Positions 1 to 64,000 of a DNA stretch of 64,000 nucleotides are shown one piece after another. Both the position numbers and the translations under genes were made by a program. Numbering within the stretch: the stretch's first letter is position 1; each line of letters opens with the position of its first letter. The DNA is from an uncultured Acidobacteriota bacterium (GTDB taxonomy: Bacteria; Acidobacteriota; Thermoanaerobaculia; Gp7-AA8): the NCBI GenBank assembly GCA_963822445.1, contig CAWGHO010000001.1, positions 32,001 to 96,000 on the forward strand. Direction: 5' to 3'. The notes below the pieces were generated by a model. It did not search any database. It saw only the letters and a program-made list of their open reading frames with translations, and had not been told where the DNA came from.

Positions 1-1082
1 AGGGCACGACCTGCTTGATCGCCGCGACGTTCATCTGGCACGGGCTCAGGCAGGTCGGGCACTTCTCGTCGCGAATCCAGTCGCGGTGCGCCTGGCTGGC
101 GGCGCGTGAAGTAGAGCTGCCTCGGGATCCGTCTCGCGGACGTTGCCGACGACCTCGCTGTTCTCGCAGAAGAACATGCCGCCGTCGGGATTGAGCATGA
201 TGCCCTGGGTCTGGAACGGGCACGGCGCCATGCGGTGATAGCCGTTGGCGATCATGTCGGCGTAGTGCATGTAGATGTAGTTCTGGCCGTCGAGCAGCGG
301 GTCCATGCCGCACGCGGTCGAGGAAGAACTGCGCGCATCCGCTCTTCTTCTGGCCGATCGGCTTCGCACGTCGCTTCGAGCTCGCTGTTGCCGAGCATGG
401 CATCGGTGAAGCGGACCATGTTGAACACGATGTCCAGCTTCTCCTTGCTTCGCCCACGCCAGGATGTTCTCGGCGTCGTCGAGGTTCATGTGAGAAGATC
501 GTGGTCGAGATGCCGAAGTTGAACGGGATGCTTCTTCTGCAGCTCCTGCATCGCGCGGATCGTCTGCGTTGGCCTTGTCGAAGCCGCGCTTCACCTTGCG
601 CACCGTGTTGTGCATGTCGCCGACGCCGTCGATCGACACGCGGGTGCTGAAGATGACGCCGCGCTCGTCGCAGATCTCGACGATCTTCGTCAGCATCGGG
701 ATGGCGCGATGCGGCGTCAGGCCGGTGGTGTTGATGCCGAACTTGCGCAGCCGCGGCAGCTTGTCGAGCATGACGCGGACGATGTCGACCAGGTCGTTGC
801 GCGTGGTCGGCTCGCCACCGGAGATGTTGGCGTTCTCGATGTTCTTCCAGAGCGGCGAGCTCGAAGCCTTGCTCGATGTCGGCGAGCGTCATGTCGCGTC
901 TTGCGGTCGCCGCGCGTCCAGTTGCTGCACATCTCGCAGCGGGCGTCGCAGACGAACGTGCAGTGGAAGATCAGGACGGTCGGGTGAATGGGCTTGTACT
1001 TCGCGACGTAGGAGTTGACGAGGTCGCGAGGCGCGCTCGCGGCAGCCTTGGCGAGGTACCGCAAGGCGTAGACTTGTGCCAT
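1..1082 (-). CDS. Radical SAM protein with C-terminal SPASM/twitch-like domain (frameshifted; runs off window start)
   Basis: CTFVCDARCEMC (CxxxCxxC) in ORF 717..1226; core RVSIDG and CPFQTQGIMLNPDGGMFFC in ORF 46..771; CPTCLSPC near base 40-60. Confidence 0.85.
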
Positions 1083-1262
1083 AAGTTGTTGATTATACAC
1101 GGATTCAGCGTATCGCATAGCTGAGCGCTTGACTGGCCGGCCGCGAGACTTGGTAGCGTCGGTCAAATATGCCCAGTCCGGCTGGGCCACGCGCTTGGTG
1201 GTCTGGCGACTCGGCCTGTTGACCACCGAACACGGCGGCTAAGCGTCCCGGCTACCTCTTCG

Positions 1263-1716
1263 ATGCGCGCCTCGCTGGTTGCGGGCCGCCGTCCACGGCC
1301 GCGCTGCGGTCTTGTGCGCATGCGGTCGCCTGCGCTTCCTGACCTGGACCTGATCGCCGGCCAGCACAGCGGGATGACCCACAGCATTGGCTTCGTGGCG
1401 ATTGCCGGACTTGGCGCGCTCGCCTGGACACGGCAGCTGCCGGTTGGCGCTCGCGGGTGGCGCCTACGGCTCGCACGTGCTGTTCGACTGGCTCGGCCTC
1501 GACACGCCCCTCCGCTCGGGGTGATGGCGCTGTGGCCGTTCGACGCGAGCTTCTACATGTCGCCGTGGACGCCGCTGCCACCCGTATCCCGGCGGTACTG
1601 GCTGCCGGGTTCTGGCTGCGCAACGATGAAGGTCGCGCTCTTCGGAGCTGGTCATCTTCGGCTGCTTTTGCCGCGCTCGCTGGTGGCGCCGCGTGGCGAC
1701 GGAGCAGCAGGCGTGA
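1263..1716 (+). CDS. Membrane metal-dependent hydrolase (YdjM-like), frameshifted, start uncertain
   Basis: LPDLD...HSGMTHS motif, later HVLFDW and GVMALWPF across frames. Confidence 0.65.
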
Positions 1717-1729
1717 CGCGGAAGCGCGC

Positions 1730-2418
1730 ATGGAACGCAGAATCCGGTTCGAGGCGCGCGACGACTACGGCAACTTCGACGCGAACCTGCGGTTCCTCGA
1801 AGCGCGCCGGCGCGCTAAGCGGGGGACACGGACGCTCGAGATCGGCACCGGCAAGGGACGCATGCTGCGCGAGCTGCAGCGGCTCGGACTGCACGTGCGA
1901 GGGGATCGAGAACAACCGCTGGATGGTGGAGGAGAGCCGCCGTCTGCACGGCGATCTGCCCGGTGACACTGGTCACGGGCACACGCTCCCGTTCCCCGAC
2001 GCGTCCTTCGACGTCGTCATCAGCTTCGACGTGTTCGAGCACATCGCCGAGAGCGATGCGCACCTGCGCGAGGTCGGCCGCGTGCTGGTTCCGGGCGGGC
2101 GGTATCTGCTGCAGACGCCCGAACAAGTGGACGAACTCGGTGTTCGAAACCATCCGATGGCGGAGCTTCACGGCCTGGCGGAAGGATCACTGCGCCCTGC
2201 ACAGCTACGCGCAGGCGCAGCGGCGGTTTGCGAGACACCGGTTCGAGGTGCGCTTCCACGAGTCCCGGTCGTCACCGATTTCTTTCAAGCGCAAGGTGCG
2301 GCGTTACCTCGGCTCGGCCCGGGGCTGATGCCTGAAGGTCGTCAACCCCGATCGGCTGCCCATGCCGCTGCGGACCAACTTCTACATCGAAGCCGTCATG
2401 CGCGGCTGCGGCTCCTGA
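1730..2418 (+). CDS. Class I SAM-dependent methyltransferase (frameshifted)
   Basis: LEIGTGKG; LPFPDASFDVVISFDVFEHI; VLVPGGRYLLQTP in successive frames. Confidence 0.85.
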
Positions 2419-3335
2419 GATAGAGCAGGGCGCCGGGCAGGTTGGCAACGAGGCCGGTGAGCATGATCAGCGTCGAGAGCGCCAGCGCTTCGGGCTTGCC
2501 AACCGCCTTGCGCCTGCAGCAGCGCGACGATGACAACCTGCGGCAGCCCGAACCCGCCGAGCGAGATTGGCAGCAGCAGCCCGATCAGGCCGATTGGCAT
2601 GAACACCAGATAGTACGTGAACGGCACGTCGATGCCGATGCCGGTGCCGAGACGATAGGCCTGCACGATCCGGAGCAGTTGAAGACCGATCGAGAGCGCA
2701 GCACGGCGCCATTGCACGCCGCTGGCCGCGATACTGTGAGATCGCATCGGCGATGCGCGTGAACCTCAGCCCGATTCCGCGTTGCGCGCAACCGTTCCGG
2801 GATGGCGGCCCGGACCCAGCGATCTGCCCACAGCAGCGCCACGCATCCGATGCGCCGGCGGCCGCGGTCAGCAGCAGGATGCTCGCCGGCGTGCCCGTCT
2901 GCCGCCCCCAGGCGACCGCTCCGGCAAGACCCACGAGCAGCAAAGAGAACAGTCCAAGGACCCGGTCCATGGCGATGGAGGCGACGGCGTCGCTGCCTGC
3001 GCCGTCCGCTGGGTCAGGGTGTACGCCCGTGCGGCATCTCCACCGATTCCGCCGGGCGTGGAGCGCCGACGAACGAACTCACCAGATGGATCCAGGCCGC
3101 CGATTTGGCAGCGACACCTGCTGGCCGGTGGCGCGAATGAGGATGACCCATCGCCAGATGGTCACGGCGCGGTCGATAGCGAGCAGGGCGGCAGGACCAC
3201 AATCGCGGCAAGAGGCGACAGCCTGGCGAGCGCGCGTGCCGTGTCTCCGAGATCGATCGTCAGAGCAGATAGAGCGAGCACGACCGCGGTCAGCAGCGCC
3301 CGAAACCAGATCGACCCGGTCAGCCTCGCAATCAC
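2382..3335 (-). CDS. Lysylphosphatidylglycerol-synthase TM domain (UPF0104 flippase-like) membrane protein, frameshifted
   Basis: Hydrophobic segments; MDRVLGLFSLL and LLPISLGGFG motifs; similar to 7744..8733. Confidence 0.75.
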
Positions 3336-4054
3336 TCGACCGGCTTGCGGGCGACGAATTCGAGGGTTTAGAAGAGGTTCTTGCGGACCTGAAAAAGGAG
3401 GTCTTCGGTGTGGGTATACCGGGACAGCATGTCGAGGCCCGGGAGGTTGGCGAATATCGACGCCGGCAGCGAGCAGATCCCGCTTGACGCCGGTCGCCGC
3501 GCCGATGCTGCGGACGATCTGGCGGATGTCGAAGCCGCCGTCATACAACAGCTGCCGCACCCGGCGTTCGGTGGTGACGAAGTTGTGCGTATAGTCGACG
3601 TCCCAGAAGAACGCCCGCTCCTTGAGGTAATCAGGCACGACGATGAAGAGCATGCCGCCGGGCTTGAGTACGCGCCGGGCCTCGGCGACGAATTGCCGCG
3701 CGGCATCGATGCCCGACATGTGCTCGAGCACCTGGTCCGCGTAGACGACGTCGCAGCTCTCGTCGGCCACGGGGATGGGCGGTGCCCAGCCCTCGATGAC
3801 CTCGAGTCCCTTTTCCCTGAGTTGATCGATCAGAATCGTGCTGGCTTCGACGGCGCGGTAGCGCCAGCCGGCGTCTCGGCGAGGAGTGCGAGCGAGCCCT
3901 GGCCGGGACCGATTTCGAGGAACTCACCTGGCGGGGACGTGTGGCGCATCAGCAAGCCAAGACGCGAGCGCTCGGTGCGCCCGCGTCTTGCTTTGCCGAA
4001 ACCGGTCAGCTCTTTCTGGCGATCGGAAAACCAGCGATAGAAAGTGCCCGGCAA
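3332..4054 (-). CDS. Class I SAM-dependent methyltransferase (frameshifted)
   Basis: LEIGPGQG; DVVYADQVLEH; RVLKPGGMLFIVVPD; FWDVDYTH. Confidence 0.85.
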
Positions 4055-4060
4055 TACGCG

Positions 4061-4958
4061 TTACTGAAGTCCGAACGATCCGGGGAATCGGCCCCGGCTG
4101 GTCCAGCGGCCGAGCGCGCCGCCAACGCCGGTGATGTCGCTCTGTGTCGGGATCCCCGCGCCGCCGCAGTGGCCGAGCAGGATGTCGAAGATGTATACCT
4201 CGGTCGTGCCCTCGTCGGGCTGGTTCCCCAGTTGTACGCGATGACGTCGAATGAGGGATCGGCGGCGTTGCCGCGCTTGCCGTTGTAACCCCACCGCGTG
4301 TCAGTCAGCCGGAGCGCGTCGACGACCTTGTCCATGAACTCCCAGCCGGTAACTGGATGGCCGCCGTGTGCTGGGTCCTGACAGGACCGCCGGGACGAGG
4401 TAATGCCGGGGTTGGCGATCGACCACCTGCGCGATGATCGGCATTGCGATCGGGGCGCGGCAGGCGCCCGCCGCCTGGATTCGGCGTCCGGTTCTCCTTG
4501 ACGGTCAGGAAGCGGGCGGTCGCCGACCATGCGGTAACGGCGCCATCGCGCGTGGCCCGAACGCGCCAGCGATAGGGCGTATCACGCGCGAGGTCTTCGC
4601 CCAGGACCCAGGTCGTGGTGCCCTCGCCGGGCGCCAGCGATGCGCTGCGGATCACATTCCCCCCGTCGTCCTGGAGCTGGAACTCGTAGGTGAATGCCTG
4701 ATTATTCGTAAACTTGCCGGCGGTGTTGTTCGCAACCATGGTTGGCGACCGGCTGGTCAAACGCGTGTCGCCGGTCGGCGACTCCGGAGTAGGTGCCGGC
4801 GCTTTCAGCGTCGAGCCGTCCGGCCCGGCGCCGGTATCGCTGACCGCGGTTGTCGTCGAGGGAGCAGTGGGATTATCGGGCGCGCTGCTGCACGCGAGTG
4901 TCGTGGCCAGTGCTGATGCACAGCCCACCATCGTCAGGATTCTCAGTTTCCCGTACAT
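4061..4958 (-). CDS. Lipoprotein with FN3/Ig-like region and uncharacterised C-terminal domain (2 frameshifts)
   Basis: Lipobox TLAC; YRWRVRA strand; C-terminal WEFMDKVVDALR..DTRWGYNGKRG..GHC..WTSRGRF assembled from ORFs 4305, 4006 and 4061; paralogous to 6175..7398. Confidence 0.75.
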
Positions 4959-5131
4959 CTAGTTCTCCAAGGTTTCAGTAGGTGCGACACGAACCGGCCG
5001 CGGCCCATATTGTAACCGATCCACACCCGGATTTGAGCCCATTTTCTGCGCTTCAACTGCTCACTTGCACGCCAATGTCCATCACGGTCGTGTTACGATT
5101 ACGGCCTCTGTCTTACGTTTTCGAGGTGCTA

Positions 5132-5923
5132 ATGCGTAAGTGTTTCGTGATTGCTGCGGCCGCGTTCGTTTCTTGTCTGTCAGCATCGTCAGCCAGCGCT
5201 CAGTCATCATGGTCATCATGGTCGCCCCTCGATGGCCGCCTGATTTTCAGTCTCAATGCCGCGGGGCAAACCGGAAGCCAGGATCTCACTCGCACCAACA
5301 CGTTCAGCTTGTACGAAGAGCAGGCGACCGAGGAGTTCTCCCAGAAGGTCGAGGCCGGCCCCTTCCTGGATATCGGCGCGGCATACAAAATTGGACAGGA
5401 CTTCGGGCTCGGTCCCGATCGGTTCGGCATCGGAATGGTGTACACGTCGTTGAAATCCTCTGAAAACGGTTCCATGACTGGTTCGTACCCTCATCCGGAC
5501 TTCTTCGACCGCCCACGCTCCATCACGGCAACAGTCGACAACCTGGAGCACAAAGAACAGGCCGTCCATATTCAGGCAATCCTGTTCATCCCGTTCGTTG
5601 AAAAAGTCGATTTCGCGCTTTCGGTGGGCCCGTCGTTCTTCACGACGAGCCAGGACTTCATACGGAGTGTGCAGATCAGCGAGAATCCGCCCGCGTTCAA
5701 TTCGGTGAACGTCGATTCCGTTGATGTGGTGAATGTCAAGGAGTCTTCTGTCGGGTTCAACCTCGGCATGGACGTCACCTACTCATTCACCCCGACCATC
5801 GGCGCTGGCGCGATGCTCCGCTTCACCCACAGCTCGCAGGATTTCACAGTGGCGGAAGGGCAGAGTGCCTCCCTCGATGTAGGCGGCTTTCAAATCGGCG
5901 CTGGCGTCCGGCTTCGCTTCTGA
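5132..5923 (+). CDS. Outer-membrane beta-barrel protein
   Basis: Signal peptide (ASA-Q), alternating beta strands, terminal GAGVRLRF; RBS GAGGTG before ATG 5132. Confidence 0.8.
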   Translation: MRKCFVIAAAAFVSCLSASSASAQSSWSSWSPLDGRLIFSLNAAGQTGSQDLTRTNTFSLYEEQATEEFSQKVEAGPFLDIGAAYKIGQDFGLGPDRFGIGMVYTSLKSSENGSMTGSYPHPDFFDRPRSITATVDNLEHKEQAVHIQAILFIPFVEKVDFALSVGPSFFTTSQDFIRSVQISENPPAFNSVNVDSVDVVNVKESSVGFNLGMDVTYSFTPTIGAGAMLRFTHSSQDFTVAEGQSASLDVGGFQIGAGVRLRF

Positions 5924-5926
5924 TCG

Positions 5927-6082
5927 GCGATCGACATCGCCTTTTCGCTCATTTCAGGGCCGGATAAGCTTAGCTGTAAGCCTCGTGGACATCATCGGCG
6001 GCCACTGCGGGCCGACTCCCGCGCCGACCCGCAGGATCTCAGCGATCTCCGAACGGTCTGGTTGAGCAGGGGCCGATTCTAG
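5927..6082 (+). pseudogene. Decayed third copy of the lipoprotein C-terminal domain
   Basis: Translates LVDIIGGHCGPTPAPT, then after one frameshift QDLSDLRTVWLSRGRF-stop, matching DVIVGHCG..WTSRGRF of both lipoproteins. Confidence 0.7.
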
Positions 6083-6121
6083 CCCGCGCGTTACCCGACA
6101 ACAGCAAATACCCGCCGAACG

Positions 6122-6155
6122 AAAAAGGGCGGTGAGTTTGAAGCTCGCCGCCCTT
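6122..6155 (-). terminator. Intrinsic terminator of 6175..7398
   Basis: Stem AAGGGCGGTGAG/CTCGCCGCCCTT followed by a T-run on the minus strand, 20 nt after the stop. Confidence 0.75.
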
Positions 6156-6174
6156 GTCTGGTACGCTGATCGGC

Positions 6175-7398
6175 TCAGAACCGCCCGCGGCTTGTCCAGC
6201 GACCGATCGTGCCGCCCTGGCGCGTGGCTTCCGTCACGTCGATCCACGCCGGCCCCGGGCCGCCGCAATGCCCGACGATGACGTCGATGATGTAGACATC
6301 CGTGCTGCCCTCGTCGCCACCGCGGCTGTAGTGGTAGGCGATGGCGTCGTGCGACGGGTCGCCGCTGTTGCCGCGTTTGCCGTTGTAGCCCCACCGGGTG
6401 TCGCACTTCCGCAGCTCATCGACCACTCGGTCCATGAATTCCCAGGTGCCGCCCTGCGACTGGCAGGAGTTGGCCAGCGCGCCCGGATAGTTGTTGGCAA
6501 CCCACTGCACGACATGGAACATGTTCTGAAGCGGCAACTGACCGCCGGCAGGATCCGGGGCGCGTCCGCCGCCGCTGCAGCCGCTGCTGCCACCGCCGCC
6601 GCCACCACCGCCGCCGCCACCCCCTCCTCCGCCGCCACTCGCGGCGGGCGTCAGGAACTGGTGCGTCGGCGACCACGGGGTCGACGTCTCACCGTCGGTG
6701 GCGTGGACGCGCCAGTAATGCCGGAGATTCGGATCGAGCTCGCGGTCGACCGTCCACGACGTCTGCTCCACCACGAGGCCGGTGGCGGAGATCTGCGTGA
6801 AGGCAGGGTCCTTCGCGACCATGAAGAAATAGCTGACGGTTCCGATGGCGGAGTTGCGGTCGGAGGGATTGACGCGAAGGGTCGGGCGGCGAGTCGTGAC
6901 GCGCTCGTCGTTGATTGGCGAGACGACGCCCGGAACACTCAGCTGCGCACGTGGCAGCAGCTCGAATTGCGCCGTGGAATAGGTGCTGCTGTTGGCGCCG
7001 TCCTCCGCGCGGGCGCGCCAGTAGTAGCCCCGGCCGAGCTCGAGCGCGTCGATCTGGACGCTCGTGCGCCCGCCCTCGCCGGCGGCGACGCCGCTGCGCG
7101 CGAACACCTTCGTCTTGAACTCGTTGTCGCTCGCCACCTCGAACAGGTAGCTCACCGTCCGCACGCCATTGGTGACGGAGTTCTCGATCACCAGCCTGAT
7201 CGGCTGCTGCTTCTCTTTGAACTTGAATCCCTGCGCCGGTTCCAACAGCTTGGGCGCCGTGATCTCAACGCCGGCGATCGGCCCGGCGACGGAAGGACTG
7301 AGGGGGTTCGAGCTTTTCTTCGCTTCGCATGCCGCGAGCGCCATGGCGGCGAGACCCGCTGCTACGAAACGTGTAACCGAGGTAACGTTTTTGTTCAT
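6175..7398 (-). CDS. Lipoprotein with two FN3/Ig-like repeats, poly-Gly linker and uncharacterised C-terminal domain
   Basis: Lipobox LAAC; repeats YYWRARA and HYWRVHA; long Gly run; intact ORF. Confidence 0.85.
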   Translation of the reverse strand: MNKNVTSVTRFVAAGLAAMALAACEAKKSSNPLSPSVAGPIAGVEITAPKLLEPAQGFKFKEKQQPIRLVIENSVTNGVRTVSYLFEVASDNEFKTKVFARSGVAAGEGGRTSVQIDALELGRGYYWRARAEDGANSSTYSTAQFELLPRAQLSVPGVVSPINDERVTTRRPTLRVNPSDRNSAIGTVSYFFMVAKDPAFTQISATGLVVEQTSWTVDRELDPNLRHYWRVHATDGETSTPWSPTHQFLTPAASGGGGGGGGGGGGGGGGSSGCSGGGRAPDPAGGQLPLQNMFHVVQWVANNYPGALANSCQSQGGTWEFMDRVVDELRKCDTRWGYNGKRGNSGDPSHDAIAYHYSRGGDEGSTDVYIIDVIVGHCGGPGPAWIDVTEATRQGGTIGRWTSRGRF

Positions 7399-7743
7399 GG
7401 GCTTTCGGACCCGGACCGGGTACGCCTGACGGAGAAAACCCCCGTTTTTATTGGGTAATTACGTTAGCGATGTTATCGGTTCGTGTGCGACCGGGAAACA
7501 GGCGCGCCGCACGTCGTGCAAAATGTGTAACCTCAGCCGAGATTTTGCAAGCTCGACTGGGTTCCGCTTCGTCGCGCGGCCTGCCCGACGAGGGTGGGCG
7601 CGGCGTACGTCCTCGCGGACTGCTCAAAACTGCATCGCCCTGCAACCGTACGGGCGCGCCGGCGCTCACCCCTCGACGTAATTCGACGACCGACTCGTCG
7701 GTCCGGTCGGGTGAGGAAGGCGCTACGGACGAACGCGAGCGGA

Positions 7744-8733
7744 TTACGTGATTTCGGTGGCGCCTGCGGGCGCGACACGACCCTGCCGCGAGCGGAACAG
7801 GAGGACGCCCCCTCCGCTCAGCGAGAAGAGCATGATCAGGCCGGCGCTCCCGAGCGAGAGCGTCAGCGCAGAGCTTACGTCCAGCCCCAGGCTCGTGAAG
7901 AAGAACGCGAACACGGCTTCACGAACGCCGAAGCCATTGATCGACAGCGGCGCCATCTGCACCGCGAGGCTGATCGGGACGATGACCGAGGCCGCCAGCA
8001 GGGGGAACGGGACGGCGAGACTGCGCGCCGCGCAGATGTAAAAGAGTACGAGCAGCAGCTGCACGCCGAGGGCGCCGGCAAAGGCGAACCAGACCGGTCG
8101 CGGCTGTCCCGCGAAGCGATGGATGGCGCCGACGAGGTTGTTCAAGCGGGTTTGAATCGCCTCGGCGCGGCCCGAGCCGGCGGCGTGAATCAGGCGGGTG
8201 AGCAGGGTCGGCCAGCGCAGCACGACCAGCAGGCCGATGCTGAGCGCGACCAGCGCGAGCCAGATCCACAGGCTGGCTTTGAGCTGGACACCGCCGAGGG
8301 TGGCCAGCCCTGACGCCAGCGCCGCGACGGCGAGCAGCGCGATCAATCCGAGGATGCGATCCACCAGCACGACCGTAGTCGCGAGCGTCTTCGACCCGGT
8401 GTAGGGCGCGGTGTCCGCGACGCGGATGACGTCGCCGCCGATGTTGCTCGGCAGGAAGTTGTTGAAGAAGGTGGCCACGAGGAACGACTTCGTCAGGATG
8501 CCGAAGCGGACGTGCACTGCCTGAATCTTCAGCAGCAGCCGCCAGCGCCAGGCGCTGACGAGGAGCATCAGTCCGTACATGCCGAGCGCCGCACTCATCC
8601 AGGCCAGATTCATCTGGCGGAACTGGGTCAGCATGGTGCGGAGATCCGCGCGGTTGAAGAGCACCGCCAGGAGGCTGGCACTCACCGTCAACTTGACGAC
8701 AGCAAGCGCCGTCTTCAGGCCGGGTCGTTTCAT
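7744..8733 (-). CDS. Lysylphosphatidylglycerol-synthase TM domain (flippase-like) protein
   Basis: RWRLLL; FFNNFLPSNIGGDVIRV; DRILG; PLSINGFGVRE. Confidence 0.9.
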   Translation of the reverse strand: MKRPGLKTALAVVKLTVSASLLAVLFNRADLRTMLTQFRQMNLAWMSAALGMYGLMLLVSAWRWRLLLKIQAVHVRFGILTKSFLVATFFNNFLPSNIGGDVIRVADTAPYTGSKTLATTVVLVDRILGLIALLAVAALASGLATLGGVQLKASLWIWLALVALSIGLLVVLRWPTLLTRLIHAAGSGRAEAIQTRLNNLVGAIHRFAGQPRPVWFAFAGALGVQLLLVLFYICAARSLAVPFPLLAASVIVPISLAVQMAPLSINGFGVREAVFAFFFTSLGLDVSSALTLSLGSAGLIMLFSLSGGGVLLFRSRQGRVAPAGATEIT

Positions 8734-8805
8734 CAAGCTGTAGAATTGAACCTTGCGATGACAGCGCAGCTCGCTGCGCAAGCGGAAGTAAGGATACCAC
8801 ACCGA

Positions 8806-10002
8806 ATGCGGATTCTCATGCTCGCGCCGGAGCCGTTCTTCGAGCCGCGCGGCACACCGTTCAGCGAATACCATCGCTTCAAAGCGCTCTCGGAGCTGGG
8901 CCATCGGTCGATCTCGTCACCTATCCGTTCGGCAGCGACGTGGCGCTGCCCAACCTCCGCATCATCCGATCGCCGGAGGCCGCCGCTGATCACACGGTCC
9001 GCATCGGTCCGTCGTTCGGGAAGCTGGTGCTCGATGTCTGGCTCGCGGTCACCGCGTGGCGGCGGGCCCGGCGGAGCCGTACGACCTGATCCATTCGCAC
9101 GAGGAGGCTGGGCCTCTCGGCGTCTGGCTCGCAAAGCGCCTCGGCATCCCGCACCTGTACGACATGCACTCGAGCCTGCCGCAGCAGCTGACCAACTTCC
9201 GGTTCTGCAGGGAATGCGATGCTCCGGAAAGCGTTCGAGATCATGCGAGGATCGGACGGTCTCGGTTCGGATGTCGTCATCACCATCTGCAAGGACCTGC
9301 AGGATCACGTCACGGCCATGGGCGCTGGCGGCCGCGCCGTCCTGATCGAGAACGTGATGGGCGGCGACGTGGAGGAGCCGCCCCGATTGACGCCCGACGC
9401 GATCCGCGAGCGCTGGAACATCCCGCGCGCCGCGCCGCTCGTGCTCTACACGGGCACGTTCGAGCCCTACCAGGGACTCGATCTGCTCTTCGACGCGCTG
9501 GGCATCGTCGCCCGCACTCATCCACACGTGCGTGCGCTCATCGTCGGTGGACGGCCGGAACAGGTCGAGGCCGCGCGCGCCCGGGCCGAGACCGCAGGCG
9601 CCGCCGTCGTCCTGACCGGCCACCAGCCGGCGCGCGAGGTGCCGGCGTTCGTCGCGGCCTCGGACATCCTTGCGTCCCCCGGATTGCCGGCACGAATACG
9701 CCGTTGAAGATCTACTCGTACCTCCGGTCGGGCAAGCCGATCGTCGCGACGGATCTGCTCACGCATACACAGGTGCTCGATCGCGAAATCGCGCCCTGCT
9801 CGTTGCGCCCGAGCCCGCCGCGTTTGCCGCGGCGCTCACGAAGCTGCTCGACGACCGCTCGCTCGGTGACGCGATTTCGGGCGCGGCCCGCGAGCGCGCA
9901 CGAACCCGGTACAGCCGGGACGCATACGTGGCGCTGACCCGGGACGTCTGCGAGCGCGTCGCGCGGCCCCGTGGCGTCGTCGGAGTGCCGTCGCGCGCAT
10001 GA
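8806..10002 (+). CDS. Glycosyltransferase family 4 (frameshifted)
   Basis: MRILMLAPEPFFEPRG; LYTGTFEPYQGLD; PLKIYSYLRSGKPIVATD. Confidence 0.9.
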
Positions 10003-10985
10003 AGGTTCTCGTCACCGGAGCGACGGGGTTCACGGGCGGTCATCTTGCGCGGCACCTGATTCGGAACGGCAATGCCGTCGCGGCGCTCGTGCGGCCGGCG
10101 AGCGTTCGACGCGCGGAGGAGCTCGCCAGCACTGGCGTCGAGATTCGCGTGGGTGATCTCTCCGACGCCGCGGCGGTGACGCAAGCGGTCAAAGGAGCCG
10201 AGGTCGTCTACCACATCGCCGCCACCTATCGCGAAGCGGGGCAGGGAAGCGCGGAGTACACGAAAGTCAACGTGAACGGCACGCGGCACGTCCTCGAGGC
10301 CGCCGCCGCGGCTGGCGCCACCCGCGTCGTCCACTGCAGCACCGGAGGTGTGCACGGACATATCGAGCGGCCGCCGGCGAACGAGGACGCGCCTTTCGCT
10401 CCCGGCGACGTGTACCAGAGAACGAAGCTCGAGGCGGAACGCTACGCGGTCGAGTTCGGCCAGCGGCATCGTCTCGACGTCGTCGTCGCACGGCCGATTG
10501 GCATTTACGGCCCGGGAGATCTGCGGTTCTTGAAGATGTTTCGCGGGATCGCGCGCGGCCGCTTTCCGATGCTGGGGCCTGGCACGGTCTTCTACCACCT
10601 GACCTACATCGACGACCTGGTCCGCGGCCTGGAGCTCTGCGGCATTGTTCCTCAGGCGGCAGGACGGACTTACATTCTCGCGGGGCCCGAGTACACGACG
10701 CTGCGCCAGCTCGTCGATCTGATCGCGCGCGAGCTTCGCGTCTCGCCACCGCGCCTGCACTTTCCGGTCTGGCCGGTCTGGCTCGCGGGTGCGCTGTGCG
10801 AAGCGGTCTGCGTGCCGCTGCGCATTCAGCCGCCGCTGTTCAGGCGCCGAGTGGATTTCTATCGCAAGAGCCGCGCCTTCGACACCACCCGGGCGCGGCA
10901 GGAGCTGGGCTACAATCCGACGATCGACCTCAAGGACGGCATCGCCCGTACCGCCGCTTGGTATCGAGAGGCGGGATTGCTTTGA
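9999..10985 (+). CDS. NAD-dependent epimerase/dehydratase
   Basis: GATGFTG, YQRTK (YxxxK), IYGPGD; intact ORF; ATGA overlap with upstream gene. Confidence 0.92.
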   Translation: MKVLVTGATGFTGGHLARHLIRNGNAVAALVRPASVRRAEELASTGVEIRVGDLSDAAAVTQAVKGAEVVYHIAATYREAGQGSAEYTKVNVNGTRHVLEAAAAAGATRVVHCSTGGVHGHIERPPANEDAPFAPGDVYQRTKLEAERYAVEFGQRHRLDVVVARPIGIYGPGDLRFLKMFRGIARGRFPMLGPGTVFYHLTYIDDLVRGLELCGIVPQAAGRTYILAGPEYTTLRQLVDLIARELRVSPPRLHFPVWPVWLAGALCEAVCVPLRIQPPLFRRRVDFYRKSRAFDTTRARQELGYNPTIDLKDGIARTAAWYREAGLL

Positions 10986-11191
10986 AGAAACTACCGCCTG
11001 AAAGGCGGTAGACTCCGCGCGCGACTGAAAGTCGCGACCGCGCCGCCTGCGAGCGGTAGTTTCTTCATAGGCGGGACCTGTGGTCCCGCTAGTCCAACGT
11101 GCCCGGCCAGCTCGAAGCAGCCGCTCAGACCGGACCGGCTGGAAGCTGACCGCCTGAAAGGCGGTGGGTTTAGACCTGGCACGTTGGACTA
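10983..11191. repeat. Highly structured palindromic element (candidate IS200/IS605-end-derived miniature element or ncRNA)
   Basis: 15-bp IR 10983-10997/11053-11067; 14-bp IR 11090-11103/11178-11191; three TGAAA-loop hairpins; hairpin 11071-11089. Confidence 0.7.
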
Positions 11192-11302
11192 AAGACGATG
11201 AACCCGCTGCATGCCTTCCAGGCGGCGCCCGTTTCGCCGCCTGCTGGTGAAAGCCCGGGTTCGAACACTTCTGTGCATACGCTCAAAAGCGTCGTTCCGC
11301 GC

Positions 11303-13229
11303 ATGACGATTCTCGACCGCCTTCGCGATCTGCCTGTCGGTCGCGCGGCGACTGCGGCGGTGCTCATGGTGCTGCTCGGCTTTGCCGTGTCCGTCGATTT
11401 CCCCCGCGCCTCTCTTGGCTTCAAGGGCGACGAGGCGACCTATTACAGCCTGACCCGAAGCCTGGCGCGGGACTTCGACTTCACCTATCAACGGCAGGAT
11501 CTCGTTCGCGTCTGGGAGGAATTCCCGGGTCCCGAAGGCATCTTCCTGAAGCGCGGCAGCCGCGTCGATTTCGAGCGGTCGTCGGTTTCCGTTCGTGCGG
11601 ATGATCAGGACCGAGGATCCCGCGCGGGGACGGCTGTATTTCGCCAAGTCCGTACATCTATCCGCTGTTTGCCGCGCCCTTCGTCCTCGTCTTCGGCACC
11701 AACGGATTCCTGATCTTTCACGCGCTCCTGCTCGCGGCTGTGCTACGGCGCCGCGTACAAGTTCATCGCGGCGCGCGGCGCGCGTCCCGCGCTGGCGGCG
11801 GCATTTGCCGCGGTGTTCCTGTTCGCGTCGTCGTCCCGATCTACTTCGTGTGGCTGATGCCGGAGCTGTTCAACTTCACGACGGTGTTGTGCGCTTACTT
11901 CCTCTGGAGCTACAAGCTGGTCGCCGCTCCAGGTGAAGGGACTCGAAGTTCGAACGGTTTCTGCACTCGCCTCGATCCGATTACGCGGCCGCGGTGCTGC
12001 TCGGCATCGCCACCTTCTCCAAGGTCACCCATATCGTTCTGATTCTCCCGATCCTCTTGCTGGCGCTCATCCGCCGCCGCTACGCGTCGGTGTTCGCGCT
12101 GGGGGCGACCTTTGCGCTGGTCTTTGCGGCGCTGCTGAGCTGGAACGCGTTCACGACCGGCGAGTTCAACTTTCAGGGAGGGAATCGCAAGTCGTTCTAC
12201 AGCCGCACCGGGTTTCCGTTCGCGAACGACTGGGAGACGTTCGACAACCGCGGGCAGACGCTGGCCACCGACGCGTTGCCGTTCGACATCCTGCTTCATC
12301 GCGACACCGCCACGGTCCTGCTCTGGAATCTGTGGTCTTCGTGGCCGGCAGATACAGCGGGCTGCTGCCATATTCTTCCCCGGGCTGGTGGCAGCTGGAT
12401 TGTTCCTGGCGTTCCGTGCGGGATCGCCAGCTCTGGCAGTGGCTCACGGCGGCGCGACGGCGGGGCCGTCGGTCTGCTGTGCTACATGCCGTATACGCTA
12501 CTCGGGCGGCGGTGGGCCGATCGGGAACCGTTATTTCCTGAGCTTCTATCCGCTGTTTCTCTTCCTGCTGCCGCCGCTCCGCAGCGCCGCTCCGATCATT
12601 GCCGGCCTGGCGGTAGGCGCGCTGTTCACCGCGAAGCTCGTATTCAATCCTTTTTATACGTCCTTCAACCCTGGTGAGCACGCAAAGGCCGGCCCGCTGC
12701 GGATGCTGCCGATCGAGCTCACGCTGCTGAACGATCTCCCGGTCAGCGCCGATGTCGATCGCGCGCGCCGGACGCTGGCGGGCACGCCGCCGATCAGCGC
12801 CTACTTCGTCGACAACGGCGCCTATCCGCCCGAAGGGGAAGCGTTCTGGGTGAGGGGCGGAGCCCGAGCCGATCTGATCCTGCGGGCGCCGATCAAAGGC
12901 GGTCCGGACGAGCCGGTGACTTCGATGCGGGTGACGTGCCTGGACCGTGGAAGTCATCAACAACGGGAAGGTTGCGAACCGCGTGGTCGTGTCCACGCGT
13001 GCGGGGAGCCAGACCCTCAGGCTGGCGGCTGGCGAGGAGCGGGTCGTCGAAGTGAACGCCGGAGCGGGCGTTCCCTACAAACCGGCGCGGTATCCGACCA
13101 ACTACGTCTACGCGATGTCGATATCCACCGACAACGGCGGTCGTGCCGTTTCTCGAGGATCAGAAGAACACCGACAGCCGCTATCTCGGCGCGATGATCC
13201 GCCTCGTTCCCATCTACTTCAATCCGTAG
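11303..13229 (+). CDS. Polytopic membrane protein, GT-C-like glycosyltransferase with periplasmic C-terminal domain (frameshifted)
   Basis: TM1 followed by KGDEATYY acidic loop motif; many TM segments; GGGPIGNRYF. Confidence 0.7.
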
Positions 13230-14765
13230 CAGCGTCCGGATTCACAGGCTTGCAGATGAAGAGGCCGGGAATCAACGTCCGGCCCGTCGTCGCAGAAATC
13301 GATCGACAGCCGGATCGCTTCGCTCCTGTGTTGATCGACGATATGGTTGTATTCAAGCACCCGGCTGAAATCGGTGGCCGCGACGATGATCTGTTCGTTG
13401 GTGAGGAACGTCGCCACGTACGACCGCCAGTAGTCGCTGTAGGCGTATTTGATCCCTCGCGCCGCGAGATGCCTTCCGATCAGCTGCTTGTAGCTGGTCG
13501 GCGGGTTGCGGACTACTCGGTCACCATGCGCACGTGCGGCGCCGCCGTGACTACGGTCAGCAGACAGACGATGCCGATCCAGGTGGCGCGAAGCGCCCGC
13601 GATTGCGCGGCCTGCAGGAACCACGCGCCCAGGCCGATTGCTCCCAACACCGACAGCAGCTCGTAGCGGAGGATGTGATGGTGCAGGACTCCGCAGCGCG
13701 CGATGACGTAGCCCGCCGAGGACAGCAGGCCAATCGTGATCAGGAAGAGGGGGAAGGCATATTCGGGCCGCCAGCGCCGTTCGGTTACGAGCCGGTAGGC
13801 AATCGTTCCGATGGGGAGAAGCATCGCCGCCAGGAGCAGCACCCAGGATCCTGGAAAGCCCTGGGCCACGGTGGTCTCGATGCCGAACTCCGACAGGTTC
13901 ATCGGCTGCGTCCCGAACAGCAGCGGGTAGTGCGTCGTGATGAGGGCCGCGACGCCTCGCGGCACCGTGCTGACGTCCGTGCAGATTCGGCTGGCCAGTT
14001 CCACCACGTTGTTGCTGGCCGTCATCAGATTCGCGATCGAGGAACCGGGGCCCGCGGCGGAGGAGTACTGCTTGAGGAACTGAACGACAAGCCACACTTC
14101 GGCGGCGATCCGAAATGTCGCGAGGCGGCGGCGGAGTCCCTCTCGCGTGAACAGCTCTCCCTGAATCGTCTCAACGAACAGCAGCGCAACGCCGGCATAA
14201 AGGGTGAACTCGCGCTGGAGGAAACCGAGGCCGAAGAAAAAGCCGCACCAGGCCGGCCGCATCCGCGTGACCCAATCAGGACGGCGTAGACGAATGGCGC
14301 GAAGTTTCCCCCGTTGGGCGCGAGAATTTCCGCGGCCACCGCGGCGGCCGGTACGGCGAAGAACAGCACCGGGACGAGAGCCAGGCGCGGACGCAGGCCG
14401 GCCTCCCGTTCCAGAACCCTCAGCAGCAGGAGCGCGACGGTGAGGTTCAGCAGGAGCAGCGGCAGTTTGAGCGTGGTAACCGAGATCCCTGCCACGGCGA
14501 AAAACGGAGCGGCGAGATAGGCCTCGACGCCGAGCATGTAGTGCTGGCCGTAATAGAACAGCGGGAACGCGCGGCCTTCGATGAGGTGTTTGCCCATCAG
14601 GCCGATGATCGCCTGGTCGGAGTCGAAGTAGGACTGTTCCCAGAAGACGAAGACAATCGATCGGAGGAGGACGAGCAGGACGACTGCGCCGGCGACGATC
14701 CATCGCTCACGGCGGATGTGAGCGTCATCGCCGGCGTGCTGTTCGGGCATTCGCGGAATTATCAT
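13214..14765 (-). CDS. Polytopic membrane protein, GT-C-like (frameshifted)
   Basis: FDSDQAIIGLMGKH after TM1; FYYGQHYMLGVEAY; late SDYW motif. Confidence 0.7.
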
Positions 14766-14839
14766 ATGTTACGAAGAGCAACACCGGGATCGGCTCATCA
14801 GCTGTCGCTCCCGGCGCCGACTCCGACACCACGCCTCAC

Positions 14840-16050
14840 ATGACGACGCCGGGCAGAAACTCAACGTGCTCCAGGTCTGCGACCATCTCGGGTGGGAAGG
14901 ATCGCGGATGCACGGCGTCAAGCGGCTGTTCAGCGTGGATGATTCCGCGCTTCGACCGCGACCGGTTCAACGTCTCGCTCGTCAGCCTGCGCAAGAAGGA
15001 CCTGTCCGAGGAGACCCTCGAATCGCACGGGATCGACATCACCTACCTGCAGCAAGTCGAAGTTCGATCCGCTCGACGCTGCCCGCGCTGCTCAAAGTCA
15101 TGCGACAGAAGCAGACCGACATCCTGCACCTGCACGGTTACGGCGCCACGACCTTCGGCCGCGTTGCGGCAGCGATCAGCGGATGCCGGCGATCCTGCAC
15201 GAGCACGCGAACCTGACCGACACGCCGTGGTTCCAGAAGGTCGCGGATCGCCGTGCTCGAGCCCGAGACCGACATCGCGCTGGCGGTGTCGGAGAGCACC
15301 GCCGAGTTCGTGGTGAAGGCGCGGCAGTTCCCGCCCGACAAGGTCAAAGTGGTCTACCTTGGCGTGCCGCTGGACGAGTTCAGCCGGCCGCGCAGCCAGG
15401 ATGACATCGCCCGCGCCCGCGCGGACCTTGGCGTCAGACCCGGCGAATTGGCCGTCGGCGCGGTAACTCGCCTGCACGAATCCAAAGGGAATTCGTACCT
15501 GGTCGATGCGGCGGCGCAGGTCCTGGCCCGCCGTCCCGACGCGCGGTTCTTCCTGGTCGGAGAGGGGCCGCTGCGGCCCGGGCTCGAAGCGCAGGCGCAG
15601 GCGCTCAATCTGGGTGATCGATTCGTGTTCGCGGGGTTTGCCCGGGATGTGGCGGCGGTTCTCTCGGCGTTCGATCTCAGCGTCTTTCCTTCGCTCTGGG
15701 AGGGCACGCCGCTGACCGTGTTCGAGTCGCTGGCGATGGGGAAGCCAATCGTGGCCACCGACGCGGATGGACTCGTCGACGTCCTGACGCCCGATCATGA
15801 CGCCCTCATCGTGCCCAAGCGCGACGCGCCAGCGCTGGCCGCTGCCATCGTGCGGCTTCTCGGCGACGAACCGACGCGCGTGCGGCTCGGGGAGACCGCC
15901 CGTCGGACGGCGCAGCAGTACAGCATCGAGTCGTTCGTGACGAAAATGGAGCGTCTCTACGAGCTGCTGCACCGCGTCTCACGCCCGACGCACCGGCGCG
16001 GCGTGCTCTCGGAGGATCTCTCCTTCCTGACGAGCCGCGTGACGGCATGA
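14840..16050 (+). CDS. Glycosyltransferase family 4 (frameshifted N-terminus)
   Basis: RLHESKG; VFPSLWEGTPLTVFESLAMGKPIVATD. Confidence 0.92.
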
Positions 16051-16057
16051 CCTGGCC

Positions 16058-17059
16058 ATGAGCCGCATCGCGGTCGTCACGTCGAGCCCGCCACTGACCG
16101 GCGGCGGGCACATGGTGATCGCGCGGTCGCTGGTCGCGGGCGCTTCAGACGGCGGGCCACGACGCCGACATCGTCGTCACGCCCGCAGAACCGCTTCGGC
16201 CGGCAGGGGTCGGCCTATCTGGCGACCTGGCGGACCGATGTCGGATCGAGCGACCGGCGGCCGGATCGATCAGGTCATCAGCCTGCGATATCCCGAGCTA
16301 TGCGTCCGCCACGCGGCACGTGTGCTGGCTCAATCACACGATGCGGGAGTACTACGACCTGTGGGAGCGCTTCAGCGCGATCGCTGAGCTGCGCAGGGCC
16401 GGCTCAAGGAGCGCAGTCCGCCGCGCGCTCATTCACGCCGCCGATCGGTATCTGCTGACGCGCAACGTCGATCGGCTGTTCGTGCAATCGGCGACGGTCC
16501 AGCAGCGCCTGGCGATGTGGCCGGCGCTGCGCTCCACGGTCCTGTATCCGCCGGCGCCGCAGCGCCCGTATCGCTGCGAGCGGCTACGGCGACTTCGTGT
16601 TCATGGTGTCGCGGCTGAATCCGCTGAAGCGCGCCGATCTCCTGGTCGAGGCGCTGGCCACCCCGGATGGCGCGGGGATCCGCGCCGTCATCGCCGGTGA
16701 CGGCGAGGATCGCGACCGGCTCGAGCGCTGCGTCGACCGAGCTCGGTCTCGCGGACCGCGTCACGTTCACCGGCCGGTCTCGCAGCCACAGCTGCTTCGA
16801 TCACCTGGCGCGTTGCCGCGCGGTGTGCTTTCCGCCGTTCAAGGAGGACTACGGGTTCGTCACCGTCGAGGCGTTCGCCTCGCGCAGAGCCGTGATCACG
16901 TGCACCGACTGGGGCGGGCCGGCCGAGCTCGTGAGGACGGCGTCAGCGGCTTCGTGTGCGAACCGGCGCCCGGCGCTCGCGCGCGCGATGCGGCGGCTGA
17001 TGGACGATCCGCCGCTCGCGGAGCGGATGGGGCAGCGGCGTCGCGCCGGCGCGGCCTGA
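16058..17059 (+). CDS. Glycosyltransferase family 4 (frameshifted)
   Basis: SRLNPLKRAD; EDYGFVTVEAFASRRAVIT. Confidence 0.85.
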
Positions 17060-17120
17060 CCTGGCCGGACGCCGTCCGACAGCTGACCAGCGTCGGAACG
17101 CGTGGTACCGAAGCGGACCG

Positions 17121-17935
17121 ATGGCGTACACCTCGCCGCTCGAAACGCGCATCGCCAAGAAGGTCACCGGGCGATCACCGATCACAAGCTGATCGAGGAC
17201 GGCGATCGGGTCATGGTCGGGCTGTCGGGCGGCAAGGACAGCTGGGCGCTGATCCAGATCCTCGACGTGCTGCGGAAGCGCGCGCCGATCGACTTCTCGC
17301 TCGTCGGCGTCAACATCGACTCGGGCTACGAGGGGTACCGGCACGAGCTGACCGAGACCTGCGCCGGCCGCGGCTGGGAGTGCCGGATCGAGCACACCAA
17401 CATCGGCGAGACCATCGAAGACATCCTGCGAGCGACGACACGCCGTGTTCGCTGTGCGCGCGGCTGCGCCGCGGCGTGCTGTACCGGCTGGCCGACACGA
17501 AGTCGGCGCCACCAAGATCGCGCTCGGGCATCATCCCGACGACTTCATCGAAACGCTGCTGCTGAACATTTTCTTCGCCGGCTCGATCAAGGCGATGCCG
17601 GCGCGGCTCGTTTCCGACAACGGCGAGCATGTCGTCATTCGCCCGCTCGTCCTACGTGCTGAAGTCGGAGGCCCGTGCGTACGCCAAGGAAGCGAATGCT
17701 GCCGATCATCGGCTGCTGCTGTCCGGCGTGCGGCGACCTGAGTCTGCAGCGCCAGCGCATGAAGCGGCTGATCGCGGAGCTCGAGGTCGAGCATCCCGAC
17801 ATCAAGAGCTCGATGATCAGGGCGCTCGGCAACGTCGCGGGACGCCATCTGCTCGACAAACGTCTCAATCCGCTGCCGGAACTTCGCGACGCGATCCCGC
17901 GCGACCTTGCCGTTCCGCTCCGCCTGCACCGGTGA
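17121..17935 (+). CDS. ttcA: tRNA 2-thiocytidine biosynthesis protein TtcA family (frameshifted)
   Basis: PP-loop SGGKDS; [13 protein letters not shown]; KIALGHH.DDFIET; IIGCCCPAC. Confidence 0.85.
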
Positions 17936-19878
17936 TCGCCGGGCTCGTCTACGTCCTCCTCTACGTCGCGGCCGCCGTTCCCGGCCTTCCGATTGGCTGG
18001 CGGATGTTCGGCCGCGACAACGCCACCGGGTGGGTGGCAGGGGCGATTGTCGGCTACACAGTCACGGCGCTGGCGATCTGGATCGCGATTCGCGGCGGCA
18101 TCCCGAGCGGCGTTGCCTTCGTCGCGATGTGGGGACTGTTCTCCCTGGCGACGTGGCTCGTCGTGGACTGGCGCGCCGCGCCGCTCTTTCCGGTCGCGCC
18201 ATGGCGCCGGGCGGACACCATCGGACTCGCCGGCGTTCTCCTCCTCACGCTGATCGTGGCCGTGCCGCCGTTCGCCAGGCTCGGCAGCCGAGACGCCGCC
18301 GGCAATCGCTACTACCGTGCGTACTTCACGGCGGACTTCGTCTGGCACACGGCGCTGACGGGAGAAATCGCGGAAGTTCTCGATGCCGCCGCGCAATCCG
18401 TTCCTGCGGCATCGGGCGATTCACTACTACTGGACCTACTTTCTCGTTCCCGCGGCGATTTCGGCAACCGGCCCAGGCGATCTGCGCGACGTCGAGAAGT
18501 GCCTGAAGCTGAATGCGGTCTTCACCGGCATGCTGCTGATCTCGGCGCTGTTCCTTAGCGTGCGCGCCGCGGTTCCTGTCCCGGCCGCTGTGGCAGTGAG
18601 CGTCGGGCTGGCCTTCATCGCGGCGAGCGCCGAGGGACTGACGCAGATCTATCTCCTGTGGCGCGATGGCATTCCGTTCAGCCACCTGGCAGAGTTCAAC
18701 ATCGACGCGATCTCCGCGTGGCGGTGGGGCGGATATCGGGTCGATGGCCTGCAGCGCGCCATCTGGTACAACCCGCAACACTCGATGTCGGGCGCGGTGG
18801 GGCTGGTCGCGTTGACGGCGGCCGCGGCCGGGGGAAGCGGCCGCGCCATGACCGCAGGACTGCTCGTGGGTGTCGCGCTTGCCGGGTCCGTGCTGATGAA
18901 TCCCTTCGTCGGCTGCGTGTTTTCGCTCGCCTACGGCGTCGCCGCGATCGTTGACGCGCTGCGTCAGCAGGCCTGGATGCGCAGCGTGCTGAACAGCGCG
19001 ATGGCCGTCCTGCCGGTCCTCCTGGCGCTCGGCTGGTGCGTCGAGAACGATGTCCTGTCCGGCGCTGGAGGTGCCCTGGAGTTCGGGTTCGACGGGCCCT
19101 CGGTGAACTCTCCGTTCCTGACGCTCATGGTGTCGCTCGGGCCGGCCCTCGTTCCGGCGATCGGAAGTCTGGTCGTTCGCAGCGGCCCCGCCTGGCGGCC
19201 CGCTGGTCCCTGCCGCCACGATCGCATCACTGTCGCTGATCCTGATGTACTTCGTGCGGTTGTCCGTCGACGAGTCCTGGGTTGGATTTCGCACCGGCCA
19301 TTTGCTGCTGCTGTCGCTGCCGTCGCTGTCCGCGCGCTTCTTTGCATCCACATGGCCGAAGGCCCCAGTCCTTGCGGCGTCAGTCGCAGTGGCTGTTCTG
19401 GTCGCTGGCGCCCCGACGCTGCTCATCGATGCGTACAACGCGCAGGACATCGGCAACCGCTCTCCCGGGCCGGGATTCCCGTGGACCCGGGTCGTGACAC
19501 CAGCAGAGCAGGAGGCCTTCCGCTGGATCCGTGAGCAGACACCTGAGACAGCGACGGTCCAGCAGGACGCGCTGGCGCGTCACCCGACGACATGGTGGGT
19601 GGTGCCGACCTTCGGCCACGGCGCATGGCCGCGGGCCTGCCCCCGTTCATGCTCGACATGCCCGAATACCACGAGAAAGCGGCGGCCGTGCGGCTGGTGT
19701 ACGCGACGCATGACGCAGCCGAGGCGAATGCGGTTGCCCACAGCCTGCGCATCGACTATCTCTACGTCGATGGCGTCGAGCGCCAGGCCTATCCGGGAGG
19801 CGTCGCGAAGTTCGACGACCCTCGCTATTTCATTCCTGCGTTCCGAATGACCAGGTGGCGGTGTACCAGGTGCGCTGA
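17932..19878 (+). CDS. Large polytopic membrane protein, GT-C-like (frameshifted)
   Basis: ADFVWH, PPRNPF..HYYW, many TM segments, C-terminal AFRWIREQTP..IDYLYV soluble domain. Confidence 0.65.
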
Positions 19879-19882
19879 GGAT

Positions 19883-20583
19883 TTACCCGCGCCGGTACCT
19901 CCAGAGAGTCCTGGTGGCGATGAACCAGTCGCGCAGGCCGATCTTCTTGCCTTCCGCCGCGCTCCGCGGGTAGTAGCGGATCGGCACTTCGGCGATGCGC
20001 TGCGCCGCGCGCCAGCATCCGCGCGGTGATCTCGTGATCGAGCTCGAAGCCGGTGGTCTCGAGCGGCAGCGACGGCGAGGTCGGCGCGGTGGAACAGCTT
20101 CAGCGCGGTCACCGTGTCGGTCAGGTAGCGGCCGGTGAACAGCCAGCGCGATCAGCGCTCAGGCTTCGGCCGCCGAGATACGCGGCCAGCGACTGGTTCG
20201 GGTGCCGTCCCCGCCCGAGGTACCGGCTGCCGTAGACGATGTCCGCGCGTCCGCTCAGCAGCGCCCGCAGCATCGGCAGGTAGTCTTGCGGGTCGTACTC
20301 GAGGTCGGCGTCCTGGATGATCAGGTAGTCGCCGGTCGCGGCGCGCGATGCCGGCGCGGACCGCCCGGCCCTTGCCGCCGTTGCGTTCCATGCCGGATGC
20401 AGCGTGCACGCCGGCGACGCCGCGACGATCTCGGCCGTCCGGTCCTCGCGAGCAGTCGTCGACGACGATGATCTCTGTCGCGACGCCCAGCGGCGGCAGA
20501 TCGACGGCCTTGATCTGCTCGAGCAGCGTGCCGATGAAGCGCTCCTCGTTGTAGGCGGGGATGACGATCGACAGCGTCTTCAC
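19883..20583 (-). CDS. Glycosyltransferase family 2 (polyprenol-phosphate sugar synthase-like), frameshifted
   Basis: LSIVIPAYNEE; IIVVDDCS; GKGRAVRAG; IIQDADLEYDPQDY. Confidence 0.9.
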
Positions 20584-21348
20584 GGATCGGCCGGCCTCGT
20601 CCGCAACCAGTGCTTCGACCGCGCGCAGGTCCTCCGGCGTGTTGATGCCCATCGCCTCCATCGGGATCGGTGCACGGAATCGGTGATGACCGTGCCGTGT
20701 CCGGCCAGCCACGGAATGAACGGCAGGAAGTTGCGCTCGCCGGTGCCCGCGCCCGGCTGCACCTCGCGCGCAAAGCGGGGCAGCTCGATCTCGAAGGCCG
20801 CGCGCGACAGCGCGAACAGGCCGATGTCGCTCTCGCCTGTCGGCGGGCAGCTTGTCGCCCTCGCGCTGCTGCAGCACCGGCCGGATCCGGCCGCTGTGCG
20901 TCGCGATCGAAGTGAATGTACGAGTCGGCGCGCCATACGGTCGGAAAAACCATGGCCGGCGGCGGCAGCGCCTCAGTCTCGCTGGCAAGCCGCGCCAGCG
21001 TCGCCGGCAGCAGGCCAACCTGATCGCACCAGACGATCCACACGGCGTCCGGCTGGCGGCTGCCACCGCCCGCGTGGCCAAGCAGGATCGCGTCGAGCAT
21101 GCCGGTCGGCGCTGTCTGTTCGGCAATGGTGATGCGCAGCCGTGTGTTCCACTCGCGATCGACATGCGCGGCGATGTCGCGCGAGAACGACGGGTTCGCG
21201 ACGATGACCGCGGCCTCGACGTACGGCGCCGACAGGTCCAGCAAATGGTCGAGCATGGGACGGCCGTTCACCGGAACGAGTGCTTTCGGGTCGATGTCTT
21301 CAGGCGGGAGCCGAGCCCCGCGGCCGGCACGATCAGCAAGCGGCGCAT
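20580..21348 (-). CDS. Nucleotidyltransferase (NTP-transferase family), frameshifted
   Basis: PAAGLGSRL; NGRPMLDH; EQTAPTGMLDA; VWCDQ; GINTPEDL. Confidence 0.85.
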
Positions 21349-21465
21349 GCGCAGGAAGATGATTGTATGCTCCCGGCGCGCTCCGGGTCGCATGCTATAC
21401 CCGGCCTCGCTGGGACGTTCTGATCGCCTGCCGTCGTTTACGCACAGCAGGGGCCCCGCCTCACC

Positions 21466-23389
21466 GTGATTGCACGCCATACCGAGCCTGTCACGTCGTC
21501 GTCTTTCGGGTGGCCGCGGTTCGAGCGGTCCTCTCGAAGGAGCTGATCCGGCGTCGCCGACGTCCGGCTCACGCTCGCGATCAACGGCTACGACGACGGA
21601 ATGTCGACCGGCGAGGTGCGGCGGTTTCTCGGCGACAGCCTCGGGCCCTCAGACTTCCGCAAGAACGCCTCGCATCTCGCGCGCGACCTCGGCGCTGTCG
21701 GATCGAGCTCGTCGACCTGCTCGATGTCCGGCCTCCCGGATGGCGTCGACGCGCGAAGCCGCGCTGGCGTTTCTGCGTGAGCGATCGATCGAGCCCGAGC
21801 AGGTCTCGCCGACCGGTTCGAGGGTTCGCGCGCGAGCTGCCAGCGACCGGCAAGCCGTTCGACTTCGCCGACTGCAGCGTCGGCAACCTGGTGTTCGCCG
21901 GGGTTTTCTGCGCGCCGGGCAGGCGCTTCAACGACGCGCTCGACGACTACTGCGCACTGCTCGGGCTCGAGCCCGGCGTCTGATCGAGAACGTGTCGGAC
22001 GGCACCGACGCCTACCTCGTCGCCCTCGATCTCGGCGGCCGGCTGCTGCCAGCGAAGCGGACATCGTCGATGCGAACGCGGCGCAACCGGATCAAGCCGA
22101 CATTTACCTGTGGCTCGGCGGCTGACACCGCAGGACGGAGGCGCGAAGTCGCCGGTATGACCGCCGCGGATAGTCGGCCGCCGTCGCCAGCTCGAGCGGC
22201 AGATTCCGGCCAATCCGCGGCTGCTGCAGCGGCTCGCCGAGGCCGACCTGATCGTCTACTCGCCGGGCACACAGCATTCGTCGCTGTTTCCGTCGTACCT
22301 GACGCAGGGGCTGAGCGCCACGATCGGCGCCAATCTGAAGGCGGTCAAGCTGCTGATCACCAACATCCAGCCGGATGCGGAGATTGCCGACGCCACCGCG
22401 GTCGAGATCATCGAGAAGGCGGTGCACTACCTGCAGGAGAAGGGACGCCGGTCGCTGCCGGCGCCATGTCTGATCACGCACTACGTGCTCAACGATCCGC
22501 GCGGCTCGGACCAGGCCCCTACGTACCGCTCGGACGCTTGGACAGCATCGAGGACCCAGGCTGGTGAGGATCGGCAACTACGAGGATGGCGTCACCGGCC
22601 GCCACGACGCCGCCAAGGTGCTCGGACCGTTCATCCAGTCGCTGCTCCCGCGCCGCGCCAGCGCGTGGCGCTGTGGCTGCACGATGCGGATTCGCCCAAC
22701 AAGGTGGCGCAGACGCTGCTGGAGCTCGTCCGCGCGCGCATCCAGTCGCTGCCGCTCGAGATCACGGCGTTCTACAGCCGGCCCCGGGAGCACTCGATGC
22801 GGAGTTCGTGGCGACGCTGCCGATTCAGGGCGTGCCATGTCGCCGCCGGCGCACCGAGTTTGCCGCGGAGATACCCCCAGCCGGTTCGACTACGTCATGC
22901 TCTTCGAGTCGTCGGGCATGTACAACGGCGAGGACGTCGCCAGCCTGGCGTCGTATCTGACCTCCGGGCGGCTCGATTCGGTGTGGGGGAGCAGGCGGTT
23001 GTCGGTCAGGGACATCGAAGCCTCGATCCGCCTGCCGTACAAGCACGAGCCGCTCCTGCGTGCGCCAGCGTCGTCGGCAGCCATGTGCTCAGCGTGGCTA
23101 TCTCGTGCTGTATGGCGGTACATGTCGGACACGCTCTCCGGCGCGCGCGGCTTGCGCGTCCGGCTATTGTGCTCGCCGAAGAGACATCGTTCGCCGACCG
23201 GCTGCTGAATCAGCAGCTGCTCTCCGGCTGCTCTAGAATCGCGCCGAAATCCTCGAGACCCGGTCCAGTTCCATCCGATGTCGCCTGGGCAAGGTGAGGC
23301 GGACGAGTATCATGGAAGGGATCCACGCGCTCACCACGATCGTCCGGGAGCGTTTGCGGCCTGCAGCGCCTTCGTTGCAGCGTGACTGA
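21466..23389 (+). CDS. YvcK/CofD-family domain apparently fused to a degenerate GT2-like C-terminal domain (heavily frameshifted)
   Basis: GGRGS; NGYDDGMSTG; GPSDFRKN; SVGNL; ADLIVYSPGTQHSSLFP; then SGMYNGEDV, DSVWGSRR, SDTLSG. Confidence 0.7.
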
Positions 23390-23394
23390 GAGAG

Positions 23395-24175
23395 GTGTCG
23401 TTGAGAAAACAGTTCGCGATTCTGTTGATCACGACGGGTTTGATCTGCAGCGCGTCGGTCGCGTCGGCGCAGCAGCGCCCGCTCGTGACCGAGGACCCCG
23501 AAACCATCGGCGCCGGTTTGATTCTGTTCGAGGGCGGAATGGAGATCCAGCGCGAGATCTTCTATCCGGTGTCGGGACTCGAAGGCGATTTGCTGCGGTT
23601 CCCGACGCTCGGGGTCAGCTTCGGCCTGAGCTCGATCGCCGAGCTGCAACTCGACGGCGGCTTCTACAATCGGCTCACTGTGAACAGTCGCCAACGCGCT
23701 CCATTGTCGGGTGAGCTCGATTTCGAGGGCGATGAAACCACCGATGTCGAGGATTTGATCCTGGCCACCAAGATCCGTCTGGTGCCGGAGGCGTCCAGCC
23801 GGCCGGCGATCGCGCTCCGTTTCGCCACGAAACTGCCGAACGCCAGCAACGAGAGTGGTCTCGGCCTCGATACGACGGATTTCTTCGTCAGCACGCTCAT
23901 CGGCAAGACCGTCGAATCCGTGCGGATGGTCGGCAATATCGGCCTCGGGATCCTTGGCGATCCGACCGAGGGTGATCGGCAGGGGGACGTCCTCACCTAC
24001 GGCTTTTCCATCGCCCGTGCCGTCCGGGGAAGGGCTCGAAATCGTCGGCGAGATTAACGGGCGCTATGTGCCGACCGACCCGGAGGACACGCCCCCCGGA
24101 ACCGACAGCCGGGCGGCCATGCGGCTGGGGGCACGATTCACTCACAGCACGATCCGGGTGGATGCCGGCATCGAT
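23395..24175 (+). CDS. Signal-peptide beta-barrel transporter-like protein, truncated at the adapter junction
   Basis: ASA-QQRPLVTEDPET; beta-strand pattern; KLPNAS; ends at AGCAATACG. Confidence 0.7.
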
Positions 24176-24225
24176 AGCAATACGCAACTGAAACCAGTAG
24201 AGGACACAGAACACGTCGTATTGCT
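24176..24225. other. Nanopore adapter-adapter chimeric junction 1
   Basis: AGCAATACGCAACTGAA (16/17 match to adapter reverse complement AGCAATACGTAACTGAA) ... CGTATTGCT; genes on both sides are truncated. Confidence 0.9.
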
Positions 24226-24507
24226 AGGGCATTGCGCCACTCGCTGTGGGAGTGCCCGTCGCCGGAAGGGTATTCCGACGACACGCCCTACTGGCTCGAT
24301 CCGGACGGCATGACGATCCGGCTCGACACCTCGCTTCTCTCGGCCTGGGTCTATGGCCCACGTTTCAAGGGTGGCGTGGCCGCGCTCGCCTCGAGTCTCT
24401 TCGATCGTGCTCTATCTATCGAAACGCGCGAGCGCATCGCCGCTGCCGGCGACAGGAGCTACGCCCTCACGATCCTCTTCTCGTCACCAGAATTCCAACG
24501 GAGGTAA
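24226..24507 (+). CDS. DUF1800-family protein, C-terminal fragment
   Basis: PSPEGY..W..R and terminal SSPEFQRR, directly upstream of DUF1501. Confidence 0.8.
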   Translation, partial: RALRHSLWECPSPEGYSDDTPYWLDPDGMTIRLDTSLLSAWVYGPRFKGGVAALASSLFDRALSIETRERIAAAGDRSYALTILFSSPEFQRR

Positions 24508-24512
24508 CGACC

Positions 24513-25892
24513 ATGAGCGACGACCGTCCGTTGGACCCGGCCGAAACGAGGCTGCATCGCGCCGCTTGCGAGGGATGCGCCGAGTCCCGCCTCCTGATGT
24601 CCCGGCGTTCAATGCTTGGCGTCACCGCGGGGCTGTTCTCCTGGGCCTTCATGCCACGCTACGCGGAGGCGGCGAGCGCCGGCGGCGATCCGCGCCTGCT
24701 GGTCGTCGTGCTGCGCGGTGGGATGGACGGGATCTCGACCGTCGTGCCCTTCGGCGATCCGCACTACGTCTCTATGCGCGGCGATATCGCTATTCCCGCT
24801 GCGAGCACGATCAGGCTCAACAGCTTCTTCGGCCTGCATCCGGCCCTGGCGAGCTTTGGAAATCACTACAAGGCGGGCGATGCCGCGGTGGTGCATGCCA
24901 CCTGCACTCCGCTTCGCAACCGTTCGCATTTCGATGCGCAGGACAACCTGGAGAACGGCCTGCCCGGGCTCGCCTCCAACCCAACGGGGTGGCTCAACCG
25001 CCTGCTCACGGCGCTGCCCGCCGGCGCTCCGATCAAGTCGAAGGGCGCCATCCAGATCGGCGATGCGCCACTTATCCTCCGCGGACCGGCGCTGGTGCTC
25101 GGCTGGTCGCCGACCTGGTTCACCCACGTGAAGGACCCGACGCTCTATCTGGTGCGCACGCTCTACCGCGAAAACGATCCGAAGCTCCTCTCCGTCCTCG
25201 AGCAGGGACTGAGGGCCGACCGGCTCGCGGAACGCAGCGACGTGGACGATGGCGACATCAGCAGCCTGCGCAAGGGTTTTCGCGGCGCGGCGCGGCTGGT
25301 CGGAGCGGCCGACGGACCGCGCATCGCGGTGCTTTCTGTGGGCGGCTGGGACACGCATTCCGACCAGGGCGGAGTTACGGGTGCGATGGCGGGTGTGCTC
25401 GGCGAGCTGGACCGGGGCATCCAGGATTTCCGGACCACGATCGGCTCTGCATGGAGCCAGACGGTGATCGTTATGGTCACCGAATTCGGCCGTACCGTGC
25501 GTGCCAACGGCGACGACGGCACCGACCACGGGGTCGGCACAGTGGCGCTTCTCGCCGGGGGAGCGGTGAATGGCGGAAAAGTGTTCGGCGACTGGCCAGG
25601 ACTGGCGCCGGCCAAGCTCTACGAAGGCAGCGACCTGAAGCCCACCACCGACATCCGCTCGGTCTTCAAGGGTGTGTTGCGGGACCATCTCGGGGTTCCC
25701 TCGACGCTGCTCAATTCCACGATCTTTCCCGCGAGCCAATCTGCACCGCCGATGCCGAACCTCGTGAAGAGCAGCGCTGCCTCGGCGGCCGCGATGTCCG
25801 TCACGGATTTTGCTCCCGCGCCGCTCAGGTCGGAGCCGGCGATCGCGCGCTACCGCCGGGGAGCGCGTGTGTCGGTGGAACACCCGACGTAG
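24513..25892 (+). CDS. DUF1501-family protein (Tat-type signal)
   Basis: SRRSMLG; LRGGMDG; RSHFDAQ; GGWDTH; TEFGRT; GTDHG. Confidence 0.9.
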
Positions 25893-25912
25893 CGGAGGGC
25901 GTTTTGAGGCAA

Positions 25913-25933
25913 CCTTCTCCCTCTGGGAGAAGG
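25913..25933. repeat. Single palindromic unit of alphaproteobacterial intergenic repeat
   Basis: CCTTCTCCC-TCT-GGGAGAAGG, same stem as 26663-26683. Confidence 0.65.
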
Positions 25934-26001
25934 ATCGTGCTCCGGCGTTTGCGAACCACGTCCCGCCGTGTATGAACGCCTCCGGCAATGGAGGCGTGGC
26001 G

Positions 26002-26643
26002 ATGGCTGACAAAATCGAGGGCGTGACGGTCATCAGCCACCCGCTGGTGCAACACAAGCTCACCATCATGCGCGACAAGGAGACATCGACGCGCGGCTTT
26101 CGTCAGCTGCTGCGCGAGACGGCGGCGCTCATCTGCTACGAGGCGACGCGCGACTTGCCGCTCGAAACCGTCGAGATCGAGACGCCGCTCGCCCCGATGC
26201 AGGCGAAAAAGATCGCTGGCAAGAAGCTGGTCTTCGCGTCGATCCTGCGCGCCGGCAACGGGCTTCTGGAAGGTATGCTCGACCTCGTGCCCTCGGCGCG
26301 CGTCGCCCACATCGGCATCTATCGCGACCACAAGACGCTACAGCCGGTCGAGTACTATTTCAAAGCTCCGGAAGATCTTTCCGAGCGCACCGTCATCTGC
26401 GTCGATCCGATGCTCGCCACGGCCAATTCCTCGGTCGCCGCGATCGACAAGCTGAAGAGCCGCGGCGCCAAGGACATCCGCTTTGTCTGCTTGCTTGCCG
26501 CGCCGGAGGGGATCAAGCATTTTCGCGAAATGCACCCCGACGTGCCGATTTTCACAGCGGCGATTGACAGCCATTTGAACGAGCTGGGTTATATCGTCCC
26601 TGGCCTCGGCGACGCGGGCGACCGCATGTACGGCACGAAGTGA
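26002..26643 (+). CDS. upp: Uracil phosphoribosyltransferase
   Basis: HPLVQHKL; ILRAG; DPMLAT; [17 protein letters not shown]. Confidence 0.97.
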
Positions 26644-26662
26644 GGCCAGGCGGTGGAGCAAG

Positions 26663-26796
26663 CCTTCTCCCATAGGGAGAAGGTGGCTGCGAAGCAGCCG
26701 GATGAGGGGCTGCGGCGGTGAAGGTGTGCGAGCTCATCAGCGTCGCATCCCCTCACCCGTCGCCTTCGGCGACACCCTCTCCCTTTGGGAGAGGGG
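26663..26796. repeat. RIME/BIME-like mosaic palindromic repeat between convergent genes
   Basis: CCTTCTCCC..GGGAGAAGGTGG..GGATGAGGGG ... CCCCTCACCC..CCCTCTCCC..GGGAGAGGG, two inverted arms. Confidence 0.75.
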
Positions 26797-26803
26797 GCGA
26801 TCC

Positions 26804-28027
26804 TCAGCTTCGCCTGAACAGCCCCACCGCCTCAACTTCGGCGGAATACACAAACTGGTCGACGGGCACGACGCGTTCGAGTGCGTAGCCGCCCTCGACC
26901 AGGATGCGGGCATCGCGGGCGAATGTGGCCGGGTTGCAGGAGACAGCCGCGACGAGCGGCACATTCGACGCGGCGAGAGCGGTGGCCTGAGCCTTGGCTC
27001 CGTTCCGTGGTGGGTCGAAGACGACCCCGCCATATCTCTCGAGCTCCTGCGGCGAGAGCGGATGCGCATAGAGGTCGCGATGCTCGGTCGTGACGGGCTT
27101 CAACGCCGAAACGCGCCGCGCCGCGGCGGAAAGCGCATCAAGCGCGTCTGCACTGTCTTCAACCGCGTGTATGGCGGCGTGGCGCGCAAGCGCGAGCGTG
27201 AACGTGCCGATCCCGGCGAAGAGATCCGCAACGCGCTTGGCCCTGCCTAGGTGCTCCGCGACAAGGCCGGACATGATCGTCTCCGCCGACGCCTGTATGA
27301 ATGCGCCGGACGGAGCGATAACCGGCACGCCCGAAATAATCACGGTCAACTCGGAGAGCATCAGGATCGGTTCGCCGGCGATCGAAAGCCGGGCGATTCC
27401 GGCTGCGCCGGCCGCTTCGACAAGCTGGCCGGTACCGGCAGCGTTCGGGGGTGTGGCGCCATCGAGCGCAATATCGAGCCCGCCCGAGGTGGCGACCACC
27501 GTCAGCCTGACCGGCTTTTTCTGCGGCAGGAGCGGACGCAGCAGGTCCCGCAAGCCCGCGAGCCTGCTGGAGATGGCCGGCGTCAGCACAGGGCATTCCT
27601 CGATGTCGATGAGCCGATGCGACAGCCGCTCGTGGTAGCCTAGCGTCACATGCTGCCCGATGCGAAGCGCCGTCATTACTGCCCGTCGGCGGGTCGAGAG
27701 ACTGACGCCGACCGTTTCTCCTACCTCCGGCGTCAGCCCTTGCTGCGCGAGTGCGGCGACGACGAAGTCGCGCTTCAGCTTTCGCGTCGCTTCGAGCGTT
27801 AGCATCTGCAGCGCGCAGCCGCCGCAGACCCCAAAATGCCTGCAGACAGGCGCAACGCGCTCAGGGCTCGGCGCGAGCATCTCGACGATCTTTCCCCGCT
27901 CGCCGCTGCGCTCGACGACGATGCGCTCGCCGGGAAGCGCGAAGGGTACGTAGAGCGGCCCTTGCGTCCCACGCGCGATGCCGTCGCCGCGATGGCCGAG
28001 GGCGTCGATGGTGACGGTTTCAGGCAT
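26804..28027 (-). CDS. RNA m5U methyltransferase (RlmD/TrmA family)
   Basis: TRAM-like start; CRHFGVCGGC Fe-S motif; DLFAGIG; DPPR; VSCNP. Confidence 0.93.
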   Translation of the reverse strand: MPETVTIDALGHRGDGIARGTQGPLYVPFALPGERIVVERSGERGKIVEMLAPSPERVAPVCRHFGVCGGCALQMLTLEATRKLKRDFVVAALAQQGLTPEVGETVGVSLSTRRRAVMTALRIGQHVTLGYHERLSHRLIDIEECPVLTPAISSRLAGLRDLLRPLLPQKKPVRLTVVATSGGLDIALDGATPPNAAGTGQLVEAAGAAGIARLSIAGEPILMLSELTVIISGVPVIAPSGAFIQASAETIMSGLVAEHLGRAKRVADLFAGIGTFTLALARHAAIHAVEDSADALDALSAAARRVSALKPVTTEHRDLYAHPLSPQELERYGGVVFDPPRNGAKAQATALAASNVPLVAAVSCNPATFARDARILVEGGYALERVVPVDQFVYSAEVEAVGLFRRS

Positions 28028-28514
28028 TCGCCGGGTTTTCGTTTCGTGCGCCGAGGAGGAATTCGCGATTCCCTGAGCCCCCTTCGATAGGAGAGGGGAG
28101 GAGGCCAACCACGCGCCAGCCCTGCTCCGCTCCGAGCCACGCGGCGATGCCCTCCGCCGCCTTTTGCGCGACAGCGGGATCGCGCACCACGCCGCCTTTG
28201 CCGACCGCCTTCGGCCCGACCTCGAATTGCGGCTTGACCAGCAATATGCCCCAGGCACCCGGCTCCGCGAGTTGGAGCGCCGGCGGCAGCGCGAGCTTCA
28301 GCGATATGAAGCTGAGGTCGGCCACCAACGCGCCGATCTTTTTGTTGTCGAGATGGGCGCACGGAAGGTCGCGAGCGTTGAGGCCTTCAATCAAGGTGAC
28401 GCGCGGATCCGCGGCAAGCGTCGCATCCATCTCGCCGTGCCCCACGTCGACCGCGATGACGTGCGCCGCGCCGCGCTCCAGAAGCACCTGCGTGAAACCA
28501 CCGGTCGAGGCGCC
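28020..28514 (-). CDS. tlyA: TlyA-family rRNA methyltransferase, 5'-truncated by junction 2
   Basis: GASTGGFT; AVDVG; DLSFISL; VKPQFE; GNREF. Confidence 0.92.
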   Translation of the reverse strand, partial: GASTGGFTQVLLERGAAHVIAVDVGHGEMDATLAADPRVTLIEGLNARDLPCAHLDNKKIGALVADLSFISLKLALPPALQLAEPGAWGILLVKPQFEVGPKAVGKGGVVRDPAVAQKAAEGIAAWLGAEQGWRVVGLLPSPIEGGSGNREFLLGARNENPANA

Positions 28515-28587
28515 AGCAATACGTGGTGGCCACGCAACACCTGGCCATGGTTTTGTTGCCTGTTGCTGGTTCGTTACTTGTATTGCT
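28515..28587. other. Nanopore adapter-adapter chimeric junction 2
   Basis: AGCAATACGT ... GTTCGTTACTTGTATTGCT (compare adapter GTTCAGTTACGTATTGCT); tlyA and the protease gene are both cut here. Confidence 0.88.
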
Positions 28588-29383
28588 GGGCCGTGGTGAC
28601 GGCAGCGTTCTCGGTGCCACAGGCCGCGTCGACGGTGCAGTTCGCATTGAACGAGCGGGGCTTCGTGTTCGCGGCATTGGTCACCGGGTTGAGGTGCCCC
28701 GCCAGCTTGAACGCTTCGGTCAGATAACCGACGCCGGAAATCGTGAAGGCGGGAGCCTCATTGCCGGCGGCATTGAACTGCATGACCAACTCCGCACCGG
28801 AGACGGTGTTGCTCCAGAACTCGCCCGTGCCGTTCGGGCCGCGGCCCGTGTACGGACCGTAGGCCATGCCGGCGTTCGTGTGGATGTACAGCTCGGCGCC
28901 TTCGGGCAGGTTGAAATCAGTGAAATGAACGCACATCGCGGCCGCTTCCGGCGCGCGCACGAGACCGGCCCACTCGAAGCCGCCCGCGGCACGACCGCGG
29001 ACCGCACCGAAGAGGTCGTGCGCAGTCGCGCGAGTGCTGAGCGCCCGGCGGGAGAAACCCATCGGCACATGAAGCTCTTTGACCAGGCCGACGCGCATCT
29101 TCTGCTGCATGGCCCCATCCATCAACGCGTCCTGGGCCAGGGCGAGGCGCTCTTCGGGCGTCACCACGACGTCGAGCGCCCGCGCTTCGGACAGATCGAT
29201 CGCCCCCATCGACAGATGCTTCTGCAGGTCGATCATCTGTTGGTTGTGTGCAGCCCGGTTGAATGCCACGGCGGACCGTTCCGTCGCTTTGACAGCGCCG
29301 GCATGGTCGAGCGTCGCCGCGCTGACCTGGGCAACGCTCACCACGAGCATTGCGACGAGCAGGATCGAGAACCGTTTTTTCAT
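28588..29383 (-). CDS. Secreted lysyl-endopeptidase/trypsin-like protease pro-region, 3'-truncated
   Basis: Signal peptide; HFTDFNLPEGAELYI, YGPYTG, FWSNTVSG, CTVDAAC; catalytic domain not present. Confidence 0.65.
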
Positions 29384-29605
29384 TTGATCTCCGTTCGAAA
29401 GTTGATGAAAAGCGCCCTTGAGGGGACAGGCAGCGGATGTTGACTGGGGCCATACAAAGGCAATCGCACGGCCCATCGGCGCGCGGCGCGATGTCGTTTG
29501 AATGGAGAACGTTGCGGCGACCACCTGCTAATGGAACGGGTCAGAAATGGCGCACTGCGTCAGCCTCTGACCCACATGGCGGTCACGCGGCGACCTTTTT
29601 GCCGC

Positions 29606-30784
29606 TCAGAACCGACCACGCGCGACGTGGATCCGCTTCGAGTAGCTCTGGTGCTCGGTCCAGGTGAACCAGACCTCGTCGCCGCGGCGTGCAATTCGCG
29701 TGAAACCCGCGGCGCGCGCAGTGGCCGAGTCGGCGACCTTGATCGACGGCGCGGGCTCCCCGGTCCGTGGCACGCGGCGAGCGCGGATCTCCGCGCCGAG
29801 GGTGGTCTGTTCGAGCCAGGTCACCAGCGCGGTGTCGTCGTCGAGCATCACCACGTCGACGCGACCCGCCGGTTTACCGTCATCGACGGCGATCGCTTTT
29901 CCGAAGGTCGCGCCGCCGTCGTTCGAGAACGCGACGAACACACGTTGTTTCTCCTGCGCGGCCGTGAACCAGGCGATGACCGCGGCGTTGCCGATCGCAT
30001 CGAGCTGCGGACCGTTGACCGGACATCCGTTGATCTTCCAGCCGTCCGCGTGAATCGGTCGCGGCTCGCTCCACGCAGCCCCGCCGCGGCTCACATACGA
30101 AATGTCGCGGATGTCATCCGCGGAGCGATCGCGATAGGCGATGACCGGCCCCGCGGTGGTGACGGTCATCGCCGTCGTGCAGCACTCGCAGGTGCGCGGA
30201 TCGACGACGACGTCCGCGTCGATCTTCCCCGCTGCCGTGACCGTCGCGTAGCGAATGGTCATGTCGCCGTCGCTGCCGGTCATGTTCCGCCCGTCCAGCC
30301 ACGTCGCACCGACGCCACCGCCGGGAAGCGCGGCGAGCGTGACGAATCCATGCTCGGCCTGTTTGCCGTCGCGGTTCAGAAGAAACGGCGCGCTCCACGT
30401 CGATCCGCCGTCGGTCGACGTGGCCATGCGCACGTCATACGAGTAAGTGCCGGAACCGCTCTTCTGCAGCCAGTGCGCGTACAGCGCACCGTTCGCGTCC
30501 TCGATCACCGACGGAAAGTCCGCCCAGTCACAAACAGGTCGCCGCGCTCGACGATCGTGCGCGGCGCGCTCCACTCTTTATCCACGTAACGCGAGAACCG
30601 CAGGGCGAATCGGTCACCCCGCGGCTCGAGCCAGCTGAGAAGCACGACGTCGCGCGTTGCGAACAGAAACGGCTCGGCCGCGCCAACCGGCGCAGGCATG
30701 CTCACTTCCGCGATCGCGTTCCGAGGCTCGCGATTGCACGCGCGCCATCATCACGAGTACGGCGATCGCGATCTCTTTACGCAT
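29606..30784 (-). CDS. BNR/Asp-box (sialidase-like) exported protein, N-terminus frameshifted
   Basis: [18 protein letters not shown]; TCECC and GCPVNGP motifs. Confidence 0.8.
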
Positions 30785-30785
30785 G

Positions 30786-33158
<2,373 letters not shown>

Positions 33159-33181
33159 GGTGGTCTCTCCTTCACTCAGGC

Positions 33182-33208
33182 AGACGCACCGGGGCGCGGG
33201 GGATTACA
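33182..33208 (-). promoter_or_regulatory. Putative ECF-type promoter of copA
   Basis: TGTAAT-N16-CGTCT just upstream of the copA RBS. Confidence 0.5.
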
Positions 33209-33223
33209 GTCGCGCGCCGCGGG

Positions 33224-34747
33224 CTACTTTTCCGCGCTGACCTCAGCTTCGCCCAGCGGCGCCGTCGCCGGCCCATTGAGCACGGCGCCGCGGATGTCGA
33301 AGCGAGATCCGTGGCACGCGCAGTCCCAGCTCTTCTCCGCGGCATTCCAGGCGACGGTGCAGCCCATGTGCGTGCAGGTCGGGTCGAGCACGCACAGCTT
33401 TCCGTCGATGCGGGCCACGGCTGCTTTCTTCCCGTCCGTGGAGACGATCTTCCCTTCTCCCTCGACTACTTCGTCGACGCTCTTCGCTTCCACGTCGAGA
33501 TGGGTGACCTTTTCGATCATCCGCTTCGGGAACACCGTCGCCTTGGTGACGACGTTCTCCAGGATCGCGCTGAGCTTCTTGCGGGCCGGGTCGTAGAGGC
33601 TCGCGTACTCGTTCTCGCGATCGAGCGCGAAGTCGCTGAGCATCAGCGCGGAGAGGGTGCCGTACGTCATCCCCGTGCCCGAGTAGCCGGTCGACATCCA
33701 CACGTTCTTTCCGTGCGAGCTCTCGCCGATGAAGGGCAGCATGTCCGCGGGCTCGTTGATCTGGCCGGACCAGCGGTGGGAGAAGGTCTTCACGCCAAAT
33801 CGCTCGCGACAGTACTGCTCGAGCGCTTCGTAGCGTTCCTCGTCATTCCCTTCCTTACCGACGTCGCGGTCCTCGCCCCCGACGATCAGATACAGCCCTT
33901 TGTCCGTCTCCAGCAGACGGGTGTAGTGATACGGGTAGGCCGTATCCCAGAAGAGCGCATCGGGAATCACGTCGCGCTTGATCGGCGCGGCCACGACGTA
34001 CGTGCGGGTGATGTACATCTTGGCCCAGATGCCACCGCGATCGTTGATGGGGACGTGCGTCGCGAGCAGCACGTGCTTCGCGCGCACACTTCCGACCTCC
34101 CCTTTGATCGCACCGGTGGAAACGTCGTTGATCAGCGTGTTCTCGAAAATGCGCGCGCCGTTGTCGACGGCGGCTTTGGCGAGGGGACGCAGATATTCGC
34201 GAATGTGAAAGATGTACTGATTGCGATAGCGCACCCCGCCCTTCGTCGCGAACGGCACCGGCACTTCCTCGACCCACTCCGTGGCGATGCCCGTCTCCAG
34301 CAGGTACTCCTGCTGTCTCTTCAGGTATTCGACGTCTTTCTCGTCTTCCGTATAGAGATAGCCGTCGACGGCCTTGAAGCCGCAGTCGATTCCCAGCTCT
34401 TCGACCAGCGAGCGGATCAGCGCGATGGACTTCCGAATGGCCTCGGTATTGAGGCGCGCGTCATCGACTCCGTGAGTCTTGATCAGGTCTTTGTAGTCGG
34501 CGTCCGTCGCTTCGATGATGTGCGCGGTCGTGTGGCCGGTCTCCGACATCGCGATCCGCCCCTTGTCGACGAGCACCACCGACTTGCCCGCTTTGGCGAG
34601 CAGGTACGCGGCGGTGATGCCGGTGATGCCCCCTCCGACAATGGCCACGTCGGCGTCGAGGTCTTCCTTCAGCGAGGGATAGTTCGTCGAAGGAGTGGTG
34701 TCGATCCAGATGGAAAGCGATTCGGCGGAGCCTGGCGGGTGTTTCAT
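33224..34747 (-). CDS. FAD-dependent oxidoreductase with C-terminal Rieske domain (YhfW-like)
   Basis: GGGITG; TGHTTAH; CTHMGC and CACHGSRF. Confidence 0.92.
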   Translation of the reverse strand: MKHPPGSAESLSIWIDTTPSTNYPSLKEDLDADVAIVGGGITGITAAYLLAKAGKSVVLVDKGRIAMSETGHTTAHIIEATDADYKDLIKTHGVDDARLNTEAIRKSIALIRSLVEELGIDCGFKAVDGYLYTEDEKDVEYLKRQQEYLLETGIATEWVEEVPVPFATKGGVRYRNQYIFHIREYLRPLAKAAVDNGARIFENTLINDVSTGAIKGEVGSVRAKHVLLATHVPINDRGGIWAKMYITRTYVVAAPIKRDVIPDALFWDTAYPYHYTRLLETDKGLYLIVGGEDRDVGKEGNDEERYEALEQYCRERFGVKTFSHRWSGQINEPADMLPFIGESSHGKNVWMSTGYSGTGMTYGTLSALMLSDFALDRENEYASLYDPARKKLSAILENVVTKATVFPKRMIEKVTHLDVEAKSVDEVVEGEGKIVSTDGKKAAVARIDGKLCVLDPTCTHMGCTVAWNAAEKSWDCACHGSRFDIRGAVLNGPATAPLGEAEVSAEK

Positions 34748-34807
34748 GCAGAAGTTTGCATTCCGCAAACGTGCCTGAACGATCAAAGGTGGTAGCGTCC
34801 TCGCTCC

Positions 34808-36205
34808 ATGCGCCAATCCGTCCGTTTCGCCGTCGTCATCACCGCTCTAGCTCTGACCTTTTCCGCCCGTGCCACGTGCGGCGGCGGAGGTGGAGGCGGC
34901 ACGGGCGGGATGATGCCGAACAACGGCACGGCGCCGAAGGCTTACGTCGTTCCCTGGAAGGTCGCCGATGCCAGCGCGGCAACGGCGGCGCTCACGCTGT
35001 ACTGGGCGCCCGCGGCCGCGGCCGAGGTGAAGGGCAGCGATCTCGTGTCCTCACGAACGCTGACGCTCGCGTCCGCGCAGTGCATCGGAATGATGATCAT
35101 CCATCCCGAGGACACGGCGACGCAGGCGAAGTGGGAAGTCGCTGGAAAGGTTCCGATGGCCTTCCTCGCCGGCCCGGACGGAAAGCAGATCGCGAAAGTC
35201 GACGGCGACAAAGGGAAGCTGCGCCTGTCCGACGTCGAAGGCATGCTGAACCGCGAGCTGAAGGCGCGCGAGGGCGCGCTGGACAAGGTGCTCGACGAAG
35301 CGAAACAGAAAGCGGACGGCGGCGACAAAGACACCGCGACCGCGTTGTACACCCAGGTGTGGGAGCAGCGATGCCTCTCGCCCAAAAAGGGCCGCGCCGC
35401 GCAGAAGGCCTTGGGCAAGCTCGGCGTCGAAGTGAAGGATGCAACGCTGCGGATCACCGATCCGATGGTGACTCCGCGCATGAACGCGCGCATGACCGCG
35501 GCGATGGATCGCGCGCTGGCCGCCGAGGTGGTTGATGATTATGAGAAGGCGCGCTCGCTGTATGCCGCGGCGGTGCAGATCGATCCCGCCGATCCTGTTC
35601 CGCATCGTTTCCTCGCCGAGCTCTATCGCCATCACACCGGCGAATGGACGCTGGCGACGCAGACCTTCAATCACCTGCTGAGCATTCAGCCCGATCCGCT
35701 TTCCCGCGCAGTCGCGCTGCACGGCCTCGGCAAGATCACCATCCACATGGGCAACCCCGCCAAGGGTCTGGCGTTCTTCGAGGAATCGGTGGCCGTCTTT
35801 CCGCTGGCACTCACCTATCGCAACCTCGCCGTGTACTGGAACTCCGAGCGCGTGCGCGACAAAGCGAATGTGTACGTCGCGAAGGCGATGGCCATGGCCC
35901 CCGATGATCCGTTCAACCTGATCTTCGCCGCGACGTACATGGCCGACAGCGGCCGCGGCGAAGAAGCACTGCGCATCGCCCGCGAGCACGAGAACATCCT
36001 GGCCGCTTCCTACAACCTCGCCGCCATCTACGCCCTCCTCGGACAGAAGGGCAAAGCCATGGACTTGCTGAAGCGCCACTTCTACACCTACGAGCGCTAC
36101 GACGACGTGCGGGCCATGGAAATGTGGGAAGCGCGCGTCGACTACGTGTTCTCGTCGATCAAGGATGACCAGGACTTCGTGGAGCTGACGAAACTGGCGC
36201 GCTGA
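34808..36205 (+). CDS. Exported TPR-repeat protein of unknown function
   Basis: Signal peptide, TCGGGGGGG, helical TPR-like repeats (ALHGLG, YRNLA, YNLAAIYA). Confidence 0.8.
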   Translation: MRQSVRFAVVITALALTFSARATCGGGGGGGTGGMMPNNGTAPKAYVVPWKVADASAATAALTLYWAPAAAAEVKGSDLVSSRTLTLASAQCIGMMIIHPEDTATQAKWEVAGKVPMAFLAGPDGKQIAKVDGDKGKLRLSDVEGMLNRELKAREGALDKVLDEAKQKADGGDKDTATALYTQVWEQRCLSPKKGRAAQKALGKLGVEVKDATLRITDPMVTPRMNARMTAAMDRALAAEVVDDYEKARSLYAAAVQIDPADPVPHRFLAELYRHHTGEWTLATQTFNHLLSIQPDPLSRAVALHGLGKITIHMGNPAKGLAFFEESVAVFPLALTYRNLAVYWNSERVRDKANVYVAKAMAMAPDDPFNLIFAATYMADSGRGEEALRIAREHENILAASYNLAAIYALLGQKGKAMDLLKRHFYTYERYDDVRAMEMWEARVDYVFSSIKDDQDFVELTKLAR

Positions 36206-36208
36206 CCG

Positions 36209-37087
36209 TCACTTTCTGGTGTTGACCCCGAACGTGACGACCTTCCCATCGGGCGAGACCTTGCGCACGCGCGGCAACCACTCGCTCCGATCGTCGGATG
36301 CCGTGTGCAGATACTCGAGCACGTAGAGATCGCGGCCGTGGACGGCGACGGCGGTCGGAGACCAGGGCGCCGGCGCCTTCAACACCGAAGCCAGGCGCCC
36401 CTTGGTGTCGACCCGCAGGACGACGCCGCAACCTGCCGCGGCAACGTAGATCGATCCATCGTGCGCGACAGCAAGGCCGCGAAGGTAAGGCCCGGTCGGC
36501 GCCTCGGTACCCGGAACGACCGAACAGTTCGGCACGACGATATCCGCGATCACCGTCGTGACCCGCCCGCGCGCGTCGACCTTCCGGATCAATCGATCTT
36601 CCGTGTAGTACAGCGAGCCGTCAGGACCGGGAGCGAGTCCGTTCAACCAAGTGATCGTTTCGCCCCCACGCCGAATGGCCGGCAATGTCGCCCGAACGGT
36701 TTTCGCACCGGACGGCTCGATCGCGGTGAGCCGGATGACTCCTCCGCCCGATCCATCGGGGTAGTAGAACTTCCCGTCGCTGCCGATCGTCACCGGAAAA
36801 TCGCTGGAGAGAATGACCGTCGGATTCGCTCCGGCAGAACGAAACTCGCCATTCGGCACGTGCGGCCAGGGCGTGTTCCGGTACCGGCTGGCCGGATCGA
36901 ACGCGAACCAGTGGAAGGCGGGACCCTCGCGGCGCACGACGCGTCCGTCCGGCTCGATGGAGAAGACTCCCCCGCCGGTGTCGACGAAGTAGATGGTGCC
37001 ATTGCTCGACACGGCGATGGCCGCGCCGGGATGGGCGTGGGAAACAGCGGCGGCCAGCAGGGTCAGGAGCAGCAGAGCGGTTCGCAT
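36209..37087 (-). CDS. Exported NHL/beta-propeller repeat protein
   Basis: Signal peptide; repeats GLAPGPDGSLYY, GLAVAHDGSIYV. Confidence 0.8.
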   Translation of the reverse strand: MRTALLLLTLLAAAVSHAHPGAAIAVSSNGTIYFVDTGGGVFSIEPDGRVVRREGPAFHWFAFDPASRYRNTPWPHVPNGEFRSAGANPTVILSSDFPVTIGSDGKFYYPDGSGGGVIRLTAIEPSGAKTVRATLPAIRRGGETITWLNGLAPGPDGSLYYTEDRLIRKVDARGRVTTVIADIVVPNCSVVPGTEAPTGPYLRGLAVAHDGSIYVAAAGCGVVLRVDTKGRLASVLKAPAPWSPTAVAVHGRDLYVLEYLHTASDDRSEWLPRVRKVSPDGKVVTFGVNTRK

Positions 37088-37125
37088 GAATTGAGGATGC
37101 GCGCCGCGGGTCGAGTGTTAACCGG

Positions 37126-39852
37126 CTACTCCTCCAGCATCTTCTGCCAGTTCACGATCACGCTCAGCGGCGGCTTCCCTTCCTTGATCAGACGCAGGGC
37201 CACGATGGTGCCGTTCGCGGCAACGGTGAACCCGGCGATCCGGTCGCCCATGGCTTCGAATGCGCGTGGCAAATCCACCGCGAACAGCGACCCCGCGCGG
37301 ACCGGCGCCCTCATGATGCGATCCTGATGGAGAAACAGAATGGACCGGCCGTCCTCGCTCCAATACGGCGTGCGCCCTCCCTCCGTCGAGACCTGCCACT
37401 TGGCGGTCGCCTCCGGAAAGTTCGTCACGTAAATCTCCGCGCGTCCGCCTTGGTCCGACTCATAAGCCAGCCATCGGCCGTCGGGCGAAACACGGCCGTT
37501 GATCTCGTTGGCTGGCGTCTGCACGACGGGTACGAAAGCGCCGCCGCGAGCCGCGTCGATCACCTCGATGTCGAAGCCCGTCGCGCTCCGCTGCGTGCTC
37601 ACCACGATCTTGCTGCCGTCCCCCGACCAGTCCGTCGCGATGATGTAGTCCGCACCGGCGCTGAGCGTCTGATGCCCTGCGCCGCCGACGGGCTGCGTCC
37701 ACAGCTCCCGCGTCCTTGTGCGGACATTCCGGCTGGAAGCGATGGCGATCCGTTTTCCATCCGGCGCGAAGACCGCTGAATCATCCCCCGCCGCTTCGGC
37801 GGTGAAGGTGATGCGGCTCCAGGTTCCGCTGTCGAAGTCGAACAGCCAGGGATCGGAGTTCCGCGTCGATGCATCGAAGCGGTTGACGATGATGCTCCTG
37901 CCATCCGGTGCCACTCGCGGCGCGTTGTACGTGCCGGCCTCGCGAATCTCGCGCGGACGGTCGCTGCCGGGATCGAGCTTCAGGAAGTGCATCACCGGCG
38001 AGGGCGGACTGCGGAAAACCAGCGTCGAGCCGCCCGCCGCGAACAGGCCCTGGAACCGCGCCCAGTACCAGTCGACATTCCGTCCGATCGGTACAGACTT
38101 CCCCACCACTTCCATCTTGTCGGAGTCGAACCGCTGGGCCATCAGGTTGGGAACGCGCGCGGTGATGAGCCAGTCATCGATGAGGGCGACGTTGGATCCG
38201 TAGTCGAGAACTTTGCGATCGACGTCGCCGTCGAGCGATCCCGCCCTGAGCACGGCCCGGCCGAGGGTGGACCGGTCTCCGCTCGTGTAGAAGAAGCGCT
38301 TCCCGTCAGGAAAAAAGTGAGGATTCCGATAGAGCGGCCTGGTGACGCTGGCCGGTACGTTCACGGCCAGCGACGGCGTGCCGCCCGTATCCGGCACGCG
38401 CATCAGGGGTGCGTAAGTGTTCGGCGTGAAGATGATCACCCCGAGCCGGCTCCAGCTTCCGCCGCGGCCGTTGGGAGCATCGCAGAGCTCTTCGATCGTG
38501 CCGCTGCTGATCGTGACGGCCTTCAGCTTTCCGCCGCCGAAGAAGCCGACCTTGCTGCCGTCAGGCGACCAGAATGGATAGGTCGCTCCTTCCGTGCCGG
38601 GCAGACGGCGCAGTTCATCACCGGCCAGGTCGCGGATGGCCAGGATGCTCTCTCCTTCGTTCGCGCTCGGCAAAGGATTCGCGGACTTCGCCTCGGTCAG
38701 CACCGCCGCGAGATGGAGCCCATCGGGAGAAACAGCCACGGGCGCGTTGACGACGTTGTCCAGAGGAAGGACGATCTCGGTCTTGAGAAGACGCCGCTCG
38801 TTCGCTGCCAGCCGCGCGTTCAACGCAACGCCGGCACCCGCGAGCGCCGCCGTCCACCCGGTCACCGCAAGAGCGATCATCCACCGCTGTCTTCGGCGTC
38901 GTGCGGTAACGACAGGTAGAGCGATGCCGACCTGAGATCCTGCACCAGCGAGCCACCGCAATTCCTGAGCGATGTCCTGTGCGCTTTGCCAGCGCTCGTC
39001 CGGGTCTTTCTCCAGGCACTTCATCACCACGTGCTCGAACGCGGGCGGTGTCAGCGGCTGCAGTTGCGAGATCGGAGTGGGAGTCCGATCGACGATCGCC
39101 GCGATCAGGCTGCTCCTCGACTTCCCCTCGAACGCCGGTTGGCCGGTGATCATCTCGTAGAGCAATGTGCCGAGGGCGAAGATGTCCGTGCGCTCGTCGG
39201 CCTGGAGTCCGTCGAACTGCTCCGGCGCCATGTATTGCAGCGTGCCGAGAATCGTGCCGCGCTCGGTCACTGGACGTTCGAATCGCAGCTCGGTCGGATT
39301 GTGGTGCTCGGCCGGGAGCACGTAGGTCGGGGCAAGCGGTGCTGCAGAACGGGGAACCGGTCGCGAGCCGGGGCTCGATCGGGGCCCTCGTGTCGACTCC
39401 CGCGCCAGGCCGAAATCCAGGAGCTTCGCGTCCCCCTTGCTGAGCATGACGTTGCCCGGCTTCAGATCGCGATGGACGATTCCGGCGCGATGGGCGCGGT
39501 CCAGGGCCCCGGCGATCTGAGCGCCGTACTTCAGAACATCGGCAAGAGGAAGAGGCCCGCGGTTGATGCGCTGCTCGAGCGACTCCCCCTCCAGCAGCTC
39601 CATGACCAGGTAGTCGTCTCCGACATCGTAAAGACGGCAGATGTGCGGGTGCTCCAGTTGCGAGATCGTTCGCGCCTCATGTCCGAAACGCAGCTTGAAC
39701 TGCGCGTCGTTCGCCAGGTCCGCGGGCAGGACCTTGATCGCCACGGACCGGTTGAGGCGGGTGTCGCGAGCTTTCCAGACCTCGCCCATGCCGCCAGCCC
39801 CGATCAGTTCGACGATCTCATACGGGCCGACACGATTTCCGACGGAGAACAT
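37126..39852 (-). CDS. Hanks-type Ser/Thr kinase with TM helix and TolB-like (PD40) propeller
   Basis: GAGGMGEV, VAIK, HRDLKPGN, DFGLA, YMAPE; SPDG repeats. Confidence 0.95.
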   Translation of the reverse strand: MFSVGNRVGPYEIVELIGAGGMGEVWKARDTRLNRSVAIKVLPADLANDAQFKLRFGHEARTISQLEHPHICRLYDVGDDYLVMELLEGESLEQRINRGPLPLADVLKYGAQIAGALDRAHRAGIVHRDLKPGNVMLSKGDAKLLDFGLARESTRGPRSSPGSRPVPRSAAPLAPTYVLPAEHHNPTELRFERPVTERGTILGTLQYMAPEQFDGLQADERTDIFALGTLLYEMITGQPAFEGKSRSSLIAAIVDRTPTPISQLQPLTPPAFEHVVMKCLEKDPDERWQSAQDIAQELRWLAGAGSQVGIALPVVTARRRRQRWMIALAVTGWTAALAGAGVALNARLAANERRLLKTEIVLPLDNVVNAPVAVSPDGLHLAAVLTEAKSANPLPSANEGESILAIRDLAGDELRRLPGTEGATYPFWSPDGSKVGFFGGGKLKAVTISSGTIEELCDAPNGRGGSWSRLGVIIFTPNTYAPLMRVPDTGGTPSLAVNVPASVTRPLYRNPHFFPDGKRFFYTSGDRSTLGRAVLRAGSLDGDVDRKVLDYGSNVALIDDWLITARVPNLMAQRFDSDKMEVVGKSVPIGRNVDWYWARFQGLFAAGGSTLVFRSPPSPVMHFLKLDPGSDRPREIREAGTYNAPRVAPDGRSIIVNRFDASTRNSDPWLFDFDSGTWSRITFTAEAAGDDSAVFAPDGKRIAIASSRNVRTRTRELWTQPVGGAGHQTLSAGADYIIATDWSGDGSKIVVSTQRSATGFDIEVIDAARGGAFVPVVQTPANEINGRVSPDGRWLAYESDQGGRAEIYVTNFPEATAKWQVSTEGGRTPYWSEDGRSILFLHQDRIMRAPVRAGSLFAVDLPRAFEAMGDRIAGFTVAANGTIVALRLIKEGKPPLSVIVNWQKMLEE

Positions 39853-40003
39853 TGATGAGAGACGGGTTCATATCACACGTGCTTCCCGCGAATACCCGTG
39901 CCGGTACGAGTTCCTCACGAACCCGTAACGCGTACGCCATCAATGCCCTGGTGAGGCCCCTATCCTCCCCGCGAGTGCACAGCAGTTCGTTTACGGTCGT
40001 CAT
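39818..40003 (-). CDS. Possible 61-aa small protein divergent from the CorE-like sigma
   Basis: Strong AAAGGAG RBS before ATG 40003; 3 Cys; no recognised motif; overlaps kinase start. Confidence 0.35.
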   Translation of the reverse strand: MTTVNELLCTRGEDRGLTRALMAYALRVREELVPARVFAGSTCDMNPSLINVLRRKSCRPV

Positions 40004-40076
40004 TTCCTGTCTCCTTTCGATGGTGCAGCGCAGCGGCGGCAAAGTCATCTACACCGCGAGTTACCATCAGCATCCG

Positions 40077-40643
40077 ATGAGCGAGACCGAGTCCGTCTCC
40101 CCTGACGTTGCCACGCGCCTCGTCGGCAGTCACCGCCAGTTCCTGGCCTTCCTCGAGCGCCGCCTCGGCGATCGCGCCCTGGCCGAAGACATTCTTCAGG
40201 ACGCGTTCGTGAAGAGCCTGGAGAAGGCGGAGAGCATTCGCGATGACGAGTCGGCGGTGGCTTGGTTTTACCGGCTGTTGCGCAACGCGATCATCGATCA
40301 TCACCGGCGCGCGAGCGTGCGGAACCGTTCGCTGGAAGTGCTGGCCGGCGAGATGAAGGACGCCGTCGAGCCGCCGCCGGAGATTCATGGGGCCATCTGC
40401 GCCTGCGTCGGCGAGCTCGCGGCAAATCTCAAACCGGAGTACGCCGAAGCGATCCGCCGCGTGGAAGTGGAAGGAATGCCCGTGCAGGAATTCGCGGGCG
40501 AGGCAGGCATCACCGCGAACAACGCCGCCGTGCGCGTGTTCCGCGCCCGCGAAGCGCTCCGCAAACAGGTCAAGGCATCCTGCCGCACGTGCGCGGACCA
40601 TGGATGCCTCGACTGCACGTGCGGCAAGTCGTCAACGAAGTGA
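40077..40643 (+). CDS. CorE-like ECF sigma factor with CxC linker and Cys-rich C-terminus
   Basis: AEDILQDAF; WFYRLLRN; ICAC; VRVFRAR; CRTCADHGCLDCTC. Confidence 0.88.
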   Translation: MSETESVSPDVATRLVGSHRQFLAFLERRLGDRALAEDILQDAFVKSLEKAESIRDDESAVAWFYRLLRNAIIDHHRRASVRNRSLEVLAGEMKDAVEPPPEIHGAICACVGELAANLKPEYAEAIRRVEVEGMPVQEFAGEAGITANNAAVRVFRAREALRKQVKASCRTCADHGCLDCTCGKSSTK

Positions 40644-40687
40644 CTCGGATCGACGAGCCTGCTGAAGACGCGATGCATCGCGCGCCA

Positions 40688-41215
40688 TTACACCTGCGGC
40701 CGCGCGCGCTCCTCCCGCTGCTTCCGCCACCCATATCGCGTGAGGCCGCGCGGCTTGTAGATCGACAGGACGGTGTTGACCAGCAGCGCCACCAGGGCAA
40801 AAGCGGCGTCGGCGGCGAGCTGAATCCGAAGCCGGCGCAGATCGCCCGCGGCCAGCGCCCCCGAGGCCGCCACGCCCGCGACATACGTGATCGGGCGCAT
40901 GTGCACGAACAGGATCAGCGTCGAGAGCACGGTGATCAGGAACTTGATCAGGACCCAGTAGTGGCGGAACAGACCCCACGGCGTGACGAGCGATTGAACG
41001 AGACCGGTTGCCAGCGACGCGAGGCACAACGGAAGGATCAGATACCAGGCCGTGAGACCCATGGCGACGTACGCCGAGCGGGCGATCTGCGGATCCTCGC
41101 TTCGCAGGCCGGCGACCGACAGCACGAGAAACGCCGCAACGGCGCCGAGCCAGCCCACCGAAGTCGTGACATGCGCGGTCAGCGCGAGCTTGCGGAGACC
41201 GGGCGCCAGCACCAT
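40688..41215 (-). CDS. DUF2269-like 4-TM membrane protein
   Basis: AHVTTSVGWLG; TPWGLFRHYWVLIK; LSIYKPRGLT. Confidence 0.75.
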   Translation of the reverse strand: MVLAPGLRKLALTAHVTTSVGWLGAVAAFLVLSVAGLRSEDPQIARSAYVAMGLTAWYLILPLCLASLATGLVQSLVTPWGLFRHYWVLIKFLITVLSTLILFVHMRPITYVAGVAASGALAAGDLRRLRIQLAADAAFALVALLVNTVLSIYKPRGLTRYGWRKQREERARPQV

Positions 41216-41367
41216 CACTGCATGTGATTGCGGAACGCGCCGCCGGTGAGATGGAGGATGACGAAGACCAGCACGAACAGCCCGGCCAGGATGGCCAAAA
41301 CGCGCACCCACCGCGGCGCGGCGGGTGGGTGCTCGTCCGGGTCTGGCAGGCGCTTCGAGTCGGGCAT
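41215..41367 (-). CDS. Small single-TM protein
   Basis: PRWVRVLAIL..ILHLTGG; coupled by overlap to both neighbours. Confidence 0.65.
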   Translation of the reverse strand: MPDSKRLPDPDEHPPAAPRWVRVLAILAGLFVLVFVILHLTGGAFRNHMQ

Positions 41368-42359
41368 CACTTCCGGATCGGCACGATCGAGATCGCCGTG
41401 TACGTTCCGTCGGCGTTCTCGGTGCCGATGACCTCGACGCGATCGCCCGGGTTCGCCGCCGGCGAGATCCGCACGCTGAGCGGCCAGTTCACGACGACGT
41501 CTTTGTGGTCGGAGTCCCGCGTGATCACCCATTTCGGCGTCTCGATGGACTTGACGATGCCGGTGAACTTCACCGCCTTCGGTGCCTCGATCGACTTGAT
41601 GATCGAGAGCGCCACGTTGGCGTGCGCGGAATCGACGGTGTAGAGCACCTCGACGCGGTCTCCCGCTTTCGGTTCGCCGAGGATCTTGGTCGATGCGTTG
41701 ACGACAAAGGTGGTGTCGTGATCGCGGACGGTGATCACCCAGGCGTCCGTACCGATCGACTTCACCACGCCGCTCGCGGTCTGGGGCCGTGGCGGAATCG
41801 GCGAAATGAGCGTCACCCGCGAGGCGACGAGCGCTCCGCCCACGACGTTGGCCTCGACGATGACAACCGTATTCGCCTGCAGATTGGCGATCGAGCCCTG
41901 CCGGCCGAAGTTCACGAACGTCGTGTTTGCGTCGACTTTGATGGTGCGGTTGAGCAGAAGGAACTGGCTGCCGGCGGTGTCGACGCTCTGCACGGTGCCG
42001 GTGAAAGTCACATCCGCATGGCGAAGGACCGCGATAGCGGTCGCGACCAGCGGTCCGGTCGTAACGGTTCCGGGGTCGCGCAGCGTGGCGATGATCCGCG
42101 CGCCGGGCTGGATGGCCGAGATCGTCGCCGCGCCGTCGTGATCGAGAATCTTGGCGCTGCTGGCGTCGATCATCACGAGTCCGCCGGCCAGGGTGATGAG
42201 AGTTCCGCTCACCGCGCTCACTTCACCGGTCACGCTCGCGCCGCTGCCGATCCCGCGACTGGCGTCGTCCTGCGGCGGCGGTGCCACCGCGCGATTCTTC
42301 GCGACGACGTTCAGAGCGAGGAGCAGCATGAAGAGCGTGGGGAGGAGTCGTTTGGACAT
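41367..42359 (-). CDS. Exported DUF5666-like repeat protein
   Basis: Signal peptide; four GxVxSI...GDRVEV-type repeats. Confidence 0.8.
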   Translation of the reverse strand: MSKRLLPTLFMLLLALNVVAKNRAVAPPPQDDASRGIGSGASVTGEVSAVSGTLITLAGGLVMIDASSAKILDHDGAATISAIQPGARIIATLRDPGTVTTGPLVATAIAVLRHADVTFTGTVQSVDTAGSQFLLLNRTIKVDANTTFVNFGRQGSIANLQANTVVIVEANVVGGALVASRVTLISPIPPRPQTASGVVKSIGTDAWVITVRDHDTTFVVNASTKILGEPKAGDRVEVLYTVDSAHANVALSIIKSIEAPKAVKFTGIVKSIETPKWVITRDSDHKDVVVNWPLSVRISPAANPGDRVEVIGTENADGTYTAISIVPIRK

Positions 42360-42430
42360 GCGAATAAGTTTACAGCACCAGGGACCATCGACGGCTGCGC
42401 GGGATGTTTCGCAAGAGACGTTCGACGGAG

Positions 42431-43111
42431 TCAGAGGGCTACCCATCGCCGCAGAAGGTTGTGATACACGCCGGTGAGCTGCAGCACCGACGCGTGATCG
42501 GGATGGTCCGCGCCGAGGCGCTGAATCGAAAGATCGAGGTCGAAGAGCAGCGTCCGTTCCCCGTCGTCGCGGACCATGCTCTGAATCCAGAAGAATGACG
42601 AGACGCGTGCGCCTCGCGTTACCGGCCGCACGTGATGGAGGCTGCTGGCCGGATAGAGAATCATGTTTCCCGCGGCGAGCTTCACCGATTGCACGCCGAA
42701 CGTGTCTTCGATCACCAGCTCTCCGCCGTCGTACTCGTCCGGCTCGGACAGGAAGAGCGTCGCGGACAGATCGGTGCGCAGTTGATGGGCCGTCCCGGCG
42801 ACCTGCCGGACCGCGTTGTCCACGTGCGATCCGAAGGATTGGCCGCCGGTGTAGCGGTTGAACAGCGGCGGAAAGACGTGGAGCGGCAGCGCAGCGGAAC
42901 GGAAAAGCGGATTGCGCGCGAGCGCGGCCACGATCGTCTCCCCCACCTGACGCGCGGCCGGATGGCTCTCGGGAACCTGCTCGTTGTCCTTCGCCCGCGC
43001 GGACTGATGCCCGGCCGTGACACGGCCATCGACCCATTGCGCCGCATCGAGCAGAGCCCGGGCCTCGCGTACCTGAGCGGGCGTCAGAACCTCTGGAACC
43101 TGCAGCAGCAT
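42431..43111 (-). CDS. piuC: PKHD-type Fe(II)/2OG hydroxylase (PiuC/YbiX)
   Basis: WVDGRVTAG; PPLFNRY; HVD; YDGGEL; YHNLLRRW. Confidence 0.95.
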
Positions 43112-45495
43112 CAGAATCCGAGCTCCGCGTTGATGGAAACGGAGCGGCCCGCGCCGGGGATGTAATGCCCGCCGCCGACGCGATCGACGTAGAGCTCGTC
43201 GGCCAGGTTGTTCACGTTCAGGCGAAGCGTCAGCGCGCGCGAGACATCGTAGGCGGCCATGGCGTTGACCAGCCAGTAGCTCGGCACTTCGGCAGTGTTC
43301 GTGGCGTTCCGGAAAATGGAGTCCATGTACTGCACGCCCGCACCGACGCTGAACCCCGGCCGCAAACGGCCCTCCGTCCAGACGTTGAACGAGTTCTCGG
43401 GCACGAACGCGAGTGCGGCCCCCTGCTCGAGCGCATTGGCCGATGCGGTGAATTCGCTGTCGAGATGCGCGTAGGAAGTGAGGACGGACCAGTGATCGGT
43501 GAGGTTGCCGGTGAAACTGAGCTCGATCCCATCCACCCGCTGTTCCCCATCGAGCACGAATGGCTCCGCGGACGCGCCACGCGTACGCGCGTTCGTCTTC
43601 TCGGTACGGAACACCGCTGCCGTTGCGATCGCGCGGCCGCCGCCGGATTCCCACTTCGCGCCGGCTTCGAGATTGCGGCTCTTCTCCGGTGCGAGGTTCA
43701 CGTTGTTCGCGGAGGTGGGCGTTTCCGAAAGCGCGGCGCCGCCCGCCGACGCTTCAACGGTGGGATTGAATGACGTTGCGTGGCTGACGTACACGCTGGC
43801 GTTCGCGCGCGGCTTGAACACGATTCCCGAGTTCCAGCTCAGCATGCGGTCTTCGCGGCCCAGTCGCGTCCGGACTCCCGTGGTGACGTTCGTCAGCTCG
43901 TAATCGACGTCGACGGAATCCCACCGCAGACCCGCGGTGACCTCCCAGCGCGAGCCGATCTGCAGCGTGTCGAGCGCGTAGATCCCTGCGAGCGAGAGAT
44001 TCGTGTCTTCCGGGTTGCCGTTATTGGCGGGCATCGGGCCGAGCGGGCTCTGACGCGGATCGGGATCCAGGAGATTCGTCTGCGGCTGATTGGTGGTCTG
44101 CGCCTGCCGCCGAATGAAGGTGGTCTCGCGGCCGGCTTCGACGCCGGCAACGAGCGCGTGTTGCACGCCCGCGGTGCGGAAACCACCGGTCACGCTGATC
44201 TGGTTGCTGAGCTGGCCCTGATCCATGAGGCGCTGCTGGAGCTGACGGTTGGGAGGGCGCGGCGCGGTGATCGCGGAGTCGCGGTGATTGTCGGCCCACC
44301 GCGAAACGTTGCGGAGCGTCCATCCTTCGCGAAGATCGCGCTCGAACGTCGCGGTGGCGACATCGCTCTGGACGTTCTCGTAGTCGTATCCGTCGAGACC
44401 GTAGAAGTTCGTCTGGTCCGCCTGCGGGTTGGCCTCGAACGCCGCCCACGGCAGACCGTAGTCGGGAACGTTGTCCTGGGCCAGATGCTGATACGCGAGC
44501 GTGAAGCGGGACGGCTTGCCGATGCCGAGGGACAGCGACGGGGCGATCCCCCAGCTGCTGTTGTGAACCACATCGCGGCCGGGCACGTCGGACGAGGTGT
44601 ACATCGCCGCCACGCGCACGGCAGCGCTCGGGATCGATTGGAGGGGCGCGTTGGAATCGACGGTCATCCGCGAAAAACCGGCAGAGCCCGCACCGAACGT
44701 TGCCCGCGTGAAGGAGTCCGGCTTCGGCGTCTTGGTGACGAGGTTGATCGCGCCGCCCGTGCCGCCGCGTCCCGCGATCGCTCCGGAAGGACCTTTCACC
44801 ACTTCGACCTGCTCGAGGTTGAACGCGTCGCGCGTGTACATGCCCGGCTCGCGCACGCCGTCGAGAAGAATGTCGTTGCCCGCGGCAAAGCCGCGCATGC
44901 TGAACTGATCGCCCGGCGCGACGCCGCCCTCCCCTGCCTGAAAGGTGATGCCCGGCGTGTTGCGGAGGACATCGCGCAAAGTCGTTGCGCCCTGCGCGAG
45001 AAAAACCTCATCGGGAATCACAGCGACCGTGCGCGGGGTGTCGAGCAGCGGTTGGGTGAACTTCGGCGACGCGATCTCGGGCGCCGTCGCGGAGACGTCG
45101 ATCGTGTCGCTCATCACCTGTATGGTGAGGACAGCCGTACGCCGGCCGGTGAAGCGATGGCTGATGCCGCTCTCTGAAAGCAACTGCGTGAGAGCTTCGG
45201 CATCGGACATGAGACCAGTGACGCCGGGACTGCGGAGCGCGTCGAGCACGACACGATCGAACTCGACCCGCACGGTCGCACCGCTGGCAGCCTCGAACGC
45301 ACGAAGAGCCTCGGCGACAGAGGCCGCCGCGATGTCGAACCGCCGGAGCGGTAGTTGCGCTGTCGATCGGGAGCCGCCCGAATCGGCGGTGCCGGTCGTG
45401 GCTTGCGCAAGCGCGAGCCGGGTGCCGAATGCCGTGCACGCGACCATCGCGCCCGCGGCCATCCTGCGAAGTTTTTTCGATCTGCGTCCACTCAT
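43111..45495 (-). CDS. TonB-dependent siderophore receptor (Fiu/PiuA-like) with N-terminal STN domain
   Basis: Plug LRNTPGI, EVVKGP; barrel ending NLADELY..ELGF. Confidence 0.93.
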
Positions 45496-46661
45496 GCGTT
45501 GCTTTCCTCTTCCAGAAGTTGTGGCGATGGCGCGGATGCGCCGCGTAGTAAGCGAGCAAAACGGCGAAAAGCGAGGGCGAGCCCGGTGTAAGCGAGAACG
45601 ACGACGGCGGCCGAGGCGAGCATGGCCACGAACTGGCCGGGGATGCCTCCCGCCTCGCCGGTGTGAATCCAGCGCAGCCAGGAGCGCGCCTTCTGTCCGG
45701 CTTCCTGCGCGGCGTAGGTCTTGTGCTCGATAAGGCTGGCGGTTTTCGGGTCGATCAGGAGTTGGGAACGCTTGTCCGGCCGCCCGCCGTTGCCCTCATC
45801 GACGGCGAAGGTGACAGGTCCTTTTTGCGAAAGCGGCAGGCGGATGGAGAGCGATTGCCACCGGGGCGCGACTCGCGTGGACTCTGAACGCGCCGCGGTC
45901 GAAAGGCGATCGAGCAGAGCCAGATCGAGCGTTCCACCCGAACGTTCGTTCGCCGGCTGCTGCTGTTTCGGGGGCGTGCTGCCGAGAGCGCGATAGACGA
46001 ATCGCGAGGCCCACGGGTACGAGATCACGACGGCGGAGAACACGATCGCGACGAGCGGCAGGAAGGCCCAGATGCCGAGGACGTGGTGCCAGTTGAAATC
46101 GCGGGCCCGGCCCTGAAGACCGCGTCGGAAGAACATCGCGTTGCGAAATCCCGTGCGGCTACGGCGGCGCGGAATCCAGATCACCAGGCCGGAGAGGACG
46201 ATGAAGAGGAATGCGAGGTTCGCCGCGCCGGTGATGGCCTTGCCGCGCTCGCGCGCCTCCCCTTTCATCGCCAGCCAGCGATGCAGGCTCTTGTTCGCCT
46301 CGAAGAAGCCGCGGACGCGCTTCGCGCCTTCGCCGAGCACGGCGCCCGTGTACGGGTTCATGAAGATCGTCCGTTCGCGGCCGAAGGCAACGGTCACTGG
46401 CGCGAACCGGTCGGCGCGGACGATGACATTGGACGGCTTGGCATCAGGAGCTGCGGCGGACGCCGCGTCGATGATGCGTGAGAGCGGCAGCGGCGGGCGC
46501 TCCGCGTCGGCCTCCGTGGCGCGGAGATCGCGCTCGGCGAAGGCGATGACCTGCCGCTCGAAGGCGAGCAGCACGCCGGTCGCGGACATGACCACGATGA
46601 CGAGGCCGGCCGTGACGCCGAAAGTCAGATGGAGCCAGAAAAGGGTCTTGCGAAGGGCCAT
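45492..46661 (-). CDS. PepSY-associated TM helix protein (PiuB-like)
   Basis: FWLHL; NPYTG; LHRWL; WHHVLG; WIHTGE. Confidence 0.92.
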   Translation of the reverse strand: MALRKTLFWLHLTFGVTAGLVIVVMSATGVLLAFERQVIAFAERDLRATEADAERPPLPLSRIIDAASAAAPDAKPSNVIVRADRFAPVTVAFGRERTIFMNPYTGAVLGEGAKRVRGFFEANKSLHRWLAMKGEARERGKAITGAANLAFLFIVLSGLVIWIPRRRSRTGFRNAMFFRRGLQGRARDFNWHHVLGIWAFLPLVAIVFSAVVISYPWASRFVYRALGSTPPKQQQPANERSGGTLDLALLDRLSTAARSESTRVAPRWQSLSIRLPLSQKGPVTFAVDEGNGGRPDKRSQLLIDPKTASLIEHKTYAAQEAGQKARSWLRWIHTGEAGGIPGQFVAMLASAAVVVLAYTGLALAFRRFARLLRGASAPSPQLLEEESNA

Positions 46662-46687
46662 GGGTCGAGTCGTTCTCAGCGCGCATC

Positions 46688-46708
46688 AATTGAGACTGAG
46701 TCTCAGTT
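46688..46708. promoter_or_regulatory. Fur-box-like operator
   Basis: Perfect 7-1-7 palindrome TGAGACT-G-AGTCTCA about 30 nt upstream of the iron-uptake operon. Confidence 0.75.
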
Positions 46709-46845
46709 GCGAACCGAGAAAGTAATCGTCTCAACGGCATTCGTCAAGACCGATCGGGCCGCTGGCGCCACGCCGGCGCGTTCACCGCATGACCACGCGC
46801 GGCGACGGAACCGCTGCCACTACCTGACAGCGGTCCGTCGTCTGG

Positions 46846-48060
46846 TCACAACGACCGCAGAAACGCCAGCAGCTTCGCCTTCTGATCCGCGGGGAGTGCG
46901 GCGAAGCGATTCCGTGCGGCGCGCCCTTGGCCGTCGTGAGCGAGGATGGCCTGGTCGAGCGTCGTCGCGCGGCCATCGTGCAGAAACGTGGTCACGAAAC
47001 GCAGTCCCCACAGCGGCGCGGTCCGCATCTCGTTCCCCGTGGCGGCGCCCATCTCCAATCCGTCGCCCAGCGCCCCCATGTCGTGCAGCAGGAAATCCGA
47101 ATAGGGCTGATACGTCGTTTGATCGAGCGCGCGGATCGGGTGCGAGCCAGTGCGCAGCGACGGAACATGACAGCCGGCGCAGCCGATTCGCGTGAACAGG
47201 TCCTCCCCCGCGGCCGTGTCGCGCGTCGTTCGTCCGCGCGGCGGCGGCGCGAGCGTGGCCATGAACGCCGCAAGCGCCGCGACTCCGTGGCCATCGTCGT
47301 TGATGCCCGGTGCGGGATTGAACGCCAGCTCCGCGCAATTCCCCTGCGGACAACTCTCATTCGGGAAATCGGCGCTGGTCACGCCCAGCTCGTTCAGATA
47401 CGCATCGCCGGAAAACTGCAGAAGCGTCGGCACCTGTCCCTTCCATCCGAACCTCCCGACCGTCTTCATCCCCGCGCGGAAGTTGTCGACCAGAGGAGCG
47501 CGGCCGGCCGTGCCATCTCCGCGCGCCAGCTGCGCCTGCGCCAGGGCGATGAACGTCGCATCCGGCGTCGCGTCGACGAGGCCGAGCCCGAACAGCGGCG
47601 TCGAGCGGCGTTTCACGACCACCGTCGCCTGCGGCGGGACGACCTCCGGCCTGAACGCGTGCGGCGATCCGTCGGCCGGCCCGATGGCCTGATCCTGAAC
47701 GAGCGAGCCGCCGAGGGTTGTGAGGGGATCGAAGATGGCTCCGGTGCGCCGCGCGAACCGGGTCACGAGCCGCGCACTGCCGCCACCGGCGGCGGGCACG
47801 TTGTGGCATTCGACGCACGAACGCTCATTGAAGAGCGGGCCCAGACCTCCAATCACATCCTCCTCTTCGACGAAGTCCTCGTGCCCCTCGTCGAACGCCT
47901 CGCGCTGCTCGGCGGTGAGCCCGCGAAGCGGCTCGCCTGCAGCCGCCGTCCCCCCTCCCCCGCCGTTTCCGTCTCCGGGTCGTCCGGTGCCCGGACGACG
48001 CTGCGCCGCCACACTTCCCGCGAGAACGATGCTCAAGAAAACAATCATCAACTGTCGCAT
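46846..48060 (-). CDS. Di-heme oxidoreductase family (DHOR/DUF1111) protein
   Basis: GLGPLFNERSCVECH; GRFGWK; CAGCH; DFLLHDMG; LHDGRA. Confidence 0.9.
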   Translation of the reverse strand: MRQLMIVFLSIVLAGSVAAQRRPGTGRPGDGNGGGGGTAAAGEPLRGLTAEQREAFDEGHEDFVEEEDVIGGLGPLFNERSCVECHNVPAAGGGSARLVTRFARRTGAIFDPLTTLGGSLVQDQAIGPADGSPHAFRPEVVPPQATVVVKRRSTPLFGLGLVDATPDATFIALAQAQLARGDGTAGRAPLVDNFRAGMKTVGRFGWKGQVPTLLQFSGDAYLNELGVTSADFPNESCPQGNCAELAFNPAPGINDDGHGVAALAAFMATLAPPPRGRTTRDTAAGEDLFTRIGCAGCHVPSLRTGSHPIRALDQTTYQPYSDFLLHDMGALGDGLEMGAATGNEMRTAPLWGLRFVTTFLHDGRATTLDQAILAHDGQGRAARNRFAALPADQKAKLLAFLRSL

Positions 48061-48145
48061 GCGCCGATGGTCGCCGCGACGAAGGCGCGAAGTCATCATC
48101 AGGACGCAATGTGTTTGTAATCGATGTAATCGTGGGCGCGCGCGG

Positions 48146-48589
48146 TCACTCGACATCGTGGACGAAGCGATAACCGATGCCGTGGACGGTGACGATCAGC
48201 TCCGGCCGCGACGGATCGTCTTCCAGCTTGCGCCGCAGAGAGGCGATGCGAACGTCGATGGTCCGCGTCACCGGCGAAGCGCCGTAGCCCCACACCTTGT
48301 CGAGAAGCTCGTCGCGGCTCACCACTTCTCCGCGATGCTCGACGAAGTACTGAAGGAGATGGAGCTCGAGCGCTGTGAGAAGGACCGGCTTCCCGTCGCG
48401 CGTCACCCGCGCGCTACGAAAATCCGCGTGCAGCCGCCGCGACACATACACGTTCGCACGAGTCACCTCGCCACGATTGCGCAGCACGACACAGTCGTAC
48501 CCCTCTGCCGAAAGCCGCTCGCTCAAGGCGCGAACGGCATTCGACTCCGCGGCCACCATCAGCACCGATACACCCTGCTCGCCGCTCAT
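48146..48589 (-). CDS. OmpR-type winged-helix regulator with vestigial receiver
   Basis: LTALE; VSRDELLDKVWGY; TRTIDVRIASLRRKLE; TVHGIGYRF. Confidence 0.85.
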   Translation of the reverse strand: MSGEQGVSVLMVAAESNAVRALSERLSAEGYDCVVLRNRGEVTRANVYVSRRLHADFRSARVTRDGKPVLLTALELHLLQYFVEHRGEVVSRDELLDKVWGYGASPVTRTIDVRIASLRRKLEDDPSRPELIVTVHGIGYRFVHDVE

Positions 48590-48774
48590 ACGGCGACCCT
48601 CCATCACAATCACGATGCCAGGCGATTACAGGAAGGAACGCTCGAAAACCGGGTCGAACTGACCCGGTCCGCCGGGCCATTTTTCCCCTGCTGGACGGCG
48701 AGCGACCCGCTCGCCTCGCGTGGGGCGCCCCGCCCCACGCTCCAGCGGCAGTGCCGGGCGAGGCGGCCGCCCTC

Positions 48775-49362
48775 CTATCCCTCCGGTTCGTCGCTCGCGC
48801 AAGGCGCAGCGCACCCGGCCCCGCGCTCGAACCCGATCGGTGCGCCGTTGCGGGCCAGCTCGATCGAGCAGCAGTCGTCGAACGCGCCGCGCAACTTCGT
48901 TCTCGCGCGCTGCACGCGTGACTTGAGCGTGGACAGCGGGACGCCGAGGGATGTGGCGAGGTCGGTCTGGGCCTCGCCCTGGAGATCGATGCGGCGCAAT
49001 AAGGTCGCATCCGACTCCGCCAGCATGCGCAGCATCGGCTCGAGGCAGTCGCTGAGATCGCCGATGGTGCGATCGGCCGGATCGGCCGCGTCGCTTTCGG
49101 GAAGATCGCCGAACGTGTCGAGATCGATCGACGGCCGGCGCTGGCGGTAATACTCGGCCACCGCATTGCGCGTGACGGTGAAGAGCCAGGCGCGAACGGA
49201 GTCGGCCTCGATCTCGCCGCGCCGTTCCAGCAATTTCACCATCACCGACTGCACGACGTCGTCGGCATCGCCCGGATTCACGCGGCGCGCTACGTACACG
49301 CGCAGGCGCTCTCCCAGCTCATGAAAGGCAGCAGCTACGTCGATGGTCTGAGTTGCTTTCAC
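48775..49362 (-). CDS. SigZ-like ECF sigma factor with C-terminal CC and CxxxC
   Basis: DADDVVQ; AWLFTVTRN; STLKSRVQRAR; DDCC; CAAPC. Confidence 0.88.
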   Translation of the reverse strand: MKATQTIDVAAAFHELGERLRVYVARRVNPGDADDVVQSVMVKLLERRGEIEADSVRAWLFTVTRNAVAEYYRQRRPSIDLDTFGDLPESDAADPADRTIGDLSDCLEPMLRMLAESDATLLRRIDLQGEAQTDLATSLGVPLSTLKSRVQRARTKLRGAFDDCCSIELARNGAPIGFERGAGCAAPCASDEPEG

Positions 49363-49379
49363 AGGTTCCCCCGGAAGAT

Positions 49380-49446
49380 AGACGGAAACGGGAGGCGAAA
49401 GACGCATCTTCGGATGAAATGCGTCTTTTCGCGACGCTCTCCGTCT
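49380..49446. promoter_or_regulatory. Back-to-back divergent ECF-type promoters
   Basis: ATGCGTCTTT-N11-TCCGTCT on + (49419-49446) and on - (49407-49380), same spacing, different spacers. Confidence 0.8.
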
Positions 49447-49473
49447 CTTGAGCGAGTGAGACAGGAGACGACG

Positions 49474-50961
49474 ATGCAGACCAGTGAGCTTCCCGTTGCA
49501 GTGATCGGCGGTGGACCGGTTGGGCTTGCCGCGGCCGCACATCTGATGGAGCGCGGCCTGCGGCCGATGGTGTTCGAGGCCGGTCCGCGCGTCGGTCACG
49601 CGATGCGCGACTGGGGGCACGTCCGGATGTTTTCCCCCTGGCGCTACCTCGTCGATCACGCGGCGAAGCGCGCCCTTGACCAGAGCGGCTGGGTGATGCC
49701 GGACGAGCAGGGATTGCCCACCGGACTCGAGCTCGTCGAGCAGTTTCTCGAGCCGCTCGCCTCGCTGCCGTCGATGCAGGCGGCGGTGCATCTCGGAACG
49801 CGCGTCGCCGCCGTGTCGCGGCAGTTCGTGGACAAGGTCAAGACTCCCAACCGCGACGCGATGCCCTTCGTTCTGAGGACCGTCGATGCCGATGGAACGG
49901 AGCGCGACGTGCTCGCCCGCGCAGTCATCGATGCGTCGGGAACCTGGTTCAGGGCGAACCCGATGGGCGCGAACGGCCTCCCCGCTCGCGGCGAGACGGC
50001 GCACGCCGCGCGCATCCGCTATGGCATCCCCGACATCCTCGGCGCTGAGCGCGCGCGCTACTCCGGAACACGAACGCTCGTCGTCGGAACGGGCCATTCC
50101 GCGATCAACAGCCTCCTCGCGCTCGTCGAGCTGATGCGCGACGACGAACGGACGCGCGTGTTCTGGGGCATGCGCCGCACCGCGCCAGGGAACGCGCTCG
50201 GCGGCGGCAACGCCGACGCCCTCTCCGCCCGCGGCGCCCTCGGCACGAAGCTCCGCGCGCAGATCGAAGCCGGCAACGTACGCATCCTCACCGGACTGCA
50301 GATCGGCGCCGTCGAAGAGATTGGCGGCGCGCTCGTCGTGCGCGACGTCGGCGGCGAGGAGGTCGCGCTCGTCGATCAGGTCATCGTCGCCACCGGCGCG
50401 CGGCCCGATCTCGATCTCCTGCGCGAACTGCGTCTCGACCTCGATCCCGCGCTGGAAAGCCCGCGCGTGCTTGCGCCGCTGATCGATCCGAACGAGCACA
50501 GTTGCGGCTCGGTGCGGCCGCACGGCGCGTTCGAGCTCGAACAGCCCGAGCGCGGTCTGTTCATCACCGGCATGAAGAGCTACGGACGCGCGCCGACATT
50601 CCTGCTGGCCACCGGCTACGAGCAGGTCCGGTCGGTTGCGGCGTACATCGCCGGCGACTACGCCGCGGCGCGCGAAGTTCTGCTCGATCTGCCGGAGACC
50701 GGCGTGTGCAACGCGACCATCGGAAGCAACGACACGTCCGCGGCTTGCTGCGGCGTGGAACCTCGAAAGGAGACTGAAATGGCTGAAGTGAATGCAGTTG
50801 CCGAACAGGCGCCCTCGGCGTGCTGCGGAGGACCGGCGCCGAAGGAAGCGGAGGCGTGCTGCGTGAAGGACGCGGACGCGAAAGCCGCGGGGGAATCGGG
50901 ATGCGGCTGCGGCGTGCCGCAGACGGCGCAGAAGAGCGCGCCGGCGTCCTGCTGCGCGTAG
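49474..50961 (+). CDS. Flavin-dependent monooxygenase, ArsV/ArsO-like, with Cys-rich tail
   Basis: GGGPVG; DASG; GTGHSA; HSCGSV; KSYGRAPTFL; LPETGVC; CC-rich tail. Confidence 0.85.
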   Translation: MQTSELPVAVIGGGPVGLAAAAHLMERGLRPMVFEAGPRVGHAMRDWGHVRMFSPWRYLVDHAAKRALDQSGWVMPDEQGLPTGLELVEQFLEPLASLPSMQAAVHLGTRVAAVSRQFVDKVKTPNRDAMPFVLRTVDADGTERDVLARAVIDASGTWFRANPMGANGLPARGETAHAARIRYGIPDILGAERARYSGTRTLVVGTGHSAINSLLALVELMRDDERTRVFWGMRRTAPGNALGGGNADALSARGALGTKLRAQIEAGNVRILTGLQIGAVEEIGGALVVRDVGGEEVALVDQVIVATGARPDLDLLRELRLDLDPALESPRVLAPLIDPNEHSCGSVRPHGAFELEQPERGLFITGMKSYGRAPTFLLATGYEQVRSVAAYIAGDYAAAREVLLDLPETGVCNATIGSNDTSAACCGVEPRKETEMAEVNAVAEQAPSACCGGPAPKEAEACCVKDADAKAAGESGCGCGVPQTAQKSAPASCCA

Positions 50962-50963
50962 TC

Positions 50964-52106
50964 ATGACGAGTCGCCCGACGGTGCTGGCGTCGATCGTTC
51001 TGGCGCTGGCGCTGCTGGGCGACTCGCTCTTGTACGCGGTCCTTCCCCTGCACGCCGCGACGTTTGGAATCTCGCTCGCGTTTGTGGGCGTGCTGCTGTC
51101 CGCGAATCGCGTCATTCGGTTGTTCGTTTATCCCGTTCTTCCGCGCATCGCGGCGACGGGACTGCGGAGGTTCACGTTGACGGCAGCGGCGTTGGGAGGC
51201 CTCTCGACACTCACCTTTGCCTTCGCGAGCGGAGCGTGGGTCTTGCTCGCGTCGCGCATCGCCTGGGGCGTCGCGTTCGGAAGTCTGTCGCTTGCCACGC
51301 TCGCCTACGCGACGTCATTTTCCGAGAACGCCGGCTCACGTGTCGGTCTGTCGCTGTCGCTGCGGGAGCTCGGGCCGTTGTTGTCATTGACCGCGGGAAC
51401 CGCGGCTGTTGCTGCCTTCGGCGTGCGACCAGTTCTCGCCGTCGTCGGCGTGGTGTCGCTCACCGGCGTCATCGTCGCCGGGAGACTGCCGGAGCTCACG
51501 ACGGAAACGCGTGAACCGGGCAGGCCATGGAAGGTCGAGTGGCTGAGTTTCTTCGCCGGACTGGTGACGGACGGGATCTTTCCGGCGACGGTCGGATTGC
51601 TGCTCGCTCGATCGCAGGACGTCGGCGCAGCGCTGATCGGCGCCGGGATGCTGCTTGGCTTCAAGCGGGCCGCCGTTCTCCTGCTCGCGCCGATCGGTGG
51701 TCACGCGGCGGACCGGTTCGGCGGGAAGAACGTCACCGCGGCGGGACTCGCGATCATTGCCATCGGGACGTCGTTCATCGCCTCGGAGCAGGTGATCCTC
51801 GGCGCACTCCTTCTCAGCTGCGGTGCGGCGATCACGATGACTTCGATTCCGATTGCCGTCGCGACACGTGACTCCGGCGATCGTGTCGGCGCACTCGCGC
51901 GTGCGGCCATGGCGCGCGACGCGGGAGCGGCGGCGGGTCCGCTCCTCGCGCTGCCGTTGTTCGATGCGACCGGACCGGCGGTCCTCTATCTGGCGATGAG
52001 CACGCTCCTGGTGAGCACCATCGTTGCACTCTCCATAGGAGGTCCGCACTGCAACCGCGGCCCGAAGGAGACCCATCTATGGCAAGCGGAAACGAGCACG
52101 AAGTGA
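50964..52106 (+). CDS. MFS transporter
   Basis: GDSLLYAVLP; LLSANR; GGHAADRFG; about 12 hydrophobic segments. Confidence 0.88.
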   Translation: MTSRPTVLASIVLALALLGDSLLYAVLPLHAATFGISLAFVGVLLSANRVIRLFVYPVLPRIAATGLRRFTLTAAALGGLSTLTFAFASGAWVLLASRIAWGVAFGSLSLATLAYATSFSENAGSRVGLSLSLRELGPLLSLTAGTAAVAAFGVRPVLAVVGVVSLTGVIVAGRLPELTTETREPGRPWKVEWLSFFAGLVTDGIFPATVGLLLARSQDVGAALIGAGMLLGFKRAAVLLLAPIGGHAADRFGGKNVTAAGLAIIAIGTSFIASEQVILGALLLSCGAAITMTSIPIAVATRDSGDRVGALARAAMARDAGAAAGPLLALPLFDATGPAVLYLAMSTLLVSTIVALSIGGPHCNRGPKETHLWQAETSTK

Positions 52107-52309
52107 AAGGCAAACTCGAGCAGGCCAAAGGCGCGATCAAGGAAGGCTTCGGTGCGCTGACCGGCGACCGCAGTACGGAGATCGAAGGCAAAGCGGAACG
52201 GGCCAAGGGCGCGATCCGCGAGGGCTACGGCCAGTTGAAGAACGACCTCGACACGAACGTCGACAACGATCTCGACAGAGACGCGATCGACGACACGCCG
52301 AGACGCTGA
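52079..52309 (+). CDS. csbD: CsbD-family stress protein
   Basis: KGKLEQAKGAIKEGFGALTGD..EGKAERAKG. Confidence 0.9.
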   Translation: MASGNEHEVKGKLEQAKGAIKEGFGALTGDRSTEIEGKAERAKGAIREGYGQLKNDLDTNVDNDLDRDAIDDTPRR

Positions 52310-52321
52310 ATCTGACGTTAC

Positions 52322-52350
52322 GGCGCCGCCTGCCTCGAGCGGGCGGCGCC
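52322..52350 (+). terminator. GC-rich hairpin after csbD (no U-tail)
   Basis: GGCGCCGCCTGC/GCGGGCGGCGCC. Confidence 0.4.
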
Positions 52351-52417
52351 ACAACGGGTCCGATGCATTAGGATTCTCCCTACAACAGCGATTGGCGCTG
52401 GGGCAACGGAGGTTCTG

Positions 52418-53476
52418 ATGCACCGGATCGTGATCGCTATCGTCCTCGTCTCTTCTCTCAGTGAAAGCGCGGCCCAGACCACCAGCGGCCGCCGCCGTTC
52501 GGTGCGTCATCCCAGCGCGGGCGTGACGGCCCCTCTTGCAGTCTCCGACAACTACTCGGTGCGCGCGGGCGAGAGCCTCACCATTGCCGCGCCCGGAGTC
52601 CTCGCCAACGACACCCTCAACGGCGCGGTGATCGCGAGCGTCGGACCGCTCACGGGAGCCGAGCAGACGACGCTCGGCGGTACGGTCGCGACGGCACATG
52701 GCGGATCGCTGAGTCTCGCCGCGGGCGGCGGATTCACCTACACGCCTTCCGCGGCGTTCAGCGGCAGTGACGCGTTCAAGTACACCATCCGCAATGGCGG
52801 CGGCAGCTCGTCGGCAACTGCCACCATCGACGTCCAGCCGCTGCAGGCGTTGGCGGTGGGCGACTCCTACACCACCGCTCCTGAAAACGCGTTGTACGTT
52901 CCGCCGCCCGGCGTCCTCACCAACGACACGCTCGCCGGAGGCCGAATTGCCAGCTTCGGCTCGAACAGCGGAAGCGAGCAGACCGTCCTCGGCGCGTCGA
53001 CGCCAACATCGTCCGGCGGAACGGTCAGTCTCAATGCCGACGGCAGTTTCTCGTATACGACCCCTCCGACCGTGGACGACGGCTACGGATACACGCGCTC
53101 GTTCGCCGGTCTGGACAGCTTCGCCTACGTGATCCAGCGCGACTCCGTCTCTTCGACGGCATTCGTGAACATCAACGTCACCGTCGACACGTCAGGAGTG
53201 GACTTCGTGGTCACCAGCCCCGGCCACTACTACGCGATCTCCGGCCTGTCCGGCGAGAATCCCATCCTGCAGCTGACCCGCGGAAAGACGTACAAGTTCG
53301 AGATCAACGCGGCCTCGGCCCATCCGTTCGCGATTCTCGATGCGCCGCCCGGCAGCGTGACCAACAACAACATCACCCAGGGCACGCTGACGTTCGTCGT
53401 TCCCATGACCGCGCAGAACTACCGCTATCGGTGCACGACTCACGGCTTCGGGAACGTGATCAACACGGTGCCGTGA
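52418..53476 (+). CDS. Exported protein with two cadherin/Ig-like repeats and a cupredoxin-like C-terminus
   Basis: GVLAND..GGFTYTP..DAFKY repeated twice; HPFAI..YRCTTH. Confidence 0.8.
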   Translation: MHRIVIAIVLVSSLSESAAQTTSGRRRSVRHPSAGVTAPLAVSDNYSVRAGESLTIAAPGVLANDTLNGAVIASVGPLTGAEQTTLGGTVATAHGGSLSLAAGGGFTYTPSAAFSGSDAFKYTIRNGGGSSSATATIDVQPLQALAVGDSYTTAPENALYVPPPGVLTNDTLAGGRIASFGSNSGSEQTVLGASTPTSSGGTVSLNADGSFSYTTPPTVDDGYGYTRSFAGLDSFAYVIQRDSVSSTAFVNINVTVDTSGVDFVVTSPGHYYAISGLSGENPILQLTRGKTYKFEINAASAHPFAILDAPPGSVTNNNITQGTLTFVVPMTAQNYRYRCTTHGFGNVINTVP

Positions 53477-53481
53477 GGCGC

Positions 53482-54575
53482 ATGCCAGTTCCCGTCGAAG
53501 ACCTGCGCGTATCCGCTTACGTGATCCCGACGGCGACGCCGGAATCCGATGGAACGCTCGAATGGGACTCGACGACGCTGGTGCTGGTCGAGCTGGAAGG
53601 CGGCGGCAAGCGAGGCATCGGCTACACCTACGCCGACGTGGCCACGGCCCGGCTGATCGCCGATCGGCTCCGCGCGATCGTCATCGGCGGCGACGCCATG
53701 AACATCCCGGCGTTGTGGTCAGCGATGCGTCGTTCGATCCGCAATCTCGGCCGGCCCGGCATCTGCTCGATGGCCATCGCCGCCGTCGATACGGCGCTGT
53801 GGGACCTGAAAGCGAAAGTGCTCGACGTTCCGCTCGTCACGCTGTTCGGAGCAGTGCGCGAGTCGATCCCGGTCTACGGAAGCGGCGGGTTCACGTCGTA
53901 CACGGTCGCGGAGTTACAAAAGCAATTGGCCGGCTGGACGGCCGCCGGCATCCGCAGTGTGAAGATGAAAGTGGGACGTGACCGCGCCGCCGACCTCGAT
54001 CGCGTTCGCGCGGCGCGCGCGGCGATCGGCGCAGAAGCCGCGCTGTTTGTCGATGCGAACGGCGCGTATGACCGCAAGTTCGCACTCGAACAGGCCGTGC
54101 GGTTCGCGGCGTTCGGGGTGACGTGGTTCGAAGAGCCGGTGTCGTCGGACGATCTGGCAGGCCTGCGCCTGCTGCGCGATCGCGCGCCGGCGGGCATGGA
54201 CATCACGGCCGGCGAATACGGATATGACCTCGTTTACTTTCGACGGATGATCGAAGCCGCTGCCGTCGATGTCGTGCAACCCGACGCCACGCGTTGCGCG
54301 GGATTCTCGGAGTTCCTTCGCGTCGCCGCGCTCTGCGAAGCGAACAACATTCACCTGTCGGCGCACACGGCGCCGACCCTGCACGTCCCGATTTGTTGCG
54401 CGGTCGCGCCAGCGCGGCACGTCGAGTATTTCTTCGACCATGCGCGCATCGAAGAGATGCTCTTTGATGGGTTTCGCGCGCCGGTGGACGGCGTGATGGC
54501 GCCCGATCTCTCTCCCGACCTGGGATTGGCGTGGAGTTCAAACAGGCGGACGCGCGGCGCTTCGAGGTCGCTTGA
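53482..54575 (+). CDS. Mandelate racemase/enolase-superfamily enzyme (frameshift near C-terminus)
   Basis: DTALWDLKAK; KMKVG; DANG; WFEEP; AGEY. Confidence 0.92.
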
Positions 54576-54583
54576 CCGCCGGC

Positions 54584-57326
54584 TTACGGCGAGTCGGCAG
54601 CCAATTCTGCTGCGCGTTGCCGCGCCTCCTCGGCTTCGTCTCGCATCCCGACCGCCAGATATCCGCGAGCGGCAGCCTCGAAGCACTCGATCGCCTGTCG
54701 CGCGTACGGATCCAATCTACCGCCCGACAGCTTTGAATACGCGTCCCCGAGGTTGTACTGCGTGTCCGCCCAATCCTTTGGAAAGTCGCCCTCCGTCCAG
54801 ACGCGCAGTGCCGCCTCGTAATAGGCGATTTCCTTCGCCAGGTTTTTGCCCCGATCGTCCGTCGGCAGGTCCGCGTAGGCTTGGGCGAGGTTGTACTGAG
54901 TTACCGCCCAATGCGCTGGGAAGTCACGTTCGCTCCAGATGCGCAGCGTCGCCTGAAAGCAGGTGATCGCCTTCGCCAGATTTGATCCCCGGTCACCCGT
55001 GGGTAGATTCAAGTAGGCAGTGCCGAGGTTGTTCTGCGTCATCGCCCACTTCACCGGAAAGTCGGGCTCGGTCCGGACCAACAGCGCCGCTTCATACGAC
55101 GCGATTGCCTTAGCCAGATTCTCGGCCCGATCACCTGTCAGCAGATCCGTGTAAACGTTCCCGAGGTTGTTCTGCGTCATCGCCCACTGGTCCGGGAAGT
55201 CGCGCTCGGTCCGGACCCGCAGCGCTGCCTCAAAGCACCGGATCGCCTTCGCCAGGTTCTCTCCGCCGTCGCCTGTCGGAAGACTCCAGTAAACGTTCCC
55301 GAGGTTGTTCTGAGTCATTGCCCATTGAGCCGGGAAGTCGCGCTCGGTCCAGACCCCCACCGCTGCCTCAAAGCACGCGATCGCCTTCGCCATGTTCTTG
55401 CTGTGATCGCCCGTCGGGAGATTCATGTAGGCGATGCCGAGGTTGTTTTGTGTTCTCGCCCACTGTTGCGGATCGGCCTCGGAATTGATTCGGCGAAGCA
55501 GCGTCTCCTGCAGACGAACCTCCTCGGAGAAGCGACAGGTTTGGCCCAAATAGGACGCGAATGCCGTCACGGCGCGCGCGAAGAGCGCCGGTTCCTCTCC
55601 TGCGGCATGGGCAACTGCCTGCCGCACGTTCTCGTACTCCTCATCGATCCATCGCCGCGCCGCCATCTGCGTTTCGCCGCCCTTCGCTCGCTGTGCTGCG
55701 TTGGCCCGGACGAGGCCCTCAATGAACCAGCGCGCATGCGCGCCCGCAAGACGTGTCCGCTCCTCCTCGCCGAGCCATCCGAGCAGGAACTGCTGCGTCG
55801 TCGGCAGCATCGAATACCGTCCCGTCTCGCGATCGAACCGCAGGAGCGATGCATCGACCAGCACGTCCAGGCTTTCGATGGCCGCGCCGGCGACCTTCTC
55901 GGCCGCCTCCGCGTCGAAGCCGCCCGTGAAGACGGCCAGCCGCGGCAGCGCTTCGCGTTCCTTCTCCGGGAGACGTTCGAGCGCCCACTCGAGACAGTCA
56001 TCAATGCTCGAATGACGCCCCGGGTACCGGGCCCGGATGTTCTTGATCTCATCGGCCAGCTGCCGCAGCTTTCGCTTCGGCGCGACGGCGGCGACGAGCT
56101 CGATCAGATACGGCAGGCCATCGGTGGCTACGAGCACATCGCGCATCGCAGTGTCGTCGTCCGGCTGCCAGCGTGCGTCCCGCTGCTGCGCGAGCCCGAC
56201 GAAGAGTCGATGGCTTTCGAGCGCAGCGAGGTCGCCTTTCGTCTCCATTGGATCGAGCTCGACGACGCGCTCGCCGGGCACGCCGAGGGCTTGCTGGCTG
56301 GTCACCAGCACGCGAACGCCGGGCGTGGTCGCGAGACGCGGCACGGAGATCGCCGCGCTCTTCACCGACTCGAAGTTGTCGAGCAGCAGCAACCGATCGC
56401 CGCCATGGAGTTGCCGGCAGAGCGCGTCGAGATCGGGTGTATCGACCTCCGTCAGCCCGAGGGCGTCACGCACGGCAACAAGCAATCCCTCCGGCGTGTC
56501 GGCCGCCGTCGCCAGCGACACGAAGACGATCTCCCTCGGCAACCCTCCGCCGCGCGCGAGCAGCGTCTCCACCGCCAGCCTGGTCTTGCCGACGCCGCCC
56601 GTGCCGTGAACCGTCACTAGCCTGCTCGCGCGCAACGCTTCCGCCAACTCGGTCATCTCGCGTTCGCGGCCAACCCACTGAGTCAGCCACGGATAGGGAA
56701 GCGTCTCGTGCGGCTGCTCCGGCGGTGCCGGTTGCAGAGCGTCGTCCCAGAGGATGTCGAAGATCTCGATCCTGGCCGAGACACCTTTCAATGTGTACGG
56801 ACCGTAGCTGTGAAATCGGATGCCCGGAGCGGTCTTGGCGAGAACCTTCGTTTCCCCGGAGCAATAAGCCCGCTCCCCGCTCTTTAGCAGACTCTCCACG
56901 CGTGCAGCGATGTTCACCGCGTGTCCGTCGTAGTCCGGCTTACCGTCGCGCTCGACGTACTTCGCGTCGCCCGTGTGCATTCCGATGCGGACCGCCAGAG
57001 CTTCAGTGTGGTCGCCGGTGCGAATCGGGTCCGTTCGCAGACTTCTCTGGATCGTTGTGGCGCACATCACGGCATCCTCGGGACGCGCGAACGCGACCAT
57101 GAAGGAGTCGCCGTTCGTCTTCACCTCGAAACCCTCGTGCTTCGCGAGCAGATCGCGGATGCGTTGGTTGTGCGGCTCCAGGATGCGCTCGCGGTAGAGA
57201 CGATTCCCCTCCGCCTCGCCGTGCGTAGCGATGACTGTGTCCCGCAACATCGTCGATCCAACGATGTCGGTGAACATCAACGTGACTATGCCGGTGGGTG
57301 GTTGGATGATTTGGCTTCCCGCTCAC
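54584..57326 (-). CDS. Class III cyclase-STAND NTPase-TPR protein (start probably frameshifted)
   Basis: FTDIVGST, VKTNGD, RIGMHTG, VNIAARV; GTGGVGKT, LLLLDNFE; six WAxTQxNL repeats. Confidence 0.9.
54700..55470 (-). repeat. Six 138-nt (46-aa) tandem coding repeats
   Basis: (C/G)CGAGGTTGT anchor recurs at 54747, 54885, 55023, 55161, 55299 and 55437. Confidence 0.85.
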
Positions 57327-57404
57327 TTTGGGAGTGCCGCATCGGGCAAAATCCCTACCTCACAGCTTAACCTCTCCACGCCAAGCGGACTCCCATCGGG
57401 GCAC

Positions 57405-57472
57405 TCTCGGAGTTCCTCCGCATAGCCGCGACCGGGAAGCGAACACCATTCATCTGTCGGCGCACACGGCGC
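57405..57472 (+). pseudogene. Degenerate duplicate of an internal segment (54305-54373) of the racemase gene
   Basis: About 60 of 69 positions identical by manual alignment. Confidence 0.8.
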
Positions 57473-57513
57473 GGCGTCAAATTCAGGACTGCCGACGCGG
57501 AACGCTTCGCCGT

Positions 57514-57575
57514 TTAGGAGTGCGGTGGCGGAGCCACCGCTTTGCAAAGCGGCGGCTCTGCCGCCGCACTCCTAA
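57514..57575. repeat. Inverted REP-like doublet overlapping the DUF296 gene end
   Basis: TTAGGAGTGCGGTGGCGGAGCCACCGCTTTG followed by its near-perfect reverse complement. Confidence 0.8.
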
Positions 57576-57993
57576 CAATCAACGCCAGGCCTGTCTCTTC
57601 GTCCTTTCTGCGTTGCAACACAACGCTCGACGTGGTCAGAAACAGCTCGAGCGTGGGATGCACGTCGCCGCTCAGGAAATGGCCGCCGATCAGAGCTCCG
57701 TCGCGTTTCCCGAGTGCGACGTGCCCGTGCACGCGCGGCTGACCGTCTTCACCAAGGGCGATGTTGCCGGTGAGCGAAACGATTTCGACCTGCTCGGCGA
57801 TTTCGATCTTCTCGTACTCCTTCGTGTCGGAATTCCAGTAGGCGATCGTGGCGCGCTGGCAGGCGCCGATGGCGGTGAACGACGCGCCGTGAATGGCTCG
57901 TTCGCGAGCGAATGTCGTGAGCGTCTCCCCGATCTCGTCTCCTCGTTCGAAGACGAGCAGGAAGCCGTTTTCGTCGATGGCCTGGAACTTCAT
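57514..57993 (-). CDS. PPC/DUF296 domain protein
   Basis: FTAIGA; EIVSLTGNI; HGHVALG; GGH; PTLE. Confidence 0.9.
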   Translation of the reverse strand: MKFQAIDENGFLLVFERGDEIGETLTTFARERAIHGASFTAIGACQRATIAYWNSDTKEYEKIEIAEQVEIVSLTGNIALGEDGQPRVHGHVALGKRDGALIGGHFLSGDVHPTLELFLTTSSVVLQRRKDEETGLALIVRSAAAEPPLCKAVAPPPHS

Positions 57994-59603
57994 CAGTGGA
58001 GCTCTCCTCGGCGCCCAAGTTCGGTGATGTGATCGGCGGTCCTGCACGCCAACGCCTGAATGGTCTCCGACGGATTGACGCCGCCGGAAGTGGGAAAGAG
58101 CGAGCCGTCGCAGATCCAGAGATTCGGAACGTCCCAGGAACGGCCGTACGAGTCGGTGACGCTGGTCTGCGGATCAGTGCCCATGCGACAGCCGCCCATG
58201 AGGTGCGCGGTATCGCTCTCCGACCAGATGTCTCGTCCGCCCGCCGCGCGCATAGTTTCGGTCATGTAGCGGACTGCGTGGCCGATCAAACGACGGTCGT
58301 TGTCGGAATACGAGAAGGTGATGCGCGGAATGGGGAGGCCGAGGGCGTCTTTCTCGTCCGCCAGTTCGACGCGGTTCTCGCGCGGCTCGACTTCGCCGAC
58401 CATCTTGAATCCGGCCGAGTGAATGTACTTCGTCGCTTCGCGGCGTAGTTCCATGCCCCACAACCCGCGAACGGTGGCGAGCTTCTTCCCCCACTCCATC
58501 GGCAAGGGTCCCTGACTGCCGAACTGATAGCCGCCGGAGAAATCCTTCCCTTCATCGCAATAGTTCCAGTGCTCGGTGATGGCCATGACCGGCGGACCTT
58601 TGTACGCGCGGATTTCTTCGTCGAACGTTGCCCAGACGCCCTCATTCGAATGCGTCATCAGAGCGCGTCCGACGAGACCGCTGCTGTTTGCGAGACCGTC
58701 GGGAAAGCGGCTCGACGCGGAGTTGAGCAGGAGACGCGGCGTCTCGATGCTGTACGCGGCCACGACCACATGGCGCGCGCGCTGACGGTGCCAGGCTCCG
58801 TCACGGTGATACACAACCTCGGCGACGCGCCCGTCGCTCCCGGTCTCGATGCGTGCGGCCATGGCGTTGTCGCGGATCTCCGCGCCGGCACGCACGGCGC
58901 GAGGAATCCAGGTCACCAGCACGCTCTGCTTCGCGCTCGTGGAGCAACCGATGATGCAGAAGCCGCGGTAGACGCAGGGATGCGCTTCGCCGCGCGGAGC
59001 GGAAAGCGTGGCCAGCGGCGCGGGAACCCAATCGATTCCCATGCGGCTGCACCCGCGCGCGAGCACGAGACCCGCGGCGTTGACCTCGTGCGGACGATAC
59101 GGATAGCGGCCGCGGGGCGGACCCCATGGATACCGCACCGGCCCGGCGATCTTCAGCGCCTCTTCGACTTCGCGGTAGTACGGCTCGAGATCGTCGTACG
59201 TCAGCGGCCAGTCGAGGCCATACCCGAGTTGCGACCGTGAACGGAACCACTCCGGCCGGAAGCGCAGCGAGACCATCGTGAAGTGCACGGTGCTTCCGCC
59301 GACGCCACGGCCGCTGTTGTTGCTGCCGAACTGGATCGGATCGTCGCCGGCGGTGATGCGTTCGTCGGTCCAGTAGAGCTTCTGCTGCTCCTTCTCGTCG
59401 GACGCAAAATCCTCGAGCGGACGCCAGAACGGTCCTGCCTCCAGAGCGACGACGCGAAACCCCGCTTCCGAGAGCCGGCAGACCAGCGTCCCGCCGCCCG
59501 CTCCCGTGCCGATGACGACGAAATCGACGAGGTCATCGGATGCGTACGCGCGCATCGGAATCCACTCGCCTTCGCGGAAGACGTTCGGCGCGCGCGAAGT
59601 CAT
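57993..59603 (-). CDS. GMC-family flavoprotein oxidoreductase
   Basis: GTGAGG; GVGGST; CVYRGFCIIGC; HLMGGCRMG; GVNP. Confidence 0.93.
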   Translation of the reverse strand: MTSRAPNVFREGEWIPMRAYASDDLVDFVVIGTGAGGGTLVCRLSEAGFRVVALEAGPFWRPLEDFASDEKEQQKLYWTDERITAGDDPIQFGSNNSGRGVGGSTVHFTMVSLRFRPEWFRSRSQLGYGLDWPLTYDDLEPYYREVEEALKIAGPVRYPWGPPRGRYPYRPHEVNAAGLVLARGCSRMGIDWVPAPLATLSAPRGEAHPCVYRGFCIIGCSTSAKQSVLVTWIPRAVRAGAEIRDNAMAARIETGSDGRVAEVVYHRDGAWHRQRARHVVVAAYSIETPRLLLNSASSRFPDGLANSSGLVGRALMTHSNEGVWATFDEEIRAYKGPPVMAITEHWNYCDEGKDFSGGYQFGSQGPLPMEWGKKLATVRGLWGMELRREATKYIHSAGFKMVGEVEPRENRVELADEKDALGLPIPRITFSYSDNDRRLIGHAVRYMTETMRAAGGRDIWSESDTAHLMGGCRMGTDPQTSVTDSYGRSWDVPNLWICDGSLFPTSGGVNPSETIQALACRTADHITELGRRGELH

Positions 59604-60214
59604 CGTCGTTTCTCTGCTTCCCAGGGATCGCGTTGATCAAATCCGAGCCGTACGTAACCTCGCGGCGAGGCGGGACCGCCGAAGCCGATCTCGCTCCAGG
59701 CGGCCGGATGTGCGTAGTACTCGCCGACGATCTCGTCGAGCAGGAAGTTCGTGAAGAATCGGCGCGGCGGAAGGCCCTCCCAGAGCGCGCTCGCGACCAC
59801 TCCCTGCTGGACGCGGCGGAGAACGTCATCGCGCTCCTCATCGCTCAGCTCGACGAATGAACGCGCAAACACGGCGCGACTCTCGTCGTCGATGGCCGCG
59901 AGTCCGCGGCGCCAGGCCTCGGGCGCCGGCGGCATGTCGGCATAGCGGAATCCCTTCCCTCGCTTCTCGTACAGCCTCTCGTCGATGAACGGGACGATCG
60001 CGACGGGCGCAGCGCCGCGATCCGCTTGCGGAACGATCCGCGCGGCAATCGCCTCGGCGATCCTCCATTCGCGTTCGTCGAAGAAGCGCCGCGGCGGGAT
60101 CTCGCGCAGCCGCCGCGCAACGGCGCGCCGGGTCTGCTCGTTCCATGACGGCGTGCTCCACTTGTCGAGCACGTCGTAGGGATCGAATGGCGACTCGAAT
60201 GTCTTTTCACTCAT
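59600..60214 (-). CDS. Gluconate 2-dehydrogenase subunit 3 family protein
   Basis: ARIVP; FVELS; YYAHPAAWSEIGFGGPASPRGY; overlaps GMC start. Confidence 0.85.
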   Translation of the reverse strand: MSEKTFESPFDPYDVLDKWSTPSWNEQTRRAVARRLREIPPRRFFDEREWRIAEAIAARIVPQADRGAAPVAIVPFIDERLYEKRGKGFRYADMPPAPEAWRRGLAAIDDESRAVFARSFVELSDEERDDVLRRVQQGVVASALWEGLPPRRFFTNFLLDEIVGEYYAHPAAWSEIGFGGPASPRGYVRLGFDQRDPWEAEKRR

Positions 60215-60977
60215 TCATCAGATCCAGCGCTGCCAGACCAGCCAGGGCCATCGCGGAAAACGCGGGCGGCGCCGGGATCGGCGGAGCGGCATGCATGTTC
60301 TGCGTCCAGTTTCTCCATCCACCCATCTCGCGCTGCACGGCCAGCGTGTGCAGCACCGCTCCGCCGACGCCGATGGCGACGGCCGCTTGCAGCAGCAGGC
60401 GTGTCGATCGCGCGGGCCGCGCGCGGATCGCATCCTCCGCAAGCGCGACGGCGGCGAGAGGGGGAATGGTCACCGGCAGGTACATGAACTTGTTATGGAA
60501 CGCTCCGCGGAAGTGGAGCAGCGCTGCTTCTCCCGCCGTGCCCGCGAGACCAATCGCGGTGCTCATCGCCAGAGCTCGCGCGAAGAAGGGCGACGGTCGC
60601 GATCGACGCACATGATCGGCGGCGAGGCCGAACAGGCCGGCGAACGTCAATCCGAAAGGGGCGGCGATTGGCGCGCCGTAGAAGAGATTGAGCCAGCTCA
60701 GTCGTCCTTCACGTCTGATGACGTTGAGAAGATGAAAGCCCGTGCCGATCAGGCCTCCGGCGACAGCGAGCAGATGCGCGGGCGTGGCCGCCGATTGCTC
60801 GCGCGCCGAAACGCTCGTGGCCAGCGTCATCGAGGACAGCAGCGGCGCCGCGAACATGACCCGGTTGTAGAAGCCACCGCGGTAGTGCTCGACCGCGCTG
60901 TCCGCAAGGACGACGACGGAAAGCGTACCGGCGGCAAGATCGAGATTGCGTCTCGCGCCTCGGGTCACGATGCTCAT
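60207..60977 (-). CDS. Internally duplicated membrane protein with four conserved His
   Basis: HYRGGFYN/HFRGAFHN and GFH/VLH repeats. Confidence 0.8.
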   Translation of the reverse strand: MSIVTRGARRNLDLAAGTLSVVVLADSAVEHYRGGFYNRVMFAAPLLSSMTLATSVSAREQSAATPAHLLAVAGGLIGTGFHLLNVIRREGRLSWLNLFYGAPIAAPFGLTFAGLFGLAADHVRRSRPSPFFARALAMSTAIGLAGTAGEAALLHFRGAFHNKFMYLPVTIPPLAAVALAEDAIRARPARSTRLLLQAAVAIGVGGAVLHTLAVQREMGGWRNWTQNMHAAPPIPAPPAFSAMALAGLAALDLMNE

Positions 60978-61852
60978 CCCTTCCGGAACGTCAGCTCGAT
61001 CCATCCGTGGGCGCGAGAGCGCCCGAGAAGCGGGCCGATCGCCGGCGCGCGCAGCACGCGTTGCGGGACGAAACCATGCTCCGCGGCGAGACGGGAGAGC
61101 GCCGCGGCATCGAAGCCGAAGCGATGCGGCCATCCGAGTAGACCGTTGTACGCGAGAGTAGAGACACTCCGGCACCGAGCATAGAACCCGGCATCCGGCA
61201 CGCGCAGGACGAGCACGCCCGATCTCCGCAAAATGCGACGCGCCTCGTCGAGCGCAACGCGCGGAGCGGCGAGCTGCTCGAAACAATTCCAGATGAATAC
61301 GCCGTCGAACGATGCGCTCTCGAAGTCGCAGCTCTCGAGCGGGTCAGAGCGGACGTCGTATCCGTGGAGCTGCGAAAAGCGTGAGGTGTCGCGGCCGATG
61401 TCCACGCCGACGGCATTCCAGCCCCATTGCCGGGAGACCGCGAGAAACCCGCCGGCATAGCTTCCCACCTCCACGATTCGCGCACCGGAGGGGAGAAGAC
61501 CTCGATAGTCCGTTTCCTTGTCGCGAAAGGCGGCGGTATGAACGGCATGCAGCGTTTCCAACACCGGCCGTTCGTAGCGATCGGCGCGAAAGGCTTCCTC
61601 ATCCGGCGTGTCGTCGCGGATCAGAACCCCGCACGTGTCGCATCGAAGAATCTCAGCCGGCGTTCCCAGCAGAACGTTCGTGACGTCACGCGAGAAAGGA
61701 CGGTTGCGACGAGATGCGAAGAACGCATCGCGCGTCGCTAGTTCTGCGGCGATCTCGTCGCGAGTGCGGAACGTGCTCGCAGGCGATTCGTCACAATGCG
61801 CGCAGACGGTGGTGCGCAGCGGCGCGAATGCGACGGCGGCCGAAGCGTTCAT
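60974..61852 (-). CDS. Class I SAM methyltransferase with N-terminal CxxC...CxxC
   Basis: CAHC, CDTC; VEVGSYAGGF; GVLVLRVP. Confidence 0.85.
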   Translation of the reverse strand: MNASAAVAFAPLRTTVCAHCDESPASTFRTRDEIAAELATRDAFFASRRNRPFSRDVTNVLLGTPAEILRCDTCGVLIRDDTPDEEAFRADRYERPVLETLHAVHTAAFRDKETDYRGLLPSGARIVEVGSYAGGFLAVSRQWGWNAVGVDIGRDTSRFSQLHGYDVRSDPLESCDFESASFDGVFIWNCFEQLAAPRVALDEARRILRRSGVLVLRVPDAGFYARCRSVSTLAYNGLLGWPHRFGFDAAALSRLAAEHGFVPQRVLRAPAIGPLLGRSRAHGWIELTFRKG

Positions 61853-62676
61853 TCCTGCGCTCGAACCTCGATCCGGCCTTCGCGTACACGGACGTCGAAG
61901 ACCCGCTCGGGAAAGACGGCCGGACCGTCGAGCACGCGGCCATCCTTCAGGCAGAACCGCGAGCCATGCCAGGGGCAGCGGATGCTGTCGTCCTCGATCG
62001 TTCCTTCGGAGAGCGGCCCGCCGAGGTGGGTGCATGTGTCGCGAAGCGCATGGATTGAATCGCCCTGTTTCACGAGCACGATGGCTACGTCGTCGGCCGT
62101 GACGAACTTCTTCGGCGTGCCCTGCTCCGCCGTCGCGGTGTGATCCACCCCGATCTGCTCGCCGTACGTGAGATGGCCTCCGACGTACGCGGAAGACATC
62201 GCCAGACCAAAGGCAGTCATGGAAAGGGCGATGCCCTTAGATCGCGACCGGCCGCGCACCATGAGCGAGATTGCATAGAGGCCGGTGGCCGCCAGATTCA
62301 TGACGCCGTGCGCGAGACCTATCCGTTTCGCGCGGCCGTCGGTCTCGGACCAATCGGTAGCGCCGGCGATGGCTGCGCCGACCGCGCCGACCAGTCCGAT
62401 CTTGATCGCAGTCTCGGAGAATCCCCGGTTGCGTCGCACACCGGCGATCTCCAACGCATCGAGAATCGCGGCCAGCGTCCAGGCGCCGACGGGAAGCTCG
62501 ATCAGCGCGGGATGCAGCGGATGTCCGAGCGCTTTTCCATGGAGGAAGTTCTTGGCTTCGCGACCGGCAGCGCCCGCTGACGCGAACAGCGATCGAATCG
62601 CTTCCTGCAGCGGCGTGGCGAGAGCATCGAGTGATTCCTGATCGCCAAGGGTACGTACGAGTCGTTCGGCAGGCAT
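61849..62676 (-). CDS. DUF2231 membrane domain-Rieske [2Fe-2S] fusion
   Basis: HPLHP; GATDW; GGHL; CTHLGG and CPWHGSRF. Confidence 0.88.
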   Translation of the reverse strand: MPAERLVRTLGDQESLDALATPLQEAIRSLFASAGAAGREAKNFLHGKALGHPLHPALIELPVGAWTLAAILDALEIAGVRRNRGFSETAIKIGLVGAVGAAIAGATDWSETDGRAKRIGLAHGVMNLAATGLYAISLMVRGRSRSKGIALSMTAFGLAMSSAYVGGHLTYGEQIGVDHTATAEQGTPKKFVTADDVAIVLVKQGDSIHALRDTCTHLGGPLSEGTIEDDSIRCPWHGSRFCLKDGRVLDGPAVFPERVFDVRVREGRIEVRAQE

Positions 62677-62899
62677 TCCGACCTCTCCGTCGCGCGGCTC
62701 CTGGCCGGCCCGGGATCATCGGGTGCAAATTGCGAGCGCAATTTTCCAACTGTCACGGTTGGAAATGGGTTTTTCGCCGCGCGTCGCGAGAGCGGCAGAG
62801 CGGTAAAAGCACGCTGAGCCATCGGCTCGCTCGCGAAGCGTGCGAAGGCGGGACGCTCGCGGCGCGCGTGCGGTTGTCGCGCGGATCACGCCTCGATGC

Positions 62900-63041
62900 G
62901 CCCACGATCGCGAAGCTGACGCTTCCGCTCAAGGAAGCTACGACACTTCTTCATCTTCTTGCGAAAGAGAACGTTACTGCTGCGAGCGTGTTTCCGAGTT
63001 ACGACGGGGTGATGGCGGCGATTAATGAAAATCGTTGGTAA
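62900..63041 (+). pseudogene. C-terminal remnant resembling FRG-domain proteins
   Basis: KLTLP..LLHLLAKENVTAASVFPSYDG; no credible N-terminus. Confidence 0.5.
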
Positions 63042-63064
63042 AGAGCAGACAGCCGCCTAAATAC

Positions 63065-63472
63065 TAGTTCTATGAGAGCGATCGTCAAGGGCGGTTCCCT
63101 TCTTTGCTGATCGTTTTTTGTTTCCCCTGACGATCAGCTCCGACCGACCCGAAGAGGACGATCGCGAGCGTTTGCGGGCGGGCGGTACAGTCGGCCGCTG
63201 ACTCATTTCGTGCTGCTCAGAGGATCGTTTAGAAGCAAGTGCAAGCGTTGGGCGATCGCATGGAACGTCGACCATAGTTCTATCTGAGACTCGCGCACGC
63301 TGTGGCGCGGCCATGACGCTTGTTCGGGTCATCCGAGGGGCCTAGAGTTAGGCGAGTGCCTCAGCGGGACTGAGAGCCACCAGGCGGACTAGTATCTCCG
63401 AGACTCACCCTCGATCCGTTGCCTCTCGGATCAGCGAGCAGCCGAGTGACCCCACTCGCGCCGATCCGACGG
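63065..63472 (-). ncRNA. Candidate bridge/seek RNA region
   Basis: Non-coding, downstream of the transposase; carries 9-nt direct and 8-nt inverted matches to the inferred element junction. Confidence 0.55.
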
Positions 63473-64000
63473 CTATGTCGCTTGCATCGCTACTTTCGTT
63501 GGATCCCAGAGCTCTCCTTTCTTCCAGAGGTGTAGCATGATCGCGGCGATTTTTCTGGCCAGGGTGACCTTCGCGAGTTCCGGCCGGACACCATTCGCAA
63601 CGCAACGCTGGTAAGCGTCCTGAAGCGGTCCCGCTTTGAGTGTCGCCGCGTTGGCCGCTCCCTTGAACACGCTCTGAGAAGGCGGTTGTGGTTCCGATTC
63701 AGACCGCGCGTGGCGACCACGTGCCGGCGTCGGCGCAGCACACCACCAGAGAACTCGTGTTCACCGCTTGAGCGCGTTACCACGGCCAGACCGCAGTACG
63801 GCCACAGCTGCCGTTTCGTGCGGAACCGATGAGGGGTGACGATGATGGCCAGCAGGCAAGCCACACGAACGGGACCAAAGAATGGGATCGACTGCAGAAT
63901 GGTCCAACCATAACGCCGCGGTGCTTCAGCGACCATTGCCGCCTTCGCCCGCCGTCTGAGCTGTTTCAGTGTGTCGAGCTCGGTCAACAACTGCTCAGCG
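63473..64000 (-). CDS. IS110-family transposase/recombinase, C-terminal part (one frameshift)
   Basis: SIPFFGP; RFRTKRQLWPYCGL; SSG; ARKIA. Confidence 0.9.

Follow-up and report, generated by a model that had tools for sequence, protein, structure and literature searches.

Near one end of a 64-kb stretch of DNA from an uncultured Acidobacteriota bacterium, the minus strand runs from the end of an open reading frame (stop at w63475-63473) through about 400 nt without a convincing gene to CCCTTGACGATCGCTCTCATAGAAC and then TAGTATTTAGG. Does this non-coding stretch encode the bridge RNA (seekRNA) of an insertion sequence and, if so, which of its words are guides and which sites do they read? The whole 64-kb stretch, here called the window, comprises positions 32,001-96,000 of the forward strand of contig CAWGHO010000001.1 in assembly GCA_963822445.1 (Thermoanaerobaculia; Gp7-AA8); w coordinates are positions in it, and the numbering is continued beyond 64000 using the contig of the same genome. 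An earlier note on this DNA had singled out four minus-strand words as guides or possible guides of an IS110-family element, ATACTAGT at 63395-63388, ATAGAACTA at 63283-63275, GCTTCTA at 63236-63230 and AACTCTA at 63349-63343; all four are found at these places, and the junction on which it relied, CTTGACGATCGCTCTCATAGAAC followed by TAGTAT, reads at 63089-63061. We consider it very probable that the region is the 3' non-coding (right-hand) end of an IS1111-type insertion sequence of the IS110 family, and that this end encodes a bridge RNA or seekRNA.

The element, its ends and its surroundings

The features of the element are as follows.

w64614-63067, minus strand: whole insertion sequence, about 1.55 kb, 614 bp of it beyond the window end
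w63067-64000, minus strand: visible portion of the insertion sequence, delimited by termini conserved family-wide and by copy boundaries
w63473-64000, minus strand: 3' part of the IS110-family transposase gene, which starts with an ATG at w64539 (beyond the window) and whose C-terminal frame has its stop at w63475-63473
w63067-63472, minus strand: 3' non-coding region, the right end of the element, 406 nt, aligning with 49 relatives
w63072-63088, minus strand: right terminus; the -35-like TTGACG lies at w63088-63083, and GCTCTCAT, the right arm of the sub-terminal inverted repeat, at w63079-63072
w63061-63066, minus strand: TAGTAT, the right half of the target, in flanking DNA

The transposase carries both domains of the IS110 family, an N-terminal RuvC-like DEDD domain (PF01548, 30.3 bits against a Pfam cut-off of 29) and a C-terminal PF02371 domain (44 bits, cut-off 21.3). 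Among 17 proteins compared, D12, E58, D93 and D96 are invariant and S258 is nearly so. The best NCBIfam match is 'IS110 family RNA-guided transposase' (NF033542), at scores below the equivalog cut-off of 140 bits both for the N-terminal part in the window (111.8) and for an intact relative, L007 (122.4). Identity to plasmid IS110-family genes is at most 27%, and a PDB sequence search with an intact relative gave no match to any solved structure. The frame of the gene breaks near w63674-63680, and its two halves lie 5 nt apart in the window, whereas relatives typically have 6 nt there and a single frame. An extra base after w63674 is also present in all four soil-metagenome contigs found (four runs, one contig each), which are about 88-95% alike. 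Since the relatives and all four contigs carry one more base, the window copy lacks an intact recombinase frame and is frameshifted, either by mutation or through an assembly error. Judging from its sequence, this copy is probably inactive in cis, barring an assembly error at the frameshift.

The element is single-copy in its own genome (blastn), and thus no second copy is available there to define its ends. Elsewhere in the same genome, tblastn showed only three copies of another, distant recombinase gene of the IS110 family (24% identity), at C1:330381-331013, C3:254568-255200 and C3:745670-746302. A scan with one genome per species gave 188 stretches encoding relatives, of which the best 80, at 52-68% identity, were kept; these best 80 of 188 come mostly from metagenome-assembled genomes (MAGs) of Thermoanaerobaculia, Acidobacteriota and Gemmatimonadota. 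The 406-nt non-coding region is common to about 50 relatives from Acidobacteriota and Gemmatimonadota MAGs, and an alignment, A1, was made of the window's non-coding end and 49 non-identical relatives.

Both termini stand out in these comparisons. On the left, the family-wide sequence is a flank ending in CT and then AACGCAT.TTGA.AGC; on the right it is TTGAC...CATAGAAC and then flank, and conservation stops at either boundary. The right-end pattern TTGAC..(T/A)AGAA(C/T), a search pattern that itself includes TTGAC, was matched in 58 of 67 downstream regions of at least 300 nt, the other nine being unmatched. Where a genome holds several copies, as in two cases, identity between the copies begins with AACACAACTTGAAAGC and stops at ..CATAGAAC, with unrelated DNA outside. 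Contigs from three of the soil-metagenome runs (X2, X3 and X4) lose their likeness to the window at w63065-63067 (L081 1065-1067) on one side and at L081 2622-2623 on the other. The latter point is 8-9 nt beyond AAC, so these copies occupy left flanks resembling that of the window.

In the window the right junction reads ..CTCTCATAGAAC followed by TAGTAT, and the element stops at w63067. The left junction, at w64623-64599, reads ...GGTCGGCCT followed by AAC GCATGATGAGAGC, with AAC at w64614-64612; that is, the left end begins (AAC)GCATGATGAG after a flank ending in GGCCT. The earlier note had predicted a left end starting TAGAAGC and a left flank ending near ACTCTA, and neither is what stands beyond position 64000. 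An 8-bp sub-terminal inverted repeat, ATGAGAGC, has its left arm at left-end positions 9-16; the repeat is 7 bp in most relatives, against the 11-13 bp usual in IS1111. If the AC core (see below) is counted with the left end, the terminal extensions are ACGCATG (7) on the left and AGA (3) on the right. The upstream non-coding end is just 72 nt after AAC, as against 406 nt downstream of the transposase gene, and thus the longer non-coding region lies downstream of the gene, a trait of the IS1111 group.

Promoter-like words also occur at the ends. Joining the two ends (w63096-63067 and w64611-64585) into a circle would give, as read by eye, TTGACG, 17 nt and CATGAT, resembling the junction promoter of ISEc11. 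In the integrated state, the same TTGACG with a 16-nt spacer and the flanking TAGTAT (w63088-63061, minus strand) is the sole sigma-70-like site in w62900-63700, with 9 of 12 matches, and it points outward, towards a Rieske-domain ORF at w62676-61849. The insertion may thus have created an outward hybrid promoter.

A search of 40 relatives' genomes, including the unpublished G002, found no unoccupied target. To the right of the element, w62300-62714 is the sole DNA in common with the relatives' genomes, and to the left there are weak partial matches to two genomes. The own genome holds no other copy of the 13-nt target at up to one mismatch, and nine places with two mismatches. In two Longimicrobiales MAGs (L074-L080, OZ252253.1; L063-L070, CBDDCX01), most related copies lie inside a repeated sequence, ..GTCTCTGCGATTCTGCTGCGCGGCTAATG.., which suggests, from sequence context, that the clade targets a dispersed genomic repeat, like many IS1111-type elements. 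The window element itself sits at a synteny break, the DNA common to relatives reaching to about w62714. Beyond the element (w64615-70000) the GC content is 0.52-0.57 as against 0.63-0.69, and a gene for an 891-aa HD-CE + HATPase_c_3 protein, 65 bp from the left end, starts this lower-GC stretch, which is possibly part of an acquired island.

Fold of the non-coding end and its four proposed guide segments

RNAalifold, run on A1, gave a closing helix and two stem-loop-stem modules, and the guide segments sit in the internal loops of these modules.

w63233-63424, minus strand: predicted bridge/seek RNA core, 192 nt, closed by P1 (w63424-63421 / w63236-63233), from the RNAalifold consensus
w63333-63414, minus strand: target-binding module, 82 nt, with P2, P3, P4 and the internal loop between P3 and P4
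w63414-63408 / 63339-63333, minus strand: P2
w63404-63401 / 63343-63341, minus strand: P3
w63385-63379 / 63365-63358, minus strand: P4
w63388-63395, minus strand: right target guide (RTG) ATACTAGT, complementary to top-strand AC+TAGTAT, i.e. core and right flank
w63347-63353, minus strand: left target guide (LTG) GCCTAAC, identical to top-strand GCCTA plus core AC and pairing with the bottom strand
w63269-63331, minus strand: putative donor-binding module, with P5, P6 and an internal loop between them
w63331-63327 / 63273-63269, minus strand: P5
w63314-63307 / 63294-63287, minus strand: P6
w63316-63324, minus strand: tentative right donor guide (RDG) AACAAGCGT, complementary to core AC plus left-end GC.TG.T, one middle position being unpaired
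w63277-63283, minus strand: candidate left donor guide (LDG), ATAGAAC, with the same letters as the final 7 nt of the element
w63106-63138, minus strand: conserved hairpin GCTGATCGT..ACGATCAGC (helix 7)

The consensus was edited before pairs were counted. Two pairs (columns 149-189 and 150-188) were taken out, since both lie within the two target guides, and a pairing of w63141-63131 with the right terminus was swapped for a local 3' hairpin that counts equally well (94.7%), both being possible. The edited structure has 43 pairs in seven helices with 97.5% of cells paired, as against 31-41% when the partners are slid by 1-3 columns. Changes on both sides of a pair, i.e. compensatory changes, were found at 23 of the 43 pairs, and none of 500 shuffles reached any of the five measures used. 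In helices 2-4 pairing reaches 98-98.8%, and 4, 2 and 4 of their pairs, respectively, have changed on both sides. Pairing is 99.6% in helix 5 and 98.3% in helix 6, with three such pairs in each; in helix 7 it is 94.7%, with four. This last hairpin is located between the RNA core and the right terminus, and its 5' strand can alternatively pair with the terminus. A single-sequence fold of a 203-nt core of this GC-rich RNA is no better than those of shuffles (z = -0.31) and is thus uninformative, so that the structural case rests on covariation. An Rfam scan of w62000-64000 at E values up to 10 retrieved no family, the two matches to unrelated families being at chance level.

The two target guides lie on opposite strands of the first loop. 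On its 5' strand, the RTG is a segment ending in GT(T) that is the reverse complement of the core and right flank. At least five contiguous Watson-Crick pairs with the element's own right flank are formed in 26 of 48 elements and fewer than five in the other 22, while 1000 permutations of the flanks among elements gave a mean of 1.0 and a maximum of 5. In the window the RTG forms six flank pairs and two core pairs; the proposal that ATACTAGT is a target guide, for the right side, is thus borne out by the homologous positions in the relatives. On the 3' strand, the LTG shows at least seven contiguous identities with the element's own left junction in 32 of 41 elements (permuted mean 11.2, maximum 18). 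Even the rare junctions GGATGAC, GGGCTAC, GCTTGAC, GCGAAAC, GGCCGAC and GCGCAAC are each matched by the guide of their own RNA. RTG and LTG both covary with the relatives' own flanks, and the central claim of the earlier note, that the non-coding end of an IS110-family element carries guides, is supported.

The junctions also define the crossover. Left-junction position 1 and alignment column 192 agree as A-A in 36 elements, G-G in three and T-T in one, with a single C-A, whereas the base preceding AC at the right junction is always the element's A. As the base before AC follows the LTG on the left and is always A on the right, the crossover core is AC. The earlier note had both of its main guides overlapping CTA as the likely core; they do overlap the crossover core, but that core is AC. 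In the window the two target matches overlap at AC, with the RTG 5' of the LTG, and the same order is found in the donor loop. Column 151 (w63387), the base after the RTG core pair, is T in 24 of 41 elements, where it could pair with the donor's A, and C in the window. It is still T in L014, L037 and L046, whose target has G there, as expected for a donor-directed handshake base.

The other two words fared differently. GCTTCTA, put forward as a further guide, contains the 3' strand of the closing helix P1, pairing with w63424-63421, and AACTCTA takes in the final three bases of the LTG, a two-base linker and the beginning of the 3' strand of P3. The earlier reading is correct in outline and half correct in detail.

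In the second loop, the LDG lies on the 3' strand, and all 58 of the 58 non-coding ends compared have ATAGAAC at the corresponding internal position. Both the LDG and the element end are invariant, so that what is seen here is conservation, not covariation. The word originally proposed as donor guide, ATAGAACTA, stands in so far as its ATAGAAC is probably a guide for the right end of the element (the left donor half), but its extra TA is unmatched in relatives. Most of these have C following AAC, and L031, with a flank that begins with G, has T. The RDG, ..AANAAGCGT, is located on the 5' strand of this loop and is complementary to AC+GC.TNTT at the left end. For left-end positions 2-5 and 7-10, Watson-Crick pairing is seen in 28, 37, 40, 30, 38, 16, 39 and 36 of 41 elements, and position 6 is paired in 1 of 41. 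Column 221 is complementary to left-end position 8 in 16 of 41, a count reached by none of 5000 permutations. A G.G mismatch at donor position 5 is present in 11 of 41, and a change at position 4 (G-to-A/C-to-T) is confined to one clade. The RDG is the weakest of the guides, and donor recognition is tentatively assigned on the basis of conservation and of this weak RDG signal. CATGCG at w63262-63257 was also considered as a right donor guide and dropped, because it lies in a variable hairpin outside the donor loop.

A model of the recombination and its rivals

By analogy with the published work on ISEc11, ISPa11, ISKpn4 and IS621, we infer that this region would be transcribed, bind the recombinase and direct recombination. 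The bridge RNA (seekRNA) encoded by the right end of the element would then be about 190 nt long and contain two internal loops. Of these, the first would read the target GCCTA-AC-TAGTAT, the RTG ATACTAGT on its 5' strand pairing with the top strand to the right of the core and the LTG GCCTAAC on its 3' strand with the bottom strand to the left. The second would likewise read the joined ends of the excised circle, ..CATAGA-AC-GCATGATG.., by way of the RDG AACAAGCGT and the LDG ATAGAAC. The DEDD/Ser recombinase, bound to the bridge RNA, would exchange strands at the common AC dinucleotide. Exchange at AC would leave the element flanked by GCCTA-AC on one side and AC-TAGTAT on the other, just as it is found in the window.

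It could be argued that the target loop alone is an RNA guide, as in a narrowly defined seekRNA, with the recombinase recognising the ends through the sub-terminal inverted repeats and with ATAGAAC and AACAAGCGT being structural. The LDG and the right end never vary and so offer no covariation, and the RDG pairing is imperfect, with mismatches in 11 of 41 elements at position 5 and in 25 of 41 at position 8. Moreover, the available portion of PMC11187229 reports target matches only, describes a 70-100 nt RNA carrying these matches as sufficient and allows that end recognition may differ between the two families. We nevertheless think this account unlikely, as the second loop matches the first in architecture and in strand rule, the 7 nt of ATAGAAC reproduce the element end exactly in all 58 cases, and the covariation of column 221 with left-end position 8 exceeds that in every one of 5000 permutations; donor-binding nucleotides have also been predicted in IS1111 bridge RNAs, according to the available portion of PMC11208160.

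Much less probable still is that the conserved non-coding end acts at the DNA level, for example as a folded single strand or by providing sites for the recombinase, with no role as a transcript. Among public RNA runs none was found to contain the stretch, and a search ahead of the RNA core turned up no promoter-like site. [quoted passage not shown] Co-transcription with the transposase mRNA from the junction promoter, as proposed in that same portion, would explain the missing dedicated promoter. As for the notion that the matches between non-coding end and junction are a product of chance or a by-product of local duplication, it hardly deserves any credence and is refuted by the RTG and LTG comparison. 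The words are indeed short, 7-9 nt, and the TA following ATAGAAC is unsupported by relatives, but they are as rare as the earlier note had supposed. Against an expectation of 0.02 each in the window, ACTAGTAT has two matches in the 64 kb, both within the region discussed here (one at the junction and one, inverted, in the non-coding stretch), and ATAGAACTA also has two; two matches were reached in none of 100 shuffles for the former and in one of 100 for the latter. The homologous positions in dozens of relatives match those relatives' own, differing flanks. The reading we prefer is that of a bridge RNA with a target loop and a donor loop.

Place among known bridge RNAs and meaning for the family

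Elements of the IS1111 type with seekRNAs, namely ISEc11, ISPa11, ISKpn4 and ISPst6, have been described by Siddiquee et al. 2024 (PMC11187229). In the portion of that account available, sub-terminal inverted repeats are usually 11-13 bp with a left extension of 7 bp and a right one of 3 bp, and the seekRNA has an abundant form of 70-100 nt and a long form of 145-170 nt. The window element resembles those described there in its DEDD transposase with a PF02371 C-terminal domain and its long non-coding region downstream, and in part in its sub-terminal inverted repeats, whose terminal extensions are 7 bp and 3 bp if the AC core is counted with the left end. As in those seekRNAs, the target matches overlap at the crossover, with the top-strand match 5' of the bottom-strand match, and a right-end -35 would meet a left-end -10 upon circle formation. 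The 82-nt target module fits the size of the abundant form, while the core, at 192 nt, compares with 145-170 nt for the long form. The differences from the same account are an 8-bp inverted repeat in place of the usual 11-13 and a donor loop in which both guides are legible. The hosts, Acidobacteriota and Gemmatimonadota MAGs, also differ from those of the studied IS1111-type elements, and the protein is set apart from catalogued IS110-family proteins by its low identity to plasmid genes and by a score below the NCBIfam cut-off.

The other point of reference is the bridge RNA of IS621, of the IS110 group (Durrant et al. 2024, PMC11208160; Hiraizumi et al. 2024, PMC11208158). As far as the available portions of these two papers go, the two RNAs have in common a pair of internal loops that serve the target and the donor, respectively; left guides directed to the bottom strand and right guides to the top strand, all including the core dinucleotide; a short right donor guide broken by unpaired bases; and, following the RTG, a base with the potential to pair with the donor in the manner of the handshake guide of IS621. 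Unlike in IS621, the RNA here lies 3' of the gene and not 5', the order of the guides in each loop is reversed, and the core is AC and not CT.

With the strand rules of IS621 and the traits of IS1111-type seekRNAs both present, the mechanism is one already known and the window element is a further member from a distant branch. It is, in other words, an ordinary example of the mechanism described in 2024, from a little-studied branch in soil bacteria, and the alignments and predicted bridge RNAs of the 2024 papers and the ISfinder lists may already contain relatives from this clade. A bolder interpretation would be that the element represents a branch of bridge recombinases that is deep, as yet uncatalogued and common among the Acidobacteriota and Gemmatimonadota of soils, and that its RNA mixes the placement and guide order of the IS1111 type with IS621-like twin loops, four legible guides, an AC core, a split RDG and a donor-directed handshake base. 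We hold this to be possible but rather doubtful; if true, it would offer a compact, fully programmable IS1111-type system and would make donor recognition by RNA general in that group.

The window copy itself is of little consequence, since its recombinase gene carries a frameshift and no further site in the genome matches the guides at up to one mismatch. Two of the four bridge-RNA guides could be picked out by reading the raw sequence alone. For the family, the locus provides a worked anatomy, with ends, core, four guides and fold, for a branch far from the studied elements, and the variation among its roughly 50 relatives documents how the target loop is re-aimed. Intact relatives, e.g. L007, could be tried as new programmable recombinases.
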